Program-made: the position numbers and the translations under genes
The notes under the pieces: model-generated
The model's database searches: none
What the model was told of the DNA's origin: nothing
Seen by the model: only the letters and a program-made list of their open reading frames with translations
From: Gemmatimonadales bacterium
GTDB lineage: Bacteria > Gemmatimonadota > Gemmatimonadetes > Gemmatimonadales > GWC2-71-9
DNA: 64,000 bases
Assembly: GCA_050183505.1 (NCBI GenBank)
Contig: JBFXBG010000001.1
Coordinates: 10,104 to 74,103, forward strand
Reading direction: 5' to 3'
Shown: positions 1-64,000 of the stretch, piece by piece
How positions within the stretch are numbered: the first letter of the stretch is position 1
How the letters are laid out: every line of letters begins with the position of its first letter

Positions 1-1530
1 GGCCTCGGCGTGCCGGGCGACATTCGAGAGGGCTTCCTGGACCGCCCGGAAGATCGCCAGTTCGCTCTCCCGGCTGATCGGCGGCAGCTCGGCCGGGGTA
101 TCGAGGCCGGTCGTAAGCCCGCTCCGGTCACCGAAGTCCTTCACCAGGGCCCGGACGGCCGGGAGCAGGCCCAGGTCGTCCAGCAGGGACGGACGCAGGT
201 CGTTGGTCACGCTGCGGATGCTGCGGATTCCCTTGTCGATCAGATCCAGCACCCGATCCAGCGGCTGGGCCAGTGCCGGATCAGCCGACTCCCGCAGCAG
301 CCCCAGCTGGAGCTTCACGGCCGAGAAGACCTGCGCCGTTTCGTCATGCAGCTCGAGCGAAATCCGGCGACGCTGTTCCTCGTGCTGCTGCAGCATCCGC
401 AGGGAAAGCCGCTCGAGTTCCTGCGCCCGCTGCTGCAGCCGGCGGTAGAGGTCGGCGTTCTCCAGTGCTGCGCCCACCTGCTGGCCAAGGGCGACCAGAA
501 AACTCTCGTCCAGCGCCGCGAACGGGTCCCGGGTCTCGCCCACGATGACCAGCGCGCCCGACACGGCCGCGTGCCGGAAGATCGGCAGGACGGCGGTATA
601 GGCATAGGCGCCCTGGGTCCGCAATCCGCCGGCCAGCGCGGCCCAGTCGTCGGACAGCACTGGCCGGCCGTCCTCGATGGCGCTGTGGATCGCGGTCCCG
701 GTGATGCCTTCGGCCGGCCTGCCGGTCCAGGAGGCACAGGCGCCGACCCCCTTCAGGAACCCGGGCGGCTCTCCGGTGGTGTACATCGCCGTACCCCGGA
801 CGCCGGGCAGCGAGAGCGGGCGTTCGAGCAACCGGTCCAGCACGCCTTCATCGCGTCCGGCCCGCTGCAGGTCACCCGACAGGGCCGACAGGGCCTCCAG
901 CCCGCGGCTCACATCCTCCAGCACCAGGAGCAGGATGCCGGCGCCCACGGCCAGGACGAACAGAATGTCGAGGTAGTAGCCCCATGGGTTCCACGCGCCA
1001 CGGGCCCGCAGCAGGGGATAGTCCAGGTGATGGAGGCCCCAGAGGAAGAAGGTCGCGGCCAGCAGCGCCGCTCCGCGGGACCGGGCCCGCCGGTGATACG
1101 TCAGGAATGCGGCCCCGGTCCAGAGTGTTGCCAGGCTCAGGAACAGGACGGCGGGTCCCGCGGCCAGCAGGAAATCGTCCAGCCGGTAGATCGCGATGTA
1201 GGACCAGACCGGTGGGAACAGGGCCAGGCCCAGGTGCCACCAGCGCCAGCGCAGGCCCTGCGAAAACACCAGCGCCGCCCACAGGAGGGTGAGCCCGGTC
1301 CAGCCGGTCACGACCTGGTGCCAGAAGAGCCAGTGCCGGTGGCCGGTTGTCAGGAACAGGATGATCGCGGTGATCCGCAGGGCATAGATGCCCCAGGCGA
1401 TGGACCACCACAGGAAGTAGCTCTTTCGGTACCGGCTGTGGAGATAGAGGCAGAGACCGGCCAGGCCGATGGTGATGGCGGCCTGAAGGACGGCCGCCTG
1501 CAGTTCCGACCACGACGCTACCGGTTCCAT
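1..1530 (-). CDS. Membrane-bound sensor histidine kinase (multi-TM N-terminus, GAF, HisKA_3 NarX/UhpB type); runs off the left edge
   Basis: Not in the ORF track because it is open at the edge. Manual translation from ATG at 1530 gives MEPVASWSELQAAVLQ..., several hydrophobic helices, a GAF-like segment (FLVALGQQVGAALENADLY), H-box RRRISLELHDETAQ, DLRPSLLDDLGL and N-box FRAVQEALSNVARHA. The 10..1551 + ORF is its antisense shadow. Confidence 0.9.
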   Translation of the reverse strand, partial: MEPVASWSELQAAVLQAAITIGLAGLCLYLHSRYRKSYFLWWSIAWGIYALRITAIILFLTTGHRHWLFWHQVVTGWTGLTLLWAALVFSQGLRWRWWHLGLALFPPVWSYIAIYRLDDFLLAAGPAVLFLSLATLWTGAAFLTYHRRARSRGAALLAATFFLWGLHHLDYPLLRARGAWNPWGYYLDILFVLAVGAGILLLVLEDVSRGLEALSALSGDLQRAGRDEGVLDRLLERPLSLPGVRGTAMYTTGEPPGFLKGVGACASWTGRPAEGITGTAIHSAIEDGRPVLSDDWAALAGGLRTQGAYAYTAVLPIFRHAAVSGALVIVGETRDPFAALDESFLVALGQQVGAALENADLYRRLQQRAQELERLSLRMLQQHEEQRRRISLELHDETAQVFSAVKLQLGLLRESADPALAQPLDRVLDLIDKGIRSIRSVTNDLRPSLLDDLGLLPAVRALVKDFGDRSGLTTGLDTPAELPPISRESELAIFRAVQEALSNVARHAEA

Positions 1531-1601
1531 GGCGGGGAAGTAAAGGGATGAGAACGCTTCCGGCAACCGAGCCGCCGGGCCCGGTGGGCACGGGTACGGA
1601 G

Positions 1602-1617
1602 TGTGATCCTGGTCACA
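1602..1617. promoter_or_regulatory. CRP/FNR-family-like operator TGTGA-N6-TCACA
   Basis: Exact TGTGAtcctggTCACA in the divergent intergenic region between the kinase and the lipoprotein. Confidence 0.5.
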
Positions 1618-1705
1618 AAGTTAACGGGGTGGATGCCGCGGCGTCCTACGTCCCGGTCCAGTTAATGTAGTCCAGATCAATCATTCCCTTTGGAGGAGCG
1701 CCACC

Positions 1706-2557
1706 ATGACACTCCTGCGAGCTACGACCGCCGCCGCGGCTTTCGCCCTGTTGGCCGCCGCCTGCAGCGACAGCGCGACCAGCCCCGACACGACCGGGCT
1801 CACGGCCGCCCAGGCCGAACAGATCGCCGATGTCGTCACGACCGACGCGGACGCGATGGTCTCGGCGTCCTCTCAGAGCCCGGCGTCCGGCTTCATGCTG
1901 GCCCCGTCGGCTACCACGCCGGTCCTCGCGAGCCCGCCGTGCTTCCCCTCGGTGAGCCCGGCCAACCCCGCCAACGTCGACGGCGATGCCGTACCCGACT
2001 CGGTCCGCCTGGACTTCAACGCCTGCGCCTCCGCGTCCGGCTTCATTGACATCCTGGATCCGACCCTGGTGACGCCGGACTGGGGGATCCGTTCGGTCTT
2101 CACCGATTTCACGATCACCCGCTCACGCGGGCCCCGGAGCCGCATGGCCAGCGCCGTGTTCAACGGCGCCCGGCAGGTGACCGGCAACAACGATCAGATC
2201 AATCACCTGATCACCAACTTCGAGACCGATCTCACCTTCCCGAATGAGACCACCATCAAGCACGTGAAGGACTGGAATGCGACGTTCCTCGCCGATGTCG
2301 CCGGGTCGATCCAGCACGCCCAGCCGCTGCCCAGCGGCACCTTGAACCTGGCCGGTTCGTCCACCTGGACGAAGGGGACCGTGAGCTGGTCCATGACCAT
2401 TACGACCAGCGGGCTGCATTTCGACGCGTCCTGCACGGTGGAGCCCAGATTCGATGCGGGGACTACGACCATCGTGGTCGACCGCAGCGGGAGCACGCAC
2501 ACCGTGACGATCGAACATACGGCCTGTGGGCAGTTCACCGTGACCCGGACGAACTGA
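1706..2557 (+). CDS. Hypothetical lipoprotein, beta-rich
   Basis: GGAGGAG RBS, signal peptide with lipobox LLAAA-C, Thr/Ser/Gly-rich mature part, downstream terminator. Confidence 0.8.
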   Translation: MTLLRATTAAAAFALLAAACSDSATSPDTTGLTAAQAEQIADVVTTDADAMVSASSQSPASGFMLAPSATTPVLASPPCFPSVSPANPANVDGDAVPDSVRLDFNACASASGFIDILDPTLVTPDWGIRSVFTDFTITRSRGPRSRMASAVFNGARQVTGNNDQINHLITNFETDLTFPNETTIKHVKDWNATFLADVAGSIQHAQPLPSGTLNLAGSSTWTKGTVSWSMTITTSGLHFDASCTVEPRFDAGTTTIVVDRSGSTHTVTIEHTACGQFTVTRTN

Positions 2558-2570
2558 CCCGCGGATCCCG

Positions 2571-2615
2571 GAAAGACTGGCCGGCCGTCTGGAGACAGGC
2601 GGCCGGTCTTTTTTC
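2571..2615 (+). terminator. Rho-independent terminator
   Basis: AAAGACTGGCCG...CGGCCGGTCTTT stem followed by a T-run. Confidence 0.75.
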
Positions 2616-2644
2616 GGGGCGCGGGAATGGAGGACGGGCTTCCC

Positions 2645-4309
2645 CTACGGTACCTGAATCGGCAGCTCGGCGGCGAACAGCATGGTGCGGTCCATGTCGG
2701 CGGCTGCCCAGCGAAGCAGCACGGCGGGATTCCGGCGGACCAGGCCGTCCCAGGACACCTGGCCGTTGGTGATGACCCGGATCGGCTGGGAGAAATCGAA
2801 AAGGTCGGGGGAGAGCAGCAGGGTGAACCGGCGGACGTAGCTCGAGTGGACCTCCACGGTGTTGCCATGGCGTTCCAGGACGACCCGGCCGCTCGGCCCC
2901 GGGTGCGGAAATGCCTGGACCGGCCGGATCCGGCTCGGGTCGGGCCGGGGACCGAGGTGAATCACGGTCCGGCCCTGCTGCCCTTGGCGTTCCACCAGCA
3001 CGTCGATGGAGTCGCCCCAGTCCAGCCCGCGCGTCGCGTTGACCAGGGACCGGACGGTCGGTGTAGGCGCACCGTTCGCTTCCAGGATCAGGTCGCCGGC
3101 CCGCAGGCCGCTTCTCGCCGCGATCGAGCCGAGTTCCACCACCTGAAGCCGGACGCCACGGGTGCTCGACGGATCGGTGCGGACGCCCAGCGTTGGGGCC
3201 GGCGGCAGCGGCATGATGCTGTCGAACGTGGGCAGGATTGTATCGCTGGCCGACGGTCCCAGTTCGTCGATGACCAGCCAGAAGGCGCGGTTGTCCCGGT
3301 CGGTCCGGTCGGCCTCCCAGGAGATCCGGTCCGGCAGCGGATTGCGGACGTGGTGCGCCAGAAACGAGTCGATCGCCGGTTCCTCGGCAGGCCACCAGCG
3401 CAGGTCGTGCCCGGTTTCGGGGCGGGGATGGAACGTGACGTCGACACCGGCCGAACGGAACAGCGCGATGTAGGGCGCCACCTCGTCGGCCGGGTAGAGC
3501 GGATCGAGGGCCCCGTTCACCACGAAGAGCGGCACATTGCGGAGATTGACCACGTAGAATGGACCGTCGGCGTTCAGGGCCGGATTGGCCAGCGGGCCGG
3601 GATGGCCCAGCAGCGGCAACACCCCGGCGAACAGCATCGGAACCTTGAACGCGAGAAAGAACGCGCCGGTCCCTCCGTCGGACACCCCGAAGGCGTAGAT
3701 GCGGTTCTCGTCGACGTTGTAGGTCTGTCGCAGCGTCCGGAGGATGCCGGTGATATTCTCCAGCTGGTTGGCCTGCCACCACATCGCACCGCGCCACGCC
3801 GAAGGAAAGATCGAGATCTCATCGGGCGGGGCGAACCGGTCGAAGTCCCAGTGTTGTCCCGAGTCGAGCTCCTCGGTGTTCACGCCGCCGTGCAGGTAGA
3901 TCCGCACCGGCATGGGTATCCCGGGGTCGTAGCTGGCGGGGACGACCAGCACGTACTGATGAACGAACCCGTCGGACGTCTGGTGGGTCAGGAGGAGCCG
4001 GCCCTTGGGAACGCGCGAGGGGTACGTGCGACCCTCGCGAAGGCGGGCCGCGATCGTATCGGGATCGGCGCCCGTGAGCAGAATGCCCGACACGGCGCCC
4101 TGACGGTCGCGCGGGTCGGACGCGTTCCAGAATGAGCGGAAGGCGTGGTCCAGGGCCTGGTTCTGATGACGCTGCCGCGCGAGCGCCTCGCGTGGCACCA
4201 TACAAGGCACCAGCAGCAGGGCGCACAGCATGCCGCGCCAGGCGCGCGTGACCGGAATGTCGCGATCCCTCATCTCCATGAATATGTCGCTGGGGGGAAG
4301 CCGGTCCAA
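2645..4309 (-). CDS. Exported alpha/beta-hydrolase (esterase/peptidase-like) with an inserted PDZ domain; start uncertain (4232-4309)
   Basis: YLHGG oxyanion motif, GVSDGG nucleophile elbow, GALDP and GH triad segments. PDZ signature LGVR...GSIAARSGLRAGDLILEANG. Confidence 0.75.
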   Translation of the reverse strand: MDRLPPSDIFMEMRDRDIPVTRAWRGMLCALLLVPCMVPREALARQRHQNQALDHAFRSFWNASDPRDRQGAVSGILLTGADPDTIAARLREGRTYPSRVPKGRLLLTHQTSDGFVHQYVLVVPASYDPGIPMPVRIYLHGGVNTEELDSGQHWDFDRFAPPDEISIFPSAWRGAMWWQANQLENITGILRTLRQTYNVDENRIYAFGVSDGGTGAFFLAFKVPMLFAGVLPLLGHPGPLANPALNADGPFYVVNLRNVPLFVVNGALDPLYPADEVAPYIALFRSAGVDVTFHPRPETGHDLRWWPAEEPAIDSFLAHHVRNPLPDRISWEADRTDRDNRAFWLVIDELGPSASDTILPTFDSIMPLPPAPTLGVRTDPSSTRGVRLQVVELGSIAARSGLRAGDLILEANGAPTPTVRSLVNATRGLDWGDSIDVLVERQGQQGRTVIHLGPRPDPSRIRPVQAFPHPGPSGRVVLERHGNTVEVHSSYVRRFTLLLSPDLFDFSQPIRVITNGQVSWDGLVRRNPAVLLRWAAADMDRTMLFAAELPIQVP

Positions 4310-4472
4310 CCCTCGAAGGTGCCAATGGGCCGTCGACCGCTAGGACCAATGCAACCGGCGAAACGTCACCCGATGAGTGCCGTGCGCACGGGGGTGGTAC
4401 GTTCGTCCCCCGGAAGCCTGGAGGACATGAATCCTGTGACCCATCGACGATCCACCAAACGGAGGGAGCATC

Positions 4473-4994
4473 ATGCGTGGTAGCCTCGTTCGGGGACTGG
4501 TCGCCGCGACCGGTCTCATGCTTGTCGGCGCCGGTGCGGCCGCACAGAATCCCCCGCCGCCCGGTTGTCCCGGGCCCGAGTATCGCCAGTTCGATTTCTG
4601 GGTAGGCGAGTGGAACGTTACGGCGCCCGGCGGCGCCCAGGCCGGGACCAACTCCATCACAACCGAGTTGCTCGGCTGCGTCCTGCACGAGCACTGGGAC
4701 GGCGCTCAGGGTGGAAAAGGCGAGAGTTTCAATATCTACGATGCCACCCGGAAGGTCTGGCACCAGACCTGGGTGAGCGACCGCGGGACGCTGCTGACGC
4801 TGGAAGGCACTCTCAAGGGCGACGCGATGGTTCTCGAAGGCGAGTCGATCGCCCGGAACGGGAAGACGGTGCAGAACCGGGTGACCTGGACCCCGCGGCC
4901 CGACGGCGCGGTCCGGCAGCTCTGGGAAGTTTCCCGGGACGGCGGAGCGACCTGGGGAACGGTGTTTGATGGATTGTACGTGAAGAAAAAGTAA
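4473..4994 (+). CDS. Secreted hypothetical protein (DUF1579-like beta-barrel)
   Basis: GGAG RBS, signal peptide, CxxPEYRQFDFWVGEW...SRDGGATW...FDGLY pattern. Confidence 0.75.
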   Translation: MRGSLVRGLVAATGLMLVGAGAAAQNPPPPGCPGPEYRQFDFWVGEWNVTAPGGAQAGTNSITTELLGCVLHEHWDGAQGGKGESFNIYDATRKVWHQTWVSDRGTLLTLEGTLKGDAMVLEGESIARNGKTVQNRVTWTPRPDGAVRQLWEVSRDGGATWGTVFDGLYVKKK

Positions 4995-5078
4995 GAGGTG
5001 AGAGGTAAGAGGTAAGAGGGGCCGGATTGTCCATCCCAATGGTAAATCCGGCCCCTCTCACTTCTCACCTCTCACCTC
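4992..5078. repeat. Inverted heptamer tandem repeats (GT[A/G]AGAG)n/(CTCTCAC)n between convergent genes
   Basis: gtaagaggtgagaggtaagaggtaagagggg ... cccctctcacttctcacctctcacctca. Confidence 0.75.
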
Positions 5079-5517
5079 ATCCTGCAATCGCCCGGTCGAC
5101 CGACAGCGCACCGCCGCCTCGGACCAGAACCAGCAGGGCCAGGCCGATGGCGAGCAGATGGTACTCGTATCCCTCGCCCGACCGGTTGCCGTACCAGTTC
5201 ATGAAGAAGCCGACGTTGGCGTGAACCGTGACGATGGCCCCAACCATGACCGCGATGGCGGCCAGCGCCGCCGCCCGGCTGAACAGTCCGGTAATGAGGC
5301 CCAGGGCGGCGGCGATCTCCAGGCCGATCGCGAGGGCGGCGATAATGGCCGGCAGCCCGAGGGCACCGGTCATGAACTGCATCGAACCGCCCAGGCCGGC
5401 GCCCCCGAACCAGCCGAAGAGTTTCTGCATCGCGTGCGGGAACAGGACCAGGCCCAGGGTCAGACGCGCAACCGTCAGGACCCAGTCCGGGGACGTGTGG
5501 ATCACCTTCTTGAACAT
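5077..5517 (-). CDS. DoxX family membrane protein
   Basis: RLTLGLVLFPHAMQKLFGWFGG, GLFSR, GEGYEYHLL, GGGALSVD motifs. Confidence 0.9.
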   Translation of the reverse strand: MFKKVIHTSPDWVLTVARLTLGLVLFPHAMQKLFGWFGGAGLGGSMQFMTGALGLPAIIAALAIGLEIAAALGLITGLFSRAAALAAIAVMVGAIVTVHANVGFFMNWYGNRSGEGYEYHLLAIGLALLVLVRGGGALSVDRAIAG

Positions 5518-5542
5518 TGAATGCCTCCAGTCGATTCATGTT

Positions 5543-5560
5543 TAAACAGTTGACTAATCA
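5543..5560. promoter_or_regulatory. Putative MarR operator upstream of doxX
   Basis: TAAACAGTTGACTAATCA is nearly identical to the motif at 6097-6116 upstream of marR. Confidence 0.6.
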
Positions 5561-5603
5561 CGCAAATCTGCCGTCAACTCCAGCCCGGTTGGTATTACCC
5601 GGC

Positions 5604-6080
5604 TCAGGGAGCCCGGTTCAATTCTCTCACTTTCGCCAGGATCCTGATCAGCCGGGTCAGTTCCGTGTCGGTCAGACCGCCGAGTGCGCGCTCATCCGCC
5701 TCATCCACCGGGCGGTCCATCTGTTTCAGCAGCTTCAAGCCGGCCGGCGTGATCCGGCAGACCACCTGCCGCCGGTCGTCCTGTCCGCGCGACCTGGCGA
5801 CCAGCCCCCGAGCCTCCAGCCGGTCAATCAGCCGGGTGATCCCGGGTGCGCGCTCGATCATCCGTTCTCCGATGGCCAGGGTAGGGAGCCCAGGCGAGCC
5901 CGCTCCGCGTAGGATCCGGAGCACGTTGTATTGCTGTGACGTAACTCCATATTTTTCAGCTACTTGATCGAGGTTGTACTTGACGACATCCGTGGTCCGG
6001 AGCAGGGCGAGCAGCGCCTCCTGGGCCTGGGACCGGAACGGCAGCCGCTGCTGGATTTCCTGCTGGATGGTCGGCGTCAT
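5604..6080 (-). CDS. MarR family transcriptional regulator
   Basis: QQYNVLRILRG, ITRLIDRLEARGLV.R...DRR wHTH motifs. Confidence 0.92.
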   Translation of the reverse strand: MTPTIQQEIQQRLPFRSQAQEALLALLRTTDVVKYNLDQVAEKYGVTSQQYNVLRILRGAGSPGLPTLAIGERMIERAPGITRLIDRLEARGLVARSRGQDDRRQVVCRITPAGLKLLKQMDRPVDEADERALGGLTDTELTRLIRILAKVRELNRAP

Positions 6081-6096
6081 GGACCTATATTAAGTT

Positions 6097-6116
6097 AAAA
6101 CAGTTGACTAGTCAAC
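6097..6116. promoter_or_regulatory. Putative MarR autoregulatory operator
   Basis: Perfect 14-bp palindrome GTTGACTAGTCAAC (6103-6116) about 22 nt upstream of the marR ATG. Confidence 0.65.
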
Positions 6117-6171
6117 CATATCAGCACCCGGCAGGTTCCCGGTCTCTCCGACCCCGGCCGGGTGGGCCGGC

Positions 6172-7941
6172 TCAGATCTGCCAGAAGAAGGGTACGGCGA
6201 TGACGATGGTGAGGATCATCATGATCGTGAGCGGGAAGCCCAGCCGCACGTAGTCGCCGAAGCGATATCCGCCCGGGCCGTAGACCATCGTATTGGTCTG
6301 GTAGCCGATCGGGGTCAGGAAGGAGGCCGAGGCGGCCACGGCGACCGACAGGGCAAAGGCGCGGGGGTCGCTGCCGACCTGGTTGGCGGCGGCGAAGCCG
6401 ATGGGGAACATGAGGGCCGCCGCGGCGTTGTTGGTCACCAGTTCGGTCAGCGCGACCGTGGCGAGCACGACACCCAGGAGGACGCCGGTCCCGCCGAAAT
6501 GCCGGAATCCCTCCACGATCATGTGCGCCAGGTAGGCGGCGAGGCCGGATTCCTCGATGGCGGCACCCACCCCGAAACTCGCCGCGATGACGATGATGAC
6601 GTCCAGGTCCACCGCGCTGCGGGCCTCGCCGGCGGTCAGCACGCCGGACATGACCAGCACGATGACCCCGATCAGCGCGGCCTGCAGGATCGGCAGGAGC
6701 CCCGCGCCGGCGACCCCGACGATGGCCACCGTTACCAGTCCCACGATCCAGGCCTTGCGGGTGACGCCGGGCGGGGTGCCGCCCAGCTGTGAGACCAGCA
6801 GGAAGTCGTTGCGATCGCGCCAGCGGTCGCGGAATCCCGGGTCGGTGATGAGCAGCAGGGTGTCGCCCACCCGGATCCGGACCTCGCCCAGCTTGGCATT
6901 CACCCGCTGGCCCGAACGGTGAATAGCGACGACCGCGGCCTGGTACCGGCTCCGGAACTCGACCTCCTTGATGGTCCGTCCCACCAGCGGTGATGCCGCA
7001 CCGACCACGGCCTCGAAATAGGTGTGCTTGGTCGTGTCGAAGTGGGTCAGGTGTGCCTGCTCGGTGGACCGGAGCCCTCGCATGCCCTGCAGGTCGACGA
7101 TCTGCGAGACCATCCCGACGAAACACAGCCGGTCGCCACCGCGCAGGATGGTGCCCGGCCCGACCGGCGCGACCAGCTCGCCGGCCCGTTCGATCTCGAC
7201 AAGGAAGACGCCCTGCAGATTGCGCAGACCCGCCGCCTCCACCGTGCGGCCGTCGAACGGACCCTCATGCACCAGTTCCATGTTCACCGCGAATTCGCGC
7301 ACATCCTCTCCCAGGTTCTCCCGGGCGGGGCGCCGGTTGGGGAGCATCCGGGGTGCGAGAAAGACGAGGAGAATGAATCCGACGATCGCGACCGGCAGGC
7401 CGATGGGAGAAATCTCGAACAGCCCCATGGGCTTGAGCCCTTCCTGCTCCAGCAGACCCGACACGACCAGGTTGGTCGACGTACCGATGGCGGTCACGAC
7501 GCCGCCCAGGATGACGGCGAAGGACAACGGCATGAGGTAGCGTGAGGGAGACTCCTGATTGCGGTCGGCCCAGTCGGTGACCACCGGAATCAGCATGGCC
7601 ACGATCGGGGTGTTGTTCAGGAAGGCGGACGCCCCGCAGCTTGGCAGAAGCAACCGGGTGAGCCCCCTGCGCTCCCGGCCTTTGCGGCCCAGGAGCCCGT
7701 GCACGATGGGCTGCATGAGGCCGGTCTTTTCCACCGCGCGCGCCAGGATGTAGAGTGCCGCCACGGTCATTGGAGCGGGGTTGCCGAAGCCGGCGAACGC
7801 CTGTCCGGGTGTGATCACGCCGGCGATCAGCAGCGCCACGGCCGCACCCATCATCGCCGAGGCGGGCGCGACGATGTCCCGGGCAAGCAGATAGATCGTG
7901 CCGATCGTGACCGCGAGGGTCAGCCAGGCTTCCCAGCTCAT
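6172..7941 (-). CDS. SLC13/DASS-family permease with two TrkA-C (RCK_C) domains
   Basis: SAFLNNTPIVA, IGTSTNLVV, TELVTNNAAA and TPIGYQTNTMVYGPGGYRF motifs. Start placed at MSWEAW. Confidence 0.9.
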   Translation of the reverse strand: MSWEAWLTLAVTIGTIYLLARDIVAPASAMMGAAVALLIAGVITPGQAFAGFGNPAPMTVAALYILARAVEKTGLMQPIVHGLLGRKGRERRGLTRLLLPSCGASAFLNNTPIVAMLIPVVTDWADRNQESPSRYLMPLSFAVILGGVVTAIGTSTNLVVSGLLEQEGLKPMGLFEISPIGLPVAIVGFILLVFLAPRMLPNRRPARENLGEDVREFAVNMELVHEGPFDGRTVEAAGLRNLQGVFLVEIERAGELVAPVGPGTILRGGDRLCFVGMVSQIVDLQGMRGLRSTEQAHLTHFDTTKHTYFEAVVGAASPLVGRTIKEVEFRSRYQAAVVAIHRSGQRVNAKLGEVRIRVGDTLLLITDPGFRDRWRDRNDFLLVSQLGGTPPGVTRKAWIVGLVTVAIVGVAGAGLLPILQAALIGVIVLVMSGVLTAGEARSAVDLDVIIVIAASFGVGAAIEESGLAAYLAHMIVEGFRHFGGTGVLLGVVLATVALTELVTNNAAAALMFPIGFAAANQVGSDPRAFALSVAVAASASFLTPIGYQTNTMVYGPGGYRFGDYVRLGFPLTIMMILTIVIAVPFFWQI

Positions 7942-8265
7942 CAGAAGGTGTCCAGACACGTGGAGGAGACTGTGGCGCCGCTGCGGCAGCCCGCCGCGGC
8001 AAGCGTGGCCGGGCCGGCACATCCCGGCGGAAGCACCCGGGTGTTCCGGTCCGGTCCGCGGGACGGTGGGCGGTGCTCCGCGCCATCGGCACGCGCTTCA
8101 GCAAAGGGCGGGCCGGTCAGGTGGGAGCCGGCAGGCCGGCTAAAATTGCGACCAAACCGGTTGGAGCGCCACTGCCCGGACCAGACTTGCCAAACCGATG
8201 GTCTCGCGCCTTGTTTGACATGCTCGTGACGTCTCGTGGACAAATCTCGGACAGGAGACCCTCTC

Positions 8266-10386
8266 ATGCGTGCCATACGGACGCTCGCCGGCCTGGCCGT
8301 GCTGACGGCCGCCCTCGCCACCGGCGTGGCTGGGCAGGCCGCGCCGGCCGGTGAGTACCCCGGACTCGAAACCGGTAAGATGTGGACCTTCGACGTACCC
8401 CCGCTCGGGTATTGGGCCGAGCGGTACGATTTCCGCCCATCGCAGAACTGGCTGGACCATGTCCGGCTCTCCTCGGTGCGTTTCGGAACCGGATGCTCGG
8501 CGTCGTTCGTCTCGCCCAACGGGCTGGTGATGACCAACCATCACTGCGCCCGGGCCTGCATCGAGTCGTCGACCAGGCCGGGCGAAGATCTGCTGGGAAA
8601 CGGGTTCTATGCCGCGCGTCCGGAGGATGAACGAGCCTGCCAGGGACTCTTCCTCGACCAGCTGCTGGAGATCTCGGACGTCACCGACAGCGTGACCGCC
8701 GGCATCGCGGCCAACGCCGCGGCCGGGGCCGCCGCCGCCCGGCGACAGGAAAATATCCAGCGAATACAGCAGGCCTGTGAACGCATCGCCCCGTCCACCG
8801 CCTGTCAGGTCGTGTCGATGTATCGCGGGGGACAGTACAAGCTGTACCGGTTCCGCCGGTTCACGGACATCCGGCTGGTGTTCGCGGTGGAATCCCAGAC
8901 TGCCTTTTTCGGCGGCGACCCCGACAACTTCACCTATCCCCGGCATGACCTCGATCTGAGCATCGTGCGGGCGTACGTCGACGGGCAGCCGGCCCACACG
9001 GATTACTTCAAGTGGAGCTCCAACGGCGCGAAGGAAGGCGATCTGGTCTTCGTCACCGGCAATCCGGGCTCGACCGGCCGGCTCAATACCGTCGCGCAGC
9101 TGGAGTACCTGCGGGACGTCCAGTACCCGGCGCAGCTGGGGCAGCTGGCCCGCATGATCGGCGTGTATCAGGAGCTCTCCGGACTCAATGAGGAGCGGGC
9201 CAAGGCGCTCCGCAACACCATTTTCAGCCTCCAGAACGCGCAGAAGGCGATCACCGGATACCAGTCCGGACTGACCGATCCCCGGCTCATGGCCCGGAAG
9301 CGGGCCTGGGAGACGGATTTCCGGGAGCGGGTGTTCCGGACCGCGGACCTGCGGCGGAAGTACGGCGATCCCTGGACGGCGATCAGCCGGATCCGGGCCG
9401 AACTCAAGTCGAAGGACGCGGCGCGGCGCTACCACAACTTCAACGCCTGGGGTACCCGGCTCCTTCCGATGGCCGGGGTGCTGGTCCGCTGGCCCGGCGA
9501 GATGGCCAAGCCGGATTCCGCCCGGCTGCCCGCCTTCCGCGACGCCAACCGCGCTTCGCTGGAGCGGATGCTCAACTCGACCACACCGATCGACGCGGAC
9601 GCCGAGTGGCGCATGCTGGCCGCCTACCTGAGCGCCATGAAGGCCGATCTCCCGGCCAACGATCCGGTGCTGAACGCCGCGCTGGCCGGCCGGACGCCGG
9701 AAGAAGCGGCCAGGGCCATGGTGGTGGGCTCCACCATCAAGACGGCCGAAGCGCGCAAGGCGCTGATGGACGGTGGGGCGGAAGCCATGAATGCCTCGAC
9801 CGATCCCTTCCTCCGGCTGGCCCGGGTGATCGATCCGCTGGAGCGCACCGTCTCGGCCAGGATTTCGGAGTTGCAGGACGAGGAGGCGAGCAACGACGAA
9901 AAGGTCGCCCGCCTGCTGCTGGCGGTATTCGGCAACTCGGTCGCGCCGGATGCCACCTTCAGCCTGCGGATCTCCGACGGCGAGGTGAAGCGGTATCCGA
10001 TGAACGGAACCTACGCGCCCGCGTTCACCACCTTCTACGGGCTGTACGACCGGTCCCTTGGCTTCGGGGGCGAGGATCCCTGGAACCTGACCGACCGCTG
10101 GATGGAGCGGCGCAACGCGCTCGATCTCAGCACCCCGCTGGATGCCGTGTCGACCAACGACATCATCGGGGGCAATTCCGGCAGTCCGGTGATCAACCGG
10201 GACGCCGAGGTGGTGGGCCTCATCTTCGACGGCAACATCGAAATGCTGCCGAACCGGTTCCTGTTCAGTGAACGGGTGGCGCGCTCGGTGTGGGTGGATG
10301 CCCGTGCCATTGTTGAGGCGCTGCGCAAGGTGTATGACGCCGGTCCGCTGGCCGACGAGCTGCAGGGTACGACCGGCGGGATGTAG
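8266..10386 (+). CDS. S46 family dipeptidyl peptidase (DPP7/DPP11-like)
   Basis: Signal peptide, GKMW, GCSASFVSPNGLVMTNHHC, FGGDPDNF, DIIGGNSGSPV and LIFDGN motifs. AGGAG RBS. Confidence 0.93.
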   Translation: MRAIRTLAGLAVLTAALATGVAGQAAPAGEYPGLETGKMWTFDVPPLGYWAERYDFRPSQNWLDHVRLSSVRFGTGCSASFVSPNGLVMTNHHCARACIESSTRPGEDLLGNGFYAARPEDERACQGLFLDQLLEISDVTDSVTAGIAANAAAGAAAARRQENIQRIQQACERIAPSTACQVVSMYRGGQYKLYRFRRFTDIRLVFAVESQTAFFGGDPDNFTYPRHDLDLSIVRAYVDGQPAHTDYFKWSSNGAKEGDLVFVTGNPGSTGRLNTVAQLEYLRDVQYPAQLGQLARMIGVYQELSGLNEERAKALRNTIFSLQNAQKAITGYQSGLTDPRLMARKRAWETDFRERVFRTADLRRKYGDPWTAISRIRAELKSKDAARRYHNFNAWGTRLLPMAGVLVRWPGEMAKPDSARLPAFRDANRASLERMLNSTTPIDADAEWRMLAAYLSAMKADLPANDPVLNAALAGRTPEEAARAMVVGSTIKTAEARKALMDGGAEAMNASTDPFLRLARVIDPLERTVSARISELQDEEASNDEKVARLLLAVFGNSVAPDATFSLRISDGEVKRYPMNGTYAPAFTTFYGLYDRSLGFGGEDPWNLTDRWMERRNALDLSTPLDAVSTNDIIGGNSGSPVINRDAEVVGLIFDGNIEMLPNRFLFSERVARSVWVDARAIVEALRKVYDAGPLADELQGTTGGM

Positions 10387-10406
10387 TCCGGCCGATCATG
10401 GAGGCA

Positions 10407-10451
10407 GGAGGAGCGTGGGACCCCCGCCGGACGGGGTTCCACGCTCCTTCC
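10407..10451. terminator. Strong intergenic hairpin (terminator or stabiliser)
   Basis: GGAGCGTGGGACCCC...GGGGTTCCACGCTCC inverted repeat. Confidence 0.5.
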
Positions 10452-10506
10452 GTCTGCCGGTCATTATCTTTGTTCCAGTCCCTTCGTCCCTGCGAGGTCA
10501 TTTCCC

Positions 10507-11925
10507 ATGCGCCGACTGCTTGTGTCATTCCTGCTGGCCGCGGCCGTGGCCTGCGCCGTGAATCCGGTCACCGGCAGGCGGGAGCTGTCGCTGGTCTCCG
10601 AGTCGCAGGAAATCGAGATGGGCCGCCAGGGCGCGGCCGACGTGGTGCAGTCGATCGGCGCCTATCCGGACTCCGCGGCCCAGGCGCTGGTGACCCGGGT
10701 GGGAATGAAGCTGGCCGCGCTCTCCGAGCGGCCCGATCTGCCCTGGACGTTCACCGTGGTCGATGATCCGGCGATCAACGCCTTTGCGCTGCCGGGCGGG
10801 TTCATCTTCGTCACCCGCGGCATCATGACCCACTTCAATTCCGAGGGTGAGCTGGCGGCGGTGCTGGGACACGAGATCGGGCATGTGACCGCCCGGCACT
10901 CGGTGCGGCAGATCAGCCGGGCCCAGGTGGCGCAGCTGGGGCTCGGCATCGGGATGATTCTCTCGGAGGACATCGCGAAGTTCGGCGGGCTGGCCAGCCA
11001 GGGGCTGGGGCTGGTCTTTCTCAAGTTCAGCCGGGACGATGAGTCCCAGGCCGACCGGCTGGGTTTCAAGTATGCGCTGCAGGCAGGCTATGACGTCCGG
11101 GCCATGGCGGATGTATTTCAGATGCTCGAACGGGTGAGTGCCCAGGCCGGCAGCCAGGGGAAGCTGCCGGAGTGGCTCTCGACCCACCCCGATCCGGAGA
11201 ACCGGTTCGCCCGCACCCGGCAGTGGCTGGATACCCTGCATACCGACCTCTCCCGGGCTACGCTCAATCACGACGGCTACCTGCAGACCGTGAACGGGAT
11301 GGTCTACGGGGTGAATCCGCGGCAGGGGTTCTTCCGGGGCGAACTGTTCCTGCACCCTGACCTCAAGTTCCAGCTGCAATTCCCTCGGGGATGGAACACG
11401 CAGAACCAGGCGCAGGCCGTGCTGGGCGTGAGTCCGGGCCAGGATGCCATCGTCGAGCTGTCTCTGGCCGGGCAGGTCACCCCGGCGCAGGCCAGCACCC
11501 AGTTCCTCTCCCAGCAGGGCATTCGGGCGGGGCAGAGTTCCCAGAACCCCATCAACGGCAACCCCGCCGTGACGACCGCCTTCGAGGCGCAGTCCGATCA
11601 GACCGCGCTGCGGGGTCTGGTCGCATTCGTTTCCTACGACGGGTCCACCTACCGGATCCTGGGCTATACCGCGGCGGACCGGATCGCCACGTACAACAAC
11701 GATTTCCTGGGCAGCGTGTCGAGCTTCCGGCGGCTCACCGACCAGTCGGCGTTGTCGGTAGTGCCCAACCGGATCGAAACGGTGCGGGTACCGCGGGCGA
11801 TGACCCTGGAGCAGTTCTATGCCCGGTATCCCTCCACCGTGCCGGTGGAACAGATCGCGCTCATCAACGCGCTGCAGGCGGGAGACACGATTCCCTCGGG
11901 CAGACTGGTGAAGCGGGTGAGATAG
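10507..11925 (+). CDS. M48 family metalloprotease lipoprotein (BepA/YfgC-like) with C-terminal extension
   Basis: Lipobox VAC, NAFALPGG, HEIGH zinc motif, FSRDDESQAD, LSTHP. Confidence 0.9.
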   Translation: MRRLLVSFLLAAAVACAVNPVTGRRELSLVSESQEIEMGRQGAADVVQSIGAYPDSAAQALVTRVGMKLAALSERPDLPWTFTVVDDPAINAFALPGGFIFVTRGIMTHFNSEGELAAVLGHEIGHVTARHSVRQISRAQVAQLGLGIGMILSEDIAKFGGLASQGLGLVFLKFSRDDESQADRLGFKYALQAGYDVRAMADVFQMLERVSAQAGSQGKLPEWLSTHPDPENRFARTRQWLDTLHTDLSRATLNHDGYLQTVNGMVYGVNPRQGFFRGELFLHPDLKFQLQFPRGWNTQNQAQAVLGVSPGQDAIVELSLAGQVTPAQASTQFLSQQGIRAGQSSQNPINGNPAVTTAFEAQSDQTALRGLVAFVSYDGSTYRILGYTAADRIATYNNDFLGSVSSFRRLTDQSALSVVPNRIETVRVPRAMTLEQFYARYPSTVPVEQIALINALQAGDTIPSGRLVKRVR

Positions 11926-11966
11926 GGCGGAACGGCGGAAGGACGGAAAGGCGGTAGGCAGGAAGG
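11926..11966. repeat. Degenerate octamer repeat (GGCGGAAN)n
   Basis: ggcggaacggcggaaggacggaaaggcggtaggcaggaagg. Confidence 0.55.
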
Positions 11967-12368
11967 ATGGGGCTTGGCGTCGGAGGCAACCTTCGTCTGC
12001 TGGTCACCGGCCTGGTGGTCCCGCCACTGGTCCGCCTGGTCCCGCTGGACCGTCTGGCAGACCGCCTGGGCCGACGGAGAAGGGTCTACGGCGACGCCTG
12101 GCATCCGCTGGTGGCGCACCGGGTGGATTCCCTGCTGGGCCGGTTGCCGCCTCCCTGGCGGCGGACCTGCCTCACCCGCTCGACGGTACTGTACCACCTG
12201 CTGGGCCGGCCCGGTGGCGGGGTGGAACTCTGTATCGGTGTCCGGCAGGAGGAGGGCGGGATGGCGGCCCATGCCTGGCTTGAACGGAACGGGGAACCGT
12301 ATCTGGAAGCCGCGCCGGATGAGTGCCGGTCGTACGAAGTGATCGCGAGATTCTCGAAGGGCAGGTAA
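11967..12368 (+). CDS. Lasso-peptide B2-like transglutaminase-fold cysteine peptidase (Transglut_core3)
   Basis: TCLTRS (Cys), IGVR and AHAWLE (His/acid) motifs; 133 aa. Confidence 0.75.
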   Translation: MGLGVGGNLRLLVTGLVVPPLVRLVPLDRLADRLGRRRRVYGDAWHPLVAHRVDSLLGRLPPPWRRTCLTRSTVLYHLLGRPGGGVELCIGVRQEEGGMAAHAWLERNGEPYLEAAPDECRSYEVIARFSKGR

Positions 12369-12372
12369 GGCT

Positions 12373-12436
12373 GTCCTCGGTCCTCAGTCCTCAGTCCTCA
12401 GTCGTCAGTCCTCAGTCCTCAGTCCTCAGTCCTCAA
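12373..12436. repeat. Heptamer microsatellite (GTCCTCA) about x9
   Basis: Read directly. It overlaps the UDG stop and reads (TGAGGAC)n on the minus strand. Confidence 0.9.
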
Positions 12437-13130
12437 CACCCAGTCCTGCCAGTATCTGTTTCGCTTTCCGGAAGATCCCGTCCCACATTCCGCGCGTGAG
12501 TTTCCCGGTATTGGTATTCTGCCGGCTCGGGTGAAAGGAACAGATGAGCATTCTGCGGTCGGGGAGCTCATGAGCCAGGCCGTGGCCGAAGCGGGGACGG
12601 TCGCGCGGAGCGAGGCGGTTCCACCAGCCGGCGGCCTTGAGGTAGTTCTCCCACGCCACTCTGCCCAGCACGATCGTCACTCGATGTCGCGTCAGTGTGG
12701 CCAGCTCGGCTTCGAGCCAGGGGCGGCAGTTGGCGAGCTCCCGGGCGGTGGGCTTGTTGGCCGGCGGGGCGCAGCGAGCCGCGGCCGAGATGTAGCAGTC
12801 CCGCAAGGTGAGCCCGTCATCCCGGGACCGGGAGTCTGCCTGGCTGGCGAAGCCGGCTCGATGCAGGGCCGAGTAGAGCCAGTTCCCGCTGGAGTCTCCG
12901 GTGAACATGCGGCCGGTGCGGTTGGCCCCGTGAGCGGCGGGGGCCAGGCCGACGATGATGAGCCTTGCCCGTGGGTCACCGAAGCCGGGGACGGGCTTCC
13001 CCCAGTAGGTCCAGTCCCGGAACTCCCGTTTCTTCTCCCGGGCCACTGTGCTGCACCAGGCGCGGAGCCTGGGGCAGCGGGTGCAGCGGGGGATGCGGGT
13101 TTCGACTTCGGCGACGGAGGAATCGGGCAC
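12426..13130 (-). CDS. udgB: Uracil-DNA glycosylase family 5 (UdgB type, 4Fe-4S)
   Basis: CTRC, GLAPAAHGANRTGRMFTGD, RCAPPANKP and FHPSRQNTNTG motifs. Start (GTG 13130) is approximate. Confidence 0.88.
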   Translation of the reverse strand: MPDSSVAEVETRIPRCTRCPRLRAWCSTVAREKKREFRDWTYWGKPVPGFGDPRARLIIVGLAPAAHGANRTGRMFTGDSSGNWLYSALHRAGFASQADSRSRDDGLTLRDCYISAAARCAPPANKPTARELANCRPWLEAELATLTRHRVTIVLGRVAWENYLKAAGWWNRLAPRDRPRFGHGLAHELPDRRMLICSFHPSRQNTNTGKLTRGMWDGIFRKAKQILAGLGVED

Positions 13131-13278
13131 GAGGGGATAGTACCCGTTGCTGGCGCGGAGGTCCAGAATAGGTGGAGATCTCCTTCTCACTGCCAACTCC
13201 CCGCTGTCACCGTATTCCAGTTCTCACCCACATTCTATCAACCGAAGCTACGCAAAGGTCGGATCACACTCGTGACAC

Positions 13279-13307
13279 ACCCCTGTTCCTGTCACCGGAA
13301 CAGGGGT
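13279..13307. other. 11-bp inverted repeat upstream of the 125-bp array
   Basis: ACCCCTGTTCC-N7-GGAACAGGGGT, followed by CATAAT at 13313-13318. Confidence 0.6.
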
Positions 13308-13330
13308 CGCGTCATAATCCGCTCCTATGC

Positions 13331-13693
13331 CCCGGCCGACCCTCATCCACCCGCCGCGTCTTCCGCTTGCCTGAAACCCATCAGGATGACCTGCCCCGGT
13401 TCCTACCCTCACCCCAACCCCTCTCCACTTCGTGGAGAGGGGCCGTAGCCGCGCGTCCGGCCGCCCCTCACACCACCCGCCGCGTCTTCCGTTGCATGAA
13501 CCCCACCAGGATGGCCTGCCCCGGTTCCTACCCTCACCCCAGCCCCTCTCCAATTCGTGGAGAGGGGCCGTAGTCGCCCATCCGGCCACCCCTCACCCCG
13601 CCCGCCGCGTGTTCCGTTTCCTGAAACCCATCAGGATGGCCCGCCCCGGTTCCTACCTTCACCCCAACCCCTCTCCACTTCGTGGAGAGGGGC
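13331..13693 (+). repeat. Three tandem 125-bp units, each a diverged copy of the VWA gene 3' end plus a REP-like hairpin
   Basis: Units start at about 13332, 13457 and 13582. The first 66 nt match 14306-14371 (8 and 10 mismatches for units 2 and 3; unit 1 has compensating indels). The rest is GGTTCCTA-CCCTCACCCCAACCCCTCTCCACTTCGTGGAGAGGGG. Confidence 0.92.
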
Positions 13694-13774
13694 GTTCTGT
13701 CTGGCGCGGGTTTTTCTGCTCCTGATCGCGCTCGATCGGTCCATGCCCTGAAGAGGCCGGTGATAGTATGGGTC

Positions 13775-14170
13775 ATGGACCGTCTCTACCGCCGGCCCCG
13801 CGCACTCAAGGTCGATCTTGCCAGGCAGCTCCGGGAGGCGGCTACCCCGGCTGAGCGTGCCGTCTGGGAGCTCGTGCGCAATCGACAGATGCTCGGCTTC
13901 AAGTTCCGCCGCCAGCACCCCATCGGCGGCTTCCTGGTGGACTTCTACTGCCACGAACTCCGGCTGGTCCTGGAAATTGACGGAGCGGTGCATGCAGAGC
14001 CGGGGCGCGCGGATCTGGATCGGGCCCGCTCGGAGTGGCTTGCCGCGAGAGGGTTCCGGATCCTCCGATTGGCGAACGGTGAGGTGAACCGGGCGAATCT
14101 CCTCACCATGCTTGGAAACCTACTGAATCAGACCCCCTCTCCACGCAGTGGAGAGGGGGGAGGGGGGTGA
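13775..14170 (+). CDS. DUF559 / Vsr-like PD-(D/E)xK endonuclease domain protein
   Basis: ARQLR..ATPAE..W, GFKFRRQHPIGGFLVDFYC, LVLEIDGAVH, D..R..WL...GFRILR motifs. The C-terminal PSPRSGEG is encoded by the right-hand hairpin. Confidence 0.9.
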   Translation: MDRLYRRPRALKVDLARQLREAATPAERAVWELVRNRQMLGFKFRRQHPIGGFLVDFYCHELRLVLEIDGAVHAEPGRADLDRARSEWLAARGFRILRLANGEVNRANLLTMLGNLLNQTPSPRSGEGGGG

Positions 14171-14202
14171 GGGTGAGGTGGAGAGGGGGCAGGGGGTGAG
14201 GG
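14133..14202 (-). repeat. Inverted REP-like copy plus a half copy, right of DUF559
   Basis: CCCCCTCTCCAC-GCA-GTGGAGAGGGGG...GGGGTGAGGG is the reverse complement of the hairpin in the left array. A second GTGGAGAGGGGGCAGGGGGTGAGGG half follows. Confidence 0.85.
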
Positions 14203-14230
14203 TCAGGTGCACCGGGGGCAGGGCCGTCGC

Positions 14231-14310
14231 TGTCCGTCCCGGCCCGTCCCGGCCCGTCCCGGTCGTCGCCGTCTGTCCCGGCCGTCCTGGCCGTCCCGGC
14301 CCGTCCCGGC
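14231..14310. repeat. GC-rich 9-10-mer tandem repeat (CCGTCCCGGC)n
   Basis: Read directly, just after the VWA stop. Confidence 0.75.
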
Positions 14311-14316
14311 CGCCCC

Positions 14317-15603
14317 TCACCCCACCCGCCGCGTCTTCCGCTTCATGAAGTCCATCAGGATGAACTGCCCCAGCGTCATCGTGTTCGTGAAATACGCCTT
14401 CCCGCGGCAGATCTGCTCCACCTTCTTCACGAACTCGACCAGGCTGCGGTCCCGCGCCAGCATGAACGTGTTGATCATGATGCCAGCCCGGCGGCAGTTG
14501 GCGACTTCCCGGAAGGTCTCCTTCAATATGAACGGATCGAGTCCCATCGAGTTCACGTAGACCCTCCCGGCCGGCATGGTGAGCGCCGAGGGCTTGCCGT
14601 CGGTGATCATGATGATCTGCTTCATGTCCTTCTTCTGTCCCGCCAGGATCCGCCGGGCCAGCTTGAGGCCCTCCGCGGTATTGGTGTGATAGGGGCCCAC
14701 CTGGGCCCGGGCCAGCGCGGCGAGCGGGATTTCCTCCGCCGAGTCGTGGAAGAGAACCACCTTGAGGGTATCGCCGGGGTACTGGGTCCGGATGAGGTGG
14801 GTGAGGGCCAGGGCCACCTTCTTGGCCGGAGTGAAGCGATCCTCGCCGTAGAGGATCATCGAGTGGGAGCAGTCCAGCATGAGCACGGTGGCCGCGCTGG
14901 AGCGATACTCGCTCTGGCTCACCATGAGGTCGCCGTACTCCAGATTGATCGGCACGCCGAGCCCCTCGCGGGCGATCGCCCGGCTCAGAGTGGCCGGGAC
15001 ATCGAGGTTGAGCGTGTCGCCGAACTCGTACGGCTTGCTCTCGGCTTCGGTCTCGACGCTGGTGGCCAGGTGGCTGGTCTCGTGTGCGCCGATGCTGGAC
15101 TTGCCGATCGACCCCAGCAGGTTGCGCAGCGTCTTGTAGCCCAGGAAATCGATGCCCTTCTCGGTCAGGTTGAACTCCACCTGCTGCGCGGCCGCGCGCG
15201 CCTCGCCGCCCGGTCCGGTCATCGGCTGATACCCCGCCGGCATCTGGGGCGACTGATCGACGTTCAGGTATCCTTCTTCCACCAGCCGCTGCACGACCCG
15301 GTCGATCAGCTCGGCCAGGTCCCGCTGGATCTGTTTGTCCCGCTCAGGATCCCCGGTGGACTCTCCCCGCAGCGCCTGAAGCATCTCCTGGGTCAGCTGC
15401 CCGGAGTCCTTGAGGGCCTGGATGATGGCCTGCTTGAGTGCGTCCAGCGAGCGGTCTTCACCGGGATCGTCCCCGAAGTAGGGGAACCCGCCACCGTTGA
15501 ATCCCGACTGCAGCAGGAAATCGGCCAGCTGATCCAGCAGCGCCTGCAGGTTCACGGCATCGGCGAGGCCGGGAACGAATCGGGAGTAGGTGGTGAAACG
15601 CAT
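14317..15603 (-). CDS. VWA domain-containing protein (partner of ChlI/MoxR-like AAA+ ATPase)
   Basis: [26 protein letters not shown] and YEFGD motifs. Confidence 0.9.
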
Positions 15604-15604
15604 G

Positions 15605-15832
15605 GGAGCCGGGATTGGGAAACGGGAAACAGGAAACGGGGGTCAGGGATCAGGGGTTGGGAGTCGGGATCAGGCCGGGAGCGTGGGAACGCGGGCCGGC
15701 GCTGATTCGCAGCTTGACTGATAGTACCCCGCCGGGCGACCAACGGTCAACGAAGCCGGGTACAGACGCCGGCCCCGCCCGCCGGTCCCTGCTGCCTGCC
15801 CCTGGTTCCTGTTTCCTGATCCCCGACCCCTG
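15605..15832. repeat. Inverted degenerate heptamer repeats flanking a divergent promoter region
   Basis: gggaaacgggaaacaggaaacgggggtcagggatcagggg (15605-15672) versus cctggttcctgtttcctgatccccgacccctg (15788-15832). Confidence 0.6.
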
Positions 15833-15845
15833 TTACCTTCTGCAC

Positions 15846-17159
15846 GTGCCTCCCGCCGCTCCTGCCCGCTTCGGCGCTCTCCAGCACCGCAACTTCCGGC
15901 TGTTCATCATCGGCCAGGCCATCTCGCTTTCCGGCACCTGGATCCAGAACGTGGCCCAGGGGTGGCTGGTGCTGCAGCTCTCCAATTCCGCGTTTCTGGT
16001 CGGACTGGTGAGCACGCTGGGGTCGCTGCCGGTGCTGCTGTTCACCCTCTACGGCGGCGTGGTGGCGGACCGGGTGAACCGGCACCGGTTCATCACCATC
16101 CTCCAGGCGCTCATGCTGCTGGACGCGCTGGCCCTGGCGTTTCTCACCCAGTTCGGGGTGATCACCGTGGCCTGGGTGGGCGCCCTGGCGGTGGTGCTGG
16201 GCGTGCTGATGGCCTTCGAGGTGCCGGCCCGGCAGGCGTTCGTGATCGAACTGGTGGGCCGGGACGATCTGATGAATGCCATCGCGCTCAATTCGTCGAT
16301 CTTCAACGTGAGCCGGATGGTGGGGCCGGCCATCGCCGGCGTGCTCATCGGCGCCGCCGGGATCGCGGTGTGCTTCTTCGTCAACTCGGCGAGCTATGTG
16401 GCGGTGGTGATCGGGCTGCTGCTGATCCGGCTGCCGAAGGCGGATGAGCGGCGGGCAGCCCGGGCACCGCGGGCGTTCTGGGAAGGCTTCTCGCACGTAC
16501 TGTCGGATCCCTGGTCCCGGGCCCTGGTGGTCCTGACCGCCACCTTCAGCATTTTCGGGTTCGCCTTCATGCCGATGCTCCCGGTGTTTGCCCGGGAGGT
16601 GCTCAAGGTCCAGGCCGCGGGATATGGCGGGCTGGTGTCGGCGGTCGGCGTGGGGGCAACCGCCGCGGCACTGTTCCTGGCGGCGTTCGGCCACCGGGTG
16701 CCGCGCCGCCGAACGGTACTGGGCGGCGGGCTGCTGCTCGGCGCGGGGCTGGTGGCGAGTGCCTTCACCCGCTCCTACCTGGTCGCCATGGCGATCTTCA
16801 CGGTGGTCGGCGCGGCCATGGTGCTCAACAACGTGCTGACCAATACCCTGCTGCAGACCTACGCCCCGGATCATCTGCGCGGCCGCATCATGGGGGTCTA
16901 TTCCTTCCTGATCCTCGGCATGATGCCGTTCGGGTCGCTGCAGGCCGGGTTCGTCGCCGAACACCTGGGCGTGCAGGTCGCCATCGGTGCCGGCGGAGGG
17001 ATCTGCCTGCTGGTGCTGGCCTGGGTCACCTGGCGGCTGGCCTTGACCCGGCGCCGCACGGCGCGGAGTATTGCCGAAGCGGCGGTCGCGGTGCCTACCC
17101 CGGGGCCTCCGGCACCGGCGCCGCCGGATACGGGTCCGGGCCCGACCTCACTCGATTGA
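15846..17159 (+). CDS. MFS transporter (DHA3/EntS-like)
   Basis: ALQHRNFRLF, GGVVADRVNR, PARQAF and LRGRIMG motifs; about 12 TM. GTG start at 15846. Confidence 0.9.
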   Translation: MPPAAPARFGALQHRNFRLFIIGQAISLSGTWIQNVAQGWLVLQLSNSAFLVGLVSTLGSLPVLLFTLYGGVVADRVNRHRFITILQALMLLDALALAFLTQFGVITVAWVGALAVVLGVLMAFEVPARQAFVIELVGRDDLMNAIALNSSIFNVSRMVGPAIAGVLIGAAGIAVCFFVNSASYVAVVIGLLLIRLPKADERRAARAPRAFWEGFSHVLSDPWSRALVVLTATFSIFGFAFMPMLPVFAREVLKVQAAGYGGLVSAVGVGATAAALFLAAFGHRVPRRRTVLGGGLLLGAGLVASAFTRSYLVAMAIFTVVGAAMVLNNVLTNTLLQTYAPDHLRGRIMGVYSFLILGMMPFGSLQAGFVAEHLGVQVAIGAGGGICLLVLAWVTWRLALTRRRTARSIAEAAVAVPTPGPPAPAPPDTGPGPTSLD

Positions 17160-17167
17160 GCTGAATC

Positions 17168-17791
17168 ATGCTGATCACAGTCTCGCGCCAATACGGCGCC
17201 GGTGGCTCCCTGGTGGCCCGGACGGTGGCCGATGCCCTGGGCTGGACCGTCGTGGACAACGAACTGATCGACCAGGTGGCCCGGCGCGCGGGACTCTCGC
17301 CCGACGAAGTGGCCGACCGGGAGGAGCGGGTGCCGTCGTTCGTGGAACGCCTGGCCCGCACCCTGGTGGCGCAGCCGGTCGAGGTCATGGTCCCGGCCAC
17401 CCCGCTCACCGAACTGGATGAGGCCGGGCTGGTGCGTCTGACGGAAGTGGTGGTGTCCGAGATCGCGGCCCAGGGCCGGGTCGTGCTGGTGGGACGCGCG
17501 GCCGTGGCGGTCCTGGCGCGCGTGCCCGAAGCCATGCACGTGAAGCTGGTGGCCCCCGTTCCCGCCCGGGTGCAGGTGGTGATGAACCGGATGACCCTGG
17601 ACCGGAAGGAAGCGGAGAAGGCGGTGCACGACGTGGACGCGCGCCGGCTGCGCTACCACCAGGAGTACTACGGCCGGGACTGGGAAGACCCGGCCGGCTA
17701 TCACATGGTGCTCAATACCGCGGCGCTGGGGTTCGACGGGGCGGCGGAGTTGATCGTGAAAAGAGCCGAACGACTGGGATGGAAGGATTGA
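17168..17791 (+). CDS. Cytidylate kinase-like family protein
   Basis: ITVSRQYGAGG P-loop, VLVGRAA, D..R..Y...YY and YHMVLNT motifs. Confidence 0.85.
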   Translation: MLITVSRQYGAGGSLVARTVADALGWTVVDNELIDQVARRAGLSPDEVADREERVPSFVERLARTLVAQPVEVMVPATPLTELDEAGLVRLTEVVVSEIAAQGRVVLVGRAAVAVLARVPEAMHVKLVAPVPARVQVVMNRMTLDRKEAEKAVHDVDARRLRYHQEYYGRDWEDPAGYHMVLNTAALGFDGAAELIVKRAERLGWKD

Positions 17792-17870
17792 GGGATTGAG
17801 GGATTGAGGGATTGAATGCCAGGAAAGTAGCTCCGGCCCGGCATTCAATCCCTCAATCCCTCATTCCTCA
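17783..17870. repeat. Inverted octamer repeats (GAGGGATT)n/(AATCCCTC)n; probable bidirectional terminator hairpin
   Basis: gattgagggattgagggattgagggattgaatgcc ... ggcattcaatccctcaatccctca between convergent genes. Confidence 0.8.
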
Positions 17871-19331
17871 GAAGCCCTTTCCGAACGGCGGCTCTCTCCG
17901 CTCGGGCCGGGCCCGGGTATAGCCGACGTCCTCGGCCCGGCTGATGCGCTTCTGGGCGGTGAGGGCCTCGAGGATGAGCTCGCACCCCGCGACGGTGACG
18001 CCGGGGTGGTTGTCGTCGGCCCAGCCGTTGCGCTGGACGACATCGAGCAGACCCGGTACGACCGCGAACCCCTTGAGGCAGGTCTCGGCCCGCTCGTCGG
18101 CGGCGACCTTGAGCGCCCCGCCCTCGTCGAACCAGGTGACGATGTCGTCCATCATCTCGTGCGGCAGGCTTTCGTCGACGACCCGTCCCGCCGCCCGCCG
18201 GATGAGTTCCTTGGCGATGGTCTCCCCACCCTGCAGCTCCCCTTCGTATTCCAGCTCGAGCTTGCCGGTGATCGAGGGGATCGCGGCGTAGACATCGTCC
18301 ACCCGGGGCACGACGGCGTCTTCTCCCACCACGATGGCCCGCCGCTCGGCACCGGACACGGCGTTCTCGAGCACACTGATCGGCAGCCGCTGGCTAACCC
18401 CGGAGCGCCGGTCGATTCGCTTGTCGTCCCGGGCCTCGAACGCCACCCGCTCGATCAGCTCGGCGATGAACGACGGGATGATCCGGGGCCGGGTCCCGCT
18501 GCCGGCCGGCCGGTCGACCCAGGCCTCCTGCCGGGTGATGGCCATGCCCAGCTCGACCTCGCGGGGATAGTGGGTCATGATCTCCGACCCGATCCGGTCC
18601 TTGAGCGGCGTGATGATCTTGCCCCGCGCGGTGTAATCCTCCGGGTTGGCGGTGAAAGCCATCAGCACGTCGAGCCGGAGGCGGACCGGGTAGCCTTTGA
18701 TCTGGACGTCACCTTCCTGCATGATGTTGAACAGGCCCACCTGGATCTTGCCGCTCAGGTCGGGCAGCTCGTTGATGGCGAAGACACCGCGGTTGGCCCG
18801 CGGCAGCAGCCCGAAGTGCATGGTGAGCTCGTCGGACAGCAGGTGGCCGCCGCGCGCGGCCTTGATCGGATCGACGTCGCCCAGGATGTCGGCGATGGTG
18901 ACGTCGGGCGTCGCGAGCTTCTCAACGTAGCGGTCCTCCCGGCCGAGCCACGCCACCGGCGTCGCATCGCCGCATTCGTCGATCATGTCCCGCGCGAATT
19001 TCGAAATCGGGGAGAACGGGTCGTCGTTCACCTCGCTGCCCGCGACGATGGGAATGTGCTCGTCGAGAAAGCCCACCAGCTGGCGCAGGATCCGGCTCTT
19101 GGCCTGTCCGCGGAGGCCCAGCAGGATGAAGTGATGCCGCGACAGCAGGGCGTTGACCAGCTGCGGCAGGATCGACTCCTCATAGCCTACGATGCCGGGG
19201 AACAGATCCTCCCCCGCTTCCAGCATGCGCATGATATTGGCGCGAACTTCGTCCCTGACGCTGCGCCCCCGGAGCGGCGGCTCGGCCCAGGGACTGCGCT
19301 TCAGTTCGCCAAGGGTGCGGGGAAGTGTCAT
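17868..19331 (-). CDS. Mg-chelatase ChlI/MoxR-like AAA+ ATPase
   Basis: Walker A variant GLRGQAKS, YVEKLATPD, Walker B FAINE, and TANPEDYTARG. Start at MTLPRTLGEL. Confidence 0.9.
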   Translation of the reverse strand: MTLPRTLGELKRSPWAEPPLRGRSVRDEVRANIMRMLEAGEDLFPGIVGYEESILPQLVNALLSRHHFILLGLRGQAKSRILRQLVGFLDEHIPIVAGSEVNDDPFSPISKFARDMIDECGDATPVAWLGREDRYVEKLATPDVTIADILGDVDPIKAARGGHLLSDELTMHFGLLPRANRGVFAINELPDLSGKIQVGLFNIMQEGDVQIKGYPVRLRLDVLMAFTANPEDYTARGKIITPLKDRIGSEIMTHYPREVELGMAITRQEAWVDRPAGSGTRPRIIPSFIAELIERVAFEARDDKRIDRRSGVSQRLPISVLENAVSGAERRAIVVGEDAVVPRVDDVYAAIPSITGKLELEYEGELQGGETIAKELIRRAAGRVVDESLPHEMMDDIVTWFDEGGALKVAADERAETCLKGFAVVPGLLDVVQRNGWADDNHPGVTVAGCELILEALTAQKRISRAEDVGYTRARPERREPPFGKGF

Positions 19332-19576
19332 GATCGGCCGGTTCCTCTCGCTGGATGAGCGGCCCGTCCACTCCGGGCCACTCCGTAGTGTAACCCTGTC
19401 CGGAAGCGGGGTCGGTATCTCGCTCCGGGGCAAGGACTTATACGCCGTCTGCCCGGGAGTGTTCCCCCCTCCATCCGGTCCCAGCCGGTTCCATGGGAGA
19501 ACCGGATGCCGGTCCGGCACGTTCTCCGCCCGAGTGTGAGGCAGATCACCAAACGGCGGCGCGGCCCTCATGCCGC

Positions 19577-19604
19577 TTGACAAATCAAATCCACGCAATA
19601 GCTT
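19577..19604 (+). promoter_or_regulatory. Sigma70-like promoter for the small lipoprotein
   Basis: TTGACA-N16-TAGCTT. Confidence 0.45.
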
Positions 19605-19684
19605 GCCGCGCGCTTGCAGCCGACGACAGTGACGGCGTAGCAACGAGCATTCGACTTGTCCCGTACCCCACAGAGGAGTGTCCC

Positions 19685-19894
19685 ATGAAGAAGGTACTAT
19701 TGAGCCTGGCCCTGGTCGTGGTGGCCGTTGCCGCCTGCGAAAAGAAGGCGGAGAATCAGCCGGCCGCTGACTCCTCGGCGATGATGCAGCAGGATTCATC
19801 GGCGATGATGATGCAGCACGACTCGATGCAGATGGGCGACAGCGGCATGATGCAGGACAGCATGATGCCCCGGGATACCGCCAAGCAGATGTAA
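19685..19894 (+). CDS. Small Met/Asp/Ser/Gln-rich lipoprotein (69 aa)
   Basis: GAGGAG RBS, MKK+hydrophobic+VAAC lipobox, repeats DSSAMMQQ/DSSAMMMQH/DSMQMG/DSGMMQ/DSMM, own terminator. Confidence 0.85.
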   Translation: MKKVLLSLALVVVAVAACEKKAENQPAADSSAMMQQDSSAMMMQHDSMQMGDSGMMQDSMMPRDTAKQM

Positions 19895-19920
19895 GCTGCT
19901 GGCTGCACTGTCGCTGCGCG

Positions 19921-19956
19921 AGAAGCCCCGGTCCGGCAGGACCGGGGCTTCTTGTT
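19921..19956. terminator. Rho-independent terminator
   Basis: AGAAGCCCCGGTCC-ggca-GGACCGGGGCTTCT followed by tgtt. Confidence 0.85.
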
Positions 19957-19957
19957 G

Positions 19958-20935
19958 TCACTCCCCGAGCAGCCGGCCGGCTCGCTCGAGACCCTCCCGA
20001 TGATCGACCACCGGCCGCCAATCCAGTTGCTCCACTGCCCGGGCCGAGGTGTAGGGATTGCCGCCGCGCCAGAATCCCACCGCCGAGCGCAGCGAGCCGG
20101 GATACCGCCGCCGCAGCATTCTGCCGGCGAGCGAGTCGACCACGCGGGCCAGGGCGAAGGCGGCCGGCTCGGGGACCGGGACGACCCGGATCTTCCGGCC
20201 AATCCCGCGACCGAGGGCCTCCACGAACAACCGCGCGGTGACTTCGCCGTCGTTGGTCAGGTTGTAGGACCGCCCGCGGGCAGCCGGCCGGTCGAGCGCG
20301 GCCACGATCCCCACCGCGACGTTGCGCGCGTGGACCAGCGTGAGGGGGCGGGTGCCGTGGCCCACCACGGGGGCCCAGCCGTGGCGCAGGGCGCGCGCGA
20401 CGCGGGGCAGGAACAGGCGGTCGCCTTCGCCATAGATGACGCAGGGCCTGAACGCCGTGGCGTCCAGTCCACGGGCGGCCTCCTCCCAGACGGCCTCTTC
20501 GGCGAGACGCTTGGATCGTGCGTAGAAGTTGTTTTCCGGGAGTTCCCCGAAGGCCGCATCTTCGGTTATGGGGAGCGGCCGGCCCTTCTGCCGGCCGTAC
20601 ACCGCAACCGACGACACGTGCAGCAGCGGCACGCCCAGTTCACGCGCCCGGGCGGCGGCAAGCCGGGTGCCTTCGACGTTGACCTGCCGGTAGCGATCCC
20701 AGCCGCCGCGGGTGGAGATCACGGCGGCGCTGTGGATGATGGCCTCGCAGTCCTCGACCCGGGCCCAGGTATCGGGCGCCTCGACGGTACCGATGAGCGT
20801 GCCGGCGCCGTGACGCCTGAGCATCTCCGCCGCCGTCTCGGTCCGCGCCAGAGCGCGGACGCTGCGGTTCCTGCTGCGGAGTTCATCGAGAATGTGCAGG
20901 CCAAGGAGGCCGGTGCCGCCGGTCAGGAAGATCAT
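19958..20935 (-). CDS. NAD-dependent epimerase/dehydratase (extended SDR)
   Basis: FLTGGTGLLG, VNVEGT, VSSVAVYG and YARSK motifs. ATGA overlap with the upstream gene. Confidence 0.9.
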   Translation of the reverse strand: MIFLTGGTGLLGLHILDELRSRNRSVRALARTETAAEMLRRHGAGTLIGTVEAPDTWARVEDCEAIIHSAAVISTRGGWDRYRQVNVEGTRLAAARARELGVPLLHVSSVAVYGRQKGRPLPITEDAAFGELPENNFYARSKRLAEEAVWEEAARGLDATAFRPCVIYGEGDRLFLPRVARALRHGWAPVVGHGTRPLTLVHARNVAVGIVAALDRPAARGRSYNLTNDGEVTARLFVEALGRGIGRKIRVVPVPEPAAFALARVVDSLAGRMLRRRYPGSLRSAVGFWRGGNPYTSARAVEQLDWRPVVDHREGLERAGRLLGE

Positions 20936-21921
20936 GCTTCCAGGACGGCGTCCGAGAACGGGAGGGCGACGACCCAGGCCAGCTGCCCGCCGGCGGTGAC
21001 CGTCTCTCCGTCGTGGATCTCCCGGCGGATGGGCGCGAGGCCGATCCGCCGCCGGGCCAGAAGCAGCGTGGAGCGGATGCTGCCGACCTCCCGGCCATCG
21101 CAGATGACCGAACGGTCGGAGAGCGGCAGGGGGTCGTCCCACACCAGGCCGCGCAGCCCGCGGTTGGTGTGTCCCCGGAAGTGCAGCCGGGCCACGGTCT
21201 CCTGGCCGGTATAGCAGCCCTTGGTGTAGGAGACGCCGCCGATCTCGTCGTAGCGGACTTCCTGCGGCAGGGTCTTGGTGTCGATTTCCGCGCCGAGGGC
21301 CGGCCATCCCGCCAGGATGCGGGCGGCCTCGAGATCGCCGGTCTCGCCCGGAATGGCACCCGCGGCCTCCAGGCTCCGGCTCACCAGTTCGAGCGCCGGA
21401 CCGGTCCCGGTCAGCAGAACCTGAAACGGGGCCGCCGGCTGGGGCCGCGCAACCGCGACACTGCCGGCGTCGGTGATGATTTCCGCGACCCGGCCGGCTC
21501 CTTCCGGCAGCGGACGCAGGTTGCTCTCCTCCAGCACCTCCACGGCCTGCTCTCCGATCATCCAGGCCGCCTGAATCTCGCCGGTGAGGTCGGCCGCCCG
21601 CGCCAGGCGCGGGGGAAGACTCCGGCTGAAGATCTCGGCGGTGGCCTCCCGGCCCTGCGCCGGCACGAGCAGGGTGAACCCGGTGTGGCGCCGCAGCGCC
21701 CAGAGGTCCACGACGATCATTCCCTTGGGCGTGAGCAGCGCGCCGTAAACCAGGCTTCCAGCGCCGGGGCCGACCAGGTCGTTGGTGAGCAGTCCCTGGA
21801 GACAATCGACCACGCCGGTACCCTGGACGTCGAAGGCCGCCACCGGCCCCCGGGCGATGACCGCCCCCTGCCGGATGCGGTGCAGATGCAGATCGTCGAT
21901 GGAGAGATCGAGCTCAACCAT
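20932..21921 (-). CDS. ygfZ: YgfZ/GcvT-like folate-binding Fe-S repair protein
   Basis: LQGLLTND, LTPKG and signature KGCYTGQETVAR. Confidence 0.9.
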   Translation of the reverse strand: MVELDLSIDDLHLHRIRQGAVIARGPVAAFDVQGTGVVDCLQGLLTNDLVGPGAGSLVYGALLTPKGMIVVDLWALRRHTGFTLLVPAQGREATAEIFSRSLPPRLARAADLTGEIQAAWMIGEQAVEVLEESNLRPLPEGAGRVAEIITDAGSVAVARPQPAAPFQVLLTGTGPALELVSRSLEAAGAIPGETGDLEAARILAGWPALGAEIDTKTLPQEVRYDEIGGVSYTKGCYTGQETVARLHFRGHTNRGLRGLVWDDPLPLSDRSVICDGREVGSIRSTLLLARRRIGLAPIRREIHDGETVTAGGQLAWVVALPFSDAVLEA

Positions 21922-22573
21922 GGGACACGAGTTCTTCCGGCCGGTGATCGGTGAAGTCACGCCAGACAACCGGCGCCCGGGTCAGCGTCTCGGCCGGGTA
22001 GGACGTCGCAAGCATCACACACGCGGCGCCGGCGCTTCGGGCCGCGTCGTATCCCGGAAGCGAGTCTTCGAACGCGACGGCCTCGCTGCCCGGCACGCCC
22101 AGCAACTCCAGCCCGCGCCGATACCCGGCCGGGTCGGGTTTTCCTGCGGTGACGTCCTCCGCGCCGACCACGTGCTCGAAGGCGGAGTCCAGGCCGGCCC
22201 GGGAGAGTCCGAACTCGACTTCCCGCCGGAGCGCACCCGAAACCACCGCCATCCGGTATCCGTCGCGGGCCGCCGCGCGGATGAATCGATCGACCCCCGG
22301 GACCAGCGCCAGATCCTGGTCGATCTCCTTCCGCCAGAGCTGGTGCTTCCGCTCGATCAGCGCGGCGAGACCCTGATCGTCGACCCGCATCCGGGTGCCG
22401 GCCAGGGCGCGACGAAAACACTCCCGGTCGTCCAGGCCAAGGTAGTCCCGGTAGTAGGTCGTTCTGTCGAACGGAACGTGCAGCTCCGCGAGCGCCCCGA
22501 TGAGGGCACGGCAGTGCTGCGGTTCGTCATCCACGATGACGCCGTTGAAATCAAACAGAAAGGCCAGGGGCAT
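21914..22573 (-). CDS. HAD superfamily phosphatase (beta-PGM/Gph-like)
   Basis: FDFNGVIVD, GKPDP and FEDS motifs. Confidence 0.88.
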   Translation of the reverse strand: MPLAFLFDFNGVIVDDEPQHCRALIGALAELHVPFDRTTYYRDYLGLDDRECFRRALAGTRMRVDDQGLAALIERKHQLWRKEIDQDLALVPGVDRFIRAAARDGYRMAVVSGALRREVEFGLSRAGLDSAFEHVVGAEDVTAGKPDPAGYRRGLELLGVPGSEAVAFEDSLPGYDAARSAGAACVMLATSYPAETLTRAPVVWRDFTDHRPEELVSHG

Positions 22574-22620
22574 GGAAGAAGGGTAAGCGGGGTGGTGGGC
22601 TGGAGGTAGGCGGGCGGGGA

Positions 22621-22720
22621 TCAGACGGTCAGACGGTCAGACGGTCAGACGGTCGGACGGTCAGACGGTCAGACGGCTGGACGCCATCTCCTGATGCCCG
22701 ATCCCCGATCCCCGATCTCC
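22621..22720. repeat. Octamer (TCAGACGG) about x7 plus heptamer (CCCCGAT) x3 at the glcF end
   Basis: Read directly. It overlaps the 3' end of the glcF ORF. Confidence 0.85.
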
Positions 22721-23941
22721 GGCTCCGAGATACGCCTGATCCAGCAGCTCCACCGGGTGTACCACCGGAATGTCGATGCCCGCCGCCCGGAGTCCCGCGC
22801 CGATCTGCATCAGGCAGCCGGGATTCCCGGTCGCGATTACGTCGGGGCGGGGTACGGCCTCGGCGATGACCCGGATCTTCGCCTCGAGCACGGCACGGGA
22901 CATCGCCGGCTGGACCGCCGAGTAGATACCGGCGCTGCCGCAGCACTGGTCATGACCGGGCAGCAGAGTCAGGGTCATCCCGGGAATCGCGCCGAGGAGC
23001 GCCAGCACCTGATGGTGCACGCCCTGGGCGTGCTGCAGGTGGCAGGGCGCGTCGTAGGCGACATGCAGAGGAAGCGGGCCGGCAGTCCGCGGGCCGGCGT
23101 CGGCCAGCAGTTCGGCGACGTCACGCACGCCGGCGGAAAACGCCCGGGCCTCGTCCGTTCCGAGCAGGGCGCCGTACTGTTTGAGCAACGCGCCGCAGCC
23201 GGCGCTGTCGACCACGACGAAATCGGCCGCACCGGCGAGCCCGTGGATGTTCTGCCGCGCCAGCGCCCGGGCGTCTTCCAGCATCCCGGCGTGGGCGTGC
23301 AGGGCGCCGCAACAGACCTGGGTCCTGACGTCCACGACCCGATAGCCGTTGGCCTCCAGCGTACGGCGGGTCGCGCCGTGCACCTGGCCGAAGAGCCCGT
23401 CCATGACGCAGCCGGAGAAGAGCGCGACGGCAGGACCGCCGGCAGGACCGCCGGACCGACGGACCGGCGGACCGGCCGGCCGGCGGACGGTGGGCCTCGT
23501 CGCCGCGATCATGCCCAGCCCGAAGCCCACTCGGGATCCGCCGGCCAGCCGCGCGGGGAGTCCGGTTTCGCGCAGCGCCCGCACCGCGGCGAGGAGCGGG
23601 CGCCAGACGGCCTTGCGGCGGAAGACGCCCAGGATGAACCGGGCCATGCCGGGGAGGCCGGCTTCCCGCGCGAGGATCTCGCGGGCGGCTTCGAGCCCGG
23701 CACCGTAGCCGACCCCGGACGGGCACACGGGCTCGCAGCCGCGGCAGCCCAGACAGGCATCGAGATGCTCGCGCAGGGCCGGGTCGTCCGGTGCCAGTTC
23801 GCCCTGCTCGAGGGCTCGCATCAGCACGATGCGGCCCCGGGGACTGTCGGCTTCATCCCCGGTGGCGAGATAGGTGGGGCAGGCCTGGAGGCAGAAACCG
23901 CAGTGGACGCAGGGATCCAGCGCGTGGAATCCGCCGCTCAT
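22661..23941 (-). CDS. glcF: Glycolate oxidase Fe-S subunit
   Basis: CVHCGFCLQACPTY, CLGCRGCEPVCPSGV and two CCG domains (CCGA, CCGSAG, NPGC). Confidence 0.88.
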   Translation of the reverse strand: MSGGFHALDPCVHCGFCLQACPTYLATGDEADSPRGRIVLMRALEQGELAPDDPALREHLDACLGCRGCEPVCPSGVGYGAGLEAAREILAREAGLPGMARFILGVFRRKAVWRPLLAAVRALRETGLPARLAGGSRVGFGLGMIAATRPTVRRPAGPPVRRSGGPAGGPAVALFSGCVMDGLFGQVHGATRRTLEANGYRVVDVRTQVCCGALHAHAGMLEDARALARQNIHGLAGAADFVVVDSAGCGALLKQYGALLGTDEARAFSAGVRDVAELLADAGPRTAGPLPLHVAYDAPCHLQHAQGVHHQVLALLGAIPGMTLTLLPGHDQCCGSAGIYSAVQPAMSRAVLEAKIRVIAEAVPRPDVIATGNPGCLMQIGAGLRAAGIDIPVVHPVELLDQAYLGAGDRGSGIGHQEMASSRLTV

Positions 23942-25152
23942 GTTCTGGATCCCTCGAGCGCGATCGACAACTGCCCACCGGGGTCGAACTCCTCGCGCAA
24001 CCGGGTCACGATGAGTCCCACGCCTTCGCGATAGGCCCCGAAGTGCCCGACCTCGAGCCGGATCGGCCAGGGTGCGCGCTCCAGGGTGAGCGGGATCTCC
24101 CGCGCGGCAGCCAGGTGCCGGAGGTTCCGCAGCCGGTCGGGAGCGGCCTCACCGGTCCAGCGGATCGTGCCTTCACCCGCACCGGCGGAGAGCAGCCCTT
24201 CGTCGAGATCATTCGCGACCAGGTCGAGCGTGTCGTCCAGGCTCGGCGGCAGCGCGCTGAGCCGGATGGTGACCGGTCCGCCGAGGGCGGCGCGGGCGGC
24301 CAGGGTCCAGAAGGCGTGGGTGCGGTCGGCCGGCAGCGGCGTCCAGGTGATGCCTCCGCGGACCGGCAGCCGCTGAACCTCCGATCGCACGCTGGCTTCT
24401 CCACCGAGGAACCTCGCCGCCAGCACCCAGTCGGCCTCGGCCGCGAGGGCGGGGGAGAACAGCTCGAGGGCGGCCGGCGCCAGCTGCTGCTCCAGCAGTT
24501 CCCGGCCGATCGAGAGCAGGGCGTCCCGGTCGCCCCGGGCGGTCATGGTGGCGTCGGCCCGGGGCAGGGTGCGAAGCCGGAGGTGGAGCTCGGTCACGAT
24601 GCCGAATCCGCCGAAGCCTCCGACCATGAGCTTGGTCAGATCGTAGCCGGCGACGTTCTTCACCACCCGGGCACCGACCAGGATGACGCGGCCGTCGCCG
24701 CACACGACCGCGCATCCCATGATGTGATCACGGACGGGCCCGAATCCCTGCCGCAGCGGGCCCGCCGTGGCGGTCGCGGCGATCGAGCCCAGGGTGCGAT
24801 CCGGACGGCCCGGGGGATCGACGGCGAACCACATGCCGTGGTCGCCCAGCTGCCGGCGAAGACTCTCCAGCGTGATGCCGGCCTGCACCGAGGCGATGAG
24901 ATCCGCCGGGCTCACCTGAATGACCCGGTGCATGCCGCTCAGTGACAGGGTCAGATCGGCCGGGGCATCCGGCTGCAGCCAGGTGCCGCCCCCCTCGATC
25001 CGGATCCGCCATCCCTCGGCGTGGGCCAGGCCGCAGACCTGTGCCACCGTGTCGGTGCCGTCGGGCACGACCCTGGGCAGGCCGTGCGGGTCCCGTTCGA
25101 CCATCCCGTCTCCCAGGACCTGTTTCAGCCGGGTGAATACCAGTTCGCTCAT
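23938..25152 (-). CDS. glcE: FAD-binding oxidoreductase, GlcE-like
   Basis: GARVVKNVAGYDLTKL, FDP C-terminal motif, and position between glcD and glcF. Confidence 0.82.
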   Translation of the reverse strand: MSELVFTRLKQVLGDGMVERDPHGLPRVVPDGTDTVAQVCGLAHAEGWRIRIEGGGTWLQPDAPADLTLSLSGMHRVIQVSPADLIASVQAGITLESLRRQLGDHGMWFAVDPPGRPDRTLGSIAATATAGPLRQGFGPVRDHIMGCAVVCGDGRVILVGARVVKNVAGYDLTKLMVGGFGGFGIVTELHLRLRTLPRADATMTARGDRDALLSIGRELLEQQLAPAALELFSPALAAEADWVLAARFLGGEASVRSEVQRLPVRGGITWTPLPADRTHAFWTLAARAALGGPVTIRLSALPPSLDDTLDLVANDLDEGLLSAGAGEGTIRWTGEAAPDRLRNLRHLAAAREIPLTLERAPWPIRLEVGHFGAYREGVGLIVTRLREEFDPGGQLSIALEGSRT

Positions 25153-26585
25153 GGGCTAGCCGTCCCGGATACTGGTGAACCGGCCCGGTGCCATTCGCGG
25201 CAGACCCGGACCGGGATCACCTTGCCTGGATTGGCCCGTTCATCCGGGTCGAAGACCCGCCGGACCTCGCACATGGCGTGAAGCGTCGCCGCATCGAACA
25301 TCCGCTCCATGTAGTCCACCTTGTCCGATCCGACGCCGTGTTCTCCCGTGATCGATCCGCCCGCATCGAGGCAGGCGCTCATGATCTCCGCGCTGGCCTG
25401 CCGGACGCGTTCCGCCATCGCCGGGTTCCGCCGGTCGAAGCTGATGTTCGGGTGCAGGTTGCCGTCCCCGGCATGGAAGACATTGCTGATGGTCAGATCG
25501 TGATGGCGACGGATGGCTTCGATCCGGTCGAGGATGTCGGGGAGCGACGACCGCGGAACCACGGCGTCCTGGACCGCCAGGTCCGGCGCGATTCTGCCCA
25601 TGGCGCCGAAGGCCTTTTTCCGGCCCTGCCACAGCCGGGCCCGGTCGGCCGGGGCTTCGGCGATCTGGACCGACCGGGCACCGTGGCCGCGGAGCAGCGC
25701 TTCGACGCCGGCGGCCTCATCCTCGACCGCGTCCGTGTGGCCGTCCAGTTCGACCAGCAGCACGGCCGCGGCATCCGTGGGATAGCCGGCGGCGTAGATC
25801 GAGGCCTCGACCGCGCGGACACAGCTCTGGTCCATCATCTCCAGCGCGGCCGGGACCACGCCCGAGGCGATGATTCCGGATACGGCCTCGCTCGCGGCGC
25901 GCACGGTGAGAAAGTCGGCCAGCATGGTCCGGATCTTCTGGGGCAGGGGGACCAGGCGTACGGTGATCTGCAGCGCCACGCCGAACATTCCTTCGCATCC
26001 GACGAACAGTCCGGCGAGATCCGGGCCCCAGCCGTCACCCTGGGGAGAGCCGAGGGTGCAGAGGGTACCGTCGGACAGCAGCGCCCGGATCTGGACCACG
26101 TGGTTGGTGGTGACGCCGTACTTCAGGCAGTGGGGGCCGCCGGCATTCTCCGCCACGTTCCCGCCCAGGGTGCAGGCGCTCTGGCTGGAGGGATCCGGCG
26201 CGTACTGCAACCCGGATTTCGCGGCCGCTTCCGAGAGCCGGCTGTTGATGACGCCCGGCTCCACCACGGCGCGGCGGCTCGAGGGATCGATCGACAGGAT
26301 GCGATTGAGCCGGGTCAGGGTCACGATGACGGCGTCCGGATCCGCCAGCGCCCCGCCCGAGAGGCCGGTCCCCGCCCCGCGTGCGACGAACGGAACTCCC
26401 GCGGCGTGGAGCCGGCGGACCACCGCCACCGTCTGCGCCGCGTCGGCCGGCAGGACGACGAGCCGGGGCGTGGATTCGTGGGTCGGGAGCCCGTCCGAGC
26501 GGTAGGTGGCGAGCTCGGCGGGACGCGAGCGCACCCACCGGGCCCCGACGATGGCCGCCAGCGAATCCGCCAGCGCTTCAGCCAT
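25149..26585 (-). CDS. glcD: FAD-linked glycolate oxidase subunit
   Basis: RGAGTGLSGG, PDPSSQ, GGNVAENAGGPHCLKYG, HAGDGNLHP and GEHGVG motifs. Confidence 0.88.
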   Translation of the reverse strand: MAEALADSLAAIVGARWVRSRPAELATYRSDGLPTHESTPRLVVLPADAAQTVAVVRRLHAAGVPFVARGAGTGLSGGALADPDAVIVTLTRLNRILSIDPSSRRAVVEPGVINSRLSEAAAKSGLQYAPDPSSQSACTLGGNVAENAGGPHCLKYGVTTNHVVQIRALLSDGTLCTLGSPQGDGWGPDLAGLFVGCEGMFGVALQITVRLVPLPQKIRTMLADFLTVRAASEAVSGIIASGVVPAALEMMDQSCVRAVEASIYAAGYPTDAAAVLLVELDGHTDAVEDEAAGVEALLRGHGARSVQIAEAPADRARLWQGRKKAFGAMGRIAPDLAVQDAVVPRSSLPDILDRIEAIRRHHDLTISNVFHAGDGNLHPNISFDRRNPAMAERVRQASAEIMSACLDAGGSITGEHGVGSDKVDYMERMFDAATLHAMCEVRRVFDPDERANPGKVIPVRVCREWHRAGSPVSGTASP

Positions 26586-27252
26586 CGTCCTCTTCCAGCC
26601 GGGCGTGGCGACCGCCCTTGCCGTTGCCCCGTGCATGCACGTGCAGCTGGAGCCGCTCCTCCAGGTCCGCGATCAGGACGGGAAGGACCCGGATCAGGGT
26701 ACGGACCCGTTCCCGGGTCGAACGCAGGGAGAGCAGGCCCAGCTTGGCGTCGAGGTCGAGCTGCAGTGCCGCGGACACCTGGAACGAGAGGCTCCGGGCA
26801 TCATCCGGGAAATCGATCTCGGGTGGAGGAGAGTCGTTGAGGGAGTGGAGAGCTTCGAGATAGCCGGTGCAGAGACGGCGCAGCTCGGCCTGGGCCTCGT
26901 CTGGGAGACCGCGCTCGTCGTCGTCGTGGATTTCTCCGATCCGGCCCACCAGGTAGGGCACATCTTCGTCCAGGTACTCCTCGAGGATGAAGCGGCTCTC
27001 ACCCGTGACCACGATGTTGGAGCGTCCGTCGGCCAGCGTCTGGCTGGCCCGGATGTGGGCCACGCACCCGATGGCGCCGGGGGGCGGGCGGTCTTCCTGC
27101 CCGTCCACGACCGGAACGATGCCGAACCGCTCGTCTCCGGCCAGACAATCTGCCAGCATGGTGCGGTAGCGCGGCTCGAAGACGTGCAGCGGCATCGGGG
27201 CGCCGGGGAACAGCACCACCTTGAGGGGAAACAGCGGCAGACGGCGGGGCAT
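26578..27252 (-). CDS. Lon protease N-terminal (substrate-binding) domain protein
   Basis: LPLFPL..VLFPG..PLHVFEPRY and DGRSNI motifs; no ATPase domain. Confidence 0.9.
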   Translation of the reverse strand: MPRRLPLFPLKVVLFPGAPMPLHVFEPRYRTMLADCLAGDERFGIVPVVDGQEDRPPPGAIGCVAHIRASQTLADGRSNIVVTGESRFILEEYLDEDVPYLVGRIGEIHDDDERGLPDEAQAELRRLCTGYLEALHSLNDSPPPEIDFPDDARSLSFQVSAALQLDLDAKLGLLSLRSTRERVRTLIRVLPVLIADLEERLQLHVHARGNGKGGRHARLEEDDG

Positions 27253-27263
27253 GGGGGGAAGAT

Positions 27264-27376
27264 AGTCGAGAGGTCGAGAGGTCGAGAAGTCGAGAAGTCG
27301 ATGGCCCCTCGACTCCTTGACCTCTCGACCCCTCGACCCCTCAACCCCTCGACCTCTCGACTCCTCGACCTCTCGA
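27264..27376. repeat. Inverted octamer repeats (GTCGAGAG)n/(CCTCTCGA)n
   Basis: About 5 purine-rich copies followed by about 8 complementary copies; can form a long hairpin. Confidence 0.85.
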
Positions 27377-27385
27377 CGTCTGCCC

Positions 27386-28279
27386 CTACGCCGCCACCCA
27401 GAATCCTCGCAGGCCTTTCACATCGGGCGATTCACGCAGCTTCTCGAAGGCGCGTTCCCGGATCTGACGGATCCGCTCGCGGGTCACGCCGAGGAGCTCG
27501 CCGATCTTCTCCAGGGTGAGGGCCTCGGAGCCTTCGTCAAGACCATAGTAGAGGTAGAGGATCTTGCGTTCCCGCGGGGTGAGATACCGTTCGAAGATCC
27601 GATCGATGAACTCGCGCATGAGCCGGGCGTCGGTGCGCTCCTCGATCTCGCCGCTGCCGAGTCCGGCGAACCGCTCGCCCAGCGTGGTGGAGCCCTTCTC
27701 CCCCCGTTCGATCGGCGCATCGAGCGAGAGCTCGGTGGCGGTCATGCGCCGGGCGGCCCGGATGTTCTCCACCGTGTCGTTGAGCGCGGTGGCGATCTCC
27801 TTGTCGGTCGGTTCGCGTCCCAGCTCCTGAGACAGGAAAGTCTCGGTGCGGGACATCTTGATGAGGGCGGAATTCTGATTCAACGGGATGCGGACGCTGC
27901 GGGTCTGCTCGGCCAGGGCCTTGAGAACTGCCTGGCGGACCCACCATACGGCATAGGAGATGAACTTCACGCCGTGCGCCGGATCGAATTTCTTGACCGC
28001 CTTGAGCAGCCCTTCATTGCCGATGGCGACCAACTCGCCCAGATCGAGCCCGTGCCCCTGGTACTTCTTCACATAGGAGATCACGAACCGGAGATTGGCC
28101 GTCACCAGGCGTTCCGCCGCGGCGGTGTCCCCGCGCATGGCGCGCTTGGCGAGCCGGACCTCTTCGGCCTGGTCGGTGATCATGGGGAGACGCTGGATGT
28201 CCTGGAGATACTGGTCGAAGGCACTGGTGGGCGCGGGACGCGACAAGGGCCGAGCCTTGGTTCTGCTCATTTGAGCCAT
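27386..28279 (-). CDS. RpoD/SigA-family sigma70 factor lacking region 1.1
   Basis: YLQDI (1.2), LVTANLRFVIS, GNEGLLKAVKKFDP, KFISYAVWWVRQ and LGVTRERIRQI motifs. Confidence 0.92.
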   Translation of the reverse strand: MAQMSRTKARPLSRPAPTSAFDQYLQDIQRLPMITDQAEEVRLAKRAMRGDTAAAERLVTANLRFVISYVKKYQGHGLDLGELVAIGNEGLLKAVKKFDPAHGVKFISYAVWWVRQAVLKALAEQTRSVRIPLNQNSALIKMSRTETFLSQELGREPTDKEIATALNDTVENIRAARRMTATELSLDAPIERGEKGSTTLGERFAGLGSGEIEERTDARLMREFIDRIFERYLTPRERKILYLYYGLDEGSEALTLEKIGELLGVTRERIRQIRERAFEKLRESPDVKGLRGFWVAA

Positions 28280-28349
28280 AACCAACCCCGAAAATGTTGG
28301 TGCAGATGTTCTGGCGAGAGACGCCGAGCGAGGGATAAAACGGCGCGCC

Positions 28350-28378
28350 AATATAGGGAACTTCGGAGGGGCGGTCAA
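28350..28378 (-). promoter_or_regulatory. Sigma70 promoter of the sigma factor gene
   Basis: Minus strand TTGACC-N17-TATATT. Confidence 0.65.
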
Positions 28379-28552
28379 GAAAAATCAGTTGTCCACATCA
28401 CAAATCCTTTCTGCCCATCAGGTTTGATGGTTTCTCCACCATGGGGCATCTCATGGGGATAACTTCGGCCGGCATGGTCTCCGTAAGCTGATACCGCAGA
28501 ATGGTTTATGGGAATGTTTACGGCGTGGATGCTTCCCGGTGGATATGTGGGA

Positions 28553-29641
28553 CTACATCTCACGCATCAGGGTCGCAACAACTTCGGGATCGACGCCGAC
28601 GGTCCAGGCGCCGCTCCGCCGGTGCATGCGTCCGGGGGCTTCCGGCAGGGAAAAACGGATGGCACCGGCCCGGTTTTTCTTGTCGTGCCGGATGGCTTCG
28701 GTGGCGGCCCCGCGATCCAGGCCGGCGGGCGGGTGCACCGGCAGGCCCAGCGAAATGAGGATGTTCTCCACTCGCTCCGCCACGCCTGGGTCGGCCAGCC
28801 TCAGCTTCGCGGCGAGCCGGCATTCGGCGACCAGACCGATCGCCACGGCTTCGCCATGGGACAGGCTGAACCCGCTGGCGGATTCCAGTCCATGAGCGAC
28901 GGTGTGGCCCGCGTTGAGGATGGCGCGCTCGCCGCTTTCCAGTTCGTCCCGCTGAACGACCGCGGCCTTGAGCTCGATGCTGCGCCGCACCAGGTGGAGC
29001 ACGGCCGCGGGGGAGCGGGCCAGGATCGCACCGGCATTGGCCTCGATCCACGCCAGGTACTCCGCGTCCTGGGTCAGGCCGTGCTTGACGGTCTCGGCGA
29101 GACCGGCCCGGTACTGCGCCTCGGGCAGAGTCTCCAGCGCATGCGGATCGGTGATGACCGCCGCGGGAGGATGAAACGCCCCGACCAGGTTCTTGCCCCG
29201 GGGTGTGTCGACGCCGACCTTGCCGCCGACCGACGCGTCCACCATGGCCAGCAGGGAAGTCGGGATCTGCACGAACGGCACGCCCCGCATGTAGGTCGCC
29301 GCCACGAACCCGGCCAGATCTCCGATCATGCCTCCACCCAGCGCGATGATCGCGGTTTCCCGACCGAAGCCGAGCTCCAGGAGGCGGTCGGTCAGATCCC
29401 CCCAGGTCTTGCGCGTCTTGAAGGCTTCCCCGGCAGGCGTGACGAGACGTTCCCGCCAAGCCATGGGGCCGCGGAGCCAGGTGCTCGAGGCGAGATCGAC
29501 ATTCTGATCGGTGATGAGGGCGAAGTCCCGGCCAGGCAGCACCGCCTCCAGCCGGGTCCGCAGGGTGTCGAGCCCGCCCGGGGAGAGGTCAATCTGGTAG
29601 GTCCCGATCCGGTGAACGACCGGAATGCCCTGCCCGCTCAC
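28553..29641 (-). CDS. aroB: 3-dehydroquinate synthase
   Basis: GEAFK, GGGMIGDLAGF, PTSLLAMVDASVGGK and LNAGHTVAHGLE motifs. Confidence 0.95.
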   Translation of the reverse strand: MSGQGIPVVHRIGTYQIDLSPGGLDTLRTRLEAVLPGRDFALITDQNVDLASSTWLRGPMAWRERLVTPAGEAFKTRKTWGDLTDRLLELGFGRETAIIALGGGMIGDLAGFVAATYMRGVPFVQIPTSLLAMVDASVGGKVGVDTPRGKNLVGAFHPPAAVITDPHALETLPEAQYRAGLAETVKHGLTQDAEYLAWIEANAGAILARSPAAVLHLVRRSIELKAAVVQRDELESGERAILNAGHTVAHGLESASGFSLSHGEAVAIGLVAECRLAAKLRLADPGVAERVENILISLGLPVHPPAGLDRGAATEAIRHDKKNRAGAIRFSLPEAPGRMHRRSGAWTVGVDPEVVATLMREM

Positions 29642-30183
29642 CAGGTCACATCCCCGGAGCCGTCCCGGTGGTTGGCCAGTCGCGCCAGGGCGAAGAGGAG
29701 ATCGGACAGCCGGTTGAGATAGACCAGGAACAGCTCGGGGACCGGTGCCTCGCGCGCAAGGCGGACCACACTGCGCTCGGCGCGGCGGCAGACGGTTCGG
29801 GCGAGGTGCAGGGCGGTGGCCCGCGGCGTGCCGGCCGGCAGGACGAAGGCCCGCAGTGGAGGAAGCTCGCGGTCCATCTCATCGATGGCCCGTTCGAACT
29901 CCTCGATCCGCGCCGGAGAGAGTTCGGCTTTCTCCAGCGCCTTCCGCACCTTCTCCGGGTCCGGCGTGGCGAGATGCCCGCCGATGGAGAAGAGATCCCG
30001 CTGAATGGACTGCAGCAGCGGATCGAACGTGTCCTCCGGCGCGGTGGCCCGGACCACGCCGATCGCGGAGTTCAACTCGTCGACGTCTCCGTAGGCGGCG
30101 ACCCGGGGGTGGTCCTTCGGCACGCGCCCGCCGCCGAAGAGGCCGGTTTCGCCGGAGTCACCGGTTCTGGTGTAGATCTTCAT
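29638..30183 (-). CDS. PduO-type cob(I)alamin adenosyltransferase
   Basis: MKIYTRTGDSGET, YGDVDELNS, ARTVCRRAER and YLNRLSD motifs. Confidence 0.93.
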   Translation of the reverse strand: MKIYTRTGDSGETGLFGGGRVPKDHPRVAAYGDVDELNSAIGVVRATAPEDTFDPLLQSIQRDLFSIGGHLATPDPEKVRKALEKAELSPARIEEFERAIDEMDRELPPLRAFVLPAGTPRATALHLARTVCRRAERSVVRLAREAPVPELFLVYLNRLSDLLFALARLANHRDGSGDVTW

Positions 30184-30203
30184 GGTGAGGAAAGTAACTA
30201 CGA

Positions 30204-30281
30204 GACGGCCGGGACGGCCGGGACGGCCAGGGACGGCCTTTTTCACCACGGAGTCACTGAGAACACGGAGGGATCACGGAG
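30204..30281. repeat. (GACGGCCGG)n followed by a CAC[G/T]GAG 9-10-nt periodic repeat
   Basis: gacggccgggacggccgggacggccagggacggcc, then caccacggagtcactgagaacacggagggatcacggag. Confidence 0.65.
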
Positions 30282-30408
30282 CGATGCCCATGGGTGAGGT
30301 CCTGGGCGTGGAAGGCGCACAAGCCCGAAGGCGGCACGCCGTTCAACCGTTGAGGCTCTGTGTACGCTTGGCTCCGGGGTGGAAACACTCACGGCCCGCC
30401 TGCCCGCC

Positions 30409-31518
30409 CTACCCCACGCACGCCCCCTGCGCCTCGGCCGCGGCGACGATCACATTTCCCGACGGATCGATTGCGCCCCACAGGACGTTGCCATCGGGGT
30501 CGGTCTGCTCCATCCAGAGATAGTCGCGGCTGTAGGCGAAGCCGCTGACGGCCTGCAGCCGGCGCCAGTACAGCGCCCGCCAGCCCGACCGCGGCTGAAC
30601 CCGGTCCCGGGTCAGGTCGAGGAGGGTCGGCACGAAGACCACCTGCTGCCAGCTGCCGGTGCTGTCCCACACCATGACCGTGGCGGCCAGGACCGGTTCC
30701 TTCCGCGCCGTGATCCGCCGGGCCCGAAGGGCGACCGCATAGCGCAGGCGACCGCCCTGAACCCGGAACGGCACCACATCCACCGAGCCGATGTCGAAGA
30801 GGGTATTGACGAAGAGCCGCTCGTGCAGCGGCCGGGTGAGCGGACGCGCATCGGTGGCCAGCCGGGACTCGATGGTGGAGTCCATGGCATGGCTGGTCCA
30901 GGCGATGAGCGAATCGGTGAGGGCCGGTCCCGGTGGGGCCGGATCGGTGCGGTCCACTCCGTTCGATCCCTCCGATGCCAACCGGAACGACCCCACGACG
31001 GGACCGAGGAGCGACGGGGTGTCCCGTGAGGCCGGTGCCTCCACGATGAGTTCCGCCTGGGCGCCCCGCCAGCCGCACTGGCTGCCGCGCAGCAGGACGG
31101 CCGCGAGGGCGACCCGGGTGTGTCCCGAGGGCGCGCCCACCAGCAGCGCCCGCCCGGTGGCGGGGCCGAGCCGGGAGGGGTCGATGGTGACGATCCCGGC
31201 GCGGGCGAGCGAGCCCCAGACATCGTTGCGCCGGATGGCATCCGGGCGATAGCGCCGCGCGAGCTCCGCGATGAGACCGGTGTCGCTCGAGATGAGGTGC
31301 ACCGCGCGGGCCGTTCCTTCCCCCACGAAGCTTCCCCGGACCCAGCCGGTCGAGTCGATCCGGGCGTCGCTCGCGACCGTGAAGCGGCTGAGCGGCGCCG
31401 GCGGCCGCTCGGTGAAGAGGTCGTTGAGCAGTGAGGCGGCGGCCTGGCAGCCGGCGAGGGAGACGGCCAGGATGGTCAGGACGGCCGGGACGGCCCGGGG
31501 GCGGAAGAGTCGGGGCAT
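30409..31518 (-). CDS. Hypothetical lipoprotein
   Basis: MPRLFRP...VSLAG-C lipobox; 369 aa; no recognisable catalytic motif. Confidence 0.7.
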   Translation of the reverse strand: MPRLFRPRAVPAVLTILAVSLAGCQAAASLLNDLFTERPPAPLSRFTVASDARIDSTGWVRGSFVGEGTARAVHLISSDTGLIAELARRYRPDAIRRNDVWGSLARAGIVTIDPSRLGPATGRALLVGAPSGHTRVALAAVLLRGSQCGWRGAQAELIVEAPASRDTPSLLGPVVGSFRLASEGSNGVDRTDPAPPGPALTDSLIAWTSHAMDSTIESRLATDARPLTRPLHERLFVNTLFDIGSVDVVPFRVQGGRLRYAVALRARRITARKEPVLAATVMVWDSTGSWQQVVFVPTLLDLTRDRVQPRSGWRALYWRRLQAVSGFAYSRDYLWMEQTDPDGNVLWGAIDPSGNVIVAAAEAQGACVG

Positions 31519-31624
31519 GATGCCAATGTCGGGCCCGGCCGCGTGTGGCGCCAGTGTGCGGGCTGCGGGTACGTCGAGGGCGGGTATATTACGCTCCGAC
31601 TCCACCTCGATCAGGGCAGGATCC

Positions 31625-32656
31625 GTGACTGCTGACGACATCAAGGACATCACGATCATCGGAGCGGGGCCCACCGGGCTCTTCGGCGCGTTCTACGCCG
31701 GGATGCGGGGCGCCTCGTGCCGCCTGGTGGACGCGCTTCCCGAGGTGGGCGGCCAGCTGCAGGCGCTCTACCCGGAGAAGTACATCTTCGACGTCGCCGG
31801 ATATCCCAAGGTGCTGGCCAAGGATCTGGTCCGGAACCTCGCGGCCCAGGGGCTCCAGTTCGGCGCCACGACTCACCTGGGCCATGTGGTCACCGGGCTT
31901 TCCCGGGTGGACGAGCCGGAAGGTGTCGGCCGCTTCCTGCTGGAGACCGAACAGGGCGAAGTCTATCCCTCCCGGACCGTGATCATCGCCGCCGGCATCG
32001 GGGCGTTCGAGCCGCGGCTGCTGCCGGTGGAAGGCGTGGAACGATTCCAGGACCGGGGCCTCCACTATTCCGTGCTCGACCCGCAGCGATTCGCCGGCAA
32101 GCGGGTGCTGCTGGTCGGCGGCGGCGACTCGGCGTTCGACTGGGCGGTGAACCTGCAGGGCATTGCCCGATCCATCGCGCTGATCCACCGGCGGGACGGA
32201 TTCCGGGCCCACGCCGCGACCGTGCGCCAGGTCGAGGAACTGGCCCGGGCCGGGCGCTGCGATTTCCGGACGTTCTGGGAGGTGAAGGCGGTTCACGGGG
32301 AAGAACAGGTGACCGGGGCCGTCATCTTCAACAACAGGACGAAAGCCGAGGAGGCTCTCGAGCTGGATGCCATCATCCCGCTGCTGGGATTCCACTCGGA
32401 CCTGGGCGCCATCAAGGAATGGGGGCTCGACAGCACCAAGGGGGAGATCGCGGTGAACCAGCTGATGGAAACGAACGTCCCCGGCATCTACGCGGCCGGG
32501 GACATCGTGACCTATCCGGGGAAGCTCAAGCTGATCGCCACCGGGGTGGCCGAGGTCTGCACGGCGGTGAACAACGCGGTGCACTACATCGATCCGAAGA
32601 AGAAAGTCAATCCGGGGCACAGCTCCAACATGGCGCTCTTCGGCCAGAGCGAGTAG
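31625..32656 (+). CDS. TrxB-fold ferredoxin--NADP+ reductase (YumC-like)
   Basis: IIGAGPTG, GGQL.ALYPEKYIFDV, GGGDSAFD, YAAGDI..YPGKLKLI and HSS motifs; no CxxC. Confidence 0.9.
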   Translation: MTADDIKDITIIGAGPTGLFGAFYAGMRGASCRLVDALPEVGGQLQALYPEKYIFDVAGYPKVLAKDLVRNLAAQGLQFGATTHLGHVVTGLSRVDEPEGVGRFLLETEQGEVYPSRTVIIAAGIGAFEPRLLPVEGVERFQDRGLHYSVLDPQRFAGKRVLLVGGGDSAFDWAVNLQGIARSIALIHRRDGFRAHAATVRQVEELARAGRCDFRTFWEVKAVHGEEQVTGAVIFNNRTKAEEALELDAIIPLLGFHSDLGAIKEWGLDSTKGEIAVNQLMETNVPGIYAAGDIVTYPGKLKLIATGVAEVCTAVNNAVHYIDPKKKVNPGHSSNMALFGQSE

Positions 32657-32660
32657 CGCC

Positions 32661-33161
32661 TCAGAGCAGCTTCGGCCGCAGGAAGAACCGCAGCATCCCG
32701 CTGCCCGACTGGGGTCCGCCGGTCTCGATCCCCAGAACCCCGCTCTTGGGGTAATCGATCACCAGCCGGTGCGGCTCCCCGGTGAGCAGGATCGACGCCA
32801 GGGTACTGAGCCAGGGCTCGTGTCCCACCAGCGCGACGATACGGGCCTCGTCGAGGCCTTCGAAGTCCTGCCGCAACGCATCGAGGTCGGGTTCCCGCGC
32901 CAGCGACGGCGCCGGCCTGGGTTTGATCTTCTTCTTCGTCTTTCCGGCGAATTCCCGGCTCATGATCTGCGCCGTCTGCCAGGCCCGTTTGAACGGGCTC
33001 GACAGGATCGCGTCGGGCACCAGCTTGCGCTTCCGCAGCAGGCGGCTCACCCCGGCATGGGTCTCGCGCCCTTTCTTGACGAGGGGCCGCAGCGCGTCGT
33101 CGGGGTACTTCACCGAATCATGCTCGGCGGCGGTGGCGTGACGAACGAGGAGGAGGAGCAT
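32661..33161 (-). CDS. sixA: SixA-like phosphohistidine phosphatase
   Basis: VRHA, DALRPL..KG, SSPFKRAWQTA and VGHEP motifs. Confidence 0.85.
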   Translation of the reverse strand: MLLLLVRHATAAEHDSVKYPDDALRPLVKKGRETHAGVSRLLRKRKLVPDAILSSPFKRAWQTAQIMSREFAGKTKKKIKPRPAPSLAREPDLDALRQDFEGLDEARIVALVGHEPWLSTLASILLTGEPHRLVIDYPKSGVLGIETGGPQSGSGMLRFFLRPKLL

Positions 33162-33169
33162 GATGAGTT

Positions 33170-33255
33170 CAGTGAGAAGGGAGAAGTGAGAAGTGAGAAG
33201 GAGAACGGGAAGATCGGGCTTCTGGGGACCCCTTCTTCCTTCTGACTTCTTACCT
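33170..33255. repeat. Inverted heptamer repeats (GTGAGAA)n/(CTTCTNA)n
   Basis: gtgagaagggagaagtgagaagtgagaaggagaa ... ccttcttccttctgacttcttac. Confidence 0.65.
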
Positions 33256-34761
33256 CCTGCCCAGTTCCACCACCACGCTGTCGATCCGGGCGATCACGTC
33301 CCGTCCCCGCAGGGCGTGGTGGTTCGCCTGGACCGAGAACGTGAGGAACCGGCCGTCGGGCCGGTCGATGAATCCCGAGATGGTGTTCACCCGGGAGATC
33401 GATCCGGTCTTGGCCCGCACCCGGCCGGCGAGCGGGGTGTCCCGGAAGCGCAGGCGGAGTGACCCCGGGAGCCCGGCCTGCGGCAGCCCCGGGGCAAAGG
33501 TGTCCCAGCCCCGGTGCGACCGGATATAGCGCAGGATCATGGTAAAGGCCAGCGGGCTCACGAGATTGGTGCTGGACAGGCCGGATCCGTCGCTCAGACT
33601 GAACTGGGTGGAGTCGATGCCGATCGAGTCGATCAGGAAGCGCCGTTCGATGCGGAGCCCCTCCCGCCAGGATCCGGCCGTGCCGAAGACGCGGCCTACC
33701 TGCTTGAGCAGAATCTCGGCGAAGGTATTCTGACTGGTATTGAGGATCGGGAAGATCCAGTCCCGCAGAGGACGGGATTCGACCTCCGCCAGCGGTGGCC
33801 GGGCCCGGAGATACTGATACTCCAGCGAGTCGGTCGTGGAACGGGTCGCTCCCATGACCGCGATCCCTTCCTCTCCCAGTACCGCCCGCAGCATCTGGGC
33901 GGCGTAGAGCGCCGGGTCCGGCATGGCGAAGTACTCGGTGTTCCCCCGGCTGTCGGCGGCGACGGTGCCTTCGGCGCGGATATGCAGCGTGCCGGGATCG
34001 CGGAAGAAGTCGATGTCGTCGTCGCTCCCCGCCGCGACCGTCCGGGTCCGGTTCTCCAGCGTCACTCCGTCGGGAAGAGGCGTCAGGCTGATGACGGCGG
34101 GCGCGCCCACCTGCGGGCCCGGTCCCCAGGTGATGTCCACCGAGTTGTCGTTGAACGCCAGGCCGCTCACCGGCGCGGCATACCACCAGTTGAGATCGTA
34201 ACTCTCCCATCCGGGATGCACGGTGGTGGGTTCGAAGTAGCTGCCGTCGCCCACCAGATCTCCCGAGACCGCCATGATCCCGGCCTGTTTCAGGGTCCGC
34301 GCCATGCTGCGGAACCGGGCCAGGAGATCGCGATCGCAGGCGCCGGCCGCCGTCGTGTCGATGGCGTAGCAGCGGTTGCTGAAGGTCGGATCCCCCCGGC
34401 CGTAGAGGACCAGGTCTCCCTGCAGGATGCCGTCGACCACCGCCCCGCCGTAGAGACTGGTCCGGACGGTCCAGTCGCCCGGAAGCAGGGACGCGGCCAC
34501 GGCGGTCACCACCAGCTTGGTATTGCTCGCGGGAATGAACAGCCGCTCCTGGTTACGCCCGTAGCGCAGCCGGCCGTTCTCATCCACCAGCGCCACGCCC
34601 CAGAGCTGGCGGTTGAACGGCGCCGCATCGAGCCGGCGATCGACCCGGCTGCGGAGGGACTGGGCGTGGCCCGGAACGGCCGGGACGGCCAGGGCGACGA
34701 CCACGGCCAGGGCGGCCAGGGCGGCCGGCCGGGGGAGGCGAGCTTCAGTCATAGGCGACAC
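33250..34761 (-). CDS. dacB: D-alanyl-D-alanine carboxypeptidase/endopeptidase PBP4 (S13)
   Basis: PASNTK (SxxK), GRGDP, SQN, DGSGLS and AKTGS motifs. Confidence 0.93.
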   Translation of the reverse strand: MSPMTEARLPRPAALAALAVVVALAVPAVPGHAQSLRSRVDRRLDAAPFNRQLWGVALVDENGRLRYGRNQERLFIPASNTKLVVTAVAASLLPGDWTVRTSLYGGAVVDGILQGDLVLYGRGDPTFSNRCYAIDTTAAGACDRDLLARFRSMARTLKQAGIMAVSGDLVGDGSYFEPTTVHPGWESYDLNWWYAAPVSGLAFNDNSVDITWGPGPQVGAPAVISLTPLPDGVTLENRTRTVAAGSDDDIDFFRDPGTLHIRAEGTVAADSRGNTEYFAMPDPALYAAQMLRAVLGEEGIAVMGATRSTTDSLEYQYLRARPPLAEVESRPLRDWIFPILNTSQNTFAEILLKQVGRVFGTAGSWREGLRIERRFLIDSIGIDSTQFSLSDGSGLSSTNLVSPLAFTMILRYIRSHRGWDTFAPGLPQAGLPGSLRLRFRDTPLAGRVRAKTGSISRVNTISGFIDRPDGRFLTFSVQANHHALRGRDVIARIDSVVVELGRR

Positions 34762-35665
34762 GGGGATCTACCTTCGCGTAAACGAGATCAGTGACGAGGT
34801 TCACCAGCACGAAGACCACGCTCAGGACCAGGATGGCGCCCTGGACGGCGGGCAGGTCCCGTTTCTCGATGGCGGTGAGCACGTAGCGTCCGACGCCGGG
34901 CCAGGAGAAGATCGTCTCGGTGAGAATGGATCCGGTCAGGTAGCTGCCGAAATCGAGGCCCAGTACCGTGACTACCGGCAGCAGGGCGTTGCGGAGCGCA
35001 TGCCCCAGCACCACGCCGGGGGCGCCCAGGCCCTTGGCCCAGGCGGTCCGGATGAAGTCGCTGCGCAGCATCTCCTGCATGGCGGAGCGGGTCATCCGGG
35101 CCAGGATCGCCACCGAACGCATGCCCAGCGTAATGGCGGGCAGCACCAGATAGATGAATCCTCCGTAGCCCGACGGGGGAAACCAGCGGAGCCCGACGGC
35201 GAAGATCAGGATCAGGATGAGCCCGACCCAGTACACCGGGAAGGAGACGCCGAGGTAGGCCCCCAGCGTGGCCGAACGATCCAGCCAGGAAGTCGGCCGC
35301 CAGGCGCCGTAGACCCCGACCGCGATGCCGGTGAGGGTCGCGAAGATCATCGCCGCCAGCGCCAGCTGCAGGGTAGCGGGGAAGCGCTCGCGCAGATCCT
35401 GGGCGATGGGGCGGCCGGTGATGTAGGAATGGCCAAGATCGCCCTGCACCACGCCGCTCACGTAGTGGACGAACTGGGTCGGCAGCGGGTCGTCCAGCCG
35501 CAGTTCCGCCCGCAGCCGCGCGATCGTCTCCGCATCCGCCCGCTCTCCGACCATGGCCTGCACCGGGTCGCCCGGGGCCACATAGAGCAGCAGAAAGGCC
35601 ACGGCCAGCACCCCGGCGAGTGTCGGGATGACGAGGAGGAAGCGGCGGATGATGAATGAGACCAT
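34745..35665 (-). CDS. Peptide/nickel ABC transporter permease (OppB/DppB)
   Basis: APGDP, GDLGHS, EAA loop DFIRTAWAKG, HALRNALLP and ETIFSWPGVG motifs. Confidence 0.93.
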   Translation of the reverse strand: MVSFIIRRFLLVIPTLAGVLAVAFLLLYVAPGDPVQAMVGERADAETIARLRAELRLDDPLPTQFVHYVSGVVQGDLGHSYITGRPIAQDLRERFPATLQLALAAMIFATLTGIAVGVYGAWRPTSWLDRSATLGAYLGVSFPVYWVGLILILIFAVGLRWFPPSGYGGFIYLVLPAITLGMRSVAILARMTRSAMQEMLRSDFIRTAWAKGLGAPGVVLGHALRNALLPVVTVLGLDFGSYLTGSILTETIFSWPGVGRYVLTAIEKRDLPAVQGAILVLSVVFVLVNLVTDLVYAKVDPRVAYD

Positions 35666-35683
35666 GCCGGGGCGTCAGGACCT

Positions 35684-35794
35684 GGATGATTGGCGATTGG
35701 ATGATTGTACCGCACTCGAGCTCGCAGCGGGCGGCCACCCTCCCGGGTGCCTCGGGCCAGACCCGATCATCCAATCACCAATCATCCGATCATC
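35684..35794. repeat. Inverted octamer repeats (GGATGATT)n/(AATCATCC)n
   Basis: ggatgattggcgattggatgattg ... gatcatccaatcaccaatcatccgatcatcca. Confidence 0.75.
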
Positions 35795-37340
35795 CAGTCC
35801 CTTTCAGGATCTTCACCGTCTCCCACCTCTGCCCATTGAATATCAGCGGAATCTTCCAGCCGGTCACCTCGGGCCGTTCGGCCCACCAGTCCACCGGGAA
35901 GTAGCAGAAGATCCAGGGGGCGGCGTCGAAGACCCGCCGGTCGACCTCCCGGCTCAGGGCCGCCTTGCGGGATTCGTCCTGGGTGGTGCGGGCCTCGAGG
36001 ATGAGCGAGTCGAGCGCCGGGTTGCTGTAGAACGCGTAGTTGCCGCCGGGGCCCCGGCTGCCGGTGTAGAACAGCGGGTAGTTGAAGTTCTCCGGATCGG
36101 GATAGTCGGCATACCAGTCAGTCAGAAACAGATCCGTCTCACCGGCGCGGGCGGCGGCCCGGGCCGAGGAGGCGTCGCGCTCGACGATCTCGACGGTGAT
36201 GCCGACGGTACCCAGCTGCTGCTGTACCGCCTGGGCGATCCGGGCGTATTGTTCCCGCGCGGTCCGCCAGAGCTGCAGTTTGAAGCCGCCGGGGTAGCCC
36301 GCGTCGGCCAGGAGTTGCTTCGCGCGGGTCGGATCGTGGGGATACGGTGCCCGGGTGGAATCGTACCCCAGGATACCCGGCGGCAGCGCGCCGGCCGACT
36401 GCAGACCGCGGCCGCCGATCACCGTGCTCAGGATGGTGGGCATGTCCACCGCGTAGTTGAGCGCCTGCCGCACCCGGACGTCGCGCAGCGGACCGCGGGT
36501 GGTGTTGATCGCGATGTAGACCACCCGGATGGCGGGCCGTTTCTGAATCTCGCTGCCGTGCCGTTCCTCCCACCGCCGGCTCTCTCCGAAGGGAATCTCC
36601 ACCACGCTGAGCTTCCCGGCCTCGTACTCGGCCGCCAGGGTCAGGGCCTCCGGGATGATCCGGTTCCGGAGCGAGTCGGTCTCGGGCACCCGGCCCCAGT
36701 AGTCCTGGTTCCGGGCCAGCAGAATCGCGTCATCATGGGACCAGGAGACGAACTTCCACGGGCCGCTGCCGACCGGATGCTGCCCGAAGTCCGCCGGCAG
36801 GGAGTCGGGCACGATGGCCGTCACCGGCATTGCCAGCAGCTTGGGAAAGATGTTGAGCGGTTCGGTGAGGGTGAACACGACGGTGGAATCGTCCGGCGTC
36901 GTGATGCCGCTCACGGCCGTTGCCGTGCCATTGGCGAAATCCCGGGCGCCGCGGATGGGGTAGAGCGGCCAGGCCCGGCCGCCCCGGGTGGCGGGATCGA
37001 GCGCCCGCAGGAAGCTGTGCCGCACCGCCGCGGAGGTGACCGGCGTGCCATCGTGGAAGCGGGCGTTGCCGCGAAGATGGAACGTGTACACCCCGCCGCC
37101 CGCATCCGCCTCCCAGCGCTCGGCCAGACCCGGCCTCAGCGCGCCGTCCACGTCGAACTGGGCCAGGTTGTCGAACAGCATGGCGACCATTTCGCCGGTC
37201 GGGACGTCGGTGGAAAGGGCCGGGTCGAGCGAGCGGGGATCGTAGGTGAAGAAGTAGTTCAGCGTGTGGGACGGAGCTGGTCTTCCGCAGCCGGCGACCA
37301 GCAGCAGAGCGCAAAACGAGATCCGGCGCAAGCGTGACAT
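35790..37340 (-). CDS. Peptide ABC transporter substrate-binding lipoprotein (family 5)
   Basis: VAGC lipobox, DPRSLDP, PGLAERW, FHDG, PVGSGP and VRQALNYAVD motifs. Confidence 0.93.
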   Translation of the reverse strand: MSRLRRISFCALLLVAGCGRPAPSHTLNYFFTYDPRSLDPALSTDVPTGEMVAMLFDNLAQFDVDGALRPGLAERWEADAGGGVYTFHLRGNARFHDGTPVTSAAVRHSFLRALDPATRGGRAWPLYPIRGARDFANGTATAVSGITTPDDSTVVFTLTEPLNIFPKLLAMPVTAIVPDSLPADFGQHPVGSGPWKFVSWSHDDAILLARNQDYWGRVPETDSLRNRIIPEALTLAAEYEAGKLSVVEIPFGESRRWEERHGSEIQKRPAIRVVYIAINTTRGPLRDVRVRQALNYAVDMPTILSTVIGGRGLQSAGALPPGILGYDSTRAPYPHDPTRAKQLLADAGYPGGFKLQLWRTAREQYARIAQAVQQQLGTVGITVEIVERDASSARAAARAGETDLFLTDWYADYPDPENFNYPLFYTGSRGPGGNYAFYSNPALDSLILEARTTQDESRKAALSREVDRRVFDAAPWIFCYFPVDWWAERPEVTGWKIPLIFNGQRWETVKILKGTG

Positions 37341-37429
37341 GGACAGACCGGCTTTGATGGCGGGGAGAAGTAAACGTAACCGGGGGAGGTGGGCCCGAAC
37401 GGCGAGCCGGAGACCGGGCGTCGATGAAG

Positions 37430-37458
37430 TTGACACCATCTCGTAAAGTGGCCAAAAT
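37430..37458 (+). promoter_or_regulatory. Sigma70 promoter for the tamA-tamB operon
   Basis: TTGACA-N17-CAAAAT. Confidence 0.55.
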
Positions 37459-37590
37459 ACAGAGGTTACAGCTTGTCGTCAATTCTCTCGGGCGGCCTGG
37501 CCGGCCCGGTTAAGGCGCGGGTATGCACTCGATTTTCCGTCTCCATGAAGCCCTGCCGGCCCGGGCGGGCGCGCGTACGCGTCCTCCGGC

Positions 37591-39723
37591 GTGGTGAGCC
37601 GGCGCGGTCGGTGGGTTTTCATGGCCGGTCTCCTGCTGTCGCTGGCGGTGCCGCTGGCGGCCCAGCAGGAGGAGGGGTCGGGCCGCATCATCATGGGACT
37701 GGACTTCAAGGGCAACCACTCCATCGAATCGACCGTCCTGGAGAACGCCATCAGCACGACGAACTCGAGCTGGTTTGCCCGGGCAGTTCCCTTCAAGTGG
37801 TTCAAGATCTTCGGCGAGAAACGGATCTTCGATGAGCGTGCCTTCGTAGGGGACGTTCTGCGGATCGAGCTGCTGTACAAGCTCAGCGGGTTTCTGGAAG
37901 TCAGGGTCGATACCGTGGTCAAACGCCGCCCCGACGCCGTCAATATCACCTTCGTGATCACCGAAGGCGAGCCGGTGCGGGTCACCTCCCTCACGGTGAC
38001 CGGTCTGGATTCGGTCGCGGCGGCCGATGAGATCACCCGGAATCTGCCGCTCCGGGTGGGCGCGCCGTTCAACCGCTTCCTCATGACGGCGTCGGGGGAC
38101 ACGCTGGTCCGGCGGTTGCGGAACCGGGGGTACCCGGGGGTCCTGGTCTTTCGGAACTTCGACCAGAACGCGCGGGAGCGCACGGCCCGGGTCACGCTGG
38201 ATGTCTCGCCCGGCCAGGCGGCGGAGGTCGGCACGGTCCGGGTCGAAGGAACCGCCACCGTGGACAGCGGTTATGTCCGCAGCCTGCTGGCCACCCGCGC
38301 GGGCCGGCCCTTCTCCCAGGAAGACCTGTATCAGACGCAGCGCAACCTGTACAAGACCGAGCTGTTCCAGTTTGCGTCGGTCGGCATCGACAGCACCCGG
38401 TTTCAGACCGGGGATTCGATCGTCCCGCTGGTGATCCGGGTGCGCGAGGGGCGGATGCACCGGGTCCGGGCCGGCGCGGGCTACGGAACCACCGACTGCT
38501 TTCGCGGCGGAGCCGGCTGGACCGCCCGGAATTTCGCCGGCGGCGGCGGGATCCTCGACATCACCGGACGGGTGTCCAAGCTCGGGTTCGCGTCTCCCAC
38601 CGGCTGGGAATTCGCCCGGTCCTCGTTGTGCCCGGCGCTCAAGGACGACTCGATCGGGTCCCGCAAGCTCAACTACAACGCGACCGTCTCACTGCGCAAG
38701 CAGGGGTTCCTGAGCGCCCAGAATACCGGGAACCTGTCGGTCTTCGCCGACCGGCGGTCGGAGTTCCAGGTCTTCCTGCGTGAGGAAGTCGGCGCCGGCC
38801 TCACCATCACCCGGGAGACCGCCCGCCAGATTCCCTTCAGCCTCGGCTACAAACTCACCTACGGCTCGACCGAGGCATCGGACGCGAACTTCTGCGCCTT
38901 CTTCAGCGCCTGCACCCAGGACGACATCGCGTCGCTGCGCCGGAAGCGCTTCCTCGCCACCCTGTCCGCCGCGGTGAGCCTGCCGCGGACCGACAGTCCG
39001 ATCGATCCGCGCCGGGGTTACGTCGCGAGCGCCGAAGCGGCGGTGAGCTCCCGGTTCATCGGGTCATCCCGCTTCCAGCAGTTCGTCAAGGTGGTGGGCG
39101 ATATCGCCTGGTACCGGGAACTGACCCGGGACGTGGTCCTCTCCTGGCGCCTGCGGGGCGGGCTCATCTTCGCGCCGGAGCAGAAGTTCTCCACCCAGAC
39201 CGCCAACTTCGTTCCGCCCGAGGAGCGCTTCTACGCCGGCGGGCCCAACGACGTGCGCGGGTTCCAGCGCAACGAACTGGGGCCGGTGGTCTATGTGCTC
39301 CCCGACCGGGATTCCCTGACGCCGGAACTGCAGGACTCGCTGACACGGGGCCTGGTCCAGCCCCGGTTCTCGGCCACCGGCGGCAACACCCTGACCGTCG
39401 GCAATGTGGAACTCCGGTTTCCCTCGCCCGTGTTCACCAGCCGGATGCGCCTGGCCCTGTTCGTGGATGCCGGGACCGTCTGGGAACGGGGCAAGACCGA
39501 TTTCGCCCCGTCCAACATCCGGGTCACGCCCGGGGTCGGGTTCCGGTTCTCGACGCCGCTGGGTCCGGCCCGGCTGGACGTGGCCTACAACGGCTACAAG
39601 ACCCAGCCGGGCGCGCTGTATCTGGCCCGGAGCGACGGGTCGCTGCAGCAGGTGCAGGACAATTTCGTCCGGAACCGGCCTTCCAAGTTCACCTTCCAGT
39701 TCGCCATCGGGAATCCCTTCTGA
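37591..39723 (+). CDS. Omp85 family outer membrane protein (TamA/BamA-like, three POTRA)
   Basis: POTRA repeats, RFYAGGPNDVRGF, FVDAGTVW, TPLGPARLD motifs and C-terminal Phe. Confidence 0.9.
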   Translation: MVSRRGRWVFMAGLLLSLAVPLAAQQEEGSGRIIMGLDFKGNHSIESTVLENAISTTNSSWFARAVPFKWFKIFGEKRIFDERAFVGDVLRIELLYKLSGFLEVRVDTVVKRRPDAVNITFVITEGEPVRVTSLTVTGLDSVAAADEITRNLPLRVGAPFNRFLMTASGDTLVRRLRNRGYPGVLVFRNFDQNARERTARVTLDVSPGQAAEVGTVRVEGTATVDSGYVRSLLATRAGRPFSQEDLYQTQRNLYKTELFQFASVGIDSTRFQTGDSIVPLVIRVREGRMHRVRAGAGYGTTDCFRGGAGWTARNFAGGGGILDITGRVSKLGFASPTGWEFARSSLCPALKDDSIGSRKLNYNATVSLRKQGFLSAQNTGNLSVFADRRSEFQVFLREEVGAGLTITRETARQIPFSLGYKLTYGSTEASDANFCAFFSACTQDDIASLRRKRFLATLSAAVSLPRTDSPIDPRRGYVASAEAAVSSRFIGSSRFQQFVKVVGDIAWYRELTRDVVLSWRLRGGLIFAPEQKFSTQTANFVPPEERFYAGGPNDVRGFQRNELGPVVYVLPDRDSLTPELQDSLTRGLVQPRFSATGGNTLTVGNVELRFPSPVFTSRMRLALFVDAGTVWERGKTDFAPSNIRVTPGVGFRFSTPLGPARLDVAYNGYKTQPGALYLARSDGSLQQVQDNFVRNRPSKFTFQFAIGNPF

Positions 39724-42700
39724 TGCGCCGGCTGACCCACGCCCTCCTCACCCTGCTGCTGGGTGTCGTCCCGCTGGCGCTGGGCGTGGGCATGGCCCTG
39801 ATGTACACCCCGGCCGGCCGGGGCCTGCTGGCCCGCAACCTGACCGGCTTCCTCGCCGGGGTGGTGCGCGGCAAGGTCGAGGTGCGCGAGATCTCCGGGT
39901 CGTTCCTGTTCAGCCTCACCCTCAGGGATCTCACCGTCCGGGATACGACGGGTGAGCTCTTCGTCCAGGCCCCGGAGCTGCAGGTGCACTACCGGCTGCC
40001 CAATCTGCTGGCCGGGCGGATCGTATTCACCGACGTCCGCATGGAGCGGCCGACGCTGCAGTTCATCAAGCACCGCAACGGCCGGATGAATTATGAGGAG
40101 ATCCTGCGGTTGAACGAATCGGCCGGCGGCGGCGGCCCGTCCCCGCTGGTGGAGTTCCGGGACGTGCAGGTGGACAGCGGCACGGTCCGCGTGTTCACAC
40201 CCTGGAACCCGTCCGACTCCGGCCGGCTGGCCGCCGAGCTGGCCGCCCAGCGGGAGAAGCCCGGCCGGATCATCGAGGACGGGCCCGAAGGATTGCGGAA
40301 GCTGATCCGTGCCGAATACGTCAGCGGCCGGTTTCCGCGGCTCCGCCTGGCGAGCCCCGACGGCGGTCCGGTCGTGGTCCAGGTCGATACGCTGCGGGCG
40401 GCGCTCAACGACCCGGGGATGGACATCCACGACTACAACGGCCTGGTCGAGGCCAAGGGCGACAGTGTCCGGCTGCAGATCAGCCGGGGCGGCTTCGCCA
40501 ACACCCGCTTCAGCGGCGACGGGTACCTGACCTTCCCGCGCGACACGCTGCTGCTGGACCTCACCCTCGACATCCCGACGCTCGACCTCCGGGACCTGCG
40601 CTGGATCTCGCCCCTGTTCCCGTCCATGACCGGGAGCGTGAAGGTCCGGGCCCAGTCCGTCTCCGGGGCGCTCACCGACTACCGGCTGACCGACCTCAGG
40701 CTCTCCGGCGGACCCGGGAGCCTCGAGGGAGACATGATCGCGGTGACGGACGTACATCGCGGCCTCGGTGTCCGGAACCTCGATCTGCAGACGCGCGGCC
40801 TCGATCTGGAAACCGTGCGTCCCTATCTCGATACGCTCCCGCTGGTCGGCACCATAACCGGCCGGCTGCAGGCGGGCGGCTTCTTCGACAGCATGGTGGT
40901 GGCGCTGGACGCGGACTATACCGAGGCGCGCCTGCCGGAGCGGCCGGTCTCGCACCTGACCGGCCACGGCGACCTGACCCTGACCGGCCCGGATGGAACC
41001 GTCTTCCACAACTTCCAGCTCGACAACTCCGATCTGGATCTGGCGACCGTCCGGCTCATGGCAAGCGCCGTCGTGCTCGAAGGGCGGGCCCGCCTGAGCG
41101 GAACGCTGGACGGTCCCTGGAAGGACGTCACCTTCCGCGGGCGGATGGCGCACCAGGACGGGGACCGTCCGGTCAGCGTGGTAACCGGCATGGTCCGGCT
41201 CGATACCCGCGGTGACACGCTGGGCCTGGCCACGGACGTGGTGCTGGAGCCGCTCGACTTCGACGGGATCCGGCGCGGCTTCCCCTCACTCAGGTCCCGC
41301 GGCAGCCTGAACGGCTCGGTGCGCTCCAGCGGGACGCTGGCGGATCTCGATCTCGACGCCGATGTCCATGGCGACCTCGGTACGGTTCAGGCCCGGGGGC
41401 GGATTACCCTGTTGCCGCCGCGCTACGGCGCCGACAGCCTGACGCTCAGGTTTACCGGTCTGGATCTCGAGCAGGTCACCGGATCCGGTCCCGAAACCTG
41501 GCTCACCGGCTCCGCTCAGGTTTCGGGAGTCAGCGACACCCTGCAGGCCCCGGCCGGCTCGATGGTGGTGGCGCTGGACACGGGGCAGGTACGGGAGTTC
41601 TCGCTCGACAGCCTGTACGCCGAGCTCCTGATCCAGGACAGCGTCCTGCGGCTGGACACCCTGGAGCTTGACTGGGGCGGGGTCCGGGCCGGCGGACGTC
41701 TTTCCGGTGGCGGGAGTCTCGGCTGGGCCCGGCCCCACGCGGGGCAGCTGCGGCTGTTCGCCGTGGCGGCGTCGCTGGCCCCGTTCGATTCGCTGCTCAT
41801 GGTTCTGAGCGGAGCGGCCCGGGACACCGCGGTGGATGCCGTGCCGCTCGATGGGGCCGGCACCATTCAGCTGGCCCTCGGCGGGTCGCTCGATTCGCTG
41901 GTCGCGACCGGGAGCGTGAACCTCGAGGGGTTCGCCTGGCAGCGGTACCGGGCGCCGTTTGCCGGCGGCACGTTCGAGTGGCATGGCGGAGCCCGCCCCC
42001 GGCTGGCGATCACCTTCCAGTCGGATTCGGTGCGGGCCGGGGACCTGGCCTATCGGGCGGTCGATATCTCCCTCGCCGGCCGGACCGATTCCCTGTCGTG
42101 GTCGGGCTCGGCCGAGGCGGTGCCCCGGGCGCTGCTCTCCAGTGCGGGACGGTGGTGGAAGCGGGACGGCGGCTGGACCCTGGCACTCGACTCCCTGTCC
42201 GCCGGGCTGGCCGTGCACCGCTGGCGGCTGGCGGCGCCGAGCCGGATCGAGGCGGACAGCCTGGCGGTCCGGTTCGACGGCGTGCGGCTGGTGACCGGCG
42301 ACGGGGCCGGGTCGATCCGGCTGAACGGCGCGCTGCCGCGCGCGGGAGAAGGCCATCTGGTGATGGAGGTCCGGGGCGGAGACCTCAAGGACGTCTACGC
42401 CCTGCTGCAGCGGGATACCAGCAGCGTCGCGGGCAGTATCACGCTGGACGTCGAGGTGAACGGCACGGCGGCCAACCCGGTCATGAGCGGGAGCGGGACG
42501 CTGGGTGACGCGGTCTTCGGTGATTTCCGGTCGCCGTTCGTGCAGGGCGTCTTTGACTACCGGGACCGACTGCTCGATGCCAACCTGCTGCTCTTCCGGA
42601 CCGGCGTGCAGGTACTGCAGCTCGAGGCCCAGCTGCCGCTGGACCTGGCGCTGCAGCCGGTGGCGGAGCGGCAGGTCCCGGGGAACCTGCTGCTGCGGGC

Positions 42701-44144
42701 CAAGGCGGACAGCGTGAACCTGGCGCTGCTGGAGGCCTTCACGCCCAACCTGCGGCGGGTCCAGGGGCTCATGAAAGCCGATGTGGAGATCCGCGGCACC
42801 TGGGACGCACCCCAGCTGGCCGGGACGCTGGATCTGCTCAACGGCGCCGCCACGGTGCCGGCCCTCGGTGTCCGGTACGGATACCTGACCGGGCACCTCC
42901 GCTTCGACGGGGACTCCATCGTGATCGAGCGGCTGCGGACCACCAGCGGCCCCGGGGATCTGGTCCTGACCGGGGGGATCCAGCTGGAGAAACTCACCCG
43001 GCCGGTGCTCAACGTCCGGCTGCAGGCGCGGGACTTCCGGGCCATCGACGACCCGACCTATCTCACGCTCGAAGTGAGCGGCACCGGAACCCTGACGGGG
43101 CCGGTGTACGGCGCCACCCTCAAGGGAGACATCACCGCCCGGGCGGGCGTACTCCACTTCGCCGATCTGGTCAATAAACGGATCATCGACCTGTCCGATC
43201 CGGTGGCTCGCGAGCTGATCGATACCTCGCTCATCCGCACGGAGAATCTGGGCCCGGCCTTCCAGAGCGTCTTTCTCGATTCGCTCACGATCGAGGATCT
43301 GCGGCTCACGGTGCAGGATCAGTTCTGGCTCCGCTCCAGCGACGCCAACGTGCAGCTGGAAGGGGCGGTCACGGTCAACAAGCGGGGCCCGGAATACCGC
43401 TTCGACGGGACGTTCAACGCGCTCCGCGGGGTCTACACGTTGCGGGTCGGGTTCGTGACCCGGGACTTCCAGGTGGACCGCGGGACCGTCCGGTACTTCG
43501 GGACACCGGACCTCAACGCCGAACTCGACATCCAGGCGACCCATGTGGTCCAGGCGTCGGGCGAGGAGATTCCGGTCATCGCCCAGATCACCGGAACCCT
43601 GCAACTGCCCAAACTCTCGCTGACCAGCACCATCCGGCCTCAGCCCACCGAATCGGAGCTGGTCTCGTACCTCATGTTCGGCCGGCCTTCGCCGGACATC
43701 CCGATCCTGGGCGGGGCGGAGAACAGCCAGCGCCAGGCGGCCTTCGATGCGGCGCTGTCGTATCTCACCAGTGCCTTCTCGAGCGAGGTCCAGCGCACGC
43801 TGATTTCGGATCTGGGCCTGCCCATCGATTTCATCGAGTTCCGCACCGGGATCAGCAATCCCTTCTCCGGGGGCGGCGGGCGGACCGAGCTGGCGGCCGG
43901 CGTTCAGCTGACCAACCGGACGTTCGTCACCGTGAACGCCGGTTTCTGCCGGGCGGAACTGGCGACTATCGGGGTCCAGAGCCTGGGCGCGGGCCTGGAG
44001 TACCGGCTCAACCGGCAATGGAAGTTCCAGACCAGCCTGGATCCGGTGCTGAGCTGCCAGCCCAACGGCGAAGCGGCCCAGAACCTGTCCAACTCGACCC
44101 GGTATCAGTTCGGCGTCGATGCCCTCTGGGACAAGGACTACTGA
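39723..44144 (+). CDS. tamB: TamB/AsmA-like translocation and assembly module protein
   Basis: N-terminal TM, about 1470 aa beta-taco repeats, DUF490-like C-terminus (SELVSYLMFG); TGATG overlap with the Omp85 gene. Confidence 0.88.
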   Translation: MRRLTHALLTLLLGVVPLALGVGMALMYTPAGRGLLARNLTGFLAGVVRGKVEVREISGSFLFSLTLRDLTVRDTTGELFVQAPELQVHYRLPNLLAGRIVFTDVRMERPTLQFIKHRNGRMNYEEILRLNESAGGGGPSPLVEFRDVQVDSGTVRVFTPWNPSDSGRLAAELAAQREKPGRIIEDGPEGLRKLIRAEYVSGRFPRLRLASPDGGPVVVQVDTLRAALNDPGMDIHDYNGLVEAKGDSVRLQISRGGFANTRFSGDGYLTFPRDTLLLDLTLDIPTLDLRDLRWISPLFPSMTGSVKVRAQSVSGALTDYRLTDLRLSGGPGSLEGDMIAVTDVHRGLGVRNLDLQTRGLDLETVRPYLDTLPLVGTITGRLQAGGFFDSMVVALDADYTEARLPERPVSHLTGHGDLTLTGPDGTVFHNFQLDNSDLDLATVRLMASAVVLEGRARLSGTLDGPWKDVTFRGRMAHQDGDRPVSVVTGMVRLDTRGDTLGLATDVVLEPLDFDGIRRGFPSLRSRGSLNGSVRSSGTLADLDLDADVHGDLGTVQARGRITLLPPRYGADSLTLRFTGLDLEQVTGSGPETWLTGSAQVSGVSDTLQAPAGSMVVALDTGQVREFSLDSLYAELLIQDSVLRLDTLELDWGGVRAGGRLSGGGSLGWARPHAGQLRLFAVAASLAPFDSLLMVLSGAARDTAVDAVPLDGAGTIQLALGGSLDSLVATGSVNLEGFAWQRYRAPFAGGTFEWHGGARPRLAITFQSDSVRAGDLAYRAVDISLAGRTDSLSWSGSAEAVPRALLSSAGRWWKRDGGWTLALDSLSAGLAVHRWRLAAPSRIEADSLAVRFDGVRLVTGDGAGSIRLNGALPRAGEGHLVMEVRGGDLKDVYALLQRDTSSVAGSITLDVEVNGTAANPVMSGSGTLGDAVFGDFRSPFVQGVFDYRDRLLDANLLLFRTGVQVLQLEAQLPLDLALQPVAERQVPGNLLLRAKADSVNLALLEAFTPNLRRVQGLMKADVEIRGTWDAPQLAGTLDLLNGAATVPALGVRYGYLTGHLRFDGDSIVIERLRTTSGPGDLVLTGGIQLEKLTRPVLNVRLQARDFRAIDDPTYLTLEVSGTGTLTGPVYGATLKGDITARAGVLHFADLVNKRIIDLSDPVARELIDTSLIRTENLGPAFQSVFLDSLTIEDLRLTVQDQFWLRSSDANVQLEGAVTVNKRGPEYRFDGTFNALRGVYTLRVGFVTRDFQVDRGTVRYFGTPDLNAELDIQATHVVQASGEEIPVIAQITGTLQLPKLSLTSTIRPQPTESELVSYLMFGRPSPDIPILGGAENSQRQAAFDAALSYLTSAFSSEVQRTLISDLGLPIDFIEFRTGISNPFSGGGGRTELAAGVQLTNRTFVTVNAGFCRAELATIGVQSLGAGLEYRLNRQWKFQTSLDPVLSCQPNGEAAQNLSNSTRYQFGVDALWDKDY

Positions 44145-44146
44145 CC

Positions 44147-45049
44147 GTGCCGCGCGCCCTGATCATTGCCAATCCGGCCGCCGCCCGGACCACCCCGGAC
44201 ATCGTGAGCCAGATTCTGGACACGCTGCGGGCCGGCGGCTGGACGTCGGAGCTGGCCGCCACCAGCGGCCCGGGGGATGCCCGGCGGCTGGCGGAACAGG
44301 GCGTGCGGGACGGCGTGGACAGCGTGGTGGTCTTCGGCGGTGACGGTACCACGATGCAGGCCGCGGCCGCACTGGTCGGGACCGACGTCCGCCTGGGTCT
44401 GATCCCCGGGGGTACCGGCAATCTGCTGGCCGGCAACCTCCGGATCCCTACCTCTCCGGTCCGGGCGGCGGCGGCGCTGCTCAAGGCCCGGCCCCGCCGG
44501 CTCGACCTGGGCCGGATCGAGCGGCCCGACGGGGCCCATTATTTCGCCGTGGCCTGCGGCGCGGGGTACGATGCCCGGGTCATGATCGGGACCCGCTCGG
44601 AGCACAAGCGGAAGTGGGGGATCGGCGCCTACATCGCGACCACCCTGAAGCTCATCCACGAGATCCGGAGCGTGGATTTCCTGCTCACCGTGGATGGCCG
44701 GGAGTACGATGCGCACGCGGCGACGGTCATCATCGCCAACTGCGGCGAGGTGATTCCTCCCTACCTCCGCCTGAGTCCGGACATCGTCCCGGACGACGGG
44801 CTGCTCGACGTGGTGGTGATGCGGGCCAACAGCTTCGGCGAGAGCGTGCGGGCGGTCTGGGAGCTGCTGCGGGTGCCGGGTCCGGGTGAAGTCTCGGGGA
44901 GCCTGGTGGGTTTCGTCCGCGGAAAGGAGATCCGGGTCGAGTCTCATCCGGCCCTGCCGGCCCAGCTCGACGGGGAGCCCGGCGGGGTGACGCCGTTCAC
45001 CGCGACCGTCGTCCCCGGGGCCCTGGAAATCTTGGCCCCCCGGACCTGA
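44147..45049 (+). CDS. Diacylglycerol/lipid kinase family (YegS/DgkB-like)
   Basis: IANPAA, GGDGT, PGGTGNLLA, DDGLLD and QLDGE motifs. Confidence 0.92.
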   Translation: MPRALIIANPAAARTTPDIVSQILDTLRAGGWTSELAATSGPGDARRLAEQGVRDGVDSVVVFGGDGTTMQAAAALVGTDVRLGLIPGGTGNLLAGNLRIPTSPVRAAAALLKARPRRLDLGRIERPDGAHYFAVACGAGYDARVMIGTRSEHKRKWGIGAYIATTLKLIHEIRSVDFLLTVDGREYDAHAATVIIANCGEVIPPYLRLSPDIVPDDGLLDVVVMRANSFGESVRAVWELLRVPGPGEVSGSLVGFVRGKEIRVESHPALPAQLDGEPGGVTPFTATVVPGALEILAPRT

Positions 45050-45224
45050 CCGGCCGGCCGGGGCCCGTTGCCCTTGCGCAACTGGATAATTCTGTGACAC
45101 TTGTAGGTGGCCCCCGTCCGGTGGAGCCGGCACGCCCCGGTCCCGCAACTCCCGGTTGGCCATTGGCTAACACGTTTCCCTCGCAGGCAGGCTCTCTCCG
45201 ACCCCCAGGGGAGGTGACCGGTTC

Positions 45225-46571
45225 ATGGCCGATACCGTACTTCTGATTGACGATGATGTCGAAGTCCTCCGCTCGATCGGGAACTATTTCGAGCACGTAG
45301 GTTACGAGGTCGCCCGGGAGCTGACAGGGGAGGCCGGTCTGGCGACCTACGAACGCCTCCGTCCGGAAGTCGTCATCCTCGACCTGCACCTCCCGGGCAT
45401 GGACGGCATGGAGGTGCTGGAGCGCCTGCGGGAGCAGGGCGCCGCCGTCATCCTGCTGACCGGGCAGAGCGACATCCCCACCGCAGTCCGAGCCATGCAG
45501 CTCGGGGCGGACAACTTCCTGACCAAGCCGGTCGACATGGCCCACCTGGTCGCGGCCGCGGCGCGGGCGGCGGAGAAGTCCCGGCTCAAGCGGGTGAATG
45601 AGATGCTGCTGGCGCACATGTCGCCGGGGCAGGGGTTGGAGTCGCTGGGACATTCCCCGGCGATGCAGGAGCTGGCCCGCCAGATCGGGCTCCTCGCCCA
45701 GAGCGAGCGGACCACCGTCCTCCTGGTCGGCGAAAGCGGCACCGGCAAGGGCTGGGTAGCCCGGATGATCCATAACCTGAGCCCCCGCTCCCGGGCGCCG
45801 TTCGTGGAAGTGAACGCCGGCGGCCTCTCCTCGACCTTCCTGGATTCCGAGCTGTTCGGTCATGAGAAGGGGGCGTTCACCGACGCCAAGGATCGCAAGC
45901 AGGGGCTGTTCGAGATCGCCGATCATGGGACCATCTTTCTCGACGAGATCGGCGATCTGGCCGTGGAGCTTCAGCCCAAGCTGCTCAAGGTGCTCGAGGC
46001 CAAGAGCTTCCGCCGGCTGGGCGGAACCCGGGAACTGACCGTGGATGTGCGGCTCATCGCGGCGACCAACAAGGACATCGCGGCGGCGGTGGAGGGCGCC
46101 CGGTTCCGCGAGGATCTGTACTACCGCCTCAGCGTCATGCCGCTTCACCTGCCCGCCGTCCGGGACCGCTCCCGGGAGGACCGGCTGGACCTCATCACCC
46201 GGATCCTGCACGATTTCCGGAACCAGGTGCCGGGAGGGCCGCCCAGCGTCTCGGCCGATGCGCTGGAGCGGATGCTGGCCTACGGCTGGCCCGGCAACGT
46301 GCGGGAGATGCGCAATGTGATCGAGCGGGCGCTGATCCTGGCCCAGGGAAAGAGCGAAATCGGGGTGGAGCACCTGCCCGGGGAATTCCGCGCGCGCGCC
46401 GGGCCGGGAGACCGGCGGCACATGCCGCTCAGCCTGGACGATCTGGAGCGCCAGCACATCGAGCGCACCCTCCGGCACCATTCCGGCAACCGGACCCGGG
46501 CCGCGCTCGAACTCGGTATCTCCCGGGCCACCCTGATCAACAAGATCAAACGCTACTCGATTCCGGTGTGA
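45225..46571 (+). CDS. NtrC-family sigma54-dependent response regulator
   Basis: REC domain (IDDD, LDLHLP), GESGTGK, ELFGHEKGAFTDA, FLDEIG, WPGNVRE and Fis HTH. Confidence 0.95.
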   Translation: MADTVLLIDDDVEVLRSIGNYFEHVGYEVARELTGEAGLATYERLRPEVVILDLHLPGMDGMEVLERLREQGAAVILLTGQSDIPTAVRAMQLGADNFLTKPVDMAHLVAAAARAAEKSRLKRVNEMLLAHMSPGQGLESLGHSPAMQELARQIGLLAQSERTTVLLVGESGTGKGWVARMIHNLSPRSRAPFVEVNAGGLSSTFLDSELFGHEKGAFTDAKDRKQGLFEIADHGTIFLDEIGDLAVELQPKLLKVLEAKSFRRLGGTRELTVDVRLIAATNKDIAAAVEGARFREDLYYRLSVMPLHLPAVRDRSREDRLDLITRILHDFRNQVPGGPPSVSADALERMLAYGWPGNVREMRNVIERALILAQGKSEIGVEHLPGEFRARAGPGDRRHMPLSLDDLERQHIERTLRHHSGNRTRAALELGISRATLINKIKRYSIPV

Positions 46572-46574
46572 GCC

Positions 46575-46775
46575 ATGGCGGAAATCAAGGAGAAGGACGC
46601 AATGATCTGCCGCGCCTGCGGGCGCGAGGAGCGCGCGTCCGAAGGCTACCCCTGCCAGTCCTGCGGTACGTTCATCTGCATCATCTGCACCTTCAAGGGA
46701 GTCACCCTGTGCAAGAAGTGCTGGGAAGAGAAGCGGGCCCGCCGGTCGTCGGGGGAAATGAAGCCGCCGGAGTGA
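46575..46775 (+). CDS. Small Cys-rich putative two-zinc-finger protein (66 aa)
   Basis: Four CxxC pairs (CRAC, CQSC, CIIC, CKKC), high GC3, starts 3 nt after the NtrC stop. Confidence 0.8.
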   Translation: MAEIKEKDAMICRACGREERASEGYPCQSCGTFICIICTFKGVTLCKKCWEEKRARRSSGEMKPPE

Positions 46776-46821
46776 GCCGGGAACCTCGCGGGATCGCGTC
46801 GCACCGCCCTTGAATCACCCC

Positions 46822-47598
46822 ATGTCCGACCTCGTCGTCCATTCGGCCTGGGCGCCGGTCTACCGCGAGCCCAACCCGCGAGCGGAACTGGTGAGCCAGT
46901 GCCTGGCGGGCGAGACCTGCGCCGTTCTCGAGATCACGGGAGACTGGTACCACCTGCGCCGCGAAACCGACGGCTACACCGGCTTTTCCCATGCCGGTTA
47001 CTTTTCCGCTCCGGAACCGCGCCGGGCTGCGGACTGGCGCAGCCGGGCGGTCTACCGGGCCGACGGCGCCGTCCTCCGGGCCGGCTCCTTGCTGGTCCGC
47101 CTGCCGCTCCTCGCCCGCGTGGCCCGGACCGGCGATCGCTGGGAACTGCCCGACGGGCGGGTGGGGCTGCTGGAGTCGGGCGAGATTCACAGCCAGGAGA
47201 TCCTGGCCTCCCGGGCCCGGGAGACGAACGTGGTGCGCTGGGCGGTCGCCCGGTTCAGCGGGGCGCCCTATCTCTGGGGAGGCATCACCCCCTGGGGGGC
47301 CGACTGCTCCGGCCTGGTCCAGACGGCCTTCGCGGCCCGCGGGGTGAGTCTGCCGCGCGACTCATCCCGGCAGGCGGAGGCCGGGGCCGCGGTCGAACTG
47401 GACAAGACCCGTGAAGGCGACCTGCTGTTCTTCACCGAAACACCGGGCCGGATCACCCACGTGGCGTTCGCCGGAGACCGCGATACCCTGGTCCACTCGA
47501 CCCTCTCCTGCGGCGGCTTCATCGTCGAGCGCTGGACCGCCGGCTCCCGGGCCGGGTTTCTCCGGAACCGATTCGTCTGCGCCCGGCGCATCGAATAG
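46822..47598 (+). CDS. SH3-NlpC/P60 (C40) peptidase, YkfC-like, no signal peptide
   Basis: PYLWGG..PWGADCSGLVQ, LPRDSSRQ, GDLLFF and ITHVA motifs; N-terminal SH3b-like segment. Confidence 0.9.
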   Translation: MSDLVVHSAWAPVYREPNPRAELVSQCLAGETCAVLEITGDWYHLRRETDGYTGFSHAGYFSAPEPRRAADWRSRAVYRADGAVLRAGSLLVRLPLLARVARTGDRWELPDGRVGLLESGEIHSQEILASRARETNVVRWAVARFSGAPYLWGGITPWGADCSGLVQTAFAARGVSLPRDSSRQAEAGAAVELDKTREGDLLFFTETPGRITHVAFAGDRDTLVHSTLSCGGFIVERWTAGSRAGFLRNRFVCARRIE

Positions 47599-47602
47599 TC
47601 CG

Positions 47603-47696
47603 CGACCCCTCGACCCCTCGACCTCTCGACCTCTCGACCCCTCGACCTCTCGACCTCTCGACCCCTCGACCTCTCGACCCCTCGACCCCTCGACCC
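47603..47696. repeat. Octamer microsatellite (CTCGACC[C/T]) about x11
   Basis: Fills the whole intergenic gap. Confidence 0.9.
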
Positions 47697-48395
<699 letters not shown>

Positions 48396-48418
48396 CGCCC
48401 TCTCACCTCGAACTGCCC

Positions 48419-49195
48419 GTGTCGCTGCGCGTGGTTGCCGCCCTGGAGATTCCCGAACTGGGTTCCGCCCTCGGGCGGGTGGCCGTGCTGCCGGCACTGG
48501 CCCGTCCGGCAGTGCCGGCCTGGCCCGGGCTGGAGGGGATCCGGTTCGGACTCGCCGCGGCGGTGATCGACCTGGTCGCGGACGCGCGGGCATGGAGCGC
48601 GGCGGGGGACGGCGATGCGGCAGTGGAGACGCTGGCCCCGGCGGCCTGGTCGGCGGCCTGGGAGGCCGCGGTGCGGGAGGTGGCGAATCACATCGCCGCG
48701 GACCTCGACGCGCGCCTGCTTGCGGCGGCGCGGGAGGCGCGCATGTTCAAGCGCCGCCGCCGACGCCTCATGGTGACGGAGCAGGAGCGCCGGGCACTCA
48801 CCGGCCGGCTGGCCAGCGCCGGCGTCGTCATGGCGGAGCCGCTGGACCGGCTCAAGGACTGGGGCGAGCGGCTGCGGGAGACCTCCGGGCACGACCGGGC
48901 CATCCGGCAGCAGTGGGGGAGAGCCCTGGTGATGGTGGCCCAGCGGCTGGAGTCGGCCTGGCTCGGCCTGGAAGAGGTCGCGCGGCGGGAGGCGGCCCGC
49001 TGGCAGCCGGTCATCGAGCGGGTGCGGGGATGGCGCCGGCCGATGTGGCCGGTCTGGGTGCTGACAACGGTGCTGATCGGCGCGGCGATCTACCTCGGTC
49101 TCGTCCTGGGCGGCTACCTGCCGACGCCGCCTTTCCTCCGCGGATTCACGGACGGCTGGTGGCGTCTGTGGGACCGCTACATCGACCCGGTATGA
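48419..49195 (+). CDS. Hypothetical helical protein with C-terminal membrane anchor
   Basis: Fills the operon gap, has one C-terminal TM, and its stop overlaps the acpS start. Confidence 0.7.
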   Translation: MSLRVVAALEIPELGSALGRVAVLPALARPAVPAWPGLEGIRFGLAAAVIDLVADARAWSAAGDGDAAVETLAPAAWSAAWEAAVREVANHIAADLDARLLAAAREARMFKRRRRRLMVTEQERRALTGRLASAGVVMAEPLDRLKDWGERLRETSGHDRAIRQQWGRALVMVAQRLESAWLGLEEVARREAARWQPVIERVRGWRRPMWPVWVLTTVLIGAAIYLGLVLGGYLPTPPFLRGFTDGWWRLWDRYIDPV

Positions 49196-49578
49196 TCGTA
49201 CTCGGCGTGGGGATCGATCTGGTGGACGTGCCGCGGGTGGAGCGGATGCTCGCCCGCAAGGGAGACCGTGTCGTCCGCAAGCTGCTCACCGAACGGGAGC
49301 AGGCGTATGTCGCGGAACTCCACGCCCCGGCACGGAACATCGCGGCCCGGATCGCGGCCAAGGAAGCCGCCTACAAGGCCTTCCAGAGCTTCCCCGATGC
49401 CCGCGGAGTCGGCTGGCACGATCTCGAGGTCTTCCGCCAGGCCGACGGCCGGCCGGCGCTGCAATTGAGCGGTGAGGCCGAGCGTCTGTCCCAGCGGTAC
49501 GGCCCGCTCGTGGTGCACCTCTCGCTCACCCACTCGGACACCGTGGCCGGCGCGGTGGCGCTGCTGGTAAAGGCGTAG
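49192..49578 (+). CDS. acpS: Holo-ACP synthase
   Basis: GVGIDLV, ARIAAKEAAYKA, GRP and LSLTHS motifs. Confidence 0.93.
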   Translation: MIVLGVGIDLVDVPRVERMLARKGDRVVRKLLTEREQAYVAELHAPARNIAARIAAKEAAYKAFQSFPDARGVGWHDLEVFRQADGRPALQLSGEAERLSQRYGPLVVHLSLTHSDTVAGAVALLVKA

Positions 49579-49642
49579 CCCCACCTCCCTTCCAAATCCG
49601 ATGGTCCGCCTCTAGTTTGAGCGGAACTTCAGCAAGACTTGT

Positions 49643-49657
49643 TGAGAATGATTCTCA
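49643..49657. promoter_or_regulatory. Fur-box-like 7-1-7 palindrome
   Basis: TGAGAAT-G-ATTCTCA overlapping the ATG of an iron permease gene. Confidence 0.75.
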
Positions 49658-51777
49658 GTATTGCCGGTCCCACGCTCCTCCTCGCCGCGTCCCTCGCGGC
49701 TGCCCAGCAGCCGGCCCAGTCGGGTACACCCGATTACGCACCCACGGTTCAGCGGCTGGCCGCAACGGTCCGGCTGGCGGCCCAGGAGTATCGGCTGGGG
49801 GTGAGCGACGGCAAGGTCATCGCCCAGCCCGAAGTCGAAGAGGCCAGGCTGTTTCTCACCGAGGCACGGCGAACGGCCGGCCTGCTCCCGCCTTCGATTA
49901 CCCGCTACGCATTTCCTCAGATCGATTCGGTGCTGGCGATTGTCGCGGCGACCGGGGACCCGGACTCGGTCGCCGCGCGTGCATCCGTCCTGGCCGATCG
50001 CGTCGCCCGGGACCTGGGGATCACACTGGATGTCGTCCCCGCCAATGCCCCGAGCCTCGCCCGCGGTGCCGAGGTGTTCCAGACCAGCTGCGCCAGCTGT
50101 CACGGCACGCTCGGCCGGGGCGACGGTCCGGCCGCGGCCGGCATTCAGCCGCCGCCGGCCAATCTGGCCGATGCGGGCGCGCTGATCGACGCCTCGCCGC
50201 TTTCGTTCTATGAGAAGATCACCATCGGCGTCGCCGGCACGGCCATGCCGGCGTTCGAGACCCGGCTGTCCCGGGAAGACCGGTGGGCCGCGGCGGTTTA
50301 CGCCACACTGTTCCGGTTGCCGCCCCCGCAGGGTGAGGTCCCGCCGGCCCTGAGCGCTTTTCCCACCTCCGCCCGGATGTCCGACCGGGAACTGGCCGAT
50401 GCGGTGGCGCCGCTGCAGGATCCGGCCGGCCCGCGGGCGCTTGCCGCGGTGGCCGCGGTGCGGAACTACCAGCTGCAGCAGGCCGGCGGCGGGGACGCTT
50501 CGGTGGTGTTCGACCAGGTCCGCCGGCAGCTCGACTCGGCGCTCCGGCTTGCCCGGGCCGGGCACGGTGATGCCGCCAGCACGGTGGCGTTCGATGCCTA
50601 CATGGTATTCGAGCAGGTGGAACCCACCGTCCGGGCCAAGGAGAACGCGCTCGCCGGCGAACTCGAGACGTCCTTCGCGGCGTTCCGTTCCCGGGCCGCC
50701 GGCGGCGCGACCGATCAGGAACTCAGCACGATCCACAACCGCCTGCTGGCCGATCTGGAGAAGGCCGAGCGCACCATGGGAGACCAGCTCTCGGCGGGCA
50801 ACCTGGTGCTGAACTCGTTCGTGATTCTGGTCCGGGAGGGACTCGAGGCGATCCTCATCCTCGGCGCCCTGGTCGCCATGCTGGCGAAGATGGGAGCAAC
50901 CCAGCGGAAACGGGACGTGCACATCGGGGCCGGGGCCGCGGTGGCGGCGAGCCTGCTCACCGCCGTGGTGCTGGAGACCCTCATTACGATCACTCCCGCC
51001 AGCCGGGAGGCCCTCGAGGGTGTCACCATGCTGGTCGCGGTAGTCATGCTGTTCTACGTGAGCTACTGGCTGCTCAGCAAGATGGAAGTGGCCAAGTGGA
51101 ACCGGTTCGTGAAGGGCAAGGTGGAAGACGCGCTCACGAGCGGCTCCGCGCTGGCGCTGGCGTCGGTGGCGTTTCTGGCGGTCTACCGGGAAGGCTTTGA
51201 AACGGTCCTGTTCTACAAGGCACTGGCCGTGGCCGGCGGGAGCGGTGGGGCGATGCCGGTGGTGGCCGGCATCCTGGCCGGGAGCGTGGTGCTGGTGGCG
51301 GTGTACTACGCCATCAACCGCTTCGGGGTGAAGATCCCGCTCCGGCCCTTCTTCGCCTTTACCAGCGCGTTCCTGTACTACATGGCGTTCGTCTTCGCCG
51401 GGAAGGGCATCGCGGAGCTGCAGGAAGGCGGGCTCGTCTCCACGACCCTGGTTCCGTGGGGGCCGCGGGTACCCCAGGTGGGGATTTACCCCACCGTGGA
51501 GACGATGGCGGCCCAGGGCGTATTGCTGGCGCTGTTCGCCTTTGCCCTGGTCTGGACGTTCATCGTCCTCCCGCGGCGGCTCAAGGTGACCCGGAGCCTG
51601 GTTCCGGAAGGGGCGCCGGCTCAGCCGGCCGCGCCCGGTGCGGTCGCCCTCTCTCCTGACGTCAATCGGGATTTCGTCCGCTCCCTGGAACGGATGGACG
51701 CGGACCTGGCGGAACTCCGGGCCGAGGTCGAGCGGCTGCGGCAGAAGCTGGGAGGAGAGGTAAGCCGGAAGCAGTGA
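49648..51777 (+). CDS. Cytochrome c - FTR1 iron permease fusion (PbrT-like)
   Basis: Signal peptide, CASCH heme motif, GTAMP, two REGxE motifs (REGLE, REGFE) and about 7 TM. Confidence 0.92.
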   Translation: MILSIAGPTLLLAASLAAAQQPAQSGTPDYAPTVQRLAATVRLAAQEYRLGVSDGKVIAQPEVEEARLFLTEARRTAGLLPPSITRYAFPQIDSVLAIVAATGDPDSVAARASVLADRVARDLGITLDVVPANAPSLARGAEVFQTSCASCHGTLGRGDGPAAAGIQPPPANLADAGALIDASPLSFYEKITIGVAGTAMPAFETRLSREDRWAAAVYATLFRLPPPQGEVPPALSAFPTSARMSDRELADAVAPLQDPAGPRALAAVAAVRNYQLQQAGGGDASVVFDQVRRQLDSALRLARAGHGDAASTVAFDAYMVFEQVEPTVRAKENALAGELETSFAAFRSRAAGGATDQELSTIHNRLLADLEKAERTMGDQLSAGNLVLNSFVILVREGLEAILILGALVAMLAKMGATQRKRDVHIGAGAAVAASLLTAVVLETLITITPASREALEGVTMLVAVVMLFYVSYWLLSKMEVAKWNRFVKGKVEDALTSGSALALASVAFLAVYREGFETVLFYKALAVAGGSGGAMPVVAGILAGSVVLVAVYYAINRFGVKIPLRPFFAFTSAFLYYMAFVFAGKGIAELQEGGLVSTTLVPWGPRVPQVGIYPTVETMAAQGVLLALFAFALVWTFIVLPRRLKVTRSLVPEGAPAQPAAPGAVALSPDVNRDFVRSLERMDADLAELRAEVERLRQKLGGEVSRKQ

Positions 51778-51787
51778 CCAGGGGGCC

Positions 51788-51913
51788 GGAAAGCCGAACG
51801 GCCCACGGTTACCCGTGAGCCGCCGGAAGGAAGCCAGTGACAAGTCGCCCCCTGAGTCTATTGGAGACGGGCCTAAGTGCCCGCTCCACTCTTCTTCGAC
51901 CTGCCACTGTTGC
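51788..51913 (-). ncRNA. Candidate sigma54-dependent small RNA
   Basis: Downstream of a consensus -24/-12 promoter. It has a 13-bp basal stem, a nested hairpin and a terminal GUAA-capped hairpin; three G-U pairs exist only on the minus strand. Confidence 0.6.
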
Positions 51914-51924
51914 CTTCTTCTAAG

Positions 51925-51940
51925 GCAAGGCAGGTGCCAA
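51925..51940 (-). promoter_or_regulatory. Sigma54 (-24/-12) promoter
   Basis: Minus strand TTGGCAC-CTGCC-TTGC, an exact TGGCAC-N5-TTGC consensus, in intergenic DNA. Confidence 0.75.
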
Positions 51941-52072
51941 CCATCCGCTTATCAGAAGTCCTTCCCGCACAACGACTTCGAAGATCTCGTCCGGGGGCGG
52001 ATCACCGCTCCCGGTGTCAAGCTCCTTGCCAGTATTCGGGCCGTTCTACGTAACCACCATCAAACCAATGGC

Positions 52073-52936
52073 TTATCTCGCTGTCGACGTTTGTGACGCT
52101 ACGGCCGGTTCGACGGAGCTCAAATAGGGACCGGGATCGACCTGGGGGCGTGAACGAAGGCTATGCCAGACCACGATACCCACGATGACGAGCAGGACGC
52201 TCATGGCCTGCGCCAGGGTGAAAGGGCCCAGCAGCCGGTCGTCCTTGGCCCGGACGATTTCCACCAGGAAGCGCTCGAGACCGGCGAGCATGAGGTAGAC
52301 GCCGAAGAGCGCCCCGGTTCCCCAGGGCTTCTTGCGGAGCTTCCAGAGCACGGCGAAGGCGATGAACATGGCGGTCGCCTCGTAGAGCTGGGTCGGGTGG
52401 ACGGCCAGGACGGTATTCGGATCGGTCCCGGGCGGGACCGGGATGCCGAAGAGACTCTGCATGTTCTGGGCGGTCGAAGCCGGCAGGCCCTGGGGGAACC
52501 GGACCCCCCAGGGCACCGACGTGGGGCGGCCGTAATCGTCGTTCACCAGGAAACAGCCGATCCGGCCCAGGGCGTAGGCGGCGGCGAGCGCCGGAGCCAC
52601 CAGGTGGGCGGTCCACCGGGTCGGGACCCGGAGCCGCCACCCGTTCAGCGCGACCGCCACGGCGCCACCCACCAGCCCGCCGTACCAGACCAGCCCGCCT
52701 CGCGAGAACAGCGCGTTCAGATCCCGGGTGAGCCCGACGTACCAGAGCTTGGCGCCGATGATGCCGCCGATCACGGCGGCCACGGTGATCTCGGCGGCGT
52801 AGTCTTCGCGCAGATTCCGCCGACGAAGCTCGAGGGAGATGAGCCAGCCGCCGGTGAGGAAGCCGACCATCATCATGATTCCGTAGCCGGTGATCTCGAG
52901 CGGGCCGAGCTTGATGATGAATGGATAGAAGTCCAT
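52073..52936 (-). CDS. lgt: Prolipoprotein diacylglyceryl transferase
   Basis: YGIM, GGLVWYGG, GRIGCFL..DDYG, HPTQLYE and RFLVE motifs. Confidence 0.93.
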   Translation of the reverse strand: MDFYPFIIKLGPLEITGYGIMMMVGFLTGGWLISLELRRRNLREDYAAEITVAAVIGGIIGAKLWYVGLTRDLNALFSRGGLVWYGGLVGGAVAVALNGWRLRVPTRWTAHLVAPALAAAYALGRIGCFLVNDDYGRPTSVPWGVRFPQGLPASTAQNMQSLFGIPVPPGTDPNTVLAVHPTQLYEATAMFIAFAVLWKLRKKPWGTGALFGVYLMLAGLERFLVEIVRAKDDRLLGPFTLAQAMSVLLVIVGIVVWHSLRSRPQVDPGPYLSSVEPAVASQTSTAR

Positions 52937-52968
52937 GGGAGGAGTCGAGGGGTCGAGGAGTCGCGGCT

Positions 52969-54042
52969 TCAGCGCCGGGTGCCGGCCCGGTCCACGGTCT
53001 GCGGCAGGTGCAGTCCCGGGAACGGCAGATCCGCCCGGGGTTCGAGGTCCCAGCCGCTGCGCTCGCCCCGGGCCAGACGCCAGGCACCGGCGGCACCGAT
53101 CATGGCAGCGTTGTCGGTGTTGAGCCTGGGGGTGGCCACGACCACTCGGGCCCGGCCCTGCAGCCGCTCGGTGAGCGCGGCCGCCAGGGCCCGGTTGCAG
53201 GCAACCCCTCCGCCGATCATGGCCGTGCGGTAGCCCAGGTCGGCGACGGCGTGGGCGGTCTTCTCGACCAGCACCTCGATGACCGCGTCCTGAAAGCCGC
53301 GGGCCAGATCGGGGCGGTCGTTCTCCAGGTCGGCGCTGCCCCGCGCCGCGTGGAGCAGCGCGGTCTTGAGCCCGCTGAAGGAGAACTCGAAGCGCGCGGG
53401 GCCGGGGCGCTCCACCTCCCGCAGCATGGGCCGGGGAAAGCGGAACCGGTCGGGGGCTCCGCGCACCGCGAGTTTCTCGATCAGCGGTCCACCGGGATAG
53501 CCCAGGCCCAGGATCGTGGCCACCTTGTCGAAGGCTTCACCGGCGGCATCGTCCCGGGTCTGGCCCAGCATGCGGTAGGTGCCCCAGGCCGGCACATCAA
53601 GCAGCATGGTGTGGCCGCCGCTTACCAGCAGTCCGATGAAGGGCGGTTCGAACCCGGGGTCCTCGAGCGTCGGGGCGAAGAGGTGTCCTTCCAGGTGGTG
53701 CACGCCGAGCAGTGGCAGGCGTCGGGAAAAGGCGAGTGTCTTGCCGTACATGACCCCGACCAGCAACGCGCCCACCAGGCCTGGGCCGGCAGTGACGACG
53801 ACGCCGTCCAGCCGGTCGGCGGTGAGCCGCGCTCCGGTCAGGGCGCGGTCGGTGACGGAGGCGATGGTGCGAAGATGGGCGCGACTGGCCAGCTCGGGCA
53901 CGACCCCGCCGAAGACCGCGTGAACGTCCTGCGACAGGATGACCAGGCTCTCGAGGGCGGCGCGGCCGCCCTCCCCGGAGGTGAGGACGGCCGCGGAGGT
54001 TTCGTCACAGGACGTTTCCAGAGCCAGAATCCGGCGGGTCAC
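52969..54042 (-). CDS. tsaD: tRNA t6A threonylcarbamoyltransferase
   Basis: LALETSCDETS, GGVVPELASRAH, HHLEGH, VSGGHT, DDAAGEAFDK and TDNAAMI motifs. Confidence 0.96.
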   Translation of the reverse strand: MTRRILALETSCDETSAAVLTSGEGGRAALESLVILSQDVHAVFGGVVPELASRAHLRTIASVTDRALTGARLTADRLDGVVVTAGPGLVGALLVGVMYGKTLAFSRRLPLLGVHHLEGHLFAPTLEDPGFEPPFIGLLVSGGHTMLLDVPAWGTYRMLGQTRDDAAGEAFDKVATILGLGYPGGPLIEKLAVRGAPDRFRFPRPMLREVERPGPARFEFSFSGLKTALLHAARGSADLENDRPDLARGFQDAVIEVLVEKTAHAVADLGYRTAMIGGGVACNRALAAALTERLQGRARVVVATPRLNTDNAAMIGAAGAWRLARGERSGWDLEPRADLPFPGLHLPQTVDRAGTRR

Positions 54043-54053
54043 CGTCGCAATCC

Positions 54054-54668
54054 TCAGCTCTTCAGCTCGGTCTGTACGGCGCTGTCCCGGCCCGGTACCG
54101 AGGCGGGGGCCGGTGCCGGCGCGGGCGGGGCGCCGGGACCCTCGGACAGGAGCCGCTCGATCAGGGCCCGATTGACGGGCGAGTCCCAGTCGTGGGCGCC
54201 GATTACCCATTTCACGATGATGCCGTCCCGGTTCACCAGATAGCTCTCGGGCACGCCGGTCGTCTGGAACAGTTTCTCGATCCGGCGGGTCCGGTCCTGC
54301 AGCAGATCGAAGGTGATGCCCATCTCGTTGGCGAAATCGGTCACCACGCCCCGGCCGTCCTGATCCACACTGACCGCGGCGATCCGGAAGCCCTGGTCCC
54401 GGTAGGACTCGTAGGCCTTCTGCATCGAGGGCATCTCGACCCGGCAGGGCCCGCACCAGGTGGCCCAGATATTCACCAGCGTGACCGAACCCTGATACTC
54501 TTTCCGGAGCGAGAGCGAGTCTCCGCTCCGGGCGTCTTCCAGCTTGAAATCGGGCATCCGGGCGCCGACCTCGACCCGCTCGATCCCTGAGCCGAGCCGG
54601 ACCAGGGCCGCGGATCCGACCGCGAGCCCGCCGACGATTGCCGCTACCGCGAACCACTGTTTGGACAT
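54054..54668 (-). CDS. TlpA/ResA-like thiol-disulfide oxidoreductase
   Basis: N-terminal anchor, NIWATWCGPCRVEMP and GVPES motifs. Confidence 0.92.
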   Translation of the reverse strand: MSKQWFAVAAIVGGLAVGSAALVRLGSGIERVEVGARMPDFKLEDARSGDSLSLRKEYQGSVTLVNIWATWCGPCRVEMPSMQKAYESYRDQGFRIAAVSVDQDGRGVVTDFANEMGITFDLLQDRTRRIEKLFQTTGVPESYLVNRDGIIVKWVIGAHDWDSPVNRALIERLLSEGPGAPPAPAPAPASVPGRDSAVQTELKS

Positions 54669-54672
54669 ATGA

Positions 54673-54737
54673 AGTCGAGGAGTCGAGAAGTCGAGAGTCG
54701 AGAAGTCGAGAGTCGAGAGTCGAGGAGTCGAGGAGTC
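54673..54737. repeat. (GTCGAG[A/G]N)n 7-8-mer repeat
   Basis: Fills the rpe-tlpA gap. The same family occurs at 27264, 47603, 52940 and 59153. Confidence 0.85.
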
Positions 54738-55405
54738 TAGACCCTGATGGTGCATTCCGTGAGCAGGGCCCGAACGGCGTCGGCCGGGTCAGCCGAGCCG
54801 AAGACGGCAGAACCCGCCACGAAGGTGTCCGCCCCGGCCCGCCAGGCCTCGGCGATGGTGTCCACGCCGATGCCGCCATCCACCTCCAGCACCGCCGGAG
54901 ACCGGTGGCGGTCGAGCATGGCCCGGGCCCGGGTGAGCTTGGCGGTGCTGGCTGGAATATAGGCCTGTCCGCTGAAGCCCGGGTTCACCGACATGATGAG
55001 GAGCAGGTCGAGGTCATCCACGACTTCCTCCGCCATGGCCACCGGCGTGGAAGGATTGAGCGCCAGCCCGGCCCGCATCCCGTGTTCCCGCACCGAGTTC
55101 AGGTGCCGCTGCACGTGGACGGTCGCCTCGGCGTGGAGCGTGAAGACCGTGGCGCCGGCATCGGCGTACTCCTCGATATAGCGCTCCGGAGCGCGGACCA
55201 TGAGGTGGACGTCCAGGGGGATGTCAAACAGCTTGCGCAGCGCCCGGATGACGGGTGCTCCGAAGGTGAGGTTGGGGACGAAGTTGCCGTCCATGACGTC
55301 CACGTGGATCCACTCGGCGCCTCCGTCCAGTGCGGCTTCCACCGCTTCTTTCAGCCGGCCCAGATCGGCACTGAGAACGCTGGGAGCAATGCGCGCTGCG
55401 GTCAT
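54737..55405 (-). CDS. rpe: Ribulose-phosphate 3-epimerase
   Basis: IAPSVLSAD, HVDVMDG, DVHLM, MSVNPGFSGQ and EVDGG motifs. Confidence 0.96.
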   Translation of the reverse strand: MTAARIAPSVLSADLGRLKEAVEAALDGGAEWIHVDVMDGNFVPNLTFGAPVIRALRKLFDIPLDVHLMVRAPERYIEEYADAGATVFTLHAEATVHVQRHLNSVREHGMRAGLALNPSTPVAMAEEVVDDLDLLLIMSVNPGFSGQAYIPASTAKLTRARAMLDRHRSPAVLEVDGGIGVDTIAEAWRAGADTFVAGSAVFGSADPADAVRALLTECTIRV

Positions 55406-56163
55406 GGATTGGGCTCCTGGCTGCTGATGACCAGATCGACATCGCGGTCCCGGGACAGCCGGGAGCCGGGTCTCGGGTTCTGTTCCAGCACCACGCCGGG
55501 GGCGCCGCCTCCGGCCCGGCTGCCGATGCGGCCGATCCGGAGCCCCACCCGGCCCAGCGCCTGGCGGGCCTGGGATACGGTCATGCCTTCCAGGCTGGGA
55601 ACGTTCACCGGTGCCGGCCCCTGGCTGATGATCAGCGTGATCTCCGCGCCCGCTTCCCTGGCAGACCCCGAAGCCGGCCGGGTGCCCACCACCACGCCGG
55701 CTTCGGAACCCGAAGCCACCGAGTCCTCCCGGACGGTGAAGCCCGCCACCTGTAGGACACGGCGGGCGTCGTTGGCATTCAGGTCCACGACATCCGGTAT
55801 CGGAATCTGGGCCGGCCCCGCGCTGGGTGTGAGGATGACCGTCGATCCGGCCGGGAGCAGTGTGCCGGGTGGAGGATCCTGCCAGGTGACCTTGCCCTTG
55901 GGCGCGCGGGGGTCCGGTTCTTCGTCGGTCACCTTCACCCGGAACCCGGCCTGGGTGAGCTGGTCCTGGGCGTCGGAGATCCCGACATCAAGCAGCCGTG
56001 GCAGAGGCTGGTTCCGGGGAAAGAGCGGGGCAGGATACATCCACACCGCGACGAGATAGCCCCCGATGGCGGCCACCAGCAGGAGGCCGAGTCGCCAGAG
56101 CAGCCGCCGGCCCCGCACGGTGCTCGTCAGCGGGACCGATGCGGTGTGCCGCCGGAACCTCAG
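55402..56163 (-). CDS. Membrane-anchored triple PASTA domain protein; start uncertain (CTG 56163 or GTG 56118)
   Basis: One TM followed by three PASTA repeats (LPRLL, IPDVV, VPSLEG ... QDP/TRP/QNP). Confidence 0.85.
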   Translation of the reverse strand: MRFRRHTASVPLTSTVRGRRLLWRLGLLLVAAIGGYLVAVWMYPAPLFPRNQPLPRLLDVGISDAQDQLTQAGFRVKVTDEEPDPRAPKGKVTWQDPPPGTLLPAGSTVILTPSAGPAQIPIPDVVDLNANDARRVLQVAGFTVREDSVASGSEAGVVVGTRPASGSAREAGAEITLIISQGPAPVNVPSLEGMTVSQARQALGRVGLRIGRIGSRAGGGAPGVVLEQNPRPGSRLSRDRDVDLVISSQEPNP

Positions 56164-57467
56164 GGCGCGCTCCGGCGGAGGCGCGCCGCGTAGGCTCCGT
56201 CCATCTCCGCCCGCTGCGGGAGAATCAGGAGATCCCCCGCCGGCGTCAGCAGTTCCTGCGGCAGGCTGGCTGCCGGCTCCCGCCGGAACTCCGGATGGGC
56301 GTTCAGAAAACTCTCCACCTGGCACTCGTTCTCCTCTGGTTCCAGGGAGCAAGTGGCGAAAACTAATGCCCCCCCGGGCCGAACCAACCGGGCGGCGGAT
56401 TCCAGCAACCGGGCCTGCAGGTCCACCAGGCTGTCGAGGCTCTCCGGGGTGATCCGCCAACGGGCATCCGGATGGCGTGCCAGCGTGCCGGTGCCCAGGC
56501 AGGGAGCGTCGAGCAACACCCCGTCCAGCTCCCCCAGCGGGGGCCGCAGCCCGTCCGCCACGATGGGATATTCCCGGCCCGAGCCCGCCCGGTGCAGGGT
56601 GTCGGCCAGCCGGGCGACCTTCTCCCGGTTGCGGTCCCCGGCGATCACCCGGGCGCCGGCCCGGCCGAGCGCCACCGACTTGCCGCCCGGCGCGGCGCAC
56701 ATGTCGTAGACCAGCCCGCCGGTGATACCGCTGAAGCGGACCACCAGCGCGTGTGCCGGATCCTGGACCACGAAATCTCCTTCGGCGAAGCCCGGCAGGT
56801 CGGTCGGCCGGCGGTCGACCCGAAGGCCGGCCCCGAGCGGAGCCGCCGCGACCCGGATGCCGGCGTCGCTCCAGCGCCGATGCAACTCCTCCGGCTCCGC
56901 CCGGGCCGGCTGCACCACCAGCGCCGGGCGGGTGTTGTTCCATTCCAGCAGGCGGATCGTGCCCGCCGTCCCGAACCGCGCGACCCAGCGGCGAACCAGC
57001 CACTCCGGATGCGACCAGGCGGCGGCCAGTGCCTCCGCGGTTTCGGCGGGCGGAACCGCCGCTGCCGGCGCGGCCGCGATCTTCCGGAGGACCGCGTTGA
57101 CGAACCCGGCCGCCCGGTCACCGGCAACTTCCCGTGCCAGGGACACGCTGGTGTCGACGGCGGCGTGGACCGGGATCCGGTCGAGCTGAGTGAGCTGGTA
57201 GGCCCCCAGCCGGAGGACGTCCTGCAGGGAAGGGGTGACGGTGTTCCAGCCGTGGGCAATGCGGGGTGCGAGGGCGGCATCCAGCACGGCCTGCTGGCGC
57301 AGCACTCCCGCGGCCAGTTCATGGGCCAGGCGCCGGTCCCGCTCGTCGGTGACGTCGGCGACACCGATGTCTCGGGCCCGGTCGAACGGCTGTCCCCGGC
57401 GGACGCCCTGCAGGATACGGAATGCCGCGCGGCGGGCGCCGAGTGCCGCCGGGGACGCTGGAGGCAC
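56160..57467 (-). CDS. rsmB: 16S rRNA m5C967 methyltransferase RsmB/Sun
   Basis: NusB-like N-terminus (FVNAVLR), SHPEW, DMCAAPGGK, DAPC and TCSLEPEEN motifs. Confidence 0.93.
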   Translation of the reverse strand: MPPASPAALGARRAAFRILQGVRRGQPFDRARDIGVADVTDERDRRLAHELAAGVLRQQAVLDAALAPRIAHGWNTVTPSLQDVLRLGAYQLTQLDRIPVHAAVDTSVSLAREVAGDRAAGFVNAVLRKIAAAPAAAVPPAETAEALAAAWSHPEWLVRRWVARFGTAGTIRLLEWNNTRPALVVQPARAEPEELHRRWSDAGIRVAAAPLGAGLRVDRRPTDLPGFAEGDFVVQDPAHALVVRFSGITGGLVYDMCAAPGGKSVALGRAGARVIAGDRNREKVARLADTLHRAGSGREYPIVADGLRPPLGELDGVLLDAPCLGTGTLARHPDARWRITPESLDSLVDLQARLLESAARLVRPGGALVFATCSLEPEENECQVESFLNAHPEFRREPAASLPQELLTPAGDLLILPQRAEMDGAYAARLRRSAP

Positions 57468-57481
57468 GGAGAGGGACCGGG

Positions 57482-58282
57482 TCAGCCCAGCATGCCGCGC
57501 GCCGGGCTGGACGGGACCGCGGTTTCCCGGCGCGGCATTCGTCCGGCCATCCAGGCCAGGCGCCCCGCCTCCACCGCCAGCCGCATGGCCCCGGCCATGG
57601 CGACCGGATCCTCCGCCTCCGCCAGCGCGGTATTCATCAGGATGCCGTCGACGCCCTGTTCCATGGTGACGCAGGCGTCCGACGCGGTGCCGACCCCGGC
57701 GTCCACGATGACCGGGACGGAGAGCCGGCGCTTGATGGTACGGATGCTGTACGGGTTCAGCAGGCCGAGCCCGCTGCCGATGGGAGAAGCCAGCGGCATG
57801 ACCGCCGCCGCGCCGGCTTCCTCCAAACGGAGCGCGGTGATCAGGTCATCGTTGGTGTAGGCCATCACCTGGAACCCCTCGGCTACCAGCGTCCGGGTGG
57901 CCTCGAGCAGGCCGGCGACGTCGGGCAGGAGTGTCTCGCGGTCGCCGATCACCTCGAGTTTCACGAATTCGTTGAATCCGGCCTCCCGGGCCAGCCGGGC
58001 ATAGCGGATGGCTTCGTCGGCCGTGTAACAGCCGGCGGTGTTGGCCAGCAGGAAATGACGCGTGGGGTCGAGGTGATACAGCAGGCCCTCTTCCCTGGTC
58101 CGGTCCAGATCCACCCGGCGTACGGCGACCGTGACGACTTCGGCGCCCGACGCATCGATGGCCCGGACCATTTCGGCGTTGCTGCGGTACTTGCCGGTCC
58201 CGACCAGGAGCCGGGAGCGGAACGGCCGCCCGCCGATCATGAGCGGGGTGTCGATATCAAGAGAGGGTATGGTGACTGTCAT
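57482..58282 (-). CDS. thiG: Thiazole synthase
   Basis: SRLLVGTGKY, NTAGC, KLEV, MPLASPIGSG and VDAGVG motifs. Confidence 0.96.
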   Translation of the reverse strand: MTVTIPSLDIDTPLMIGGRPFRSRLLVGTGKYRSNAEMVRAIDASGAEVVTVAVRRVDLDRTREEGLLYHLDPTRHFLLANTAGCYTADEAIRYARLAREAGFNEFVKLEVIGDRETLLPDVAGLLEATRTLVAEGFQVMAYTNDDLITALRLEEAGAAAVMPLASPIGSGLGLLNPYSIRTIKRRLSVPVIVDAGVGTASDACVTMEQGVDGILMNTALAEAEDPVAMAGAMRLAVEAGRLAWMAGRMPRRETAVPSSPARGMLG

Positions 58283-58354
58283 TGGGAAACCTGCAGCGAT
58301 GAGTACGCTGGTAAGATAATCACAGGACCGAGGACTTCAGACCCGGCGTGGTCG

Positions 58355-58900
58355 TCAGTTCTGCTGTTCTGGAGGCGTATAGTCGAGCAGCCGCGTCGGG
58401 CCGCGGACCACGACTCTCCATCCGGACGGCGTGGTGTCGCGCTTGAGCACGAAGCGGCGGAACGTGCCCATCGCTTCACGCTCTCCGGGGACGGTGCTGA
58501 CGATTCCGGTCTCCACGACCGCGGAATCTCCTTCCCGGGTGAGTGGAATGCCGAGGGAAGTGAATGCCATGGTGTCCTGATCGTGGCAGGCGATTGCCGG
58601 CGGCTGGCCGCAGTACCCCCGGATCAGGCCGCTCGCCTGGATCCGGGCCAGCCATGCCCGGTCGTGCATCGGGCGGGTCGAATCCGGCGGCGCCAGGATG
58701 ATCTCGTTCAGATAGATGTGCCGATTCCACCGGATCGGATTGGCGAGCGTGTCACGCGGAGTCAGGCTCGCCTTCAGGTTCTCCAGGGTCGTCTCATAGA
58801 TCGGATGAACATCCTGGAGGTCAACCGGACGGAATGGCTGCGGTGGTTCCGCGCTGCAGGCGGCGAGCAGGACAGCCGCGATCACGATGTGGCGTTGCAT
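58355..58900 (-). CDS. Hypothetical lipoprotein between thiS and thiG
   Basis: MQRH..AAVLLAA-C lipobox; 181 aa. Confidence 0.7.
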   Translation of the reverse strand: MQRHIVIAAVLLAACSAEPPQPFRPVDLQDVHPIYETTLENLKASLTPRDTLANPIRWNRHIYLNEIILAPPDSTRPMHDRAWLARIQASGLIRGYCGQPPAIACHDQDTMAFTSLGIPLTREGDSAVVETGIVSTVPGEREAMGTFRRFVLKRDTTPSGWRVVVRGPTRLLDYTPPEQQN

Positions 58901-58943
58901 GACAATCCAGGGACGAGTGGACGATAGCCCGCGGAGTCGGGGG

Positions 58944-59150
58944 TTACCCCCCTCCCACAAAATGCACCAGTTCGACCTGGTCGCCATCCCCGAGCCGGAC
59001 CTCGGCCAGCCGGGACCGCCGGACGATCTCCCGGTTCACCTCCACCACGACCATCCGGGGATCGAGCCCCAGCTCGGTCAGCAGCTCATCGGCCGCCAGC
59101 GGGCCGGGATAGTGGCGGGGTTCGCCGTTGATGGTGAGGGTGATGGGCAT
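58944..59150 (-). CDS. thiS: Sulfur carrier protein
   Basis: ITLTINGE, VEVNREIV and C-terminal VHFVGGG; 68 aa. Confidence 0.95.
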   Translation of the reverse strand: MPITLTINGEPRHYPGPLAADELLTELGLDPRMVVVEVNREIVRRSRLAEVRLGDGDQVELVHFVGGG

Positions 59151-59152
59151 TG

Positions 59153-59243
59153 GAGTCGAGAAGTCGAGGAGTCGAGGAGTCGAGGGGTCGAGAAGCCCAT
59201 GGTCGAGAAGTCGAGTGGTCGAGAAGTCCAGGGTCGAGAAGTT
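59153..59243. repeat. (GTCGAG[A/G]N)n octamer repeat
   Basis: About 9 copies directly upstream of the thiS ATG. Confidence 0.85.
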
Positions 59244-59307
59244 GCGGTTACTGGAAGTTCTAAGCTCCCGGGACGTACTTGGGAAGCCGGGCCGCCCCGC
59301 TCCCTTC

Positions 59308-59931
59308 TCACTTCTCACCCCTCACCCTCTCCAGCATTTCCACAACCGCCTCGGCCGGATCACGTGCCAGCCAGGCGGCCGAGATGGTCGCGACACCCCA
59401 GGCGCCGGCCTGCAGGACCTGCCCGATGTTGGCGGCGGTGATGCCCCCGATCGCGATGACCGGCACTCCGGTGCGGCTGCAGCTCCGGACCAGCTCCGGA
59501 CCGGCCGGCTTCACATCGGGATGGGAAGCGGTCTGAAAGATGGTCCCGGCGAGCAGGAAGTCCGCTCCTGCCAGGGCCGCTTCCTCGGCTTCGACCTCGG
59601 AGTGGACCGAGCAGCCGATCCACCCGCTTCCCATGACCGTTCGGGCGTCCGCCGGGGAGAGATCGCCCCGGCCGAGCTGTACCCCCTGGGCGCCGAGGGC
59701 CCGGGCAAGCTCCGGATGCCCATTCACCAGGACGGCGGCTTCGGGAGGCCGCGCGAGCGACAGGATCCGCCGGGCGGCTTCCGCCAGCCGGGCACCCGGG
59801 GCCCCACGATCCCGGGCGTGCAGCGCCACCGCGGGTCCGGCGGCGGCAATGGCGGCGGCCCGGACGCCGAAATCGGGCAGGTCGAGAATCCGGGCATCCG
59901 TAACGGCATGCAGGCGGGGGAGCGGCCTCAC
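59308..59931 (-). CDS. Thiamine phosphate synthase/TenI family protein
   Basis: TIM-barrel motifs GCSVHS, GTIFQTASH and VIAIGGI; lies next to thiS. Confidence 0.85.
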   Translation of the reverse strand: MRPLPRLHAVTDARILDLPDFGVRAAAIAAAGPAVALHARDRGAPGARLAEAARRILSLARPPEAAVLVNGHPELARALGAQGVQLGRGDLSPADARTVMGSGWIGCSVHSEVEAEEAALAGADFLLAGTIFQTASHPDVKPAGPELVRSCSRTGVPVIAIGGITAANIGQVLQAGAWGVATISAAWLARDPAEAVVEMLERVRGEK

Positions 59932-60863
59932 GCGAAGCGGTCACCGACCGCGACGCCGCGCCCCCGGACCCAGTCGGCCGCGGGCATGCGCCGTTTCCCG
60001 GCGGGTTGAACTTCCCGGATGAGCAGCGCGCCGTCGCCGGTCGCGATGGAAAGCCGCGCGCCGGTCTGGATCACGGTCCCGGCGGGGTCGGGGCCCGGTG
60101 GGGGCGCCTCCTGTACGCGTCCGCCGAAGAGCTTCACTTCGGTCTGCTTCAGGGTGGTCCACGCCGCGGGGTCCGGATCGAAGGCGCGGACTCTCCTGGC
60201 GCAGACGAGGGCCGGTTCGTCCCAGCGGATCCGGCAGAGGTCGCGGTGGATCTTGGGAGCGAAGGTGGCGGCGGAGGCATCCTGCGCTTCGGCGCGGATC
60301 CGTCCCGCCGACAGGGCCTCGAGAGTCTGTACCAGGGCATCGGCTCCGATCTGGGCCAACCGGGCGGTCAACTCTCCGCCGGTTTCCTCCGGCCCGATGG
60401 GGGTGCTCACCCGCTGATAGACCGGGCCGCTGTCCAGCCCGGCTTCCATCTGCATGATGCTGATGCCGGTCTCCGGCTCTCCGTTCAGGATGGCCCAGGG
60501 AATGGGCGCGGCGCCGCGGAGCCGGGGCAGCAGGGACGCATGAACGTTGATCATGCCCAGCGTCGGGGTGGCCAGCACCGCCGGGTTCAGCAGATGGCCA
60601 TAGGCGACCACGATCCCGAGCTCCGCGTCGAGGTGGCGCAGGCTCTGCAGGAACACGTCGCCCAGGGGCTTCTGCGGCTGCAGGACCGTGATGCCGAGAT
60701 CGGCGGCAACGGTCTTTACCGGCGGAGGTACCAGCCGGGAGCGGGAGCGGCCGCGGGCCTTGTCTGGTTGGGTGATGACGGCGGCCACATCGTGGCCGGC
60801 GGTCAGGAGCGCCTGGAGGGACGGCACCGCGAAGTCCGGGGTGCCGAAGAAAACGAGCCGCAT
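59928..60863 (-). CDS. fmt: Methionyl-tRNA formyltransferase
   Basis: FFGTPDFA, TQPD, NVHASLLP.LRGAAPI and LDSGP motifs. Confidence 0.96.
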   Translation of the reverse strand: MRLVFFGTPDFAVPSLQALLTAGHDVAAVITQPDKARGRSRSRLVPPPVKTVAADLGITVLQPQKPLGDVFLQSLRHLDAELGIVVAYGHLLNPAVLATPTLGMINVHASLLPRLRGAAPIPWAILNGEPETGISIMQMEAGLDSGPVYQRVSTPIGPEETGGELTARLAQIGADALVQTLEALSAGRIRAEAQDASAATFAPKIHRDLCRIRWDEPALVCARRVRAFDPDPAAWTTLKQTEVKLFGGRVQEAPPPGPDPAGTVIQTGARLSIATGDGALLIREVQPAGKRRMPAADWVRGRGVAVGDRFA

Positions 60864-61393
60864 TCAGGCCGAGCCCGCCGGTGCCTTCCCGACCTCGGTC
60901 ACCACGTTGCCGTCCTTGTGCTCCTTGCGGTAACGGGTGATGAGCATCTTGCGCTTGATGGGCCCGAGATGATCGAGGAAGAGGATGCCGTCGAGGTGAT
61001 CGATCTCGTGCTGGATGGCACGGGCCAGCAGGCCCGCGGCTTCCCGGGTGTACCGCCGTCCCTCCCGGTCGGTGGCTTCCACCGTGATGCGATCGGGCCG
61101 GGTCACCTCGGCGTAGACGTCCGGAATCGAGAGACAGCCTTCTTCGGCCGAATCCCGACCTTCCGCCTCGAGGATGACCGGGTTGACCAGTACCAGCCGG
61201 TCCTCGTCGACCTCCACGACGGCCACCCGGCGGGCCACCCCGACCTGGTTGGCGGCCAGGCCGATGCCCTTGGCGGCATGCATGGTCTCGAAGAGATCGT
61301 CGATGAACTGGCGGATCTCGTCGTTGACCTCGGGGATCTCGGGGCTGGCCTGTCTCAGAACCGGCGAACCCAGCAGGTGGAGGGGCAGCAGAC

Positions 61394-61397
<4 letters not shown>
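60864..61397 (-). CDS. def: Peptide deformylase
   Basis: GIGLAANQ, EGCLS and QHEIDHLDG motifs. Confidence 0.97.
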
Positions 61398-63947
<2,550 letters not shown>

Positions 63948-64000
63948 GGGGGGCAGACGGTCGGACGGTCGGACGGGCCGATGGTCCGACCGTCTCAATC

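Follow-up and report, generated by a model that had tools for sequence, protein, structure and literature searches.

Apparent decaying copies of a gene end beside a DUF559 nuclease cassette with inverted hairpin modules in a Gemmatimonadales genome

We find that the DUF559 gene of this contig sits in a cassette of about 0.8 kb, between inverted REP-like modules composed of a 10-bp end motif, CCCTCACCCC, and a hairpin with an 11-bp stem. The three units upstream of the gene had been read in an earlier note either as a guide array paired with a small nuclease or as the footprint of a REP-type element, with duplication of flanking DNA followed by tandem amplification. By their sequence, these units look like decaying pseudo-copies of the tail of the neighbouring VWA gene, fused to the left-end module of the cassette, and not like guides. 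The history that we favour, and consider on balance probable, is that a selfish Vsr-like nuclease cassette with a REP/RAYT-like build was inserted together with a duplication of the VWA end, and that tandem amplification of the end unit followed. If the units are indeed such a scar, the array arose as a by-product, no new guided-nuclease system is involved, and a false lead is removed.

The array occupies positions 13332-13693 of the window (the whole stretch of 64,000 nt that was analysed), where Tandem Repeats Finder reports a 125-bp period in 2.9 copies with 89% matches and zero indels. A repeat search of the window returned four copies of a 66-nt repeat (13332, 13457, 13582 and 14306) and four copies of a 25-nt hairpin (13418, 13543, 13668 and 14134). 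Each unit upstream of the DUF559 gene thus consists of 66 nt copied from the VWA 3' end and, fused to them, a module of motif plus hairpin, as the earlier note had described, and its mismatch counts were exact: compared with the VWA end at 14306-14371, unit 2 differs at 8 positions and unit 3 at 10, while unit 1 shows 6 mismatches and 2 gap positions. The first copy, T1 (13332-13397, minus strand), spans the last 18 codons of VWA, the stop and 11 nt, and its reading frame is broken. It is followed by module 1 (13398-13456, plus strand), which consists of GGTTCCTA, CCCTCACCCC (13406-13415), a hairpin (13418-13442; 11-bp stem when folded), and 14 nt with homology to the 10-mer repeat adjoining the true VWA end. 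Unit 2 (13457-13581, plus strand) comprises T2 (13457-13522) and module 2 (hairpin 13543-13567); unit 3 (13582-13693, plus strand) comprises T3 (13582-13647) and module 3 (hairpin 13668-13692), the latter being the left end of the DUF559 cassette. GGTTCCTA recurs at 13398, 13523 and 13648, and CCCTCACCCC at 13406 and 13531, with the variant CCTTCACCCC at 13656 in module 3. No source was identified for the 8-nt GGTTCCTA, which lies between the VWA-derived segment and the end motif in each unit. In units 2 and 3 the VWA-side homology extends to 83 nt (13441-13522 versus 14289-14371, 84%), so the 14-nt "spacer" after each hairpin is also homologous to the VWA side. Each pseudo-copy contains the last 18 codons of VWA, the stop codon and about 25 nt downstream.

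All three intervening segments derive from 14306-14371, with 6-9 pairwise mismatches in 66 nt; the VWA-derived parts are 85-91% identical to one another and to the native end, and an indel or substitutions at conserved residues, F to V/A and D to G among them, mark T1-T3. The 66-nt segment is confined to the locus, with no further copy in the 4.1-Mb assembly. Variable columns number 3/46 in the hairpin part versus 13/67 in the VWA-derived part; the greater conservation previously ascribed to the hairpin stands as a trend and falls short of significance (Fisher p = 0.06). Between udgB and unit 1 lies a unique spacer of 196 nt, spacer X (13136-13331), of which no second copy was found in the genome or in the loci compared with it. 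It contains the features noted earlier ahead of the array, an 11-bp perfect inverted repeat within 13279-13307 and a CATAAT box at 13313, the latter belonging to a weak promoter-like site on the plus strand (CTGTCA-18-CATAAT, 13289-13318) that matches at 9/12 positions, with 0.2 such sites expected by chance.

The VWA end at 14306-14371 (T4, minus strand; CDS 14317-15603) is intact and native: all 19 relatives whose VWA end could be read retain its C-terminus, GQF/YIL..KT..V(G/S)*. Its stop region holds a perfect CCCTCACCCC at 14314-14323, and among 96 VWA loci this 10-mer stood at the VWA stop in one, namely the present locus. T1 is probably the original VWA end, left beside udgB. The udgB-type uracil-DNA glycosylase gene is annotated at 12426-13196 on the minus strand (PF03167, E 9e-31); its true start is probably the GTG at 13130-13128, relatives aligning from residue 27-31 on. 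A low-depth contig of run X2, apparently from a minor strain, has homology ending at 13135, where it joins 14314 with spacer X missing and continues through 36 nt of VWA-end-like sequence into an end-motif/hairpin module (one contig, depth 2.2, sides of 36 nt).

A comparison with strains lacking the insert had been proposed in the earlier note; relatives show a compact VWA-udgB junction. Among them, at most about 25 nt separates the VWA stop from the udgB start (about 8 nt at the minor-strain joint), and the empty junction has udgB within about 25 nt of VWA in genome G017 and directly abutting it at locus L043. Other small cassettes occupy this junction in two other lineages. In G088 it holds two DUF559 genes and two further ORFs, the cassette end abutting the VWA stop, with no duplication of the VWA end; at L044 a VWA-end repeat with a 22-nt exact core follows mobile mystery proteins A and B. 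The locus shows how small cassettes of unrelated kinds can settle in a junction between genes. A scan of metagenomes yielded 80 VWA loci, none above 85% protein identity and none with the DUF559 cassette or a VWA-end copy of at least 40 nt. A DNA search of 400 family genomes gave no long match, and among the matches listed DUF559 lies beside VWA in G088 only.

The right end of the cassette (14134-14223, plus strand) carries a hairpin at 14134-14158 that is inverted relative to the left hairpins, GGGGTGAGGG at 14164 and 14193, and 29-nt repeats. The right hairpin encodes the last ~11 residues of the DUF559 protein, whose stop codon falls inside the GGGGTGAGGG motif. This architecture recurs. 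An inverted match between upstream and downstream flank was found by BLAST at 7 of the 8 close homologue loci with both flanks, and both hairpins were seen by inspection at the eighth (L025), bringing the count to 8/8; the left inverted match lies about 80-240 nt upstream of the gene in the other close loci, and the module 3 hairpin here lies 82 nt before the ATG. Two paralogous cassettes in G040 share 80% identity over 620 nt; their homology begins precisely at CCCTCACCCC and stops at GGGGTGAGGGCC. As in TIR transposons and MITEs, terminal inverted repeats bound this unit of homology, from CCCTCACCCC to GGGGTGAGGG; a short duplication at the ends of the G040 cassettes was not seen by inspection. 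Loci from Anaerolineales and from Chitinophagaceae show the inverted-hairpin layout as well, in Chitinophagaceae with an inverted repeat that is perfect over 27 nt, and hairpin-encoded C-terminal tails of the PSPRSGEGxRG type end at least 44 of the 117 top homologues, as counted with a regular expression of our own making. The distant DUF559 of G002 is without hairpin flanks. Some genomes carry several DUF559 copies at unrelated loci, and many contigs with close homologues are short. A scan of genome contigs confirmed 8 DUF559 loci, among which L042 is not a real DUF559.

Left-side tandem hairpin units beside DUF559 also occur in G011, G040 and G088; tandem hairpin units were seen at four loci, none of them traceable to a flanking gene, and the G088 unit contains a 50-nt part unique to its own locus. 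The earlier note had proposed that upstream arrays matching the locally adjacent gene would recur at DUF559 homologues; such arrays were not found at the loci examined. None of the other close DUF559 loci (7), nor G088, nor 5 distant loci showed flank-derived units, and no direct repeat of at least 30 nt connected upstream to downstream flank at those 7 or at G088. The 66-83-nt duplication was seen at no other DUF559 cassette examined and is therefore not an intrinsic cassette signature. Apart from G088, neither udgB nor VWA was found next to the other DUF559 loci compared.

The DUF559 ORF (13775-14170, plus strand; 131 aa) encodes a Vsr-like PD-(D/E)XK nuclease and is present in a single copy in the assembly. 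Its earlier assignment as DUF559/Vsr-like is borne out by the match to PF04480 (E 1.9e-31, 108.6 bits versus a cut-off of 20.6); Pfam returned DUF559 and its relative MTES_1575 and nothing else, and the NCBIfam equivalog PRK09767 scored 73 bits, under its cut-off of 218. Searches with phmmer retrieved PDB 3hrl (2e-16) and 3r3p (0.005), and Foldseek with the structure model (pLDDT 81.8, tail 50 or below) retrieved 3hrl (9e-7), 3r3p (8e-5) and 1cw0 (0.036). Residues D56, E67, D69, H73 and D82 are invariant in 39 sequences, and the protein looks intact; a catalytic role of these acidic and histidine residues is described in PMC3239194. The region upstream of the gene (13694-13774, plus strand) is partly conserved in an alignment of 8 homologue loci and carries a -10-like TAGTAT at 13764-13769, preceded by TG and 5 nt before the ATG, which suggests a leaderless transcript. 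A search of sequencing runs listed no RNA run that contains this stretch. PADLOC gave weak matches only (DpdF 6e-5, "homing endonuclease" 8.6e-4).

With the EDxHD homing endonucleases (prototype I-Bth0305I, PDB 3r3p; PMC3239194), the protein shares a homologous catalytic domain with invariant acidic and histidine residues, and a patchy, selfish-looking distribution. It differs in being only 131 aa long without a NUMOD/HTH DNA-binding region, and in being free-standing and intergenic, outside any intron or intein, and flanked by inverted hairpin modules. With the Vsr/VsrA very-short-patch repair nucleases (PMC12907096, PMC3424549), it shares a Pfam clade (Vsr, DUF559, DUF2726) and fold, and here the gene adjoins the deamination-repair gene udgB; unlike them, DUF559 is present in 11/61 relatives only, sometimes in several copies at unrelated loci, and has terminal inverted repeats. 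A Caulobacter DUF559 protein is reported (PMC12907096) as a candidate Vsr-type repair enzyme, so by analogy the gene beside udgB may also have a housekeeping repair role.

The hairpin is dispersed through the genome, with 20 copies of which 16 lie outside the locus, and in 17/20 the end motif stands on one side only. Its counts in relatives range from 1 to 47 copies. DUF559 is present in 7/9 relatives with at least 6 hairpins versus 4/52 others (Fisher 2.4e-5), the cut-off of 6 having been picked after the data were seen, and in 8/16 with at least one hairpin versus 3/45 others (p 4.6e-4); both counts ignore relatedness. G016 (97% complete) has 14 hairpins and no DUF559, which indicates that hairpins can persist without the nuclease. 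Tandem arrays with a period of 60-280 nt are frequent genome-wide, and local tandem amplification of hairpin-bearing units is common, also away from DUF559. Between the cassette and the VWA end, about 8 copies of a CCGTCCCGGC 10-mer (14234-14311) represent a module type of other intergenic mosaics in the genome, and the same 10-mers flank hairpins on contig C105. A reading of the hairpins as plain intrinsic terminators was set aside, the third alone being flagged, with a poor T-run.

These features parallel REP/REPIN-RAYT systems (Bertels & Rainey 2011, PMC3116915; PMC3337134): a low-copy nuclease gene bracketed by an inverted short palindromic repeat, dispersal of this repeat tens of times in intergenic DNA, often in tandem clusters, and co-occurrence of nuclease and repeat family across genomes. 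For DUF559 and the hairpins, the link between nuclease and repeat is the co-occurrence above (7/9 versus 4/52). The difference lies in the enzyme, here a Vsr-like PD-(D/E)XK nuclease (PF04480) and not a Y1 HUH transposase. The absence of an HUH transposase noted earlier holds at the locus and not genome-wide, separate Y1_Tnp genes being present on contigs C12 and C26, flanked by other repeats. By analogy, we tentatively suggest that standalone DUF559 and CCCTCACCCC-hairpin modules may form a widespread cross-phylum partnership of the RAYT/REPIN kind, driven by a Vsr-like nuclease. In such a partnership the nuclease would act on the module by recognition or nicking, keep it in the genome or propagate it, and travel with an inverted copy on either side; in the VWA-derived units we would have an unusual trace of the element entering its target, and the CCCTCACCCC at the VWA stop could have served as a surrogate end, leading to capture or duplication of the stretch up to the true end.

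We regard this partnership as a more interesting lead than the array. DUF559 is a very common family without an assigned function, often annotated "endonuclease domain-containing protein", and in several phyla its genes are framed by inverted hairpin repeats, with C-terminal tails that are often no more than translated hairpin. If the partnership is true, DUF559 gains a role open to experiment, that of enzyme partner to a REP-like repeat family. The partnership may also account for the shortness of many homologue contigs and for the enrichment of DUF559 genes among predicted inversion targets (PMC9881135).

For the locus itself, the favoured history would begin with foreign DNA entering at the VWA end and duplicating that end, so that VWA kept the intact end T4 and the original end stayed beside udgB and decayed. 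Local amplification of the end unit, by unequal recombination or slippage between repeats, would have followed. Duplication of one gene end leaves both neighbour genes intact. Homology-facilitated illegitimate recombination (PMC3240628) would give exactly this geometry: a donor fragment with VWA, its end and the cassette would recombine within VWA and join illegitimately upstream of the recipient VWA end. The REP-type footprint proposed earlier comes close to this evidence, and its basis holds, namely a dispersed hairpin family bracketing DUF559 in inverted orientation, a compact VWA-udgB junction and common tandem amplification; the mechanism of insertion is what we infer.

Alternatively, the tandem duplication may have come first, which we think rather unlikely. 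A 10-mer/hairpin/motif module, perhaps a terminator, would already have lain 3' of the VWA stop, slippage would have duplicated a 125-bp segment over the VWA end and this module, and DUF559 would have arrived later by hairpin recombination or adjacent insertion. Read in the VWA sense, the unit order is VWA end, 10-mer-like 14 nt, hairpin and GGGGTGAGGG, the same as in the C105 mosaics, and tandem duplication of mosaic units is common in the genome without any DUF559. However, this scenario needs a pre-existing hairpin with the orientation of the left module and within the ATG distance range of the close cassettes, and the array should abut VWA, whereas the units are separated from the intact end by the full cassette. 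In addition, a VWA-end copy stands directly against udgB in the minor-strain contig, for which insertion upstream of the original end is a better fit.

Integrative elements duplicate the 3' end of a gene as attL and attR. The present insert likewise lies between direct repeats of the VWA 3' end, with the intact copy adjoining the gene, a pseudo-end left behind and relatives with an empty site. The VWA 3' end could accordingly be an attachment site for small mobilisable cassettes served by a recombinase in trans, the array arising by successive integrations or a build-up of mini-elements, with a copy of the site bounding each. The different cassette at L044 is also followed by a VWA-end repeat, a tRNA-Met gene in this genome is followed by three extra 3'-end copies with short hairpin-bearing inserts, and three tyrosine-recombinase matches (PF00589) lie on other contigs. 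We nevertheless consider such integration improbable: an integrase or other recombinase is absent in and near the insert, where DUF559 is the sole Pfam-matched ORF between the repeats; the duplication is long, with copies 9-15% diverged and no conserved core evident; repeat lengths are unequal (66-83 nt here versus the 22-nt exact core at L044); the pseudo-ends form a tandem array on one side; and the G088 cassettes occupy the junction without a VWA-end repeat.

A functional RNA array is very unlikely. A plus-strand transcript from the CATAAT box would yield hairpin-delimited RNAs antisense to the VWA mRNA end, which would guide the DUF559 nuclease or regulate VWA; the one weak sigma-70-like site upstream, the strong hairpin of the units (folding z-scores of -2.0 to -3.9) and the 85-91% complementarity of the segments to the VWA mRNA end would fit. 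As in CRISPR-type arrays, hairpin-forming repeats alternate with segments beside a nuclease gene. Here, however, the segments are decaying copies of each other and of a single gene of the cell, there are three units with no Cas and no leader, and nothing comparable recurs at the other homologous loci examined. Terminator-like hairpins stand between the array and the ORF, and the hairpin of module 3 is flagged as terminator-like; the -10-like box of the gene lies beyond them, in a stretch partly conserved among homologues. An Rfam search (E <= 1) gave no family match, its sole chance snoRNA match falling outside the array, and the protein, at 131 aa, consists of one nuclease domain whose tail is disordered. 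The guide-array option of the earlier note is therefore not one that we retain.

In two runs of a single study, which may be the source sample, Logan contigs match 12900-13434, 13414-13688 and 13664-14343 with zero mismatches, so the three distinct units are each real sequence; their order and copy number depend on the path taken by the assembler, since contigs break at the identical hairpins. That the three units are an assembly artefact, a mis-resolved repeat of the kind against which the earlier note had cautioned, is extremely unlikely: these breaks permit a graph path skipping units 2 and 3 and the depth of the inner contig is lower (4.4 versus 9.3 and 7.4; 3.2 versus 4.1 and 5.5), but the units differ at 13/67 alignment columns of the VWA-derived part, each is exactly present in contigs from both runs, and the genome offers no other place for the sequence of units 2 and 3. 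Two further joints, 13442 to 14275 and 13443 to 14132, look like cross-mapping of other hairpin modules and were set aside. In another study, run X6 gives joints leading from 14348 through 5 letters to 13399, in a row without side lengths, a hint that a relative of about 91% identity also joins VWA-end-like sequence to a hairpin module.

The ORF at 13775-14170 (+) belongs to the DUF559 family (PF04480, E 1.9e-31) and lies between a gene for a UDG-family glycosylase (udgB, recognised by profile match) on its left and a gene for a VWA-domain protein (CDS 14317-15603, -) on its right. It is the single DUF559 gene of the assembly (G000). A phmmer search against the PDB returned 3hrl (2e-16) and 3r3p (0.005), and the AlphaFold model (pLDDT 81.8) matches 3hrl, the catalytic domain of I-Bth0305I and, more weakly, E. 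coli Vsr, with a C-terminal tail that is disordered in the model (pLDDT <=50). Residues D56, E67, D69, H73 and D82 do not vary among the 39 homologues aligned. The EDxHD composite motif of the I-Bth0305I family is described as containing a magnesium-binding aspartate and a histidine that is the putative general base (PMC3239194), and in a review of the PD-(D/E)XK superfamily Vsr, DUF559 and DUF2726 form a single clade together with the structures 1cw0, 3hrl and 3r3p (PMC3424549). A Caulobacter DUF559-domain protein has been renamed VsrA, with a proposed role in very-short-patch repair (PMC12907096).

The three repeat units upstream of this gene take their first part from the end of the VWA gene. 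Tandem Repeats Finder detects a 125-bp period with 2.9 copies at 13332-13693, and a repeat search of the window finds a 66-nt segment in four copies, starting at 13332, 13457, 13582 and, at the VWA end itself, 14306; within the whole 4.1-Mb assembly this segment occurs at this locus alone. The same search finds the 25-nt hairpin four times at the locus, three copies being in the same orientation upstream of the DUF559 ORF and one at its 3' end. Global alignment to 14306-14371 gave 6 mismatches and two gap positions for unit 1 and reproduced the 8 and 10 mismatches counted earlier for units 2 and 3. Both the DUF559 nuclease ORF and the 125-bp units with VWA 3'-end copies in front of it, as described in the earlier note from the sequence alone, are thereby upheld.

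For unit 2, similarity to the VWA side extends over 83 nt (13441-13522 versus 14289-14371, 84%, genome self-comparison) and therefore includes the 14 nt after each hairpin, a decayed copy of the CCGTCCCGGC 10-mer that adjoins the true VWA end. Each unit joins a VWA end to the leftmost 45 nt of the cassette and to the 14 nt adjoining the true VWA end, and is a copy of the whole insert minus its middle. In nearly all of 30 relatives searched, among them the unpublished genome G014, the VWA protein aligned through its final residue. Its C-terminus, ...GQF/YIL(M/T)DF(M/L)(K/R)R(K/R)T..V(G/S) followed by the stop, is conserved in all 19 of the relatives' loci with a readable end, so that 14306-14371 is the native VWA end and the three upstream segments are its copies. 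Read in the VWA sense, the upstream segments carry an indel or substitutions at conserved positions (F to V/A, D to G) and are decaying pseudo-ends.

The DUF559 gene occurs as a discrete unit between inverted modules at different loci. A protein query gave DUF559 matches in 11 of 61 relatives, and all of these loci were read. All 8 close homologue loci for which both flanks are available have the gene bracketed by modules in inverted orientation, each a 10-bp end motif plus a hairpin: upstream, the module precedes the start, with the inverted match ~80-240 nt upstream, and downstream the hairpin overlaps the final codons of the ORF and is followed by GGGGGTGAGG. BLAST of flank against flank detected this inverted match at 7 of these loci, and the remaining one, L025, has both hairpins by inspection. 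One relative (G040) holds two paralogous cassettes at unrelated loci, 80% identical over 620 nt, and their homology starts exactly at CCCTCACCCC and stops at GGGGTGAGGGCC; the DUF559 unit is therefore a discrete cassette, bounded by terminal inverted repeats of 10 bp with subterminal hairpins.

The same layout, with hairpin variants of their own, is found in other phyla, at an Anaerolineales locus and at a Chitinophagaceae locus whose inverted repeat is perfect over 27 nt; at another Anaerolineales locus DUF559 is flanked on each side by an 89-nt composite module. We also examined the 120 best of 1352 homologues (E <= 1e-10) with an ad hoc regular expression. At least 44 of the 117 with a recognisable core end in tails like PSPRSGEGVRG or SPLSRIRERGxGGEG, which are the translated hairpin and end motif. 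Predicted targets of programmed inversion are reported to be enriched in 'DUF559 domain-containing protein' (odds ratio 14.3; PMC9881135), which fits genes between inverted repeats. Among the DUF559 papers listed, no title or opening of an abstract describes a hairpin-flanked cassette. Many close homologues (P0002-P0120) have a longest recorded contig of just 0.5-2 kb, the outcome to be expected from assembly breaks at the flanking repeats, and some are mislabelled at source as methionine synthase, RecQ or methyltransferase.

The hairpin belongs to a dispersed family. The 4.1-Mb assembly holds 20 copies, 16 of them outside the locus in intergenic mosaics that also contain GGCCGGGACGG-type 10-mers, GTCCTCA heptamers and a second family of hairpins. 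The 10-bp motif CCCTCACCCC or its complement accompanies 17 of the 20 copies on one side only, and of 57 occurrences of this end motif genome-wide, 6 fall within the 1.1-kb locus. We counted the exact hairpin pattern in the same 61 genomes used for the DUF559 search (G014 included). DUF559 is present in 7 of 9 genomes with at least six hairpins versus 4 of 52 others (Fisher 2.4e-5), and with the cut at one or more hairpins in 8 of 16 versus 3 of 45 (p 4.6e-4), counts that treat related genomes as independent and, for the cut-off of six, a threshold set after the data were seen. The DUF559 protein of G002 is a distant member without hairpin flanks. G016 (97% complete, 20 contigs) has 14 hairpins, and neither the protein search nor the family profile search found DUF559 there; in this genome the hairpins either persist without the nuclease or have another partner. 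From cassette architecture and co-occurrence, we infer that the DUF559 nuclease may act on the hairpin module.

Relatives show a compact VWA-udgB junction, and this site has received insertions more than once. The empty junction that the earlier note had asked to be compared is seen in G017, where udgB follows VWA with a GTG start 25 nt past the VWA stop, and in L043, where udgB directly abuts or overlaps VWA; in G006 it lies ~0.4 kb after VWA. In one metagenome contig (L044:4290-5596) mobile mystery proteins A and B (TIGR02612 and TIGR02613, above cut-offs) directly follow the VWA stop, and a VWA-end repeat with a 22-nt exact core comes after this pair, at the contig end. The VWA protein of G088 is the closest to that of G000 (85%) among the matches listed, and its VWA-udgB spacer (L139 = C6:736500-741500) is ~2.1 kb long, with two DUF559 genes (47% and 36% identical to that of G000), hairpin arrays and ORFs of 65 and 189 aa. 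The hairpins of G088 and G000 are identical (25/25) although the nucleases are only 47% identical. The proximal G088 cassette has its right end motif in direct contact with the VWA stop codon, and no duplicate of the VWA end is present at this insertion. None of 95 other loci with a readable VWA end (19 relatives and 76 metagenome contigs) had DUF559 downstream of VWA, and none had a VWA-end copy of 40 nt or more; four of 100 VWA loci were left out, two lacking a stop before the contig end (L008, L078) and two with the 3' end uncovered (L105, L106). The VWA stop region forms a perfect 10-bp end motif in one of 96 VWA loci, that of G000. A DNA search of 400 family genomes included six further unpublished genomes, none of which bears a specific claim.

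No RNA run appears among the sequencing runs listed for this stretch. In two runs of a single study that may have supplied the assembly, contigs match the locus exactly but in pieces, with breaks at the identical hairpins, and the piece 13414-13688 holds units 2 and 3 contiguously. In both runs this piece has roughly half to three-quarters of its neighbours' depth, which may reflect a mixed population with one or three units or an effect of depth estimation. A single low-depth contig of run X2 (depth 2.2), from a strain ~90% identical, links position 13135, which lies five bases before the likely start of udgB, to 14314; 36 nt of VWA-end-like sequence, nine other letters and then an end motif and hairpin follow. 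If this joint is taken at face value, the VWA-end copy on the udgB side is the original end with the ancestral compact junction, and the 196-nt spacer of G000 between udgB and unit 1 (13136-13331) would be a later addition; a search with this spacer found no other copy in the genome or in the loci compared. A run from another study (X6) contains a 91%-identical DUF559 cassette ending at both hairpins and a similar junction of VWA-end-like sequence with a hairpin module, a hint that this junction is older than these strains.

We propose that cassette-bearing DNA entered at the VWA end and duplicated 66-83 nt, which would have left VWA a working end, and that recombination or slippage between the repeats then made the small units. 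The duplication could have come from staggered cuts followed by fill-in, from recombination in VWA on one side paired with illegitimate joining upstream of the VWA end that the recipient already had, or from the VWA stop being used through its resemblance to the end motif; each would give this geometry, and we make no choice among the three. REP/REPIN-RAYT systems are the closest known kind and, as outlined in the sources used, resemble the cassette in architecture, but the cassette is without their defining Y1 transposase. With EDxHD homing endonucleases the DUF559 protein has the catalytic domain in common, but it lacks the DNA-binding region of these enzymes and does not reside in an intron or intein. 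The locus also resembles integrative elements in its duplicated gene end, yet the cassette contains no recombinase. On this reading the array is a by-product of moderate interest, and the partnership of DUF559 with the hairpin is the lead worth testing.

A guide array paired with a small nuclease, one of the two readings offered by the earlier note, failed on every tested feature of repeat-spacer arrays. Recurrence of flank-derived arrays, suggested there as a check, did not hold either: among all loci examined, a long gene-derived direct repeat between the DUF559 flanks is present in G000 only. Tandem hairpin-bearing units do lie 5' of DUF559 in G011, G040 and G088, and in the G088 unit the 50 nt outside the hairpin are confined to that locus, while the hairpin itself is dispersed. 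The intergenic DNA of G000 abounds in tandem arrays with 60-280 nt periods, also beside both Y1_Tnp (RAYT-like) genes. Thus local amplification of hairpin-adjacent DNA is a general habit of these genomes and not a property of a guide system. A -10-like TAGTAT lies 5 nt before the DUF559 ATG, in a stretch partly conserved among homologues, and terminator-like hairpins precede it, which suggests independent transcription of DUF559 rather than transcription from the array.

The intergenic DNA of G000 is unusually repeat-rich for a 4-Mb genome, with 343 local direct-repeat pairs of at least 45 nt less than 4 kb apart, many with periods of ~110-135 nt. Just downstream of udgB, at 12373-12435 of the window, GTCCTCA is repeated nine times in tandem, and the same heptamer arrays are found in the mosaics of C46, C72 and C154. 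Both Y1_Tnp (RAYT/IS200-like) genes (C12:42083-43480 and C26:21004-22103), one of them with an in-frame TGA, are bordered by tandem arrays built from other hairpin-bearing units, whose periods are ~76-112 nt. Not in the window but on C180 (4740-5010), the last ~18 nt of a tRNA-Met gene recur three more times behind it at a spacing of 63-64 nt, with short hairpin-bearing inserts between the copies, a second case in this genome of a tandemly repeated gene 3' end. Finally, a ~2.4-kb segment with two ORFs (C209:1240-3965) is bounded by inverted hairpin modules with end motifs inward and also bracketed by inverted GGGATTGA-type heptamer arrays, and may be another cassette.

Follow-up and report, generated by a model that had tools for sequence, protein, structure and literature searches.

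The 64,000-nt stretch of Gemmatimonadales DNA analysed here (referred to below as the window) contains a 295-nt spacer between two convergent genes, within which a candidate small RNA (sRNA) gene is located at positions 51788-51940 of the minus strand. Its upstream neighbour on the same strand is lgt, whereas the gene on the other side encodes an FTR1 iron permease with a fused cytochrome c domain and is convergent with it, the stop codon of the permease gene lying 11 nt past the end of the sRNA gene. An original prediction, made from the sequence alone, had placed a convergent gene next to the element, with no open reading frame downstream and a 3' end abutting the iron permease stop, and the arrangement of the locus bears this out. 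All of the sequence elements that it named are present on the minus strand, and the fold drawn from them was reproduced exactly by ViennaRNA. The features of the locus are collected in Table 1.

Table 1. Features of the lgt/FTR1-cytochrome c spacer and its flanking genes, in minus-strand order (coordinates refer to the window).
Feature	Position	Strand	Basis or remark
lgt (prolipoprotein diacylglyceryl transferase)	52073..52936	-	Pfam LGT 3.7e-54; same-strand upstream neighbour
Distal dyad GGC-N9-GAC, candidate UAS	52016..52030	-	starts 91 nt before the -24 element
Proximal inverted repeat AAGTCGTT ... AAGGACTT	51956..51978	-	between dyad and promoter
Sigma-54-type promoter TTGGCAC-N5-TTGC (-24 GG, -12 GC)	51925..51940	-	exact consensus match
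Predicted +1	51913	-	from the usual sigma-54 geometry; 12 nt past the -12 C
Structured core	51835..51909	-	MFE fold, covariance-model matches, covariation
P1 basal stem, 13 bp	51909-51897 with 51847-51835	-	sequence and fold
Internal-loop strand AAGAA	51896-51892	-	sequence and fold
P2, 4-bp GAGU/ACUC helix	51891-51888 with 51857-51854	-	sequence and fold
P3 apical hairpin, 9 bp, one bulged U	51887-51879 with 51872-51863; loop 51878-51873	-	sequence and fold
Internal-loop strand AGGGGG	51853-51848	-	sequence and fold
Pyrimidine-rich single-stranded linker GCUUCCUUCC, anti-Shine-Dalgarno-like	51825..51834	-	sequence and fold
3' GC hairpin with GUAA loop (51826-51794) and tail (51793-51788)	51788..51826	-	fold; presumed intrinsic terminator
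FTR1 iron permease and cytochrome c domain fusion	49639..51777	+	Pfam FTR1 7.6e-39, Cytochrome_CBB3 1e-11; convergent

Folding of the minus strand with ViennaRNA gave -69.6 kcal/mol (z = -4.21), a stability that was equalled by 0/200 shuffled sequences, whereas the plus strand gave z = -1.58 and was equalled by 18/200 shuffles. The difference between the two strands indicates that the asymmetry is real, in agreement with the strand preference previously read from the structure. The promoter-like element has TGGCAC at 51939-51934 on the minus strand, followed after 5 nt by TTGC at 51928-51925, which confirms the position of the exact TTGGCAC-N5-TTGC element from which a transcription start near 51913 had been predicted. 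When up to one mismatch is allowed, this motif occurs three times in the window, once exactly, against an expectation of 3.36, so that its frequency in this window, taken by itself, does not exceed chance. It is the comparative data that lend the finding its significance.

When the spacer was compared with 40 relatives by BLAST, significant matches were obtained to the core alone, in four other genera, all of which have a -24/-12-like element upstream and a terminator downstream. A first covariance model, built from five sequences (this genome and the four genera), located the core in 35/151 sampled genomes of the family, representing 19/78 genera and nearly always as a single copy, where the BLAST and first-model tallies both include genome G014 as a no-match. 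With a second covariance model the RNA was found in 24/61 and 27/71 sampled genomes of the same family, in 0/62 and 0/27 genomes of two sister families, and once among 79 genomes of the phylum's other families, at a chance-level 25 bits (E = 0.005); one of the matches counted here is from genome G204, which is unpublished. In addition, a degenerate pattern comprising the two loop strands was scanned over 185,579 species, one genome each, and matched at least 120 stretches. Among the matches listed, 111/120 are from metagenome-assembled genomes (MAGs) titled Gemmatimonadota, Gemmatimonadetes, Gemmatimonadales or Gemmatimonadaceae, and the 109/120 that the covariance model confirmed, with scores of at least 56 bits, all belong to MAGs with such titles. 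The nine stretches from other phyla, as well as L084 and L092, reach at most 17.3 bits among the matches listed and were discarded as chance matches. Judged from these searches, the RNA family is confined to a single family of Gemmatimonadales. This genome has one match, and relatives possess one locus each, apart from tandem pairs and a dispersed copy in genome G213; the occurrence of one copy per genome in a fixed context led us to reject a REP/MITE repeat or mobile element.

The predicted helices covary among these copies. In the 31 model matches 99.3% of cells are paired and changes on both sides are seen in 12/24 pairs, a level reached by 0/500 shuffles, and in 80 distinct matches from public contigs 99.2% of cells are paired and 13/24 pairs are compensatory. 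Pairing falls to 27-51% in controls with slid partners (30-51% for the 31 model matches). Because the alignments concerned (A2, A3 and A5) had been fitted to the covariance model, an independent, model-free run of MAFFT and RNAalifold on 40 diverse copies was added, and this recovered the same 24 pairs, 13 of them compensatory. The covariation looked for in the lgt-downstream loci of relatives is thus present as a direct count of 12-13 compensatory pairs among 24, and the counts overstate independence since the genomes are related. The AAGAA and AGGGGG strands of the internal loop are identical in 31/31 model-found copies, whereas their invariance in L061-L180 arises by construction, as the search pattern contained both loop motifs. 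The length of the core varies between 69 and 73 nt, the junction being variable in length, and its substitutions are paired rather than codon-like, and on inspection a small open reading frame was rejected on these grounds.

Comparison of the upstream regions revealed a promoter of the same type in most members of the RNA family. The pattern [T/C]GGCA[C/T]-N5-NTGC is found no more than 75 nt upstream in 80/106 distinct copies, and in 0/106 both on the reverse complement and in a control window 325-400 nt upstream. A single subclade of 13/106 copies has a sigma-70-type promoter (TTGACA-N16-18-TAnnnT) instead, and all 13 possess the GUCC...GGAC version of the basal stem. In many of these sigma-70-type promoters the -10 region is spanned by CTAGG-N6-CCTAG dyads, and the dyad recurs in genome G141, where Pfam assigns DUF5117 and DUF5343 to the flanking ORFs and nothing else. 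A further 9/106 copies are promoterless second cores located about 110 nt downstream of a first core; neither a promoter nor a terminator is present between the tandem cores, so that a single transcript is predicted to carry both. The rest comprise three copies with other promoter kinds and one at a contig end. Promoter and stems are therefore maintained in relatives, the former in 80/106 copies and the latter by covariation, and the comparative evidence supports the reading of the element as a previously undescribed, structured sRNA with a putative sigma-54-type promoter.

The distance from the -12 C to the start of the model is mostly 28-35 nt in relatives, which leaves room for a variable extra hairpin at the 5' end. 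In this genome the distance is 7, the sole such case among 77, and the RNA is accordingly predicted to start about 4 nt before the basal stem. Further upstream, an exact GTC-N9-GAC dyad occurs in 35/77 sigma-54-type upstream regions, compared with 2.8 in shuffled sequences, and with up to one mismatch it is found at -94 to -89 in 38/77, this genome included. In other clades the same position is occupied by TGTACA-N5-TGCAC or by GCCGGAAC-N8-GTTCCGGC. Of the 45 sigma-54-like sites in this genome, no other is accompanied by the distal dyad. In one clade it lies within a hairpin that is followed by a T run before the promoter, an arrangement that could terminate lgt. Between dyad and promoter, the position-wise consensus of 77 promoters shows a ACGACTTA-like box some 20 nt before the -24 element, represented in this genome by the proximal inverted repeat (51978-51956), and the box matches a strict IHF-like core (CAA-N4-TTR) in no more than 20/77. 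The proximal inverted repeat could be either an IHF-like site or a site for a second regulator.

The machinery for sigma-54-dependent transcription is encoded in this genome, which contains rpoN (DNA-binding domain, 6.9e-64, contig C127) and 17 Sigma54_activat matches, corresponding to about 15 activator genes. One of these genes, at 45225-46571, encodes an NtrC-type protein with receiver, sigma-54-interaction and HTH_8 domains, and the original prediction had suggested that this gene, 5 kb away, might drive the sRNA. An orthologue shares a contig with the lgt locus in 17/19 genomes examined, at a distance of 4-9 kb in 16 of them and of about 14 kb in G005. Among these are two genomes whose RNA has a sigma-70-type promoter and one genome that lacks the RNA, and in a further RNA-free genome (G020) the gene is found about 9 kb from lgt. 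Since the position is kept regardless of the presence of the RNA or the type of its promoter, the closeness reflects conserved gene order. Moreover, the C-terminal recognition helix is identical in 19/19 genomes, while at least three classes of upstream dyad are found across clades. The suggestion is therefore not supported, and nothing singles out the NtrC-type neighbour among the approximately 15 candidate activators.

At the 3' end, all copies listed with downstream sequence have 6-10 mostly pyrimidine nucleotides after P1, followed by a GC hairpin of 12-18 bp and, in most cases, a U-rich tail. In this genome the sequence after the hairpin is CUUUCC, and the terminator scan misses the hairpin because the tail contains only three U residues. 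The GUAA-capped hairpin proposed in the original prediction is thus present, with a U tail that is weak. The pyrimidine-rich stretch between P1 and the hairpin raises the question of whether the RNA acts by base pairing. According to this alternative the sRNA gene is the same, but the linker GCUUCCUUCC pairs with the Shine-Dalgarno regions of target mRNAs and blocks their translation, the core serving only as a stabiliser. Most sRNAs with a promoter and terminator of their own act by pairing, and C-rich seeds are used by sRNAs that function without Hfq, a protein that was not found in this family (see below). The tail is unpaired in the predicted fold, at least 5 of the first 6 nucleotides after P1 are pyrimidines in 89/105 copies, and CUCUC or CUCCC begins 43/105 tails. 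Nevertheless, the sequence of the tail is not conserved, with more than 15 different 5-mers and some copies lacking a CU motif, and its length is just 6-10 nt; the invariant nucleotides reside in the internal loop instead, and transcripts with two cores would be atypical for a seed-based sRNA. Duplexes predicted with RNAduplex between the whole RNA and the starts of the FTR1-cytochrome c gene, lgt, tsaD, the ACPS gene and the NtrC-type gene were no better than those with shuffled sequences, as regards the neighbouring genes, although the target searches were crude and gave nothing for or against base pairing. The complement of an 11-mer from the AGGGGG strand is present at 5 sites elsewhere in the genome, compared with about 13 estimated by chance. 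These sites lie beside MlaD-like, sulfatase-like and HDOD genes (read by eye), which are unrelated. On balance we regard regulation through the linker as the main alternative mechanism, possible but rather doubtful.

The genomic context of the element was compared in 101 loci with a match, a set in which genome and public-contig copies are not de-duplicated. The order tsaD, lgt and RNA on the same strand, followed by the convergent FTR1-cytochrome c gene, is found in 78/101; the remainder have lgt and tsaD alone (13), FTR1 alone (6, on short contigs), lgt and FTR1 (3) or neither (1). Overall, lgt is upstream on the same strand in 94/101 loci and the convergent FTR1-cytochrome c gene is downstream in 87/101, and several loci lack FTR1 downstream despite having full 1.5-kb flanks. 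In four near-complete relatives without the RNA, the stop codons of lgt and of the convergent gene are almost adjacent, the convergent gene being FTR1 in three of these genomes and another ORF in G013. This implies that the RNA gene is truly absent from them and has not merely diverged. A Fur-box-like palindrome is present at the start of the FTR1-cytochrome c gene, and suggests that this gene may be regulated.

The constant position behind lgt would also be compatible with a structured 3' UTR or terminator module of the tsaD-lgt transcript, with a role for example in stability or processing, in which case the promoter motif would be incidental. The element follows lgt directly on the same strand in the 94/101 loci mentioned above, and no terminator is called between the two in the window. 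We consider this explanation very unlikely, as two promoter types are conserved at a fixed distance in 93/106 copies, the dispersed copy in G213 is located away from lgt with its own promoter and terminator, relatives do without the element where lgt abuts a convergent gene, and the clade with a dyad hairpin and T run before the promoter could terminate lgt there. A cis-regulatory leader or riboswitch was rejected on the basis that the element is followed, in 87/101 loci, by a terminator and a convergent gene, with no gene following on the same strand. A related possibility is a ligand-sensing conditional terminator, whose core would be an aptamer and whose read-through would give antisense RNA or interference against the FTR1-cytochrome c gene. 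An invariant internal loop within covarying helices is aptamer-like, the permease gene is convergent in most loci, and the Fur-box-like palindrome is suggestive of its regulation. It is highly improbable that the element functions in this way, however, since the GC stems of 12-18 bp are very strong, no anti-terminator pairing was seen among the copies listed, no gene follows on the same strand, several loci with full 1.5-kb flanks have no FTR1, and the dispersed copy of G213 is found in another context.

An own promoter, a terminator hairpin and a convergent downstream gene are the properties of a stand-alone sRNA, and we conclude that 51788-51940 on the minus strand is probably an independent sRNA gene of about 120 nt that represents a new family and has a sigma-54-type promoter. 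The existence, structure, promoter type and distribution of this gene are drawn from the comparative evidence; that it is transcribed, that it depends on sigma-54 and how it functions are matters of inference. Several features of this genome's copy are atypical, and it could be decaying: no other copy among the 77 is without the 5' hairpin, its U tail is weak, its linker departs from the usual CUCUC and its distal dyad is mismatched. A contig from a related strain (from a read set that is probably DNA), which aligns at about 92% identity, differs within 51797-51913 only by 1 substitution, which falls in the variable junction, and by 1 base inserted into the terminator, compared with 19 differences in 51942-52069 and 7 in 51753-51789, and it has 0 differences across the -24/-12 element (51925-51939). 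Changes are thus much scarcer within the gene than next to it, and this genome's copy retains all invariant positions of the core, a perfect -24/-12 consensus and intact upstream boxes, so that there is little likelihood that a real family is represented here by a non-functional relic.

If the gene is expressed as its features predict, sigma-54 RNA polymerase would transcribe the sRNA from the enhancer-type promoter at 51940-51925, upstream of which conserved dyads are found, and the transcript would end at the GC hairpin, shortly before the point at which the convergent FTR1-cytochrome c gene has its stop codon. The RNA is expected to adopt the form of a rod-like hairpin with three helices, in which the invariant AAGAA and AGGGGG strands would be held opposite each other, the core hairpin being flanked by an A-rich strand on the 5' side and a pyrimidine-rich strand on the 3' side. 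The core may then serve as a module for recognising a conserved partner, which it would bind or sequester, the RNA acting in trans as a decoy or platform that does not depend on Hfq. This partner would most likely be a protein; a small molecule or the ribosome would be less likely. We put forward this role for the core tentatively, as one that is plausible without being probable, and on three grounds: the invariant nucleotides lie inside a scaffold rather than in a free seed, the transcripts of some lineages contain two cores, and in a divergent genus (g55, 40 bits) the CAGGGGG strand is all that is retained of the loop. The RNA of this genus has kept the promoter, the basal stem, the terminator and CAGGGGGCG, and lacks AAGAA and P2. 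In the dispersed third copy of G213, which is located away from lgt and has its own terminator and a sigma-70-like promoter (TTGCAT-N17-TAGTTT), the apical hairpin has been remodelled and the loop strands are unchanged.

Hfq (PF17209) was found neither in this genome, whose completeness is 93.8%, nor in any of 61 genomes of the family that are at least 95% complete, in a search whose positive controls were matched in 5/14 named genomes, and an Hfq-dependent sRNA was set aside for this reason. Likewise, neither CsrA nor Ro (TROVE domain) was found in this genome. The loop strands bear a likeness to what we take to be helix 16 of E. coli 16S rRNA; mimicry of this helix was dropped as an explanation when the 16S rRNA of the family itself was seen to lack the motifs in that region.

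Cmscan against Rfam 15 at E <= 10 gave three weak matches elsewhere in 50500-53500 of the window and none at the locus, and at E <= 1 gave none at the RNA in the loci of ten relatives. No known family was matched, and the undescribed status assigned in the original prediction stands. Full-text searches of the literature found no description of the RNA, nor did literature searches find a regulatory RNA described in Gemmatimonadota, and the portions of the main texts of ncRNA-discovery papers available to us make no mention of Gemmatimonadetes, sigma-54 or lgt. The RNA constitutes a new family of a kind that is already known, namely an sRNA under the control of an alternative sigma factor.

Among the known systems of this kind, the sRNAs GlmY and GlmZ of the Enterobacteriaceae are small RNA genes with sigma-54 promoters, upstream activator sites and IHF sites, and their homologues are reported to be under sigma-54 control in some species and sigma-70 control in others (PMC3045617). 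This switch parallels the 80 sigma-54-type and 13 sigma-70-type copies found here. GlmY is reported to serve as a protein decoy for RapZ (PMC7073468), and decoy action is the kind of mechanism that we favour for the Gemmatimonadales RNA. In contrast, there is no sequence or structural homology to GlmY/GlmZ and no Rfam match, the phylum is another, and three stem-loops in those RNAs compare with a single rod-like hairpin in ours.

The Qrr RNAs of Vibrio are also alike in having sigma-54 promoters under an NtrC-type activator (LuxO), in being short and terminator-ended, and in being multicopy in some genomes. Qrr RNAs require Hfq and act through a conserved free seed, whereas Hfq was found in 0/61 genomes of the Gemmatimonadales family, the invariant bases are in an internal loop and there is no match to the Rfam family. 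CrcZ and CrcY of Pseudomonas depend on sigma-54 and CbrB and sequester protein by means of repeated A-rich motifs, to which the invariant AAGAAG strand and the tandem cores bear a loose functional resemblance. However, CrcZ is about 400 nt in length, has several unstructured motifs and titrates Hfq/Crc, and neither Hfq nor homology was found in the case of the Gemmatimonadales RNA. Finally, sRNAs of the RsaE/RoxS type pair with Shine-Dalgarno sequences through a pyrimidine-rich single strand, in hosts that do not rely on Hfq, and the anti-Shine-Dalgarno-like tail of the Gemmatimonadales RNA is similar in this respect. The C-rich motifs of the RsaE/RoxS type are conserved, whereas in the Gemmatimonadales RNA the tail varies and it is the internal loop that is invariant; again there is no Rfam match.

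It is conceivable, though on present sequence data speculative, that this family exemplifies a new class of sigma-54-controlled, Hfq-independent riboregulators, in which a purine loop, above all its CAGGGGG strand, would dock a protein or metabolite, the module could be duplicated for capacity and the input could be rewired from sigma-54 to sigma-70 plus an operator. Its location may also tie it to envelope or iron homeostasis; the neighbouring lgt and iron permease genes suggest these as themes for its function and are no proof of them. Gemmatimonadota are abundant bacteria of soil and wastewater, in which the present family would provide a case of riboregulation in a lineage where Hfq, CsrA and Ro were not found, as well as a clean instance, found in nature, of a single RNA gene that switches from one type of control to the other, sigma-54 or sigma-70. 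The RNA family is well supported and suitable for inclusion in Rfam. Its invariant purine-purine internal loop offers a concrete target in the search for a new RNA-binding partner or ligand, and the promoter with its dyads may serve as an anchor for defining sigma-54 regulons in Gemmatimonadota.

Several relatives carry two copies of the conserved hairpin core in tandem, with a single sigma-54 promoter 5' of the first core and a single terminator 3' of the second. From this arrangement the tandem-core loci are predicted to be double-module transcripts, and they occur mainly in the clade with the upstream dyads GCCGGAAC/GTTCCGGC. One relative (G213) possesses a dispersed third copy, which has its own terminator and the promoter TTGCAT-N17-TAGTTT; paired changes remodel its apical hairpin and its loop strands are the same as elsewhere. 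Divergent representatives, from genus g55, retain the sigma-54 promoter, the 5' hairpin, the basal stem, CAGGGGGCG and the terminator. AAGAA and the short helix of 4 bp are both missing from this variant, which suggests that the strongest constraint falls on the G-rich strand.

Features in relatives (L, loci) and in the window
Feature	Location	Strand	Remarks
Tandem cores	L051 1501-1700; also L123, L099, L088, L104, L068, L093, L090		spacing ~110 nt
Dispersed third copy	L197 ~2490-2700 (G213 contig C146)	-	away from lgt and FTR1
Divergent variant	L199 and L200, 301-383	-	genus g55; covariance-model score 40 bits
CTAGG-N6-CCTAG dyads	L211 1501-1516; L206 1501-1516		over -10 region, sigma-70 subclade
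Distal dyad at centre of ~33-nt palindrome, then T run	~90-125 nt upstream of -24 element; L053, L038, L076, L106, L125, L096		one clade
Shadow ORF, 743 aa	window 49612-51843	-	opposite FTR1 gene
tsaD ORF, 636 aa	window 52969-54879	-	TsaD domain at residues 313-595 only
Palindrome TGAGAAT-G-ATTCTCA	window 49643-49657	+	at listed TTG start of FTR1-cytochrome c ORF

Genome G141 contains six sites with a dyad nearly identical to that of the sigma-70 subclade, CTAGGG-T/A4-CCCTAG (loci L205, L209, L214, L216 and L217), some of which lie immediately 5' of TTGACAGGG. Dyads of the CTAGG-N6-CCTAG type are probably the operator of some regulator, as to which Pfam searches of the ORFs beside the sites were uninformative. 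The ~33-nt palindrome with its T run could act as lgt terminator and protein-binding site at once.

Within the window, the shadow ORF gave no match in a Pfam search. The start of the long tsaD ORF is probably over-called, because the recognisable domain is confined to part of the product and the ORF overlaps that of rpe. Both are artefacts of the usual kind for a G+C content of 68%. The true start of the FTR1-cytochrome c ORF probably also lies downstream of that listed, and the palindrome there is similar to a 7-1-7 Fur-type box; the gene may be under iron regulation.

A pattern scan of the whole source genome for TGGCA[C/T]-N5-[T/G/C]TGC[A/T/C] returned 45 sigma-54-like sites, eight of them with the strict TGGCAC-N5-TTGC, and this collection could provide a starting set for a sigma-54 regulon map of the organism.
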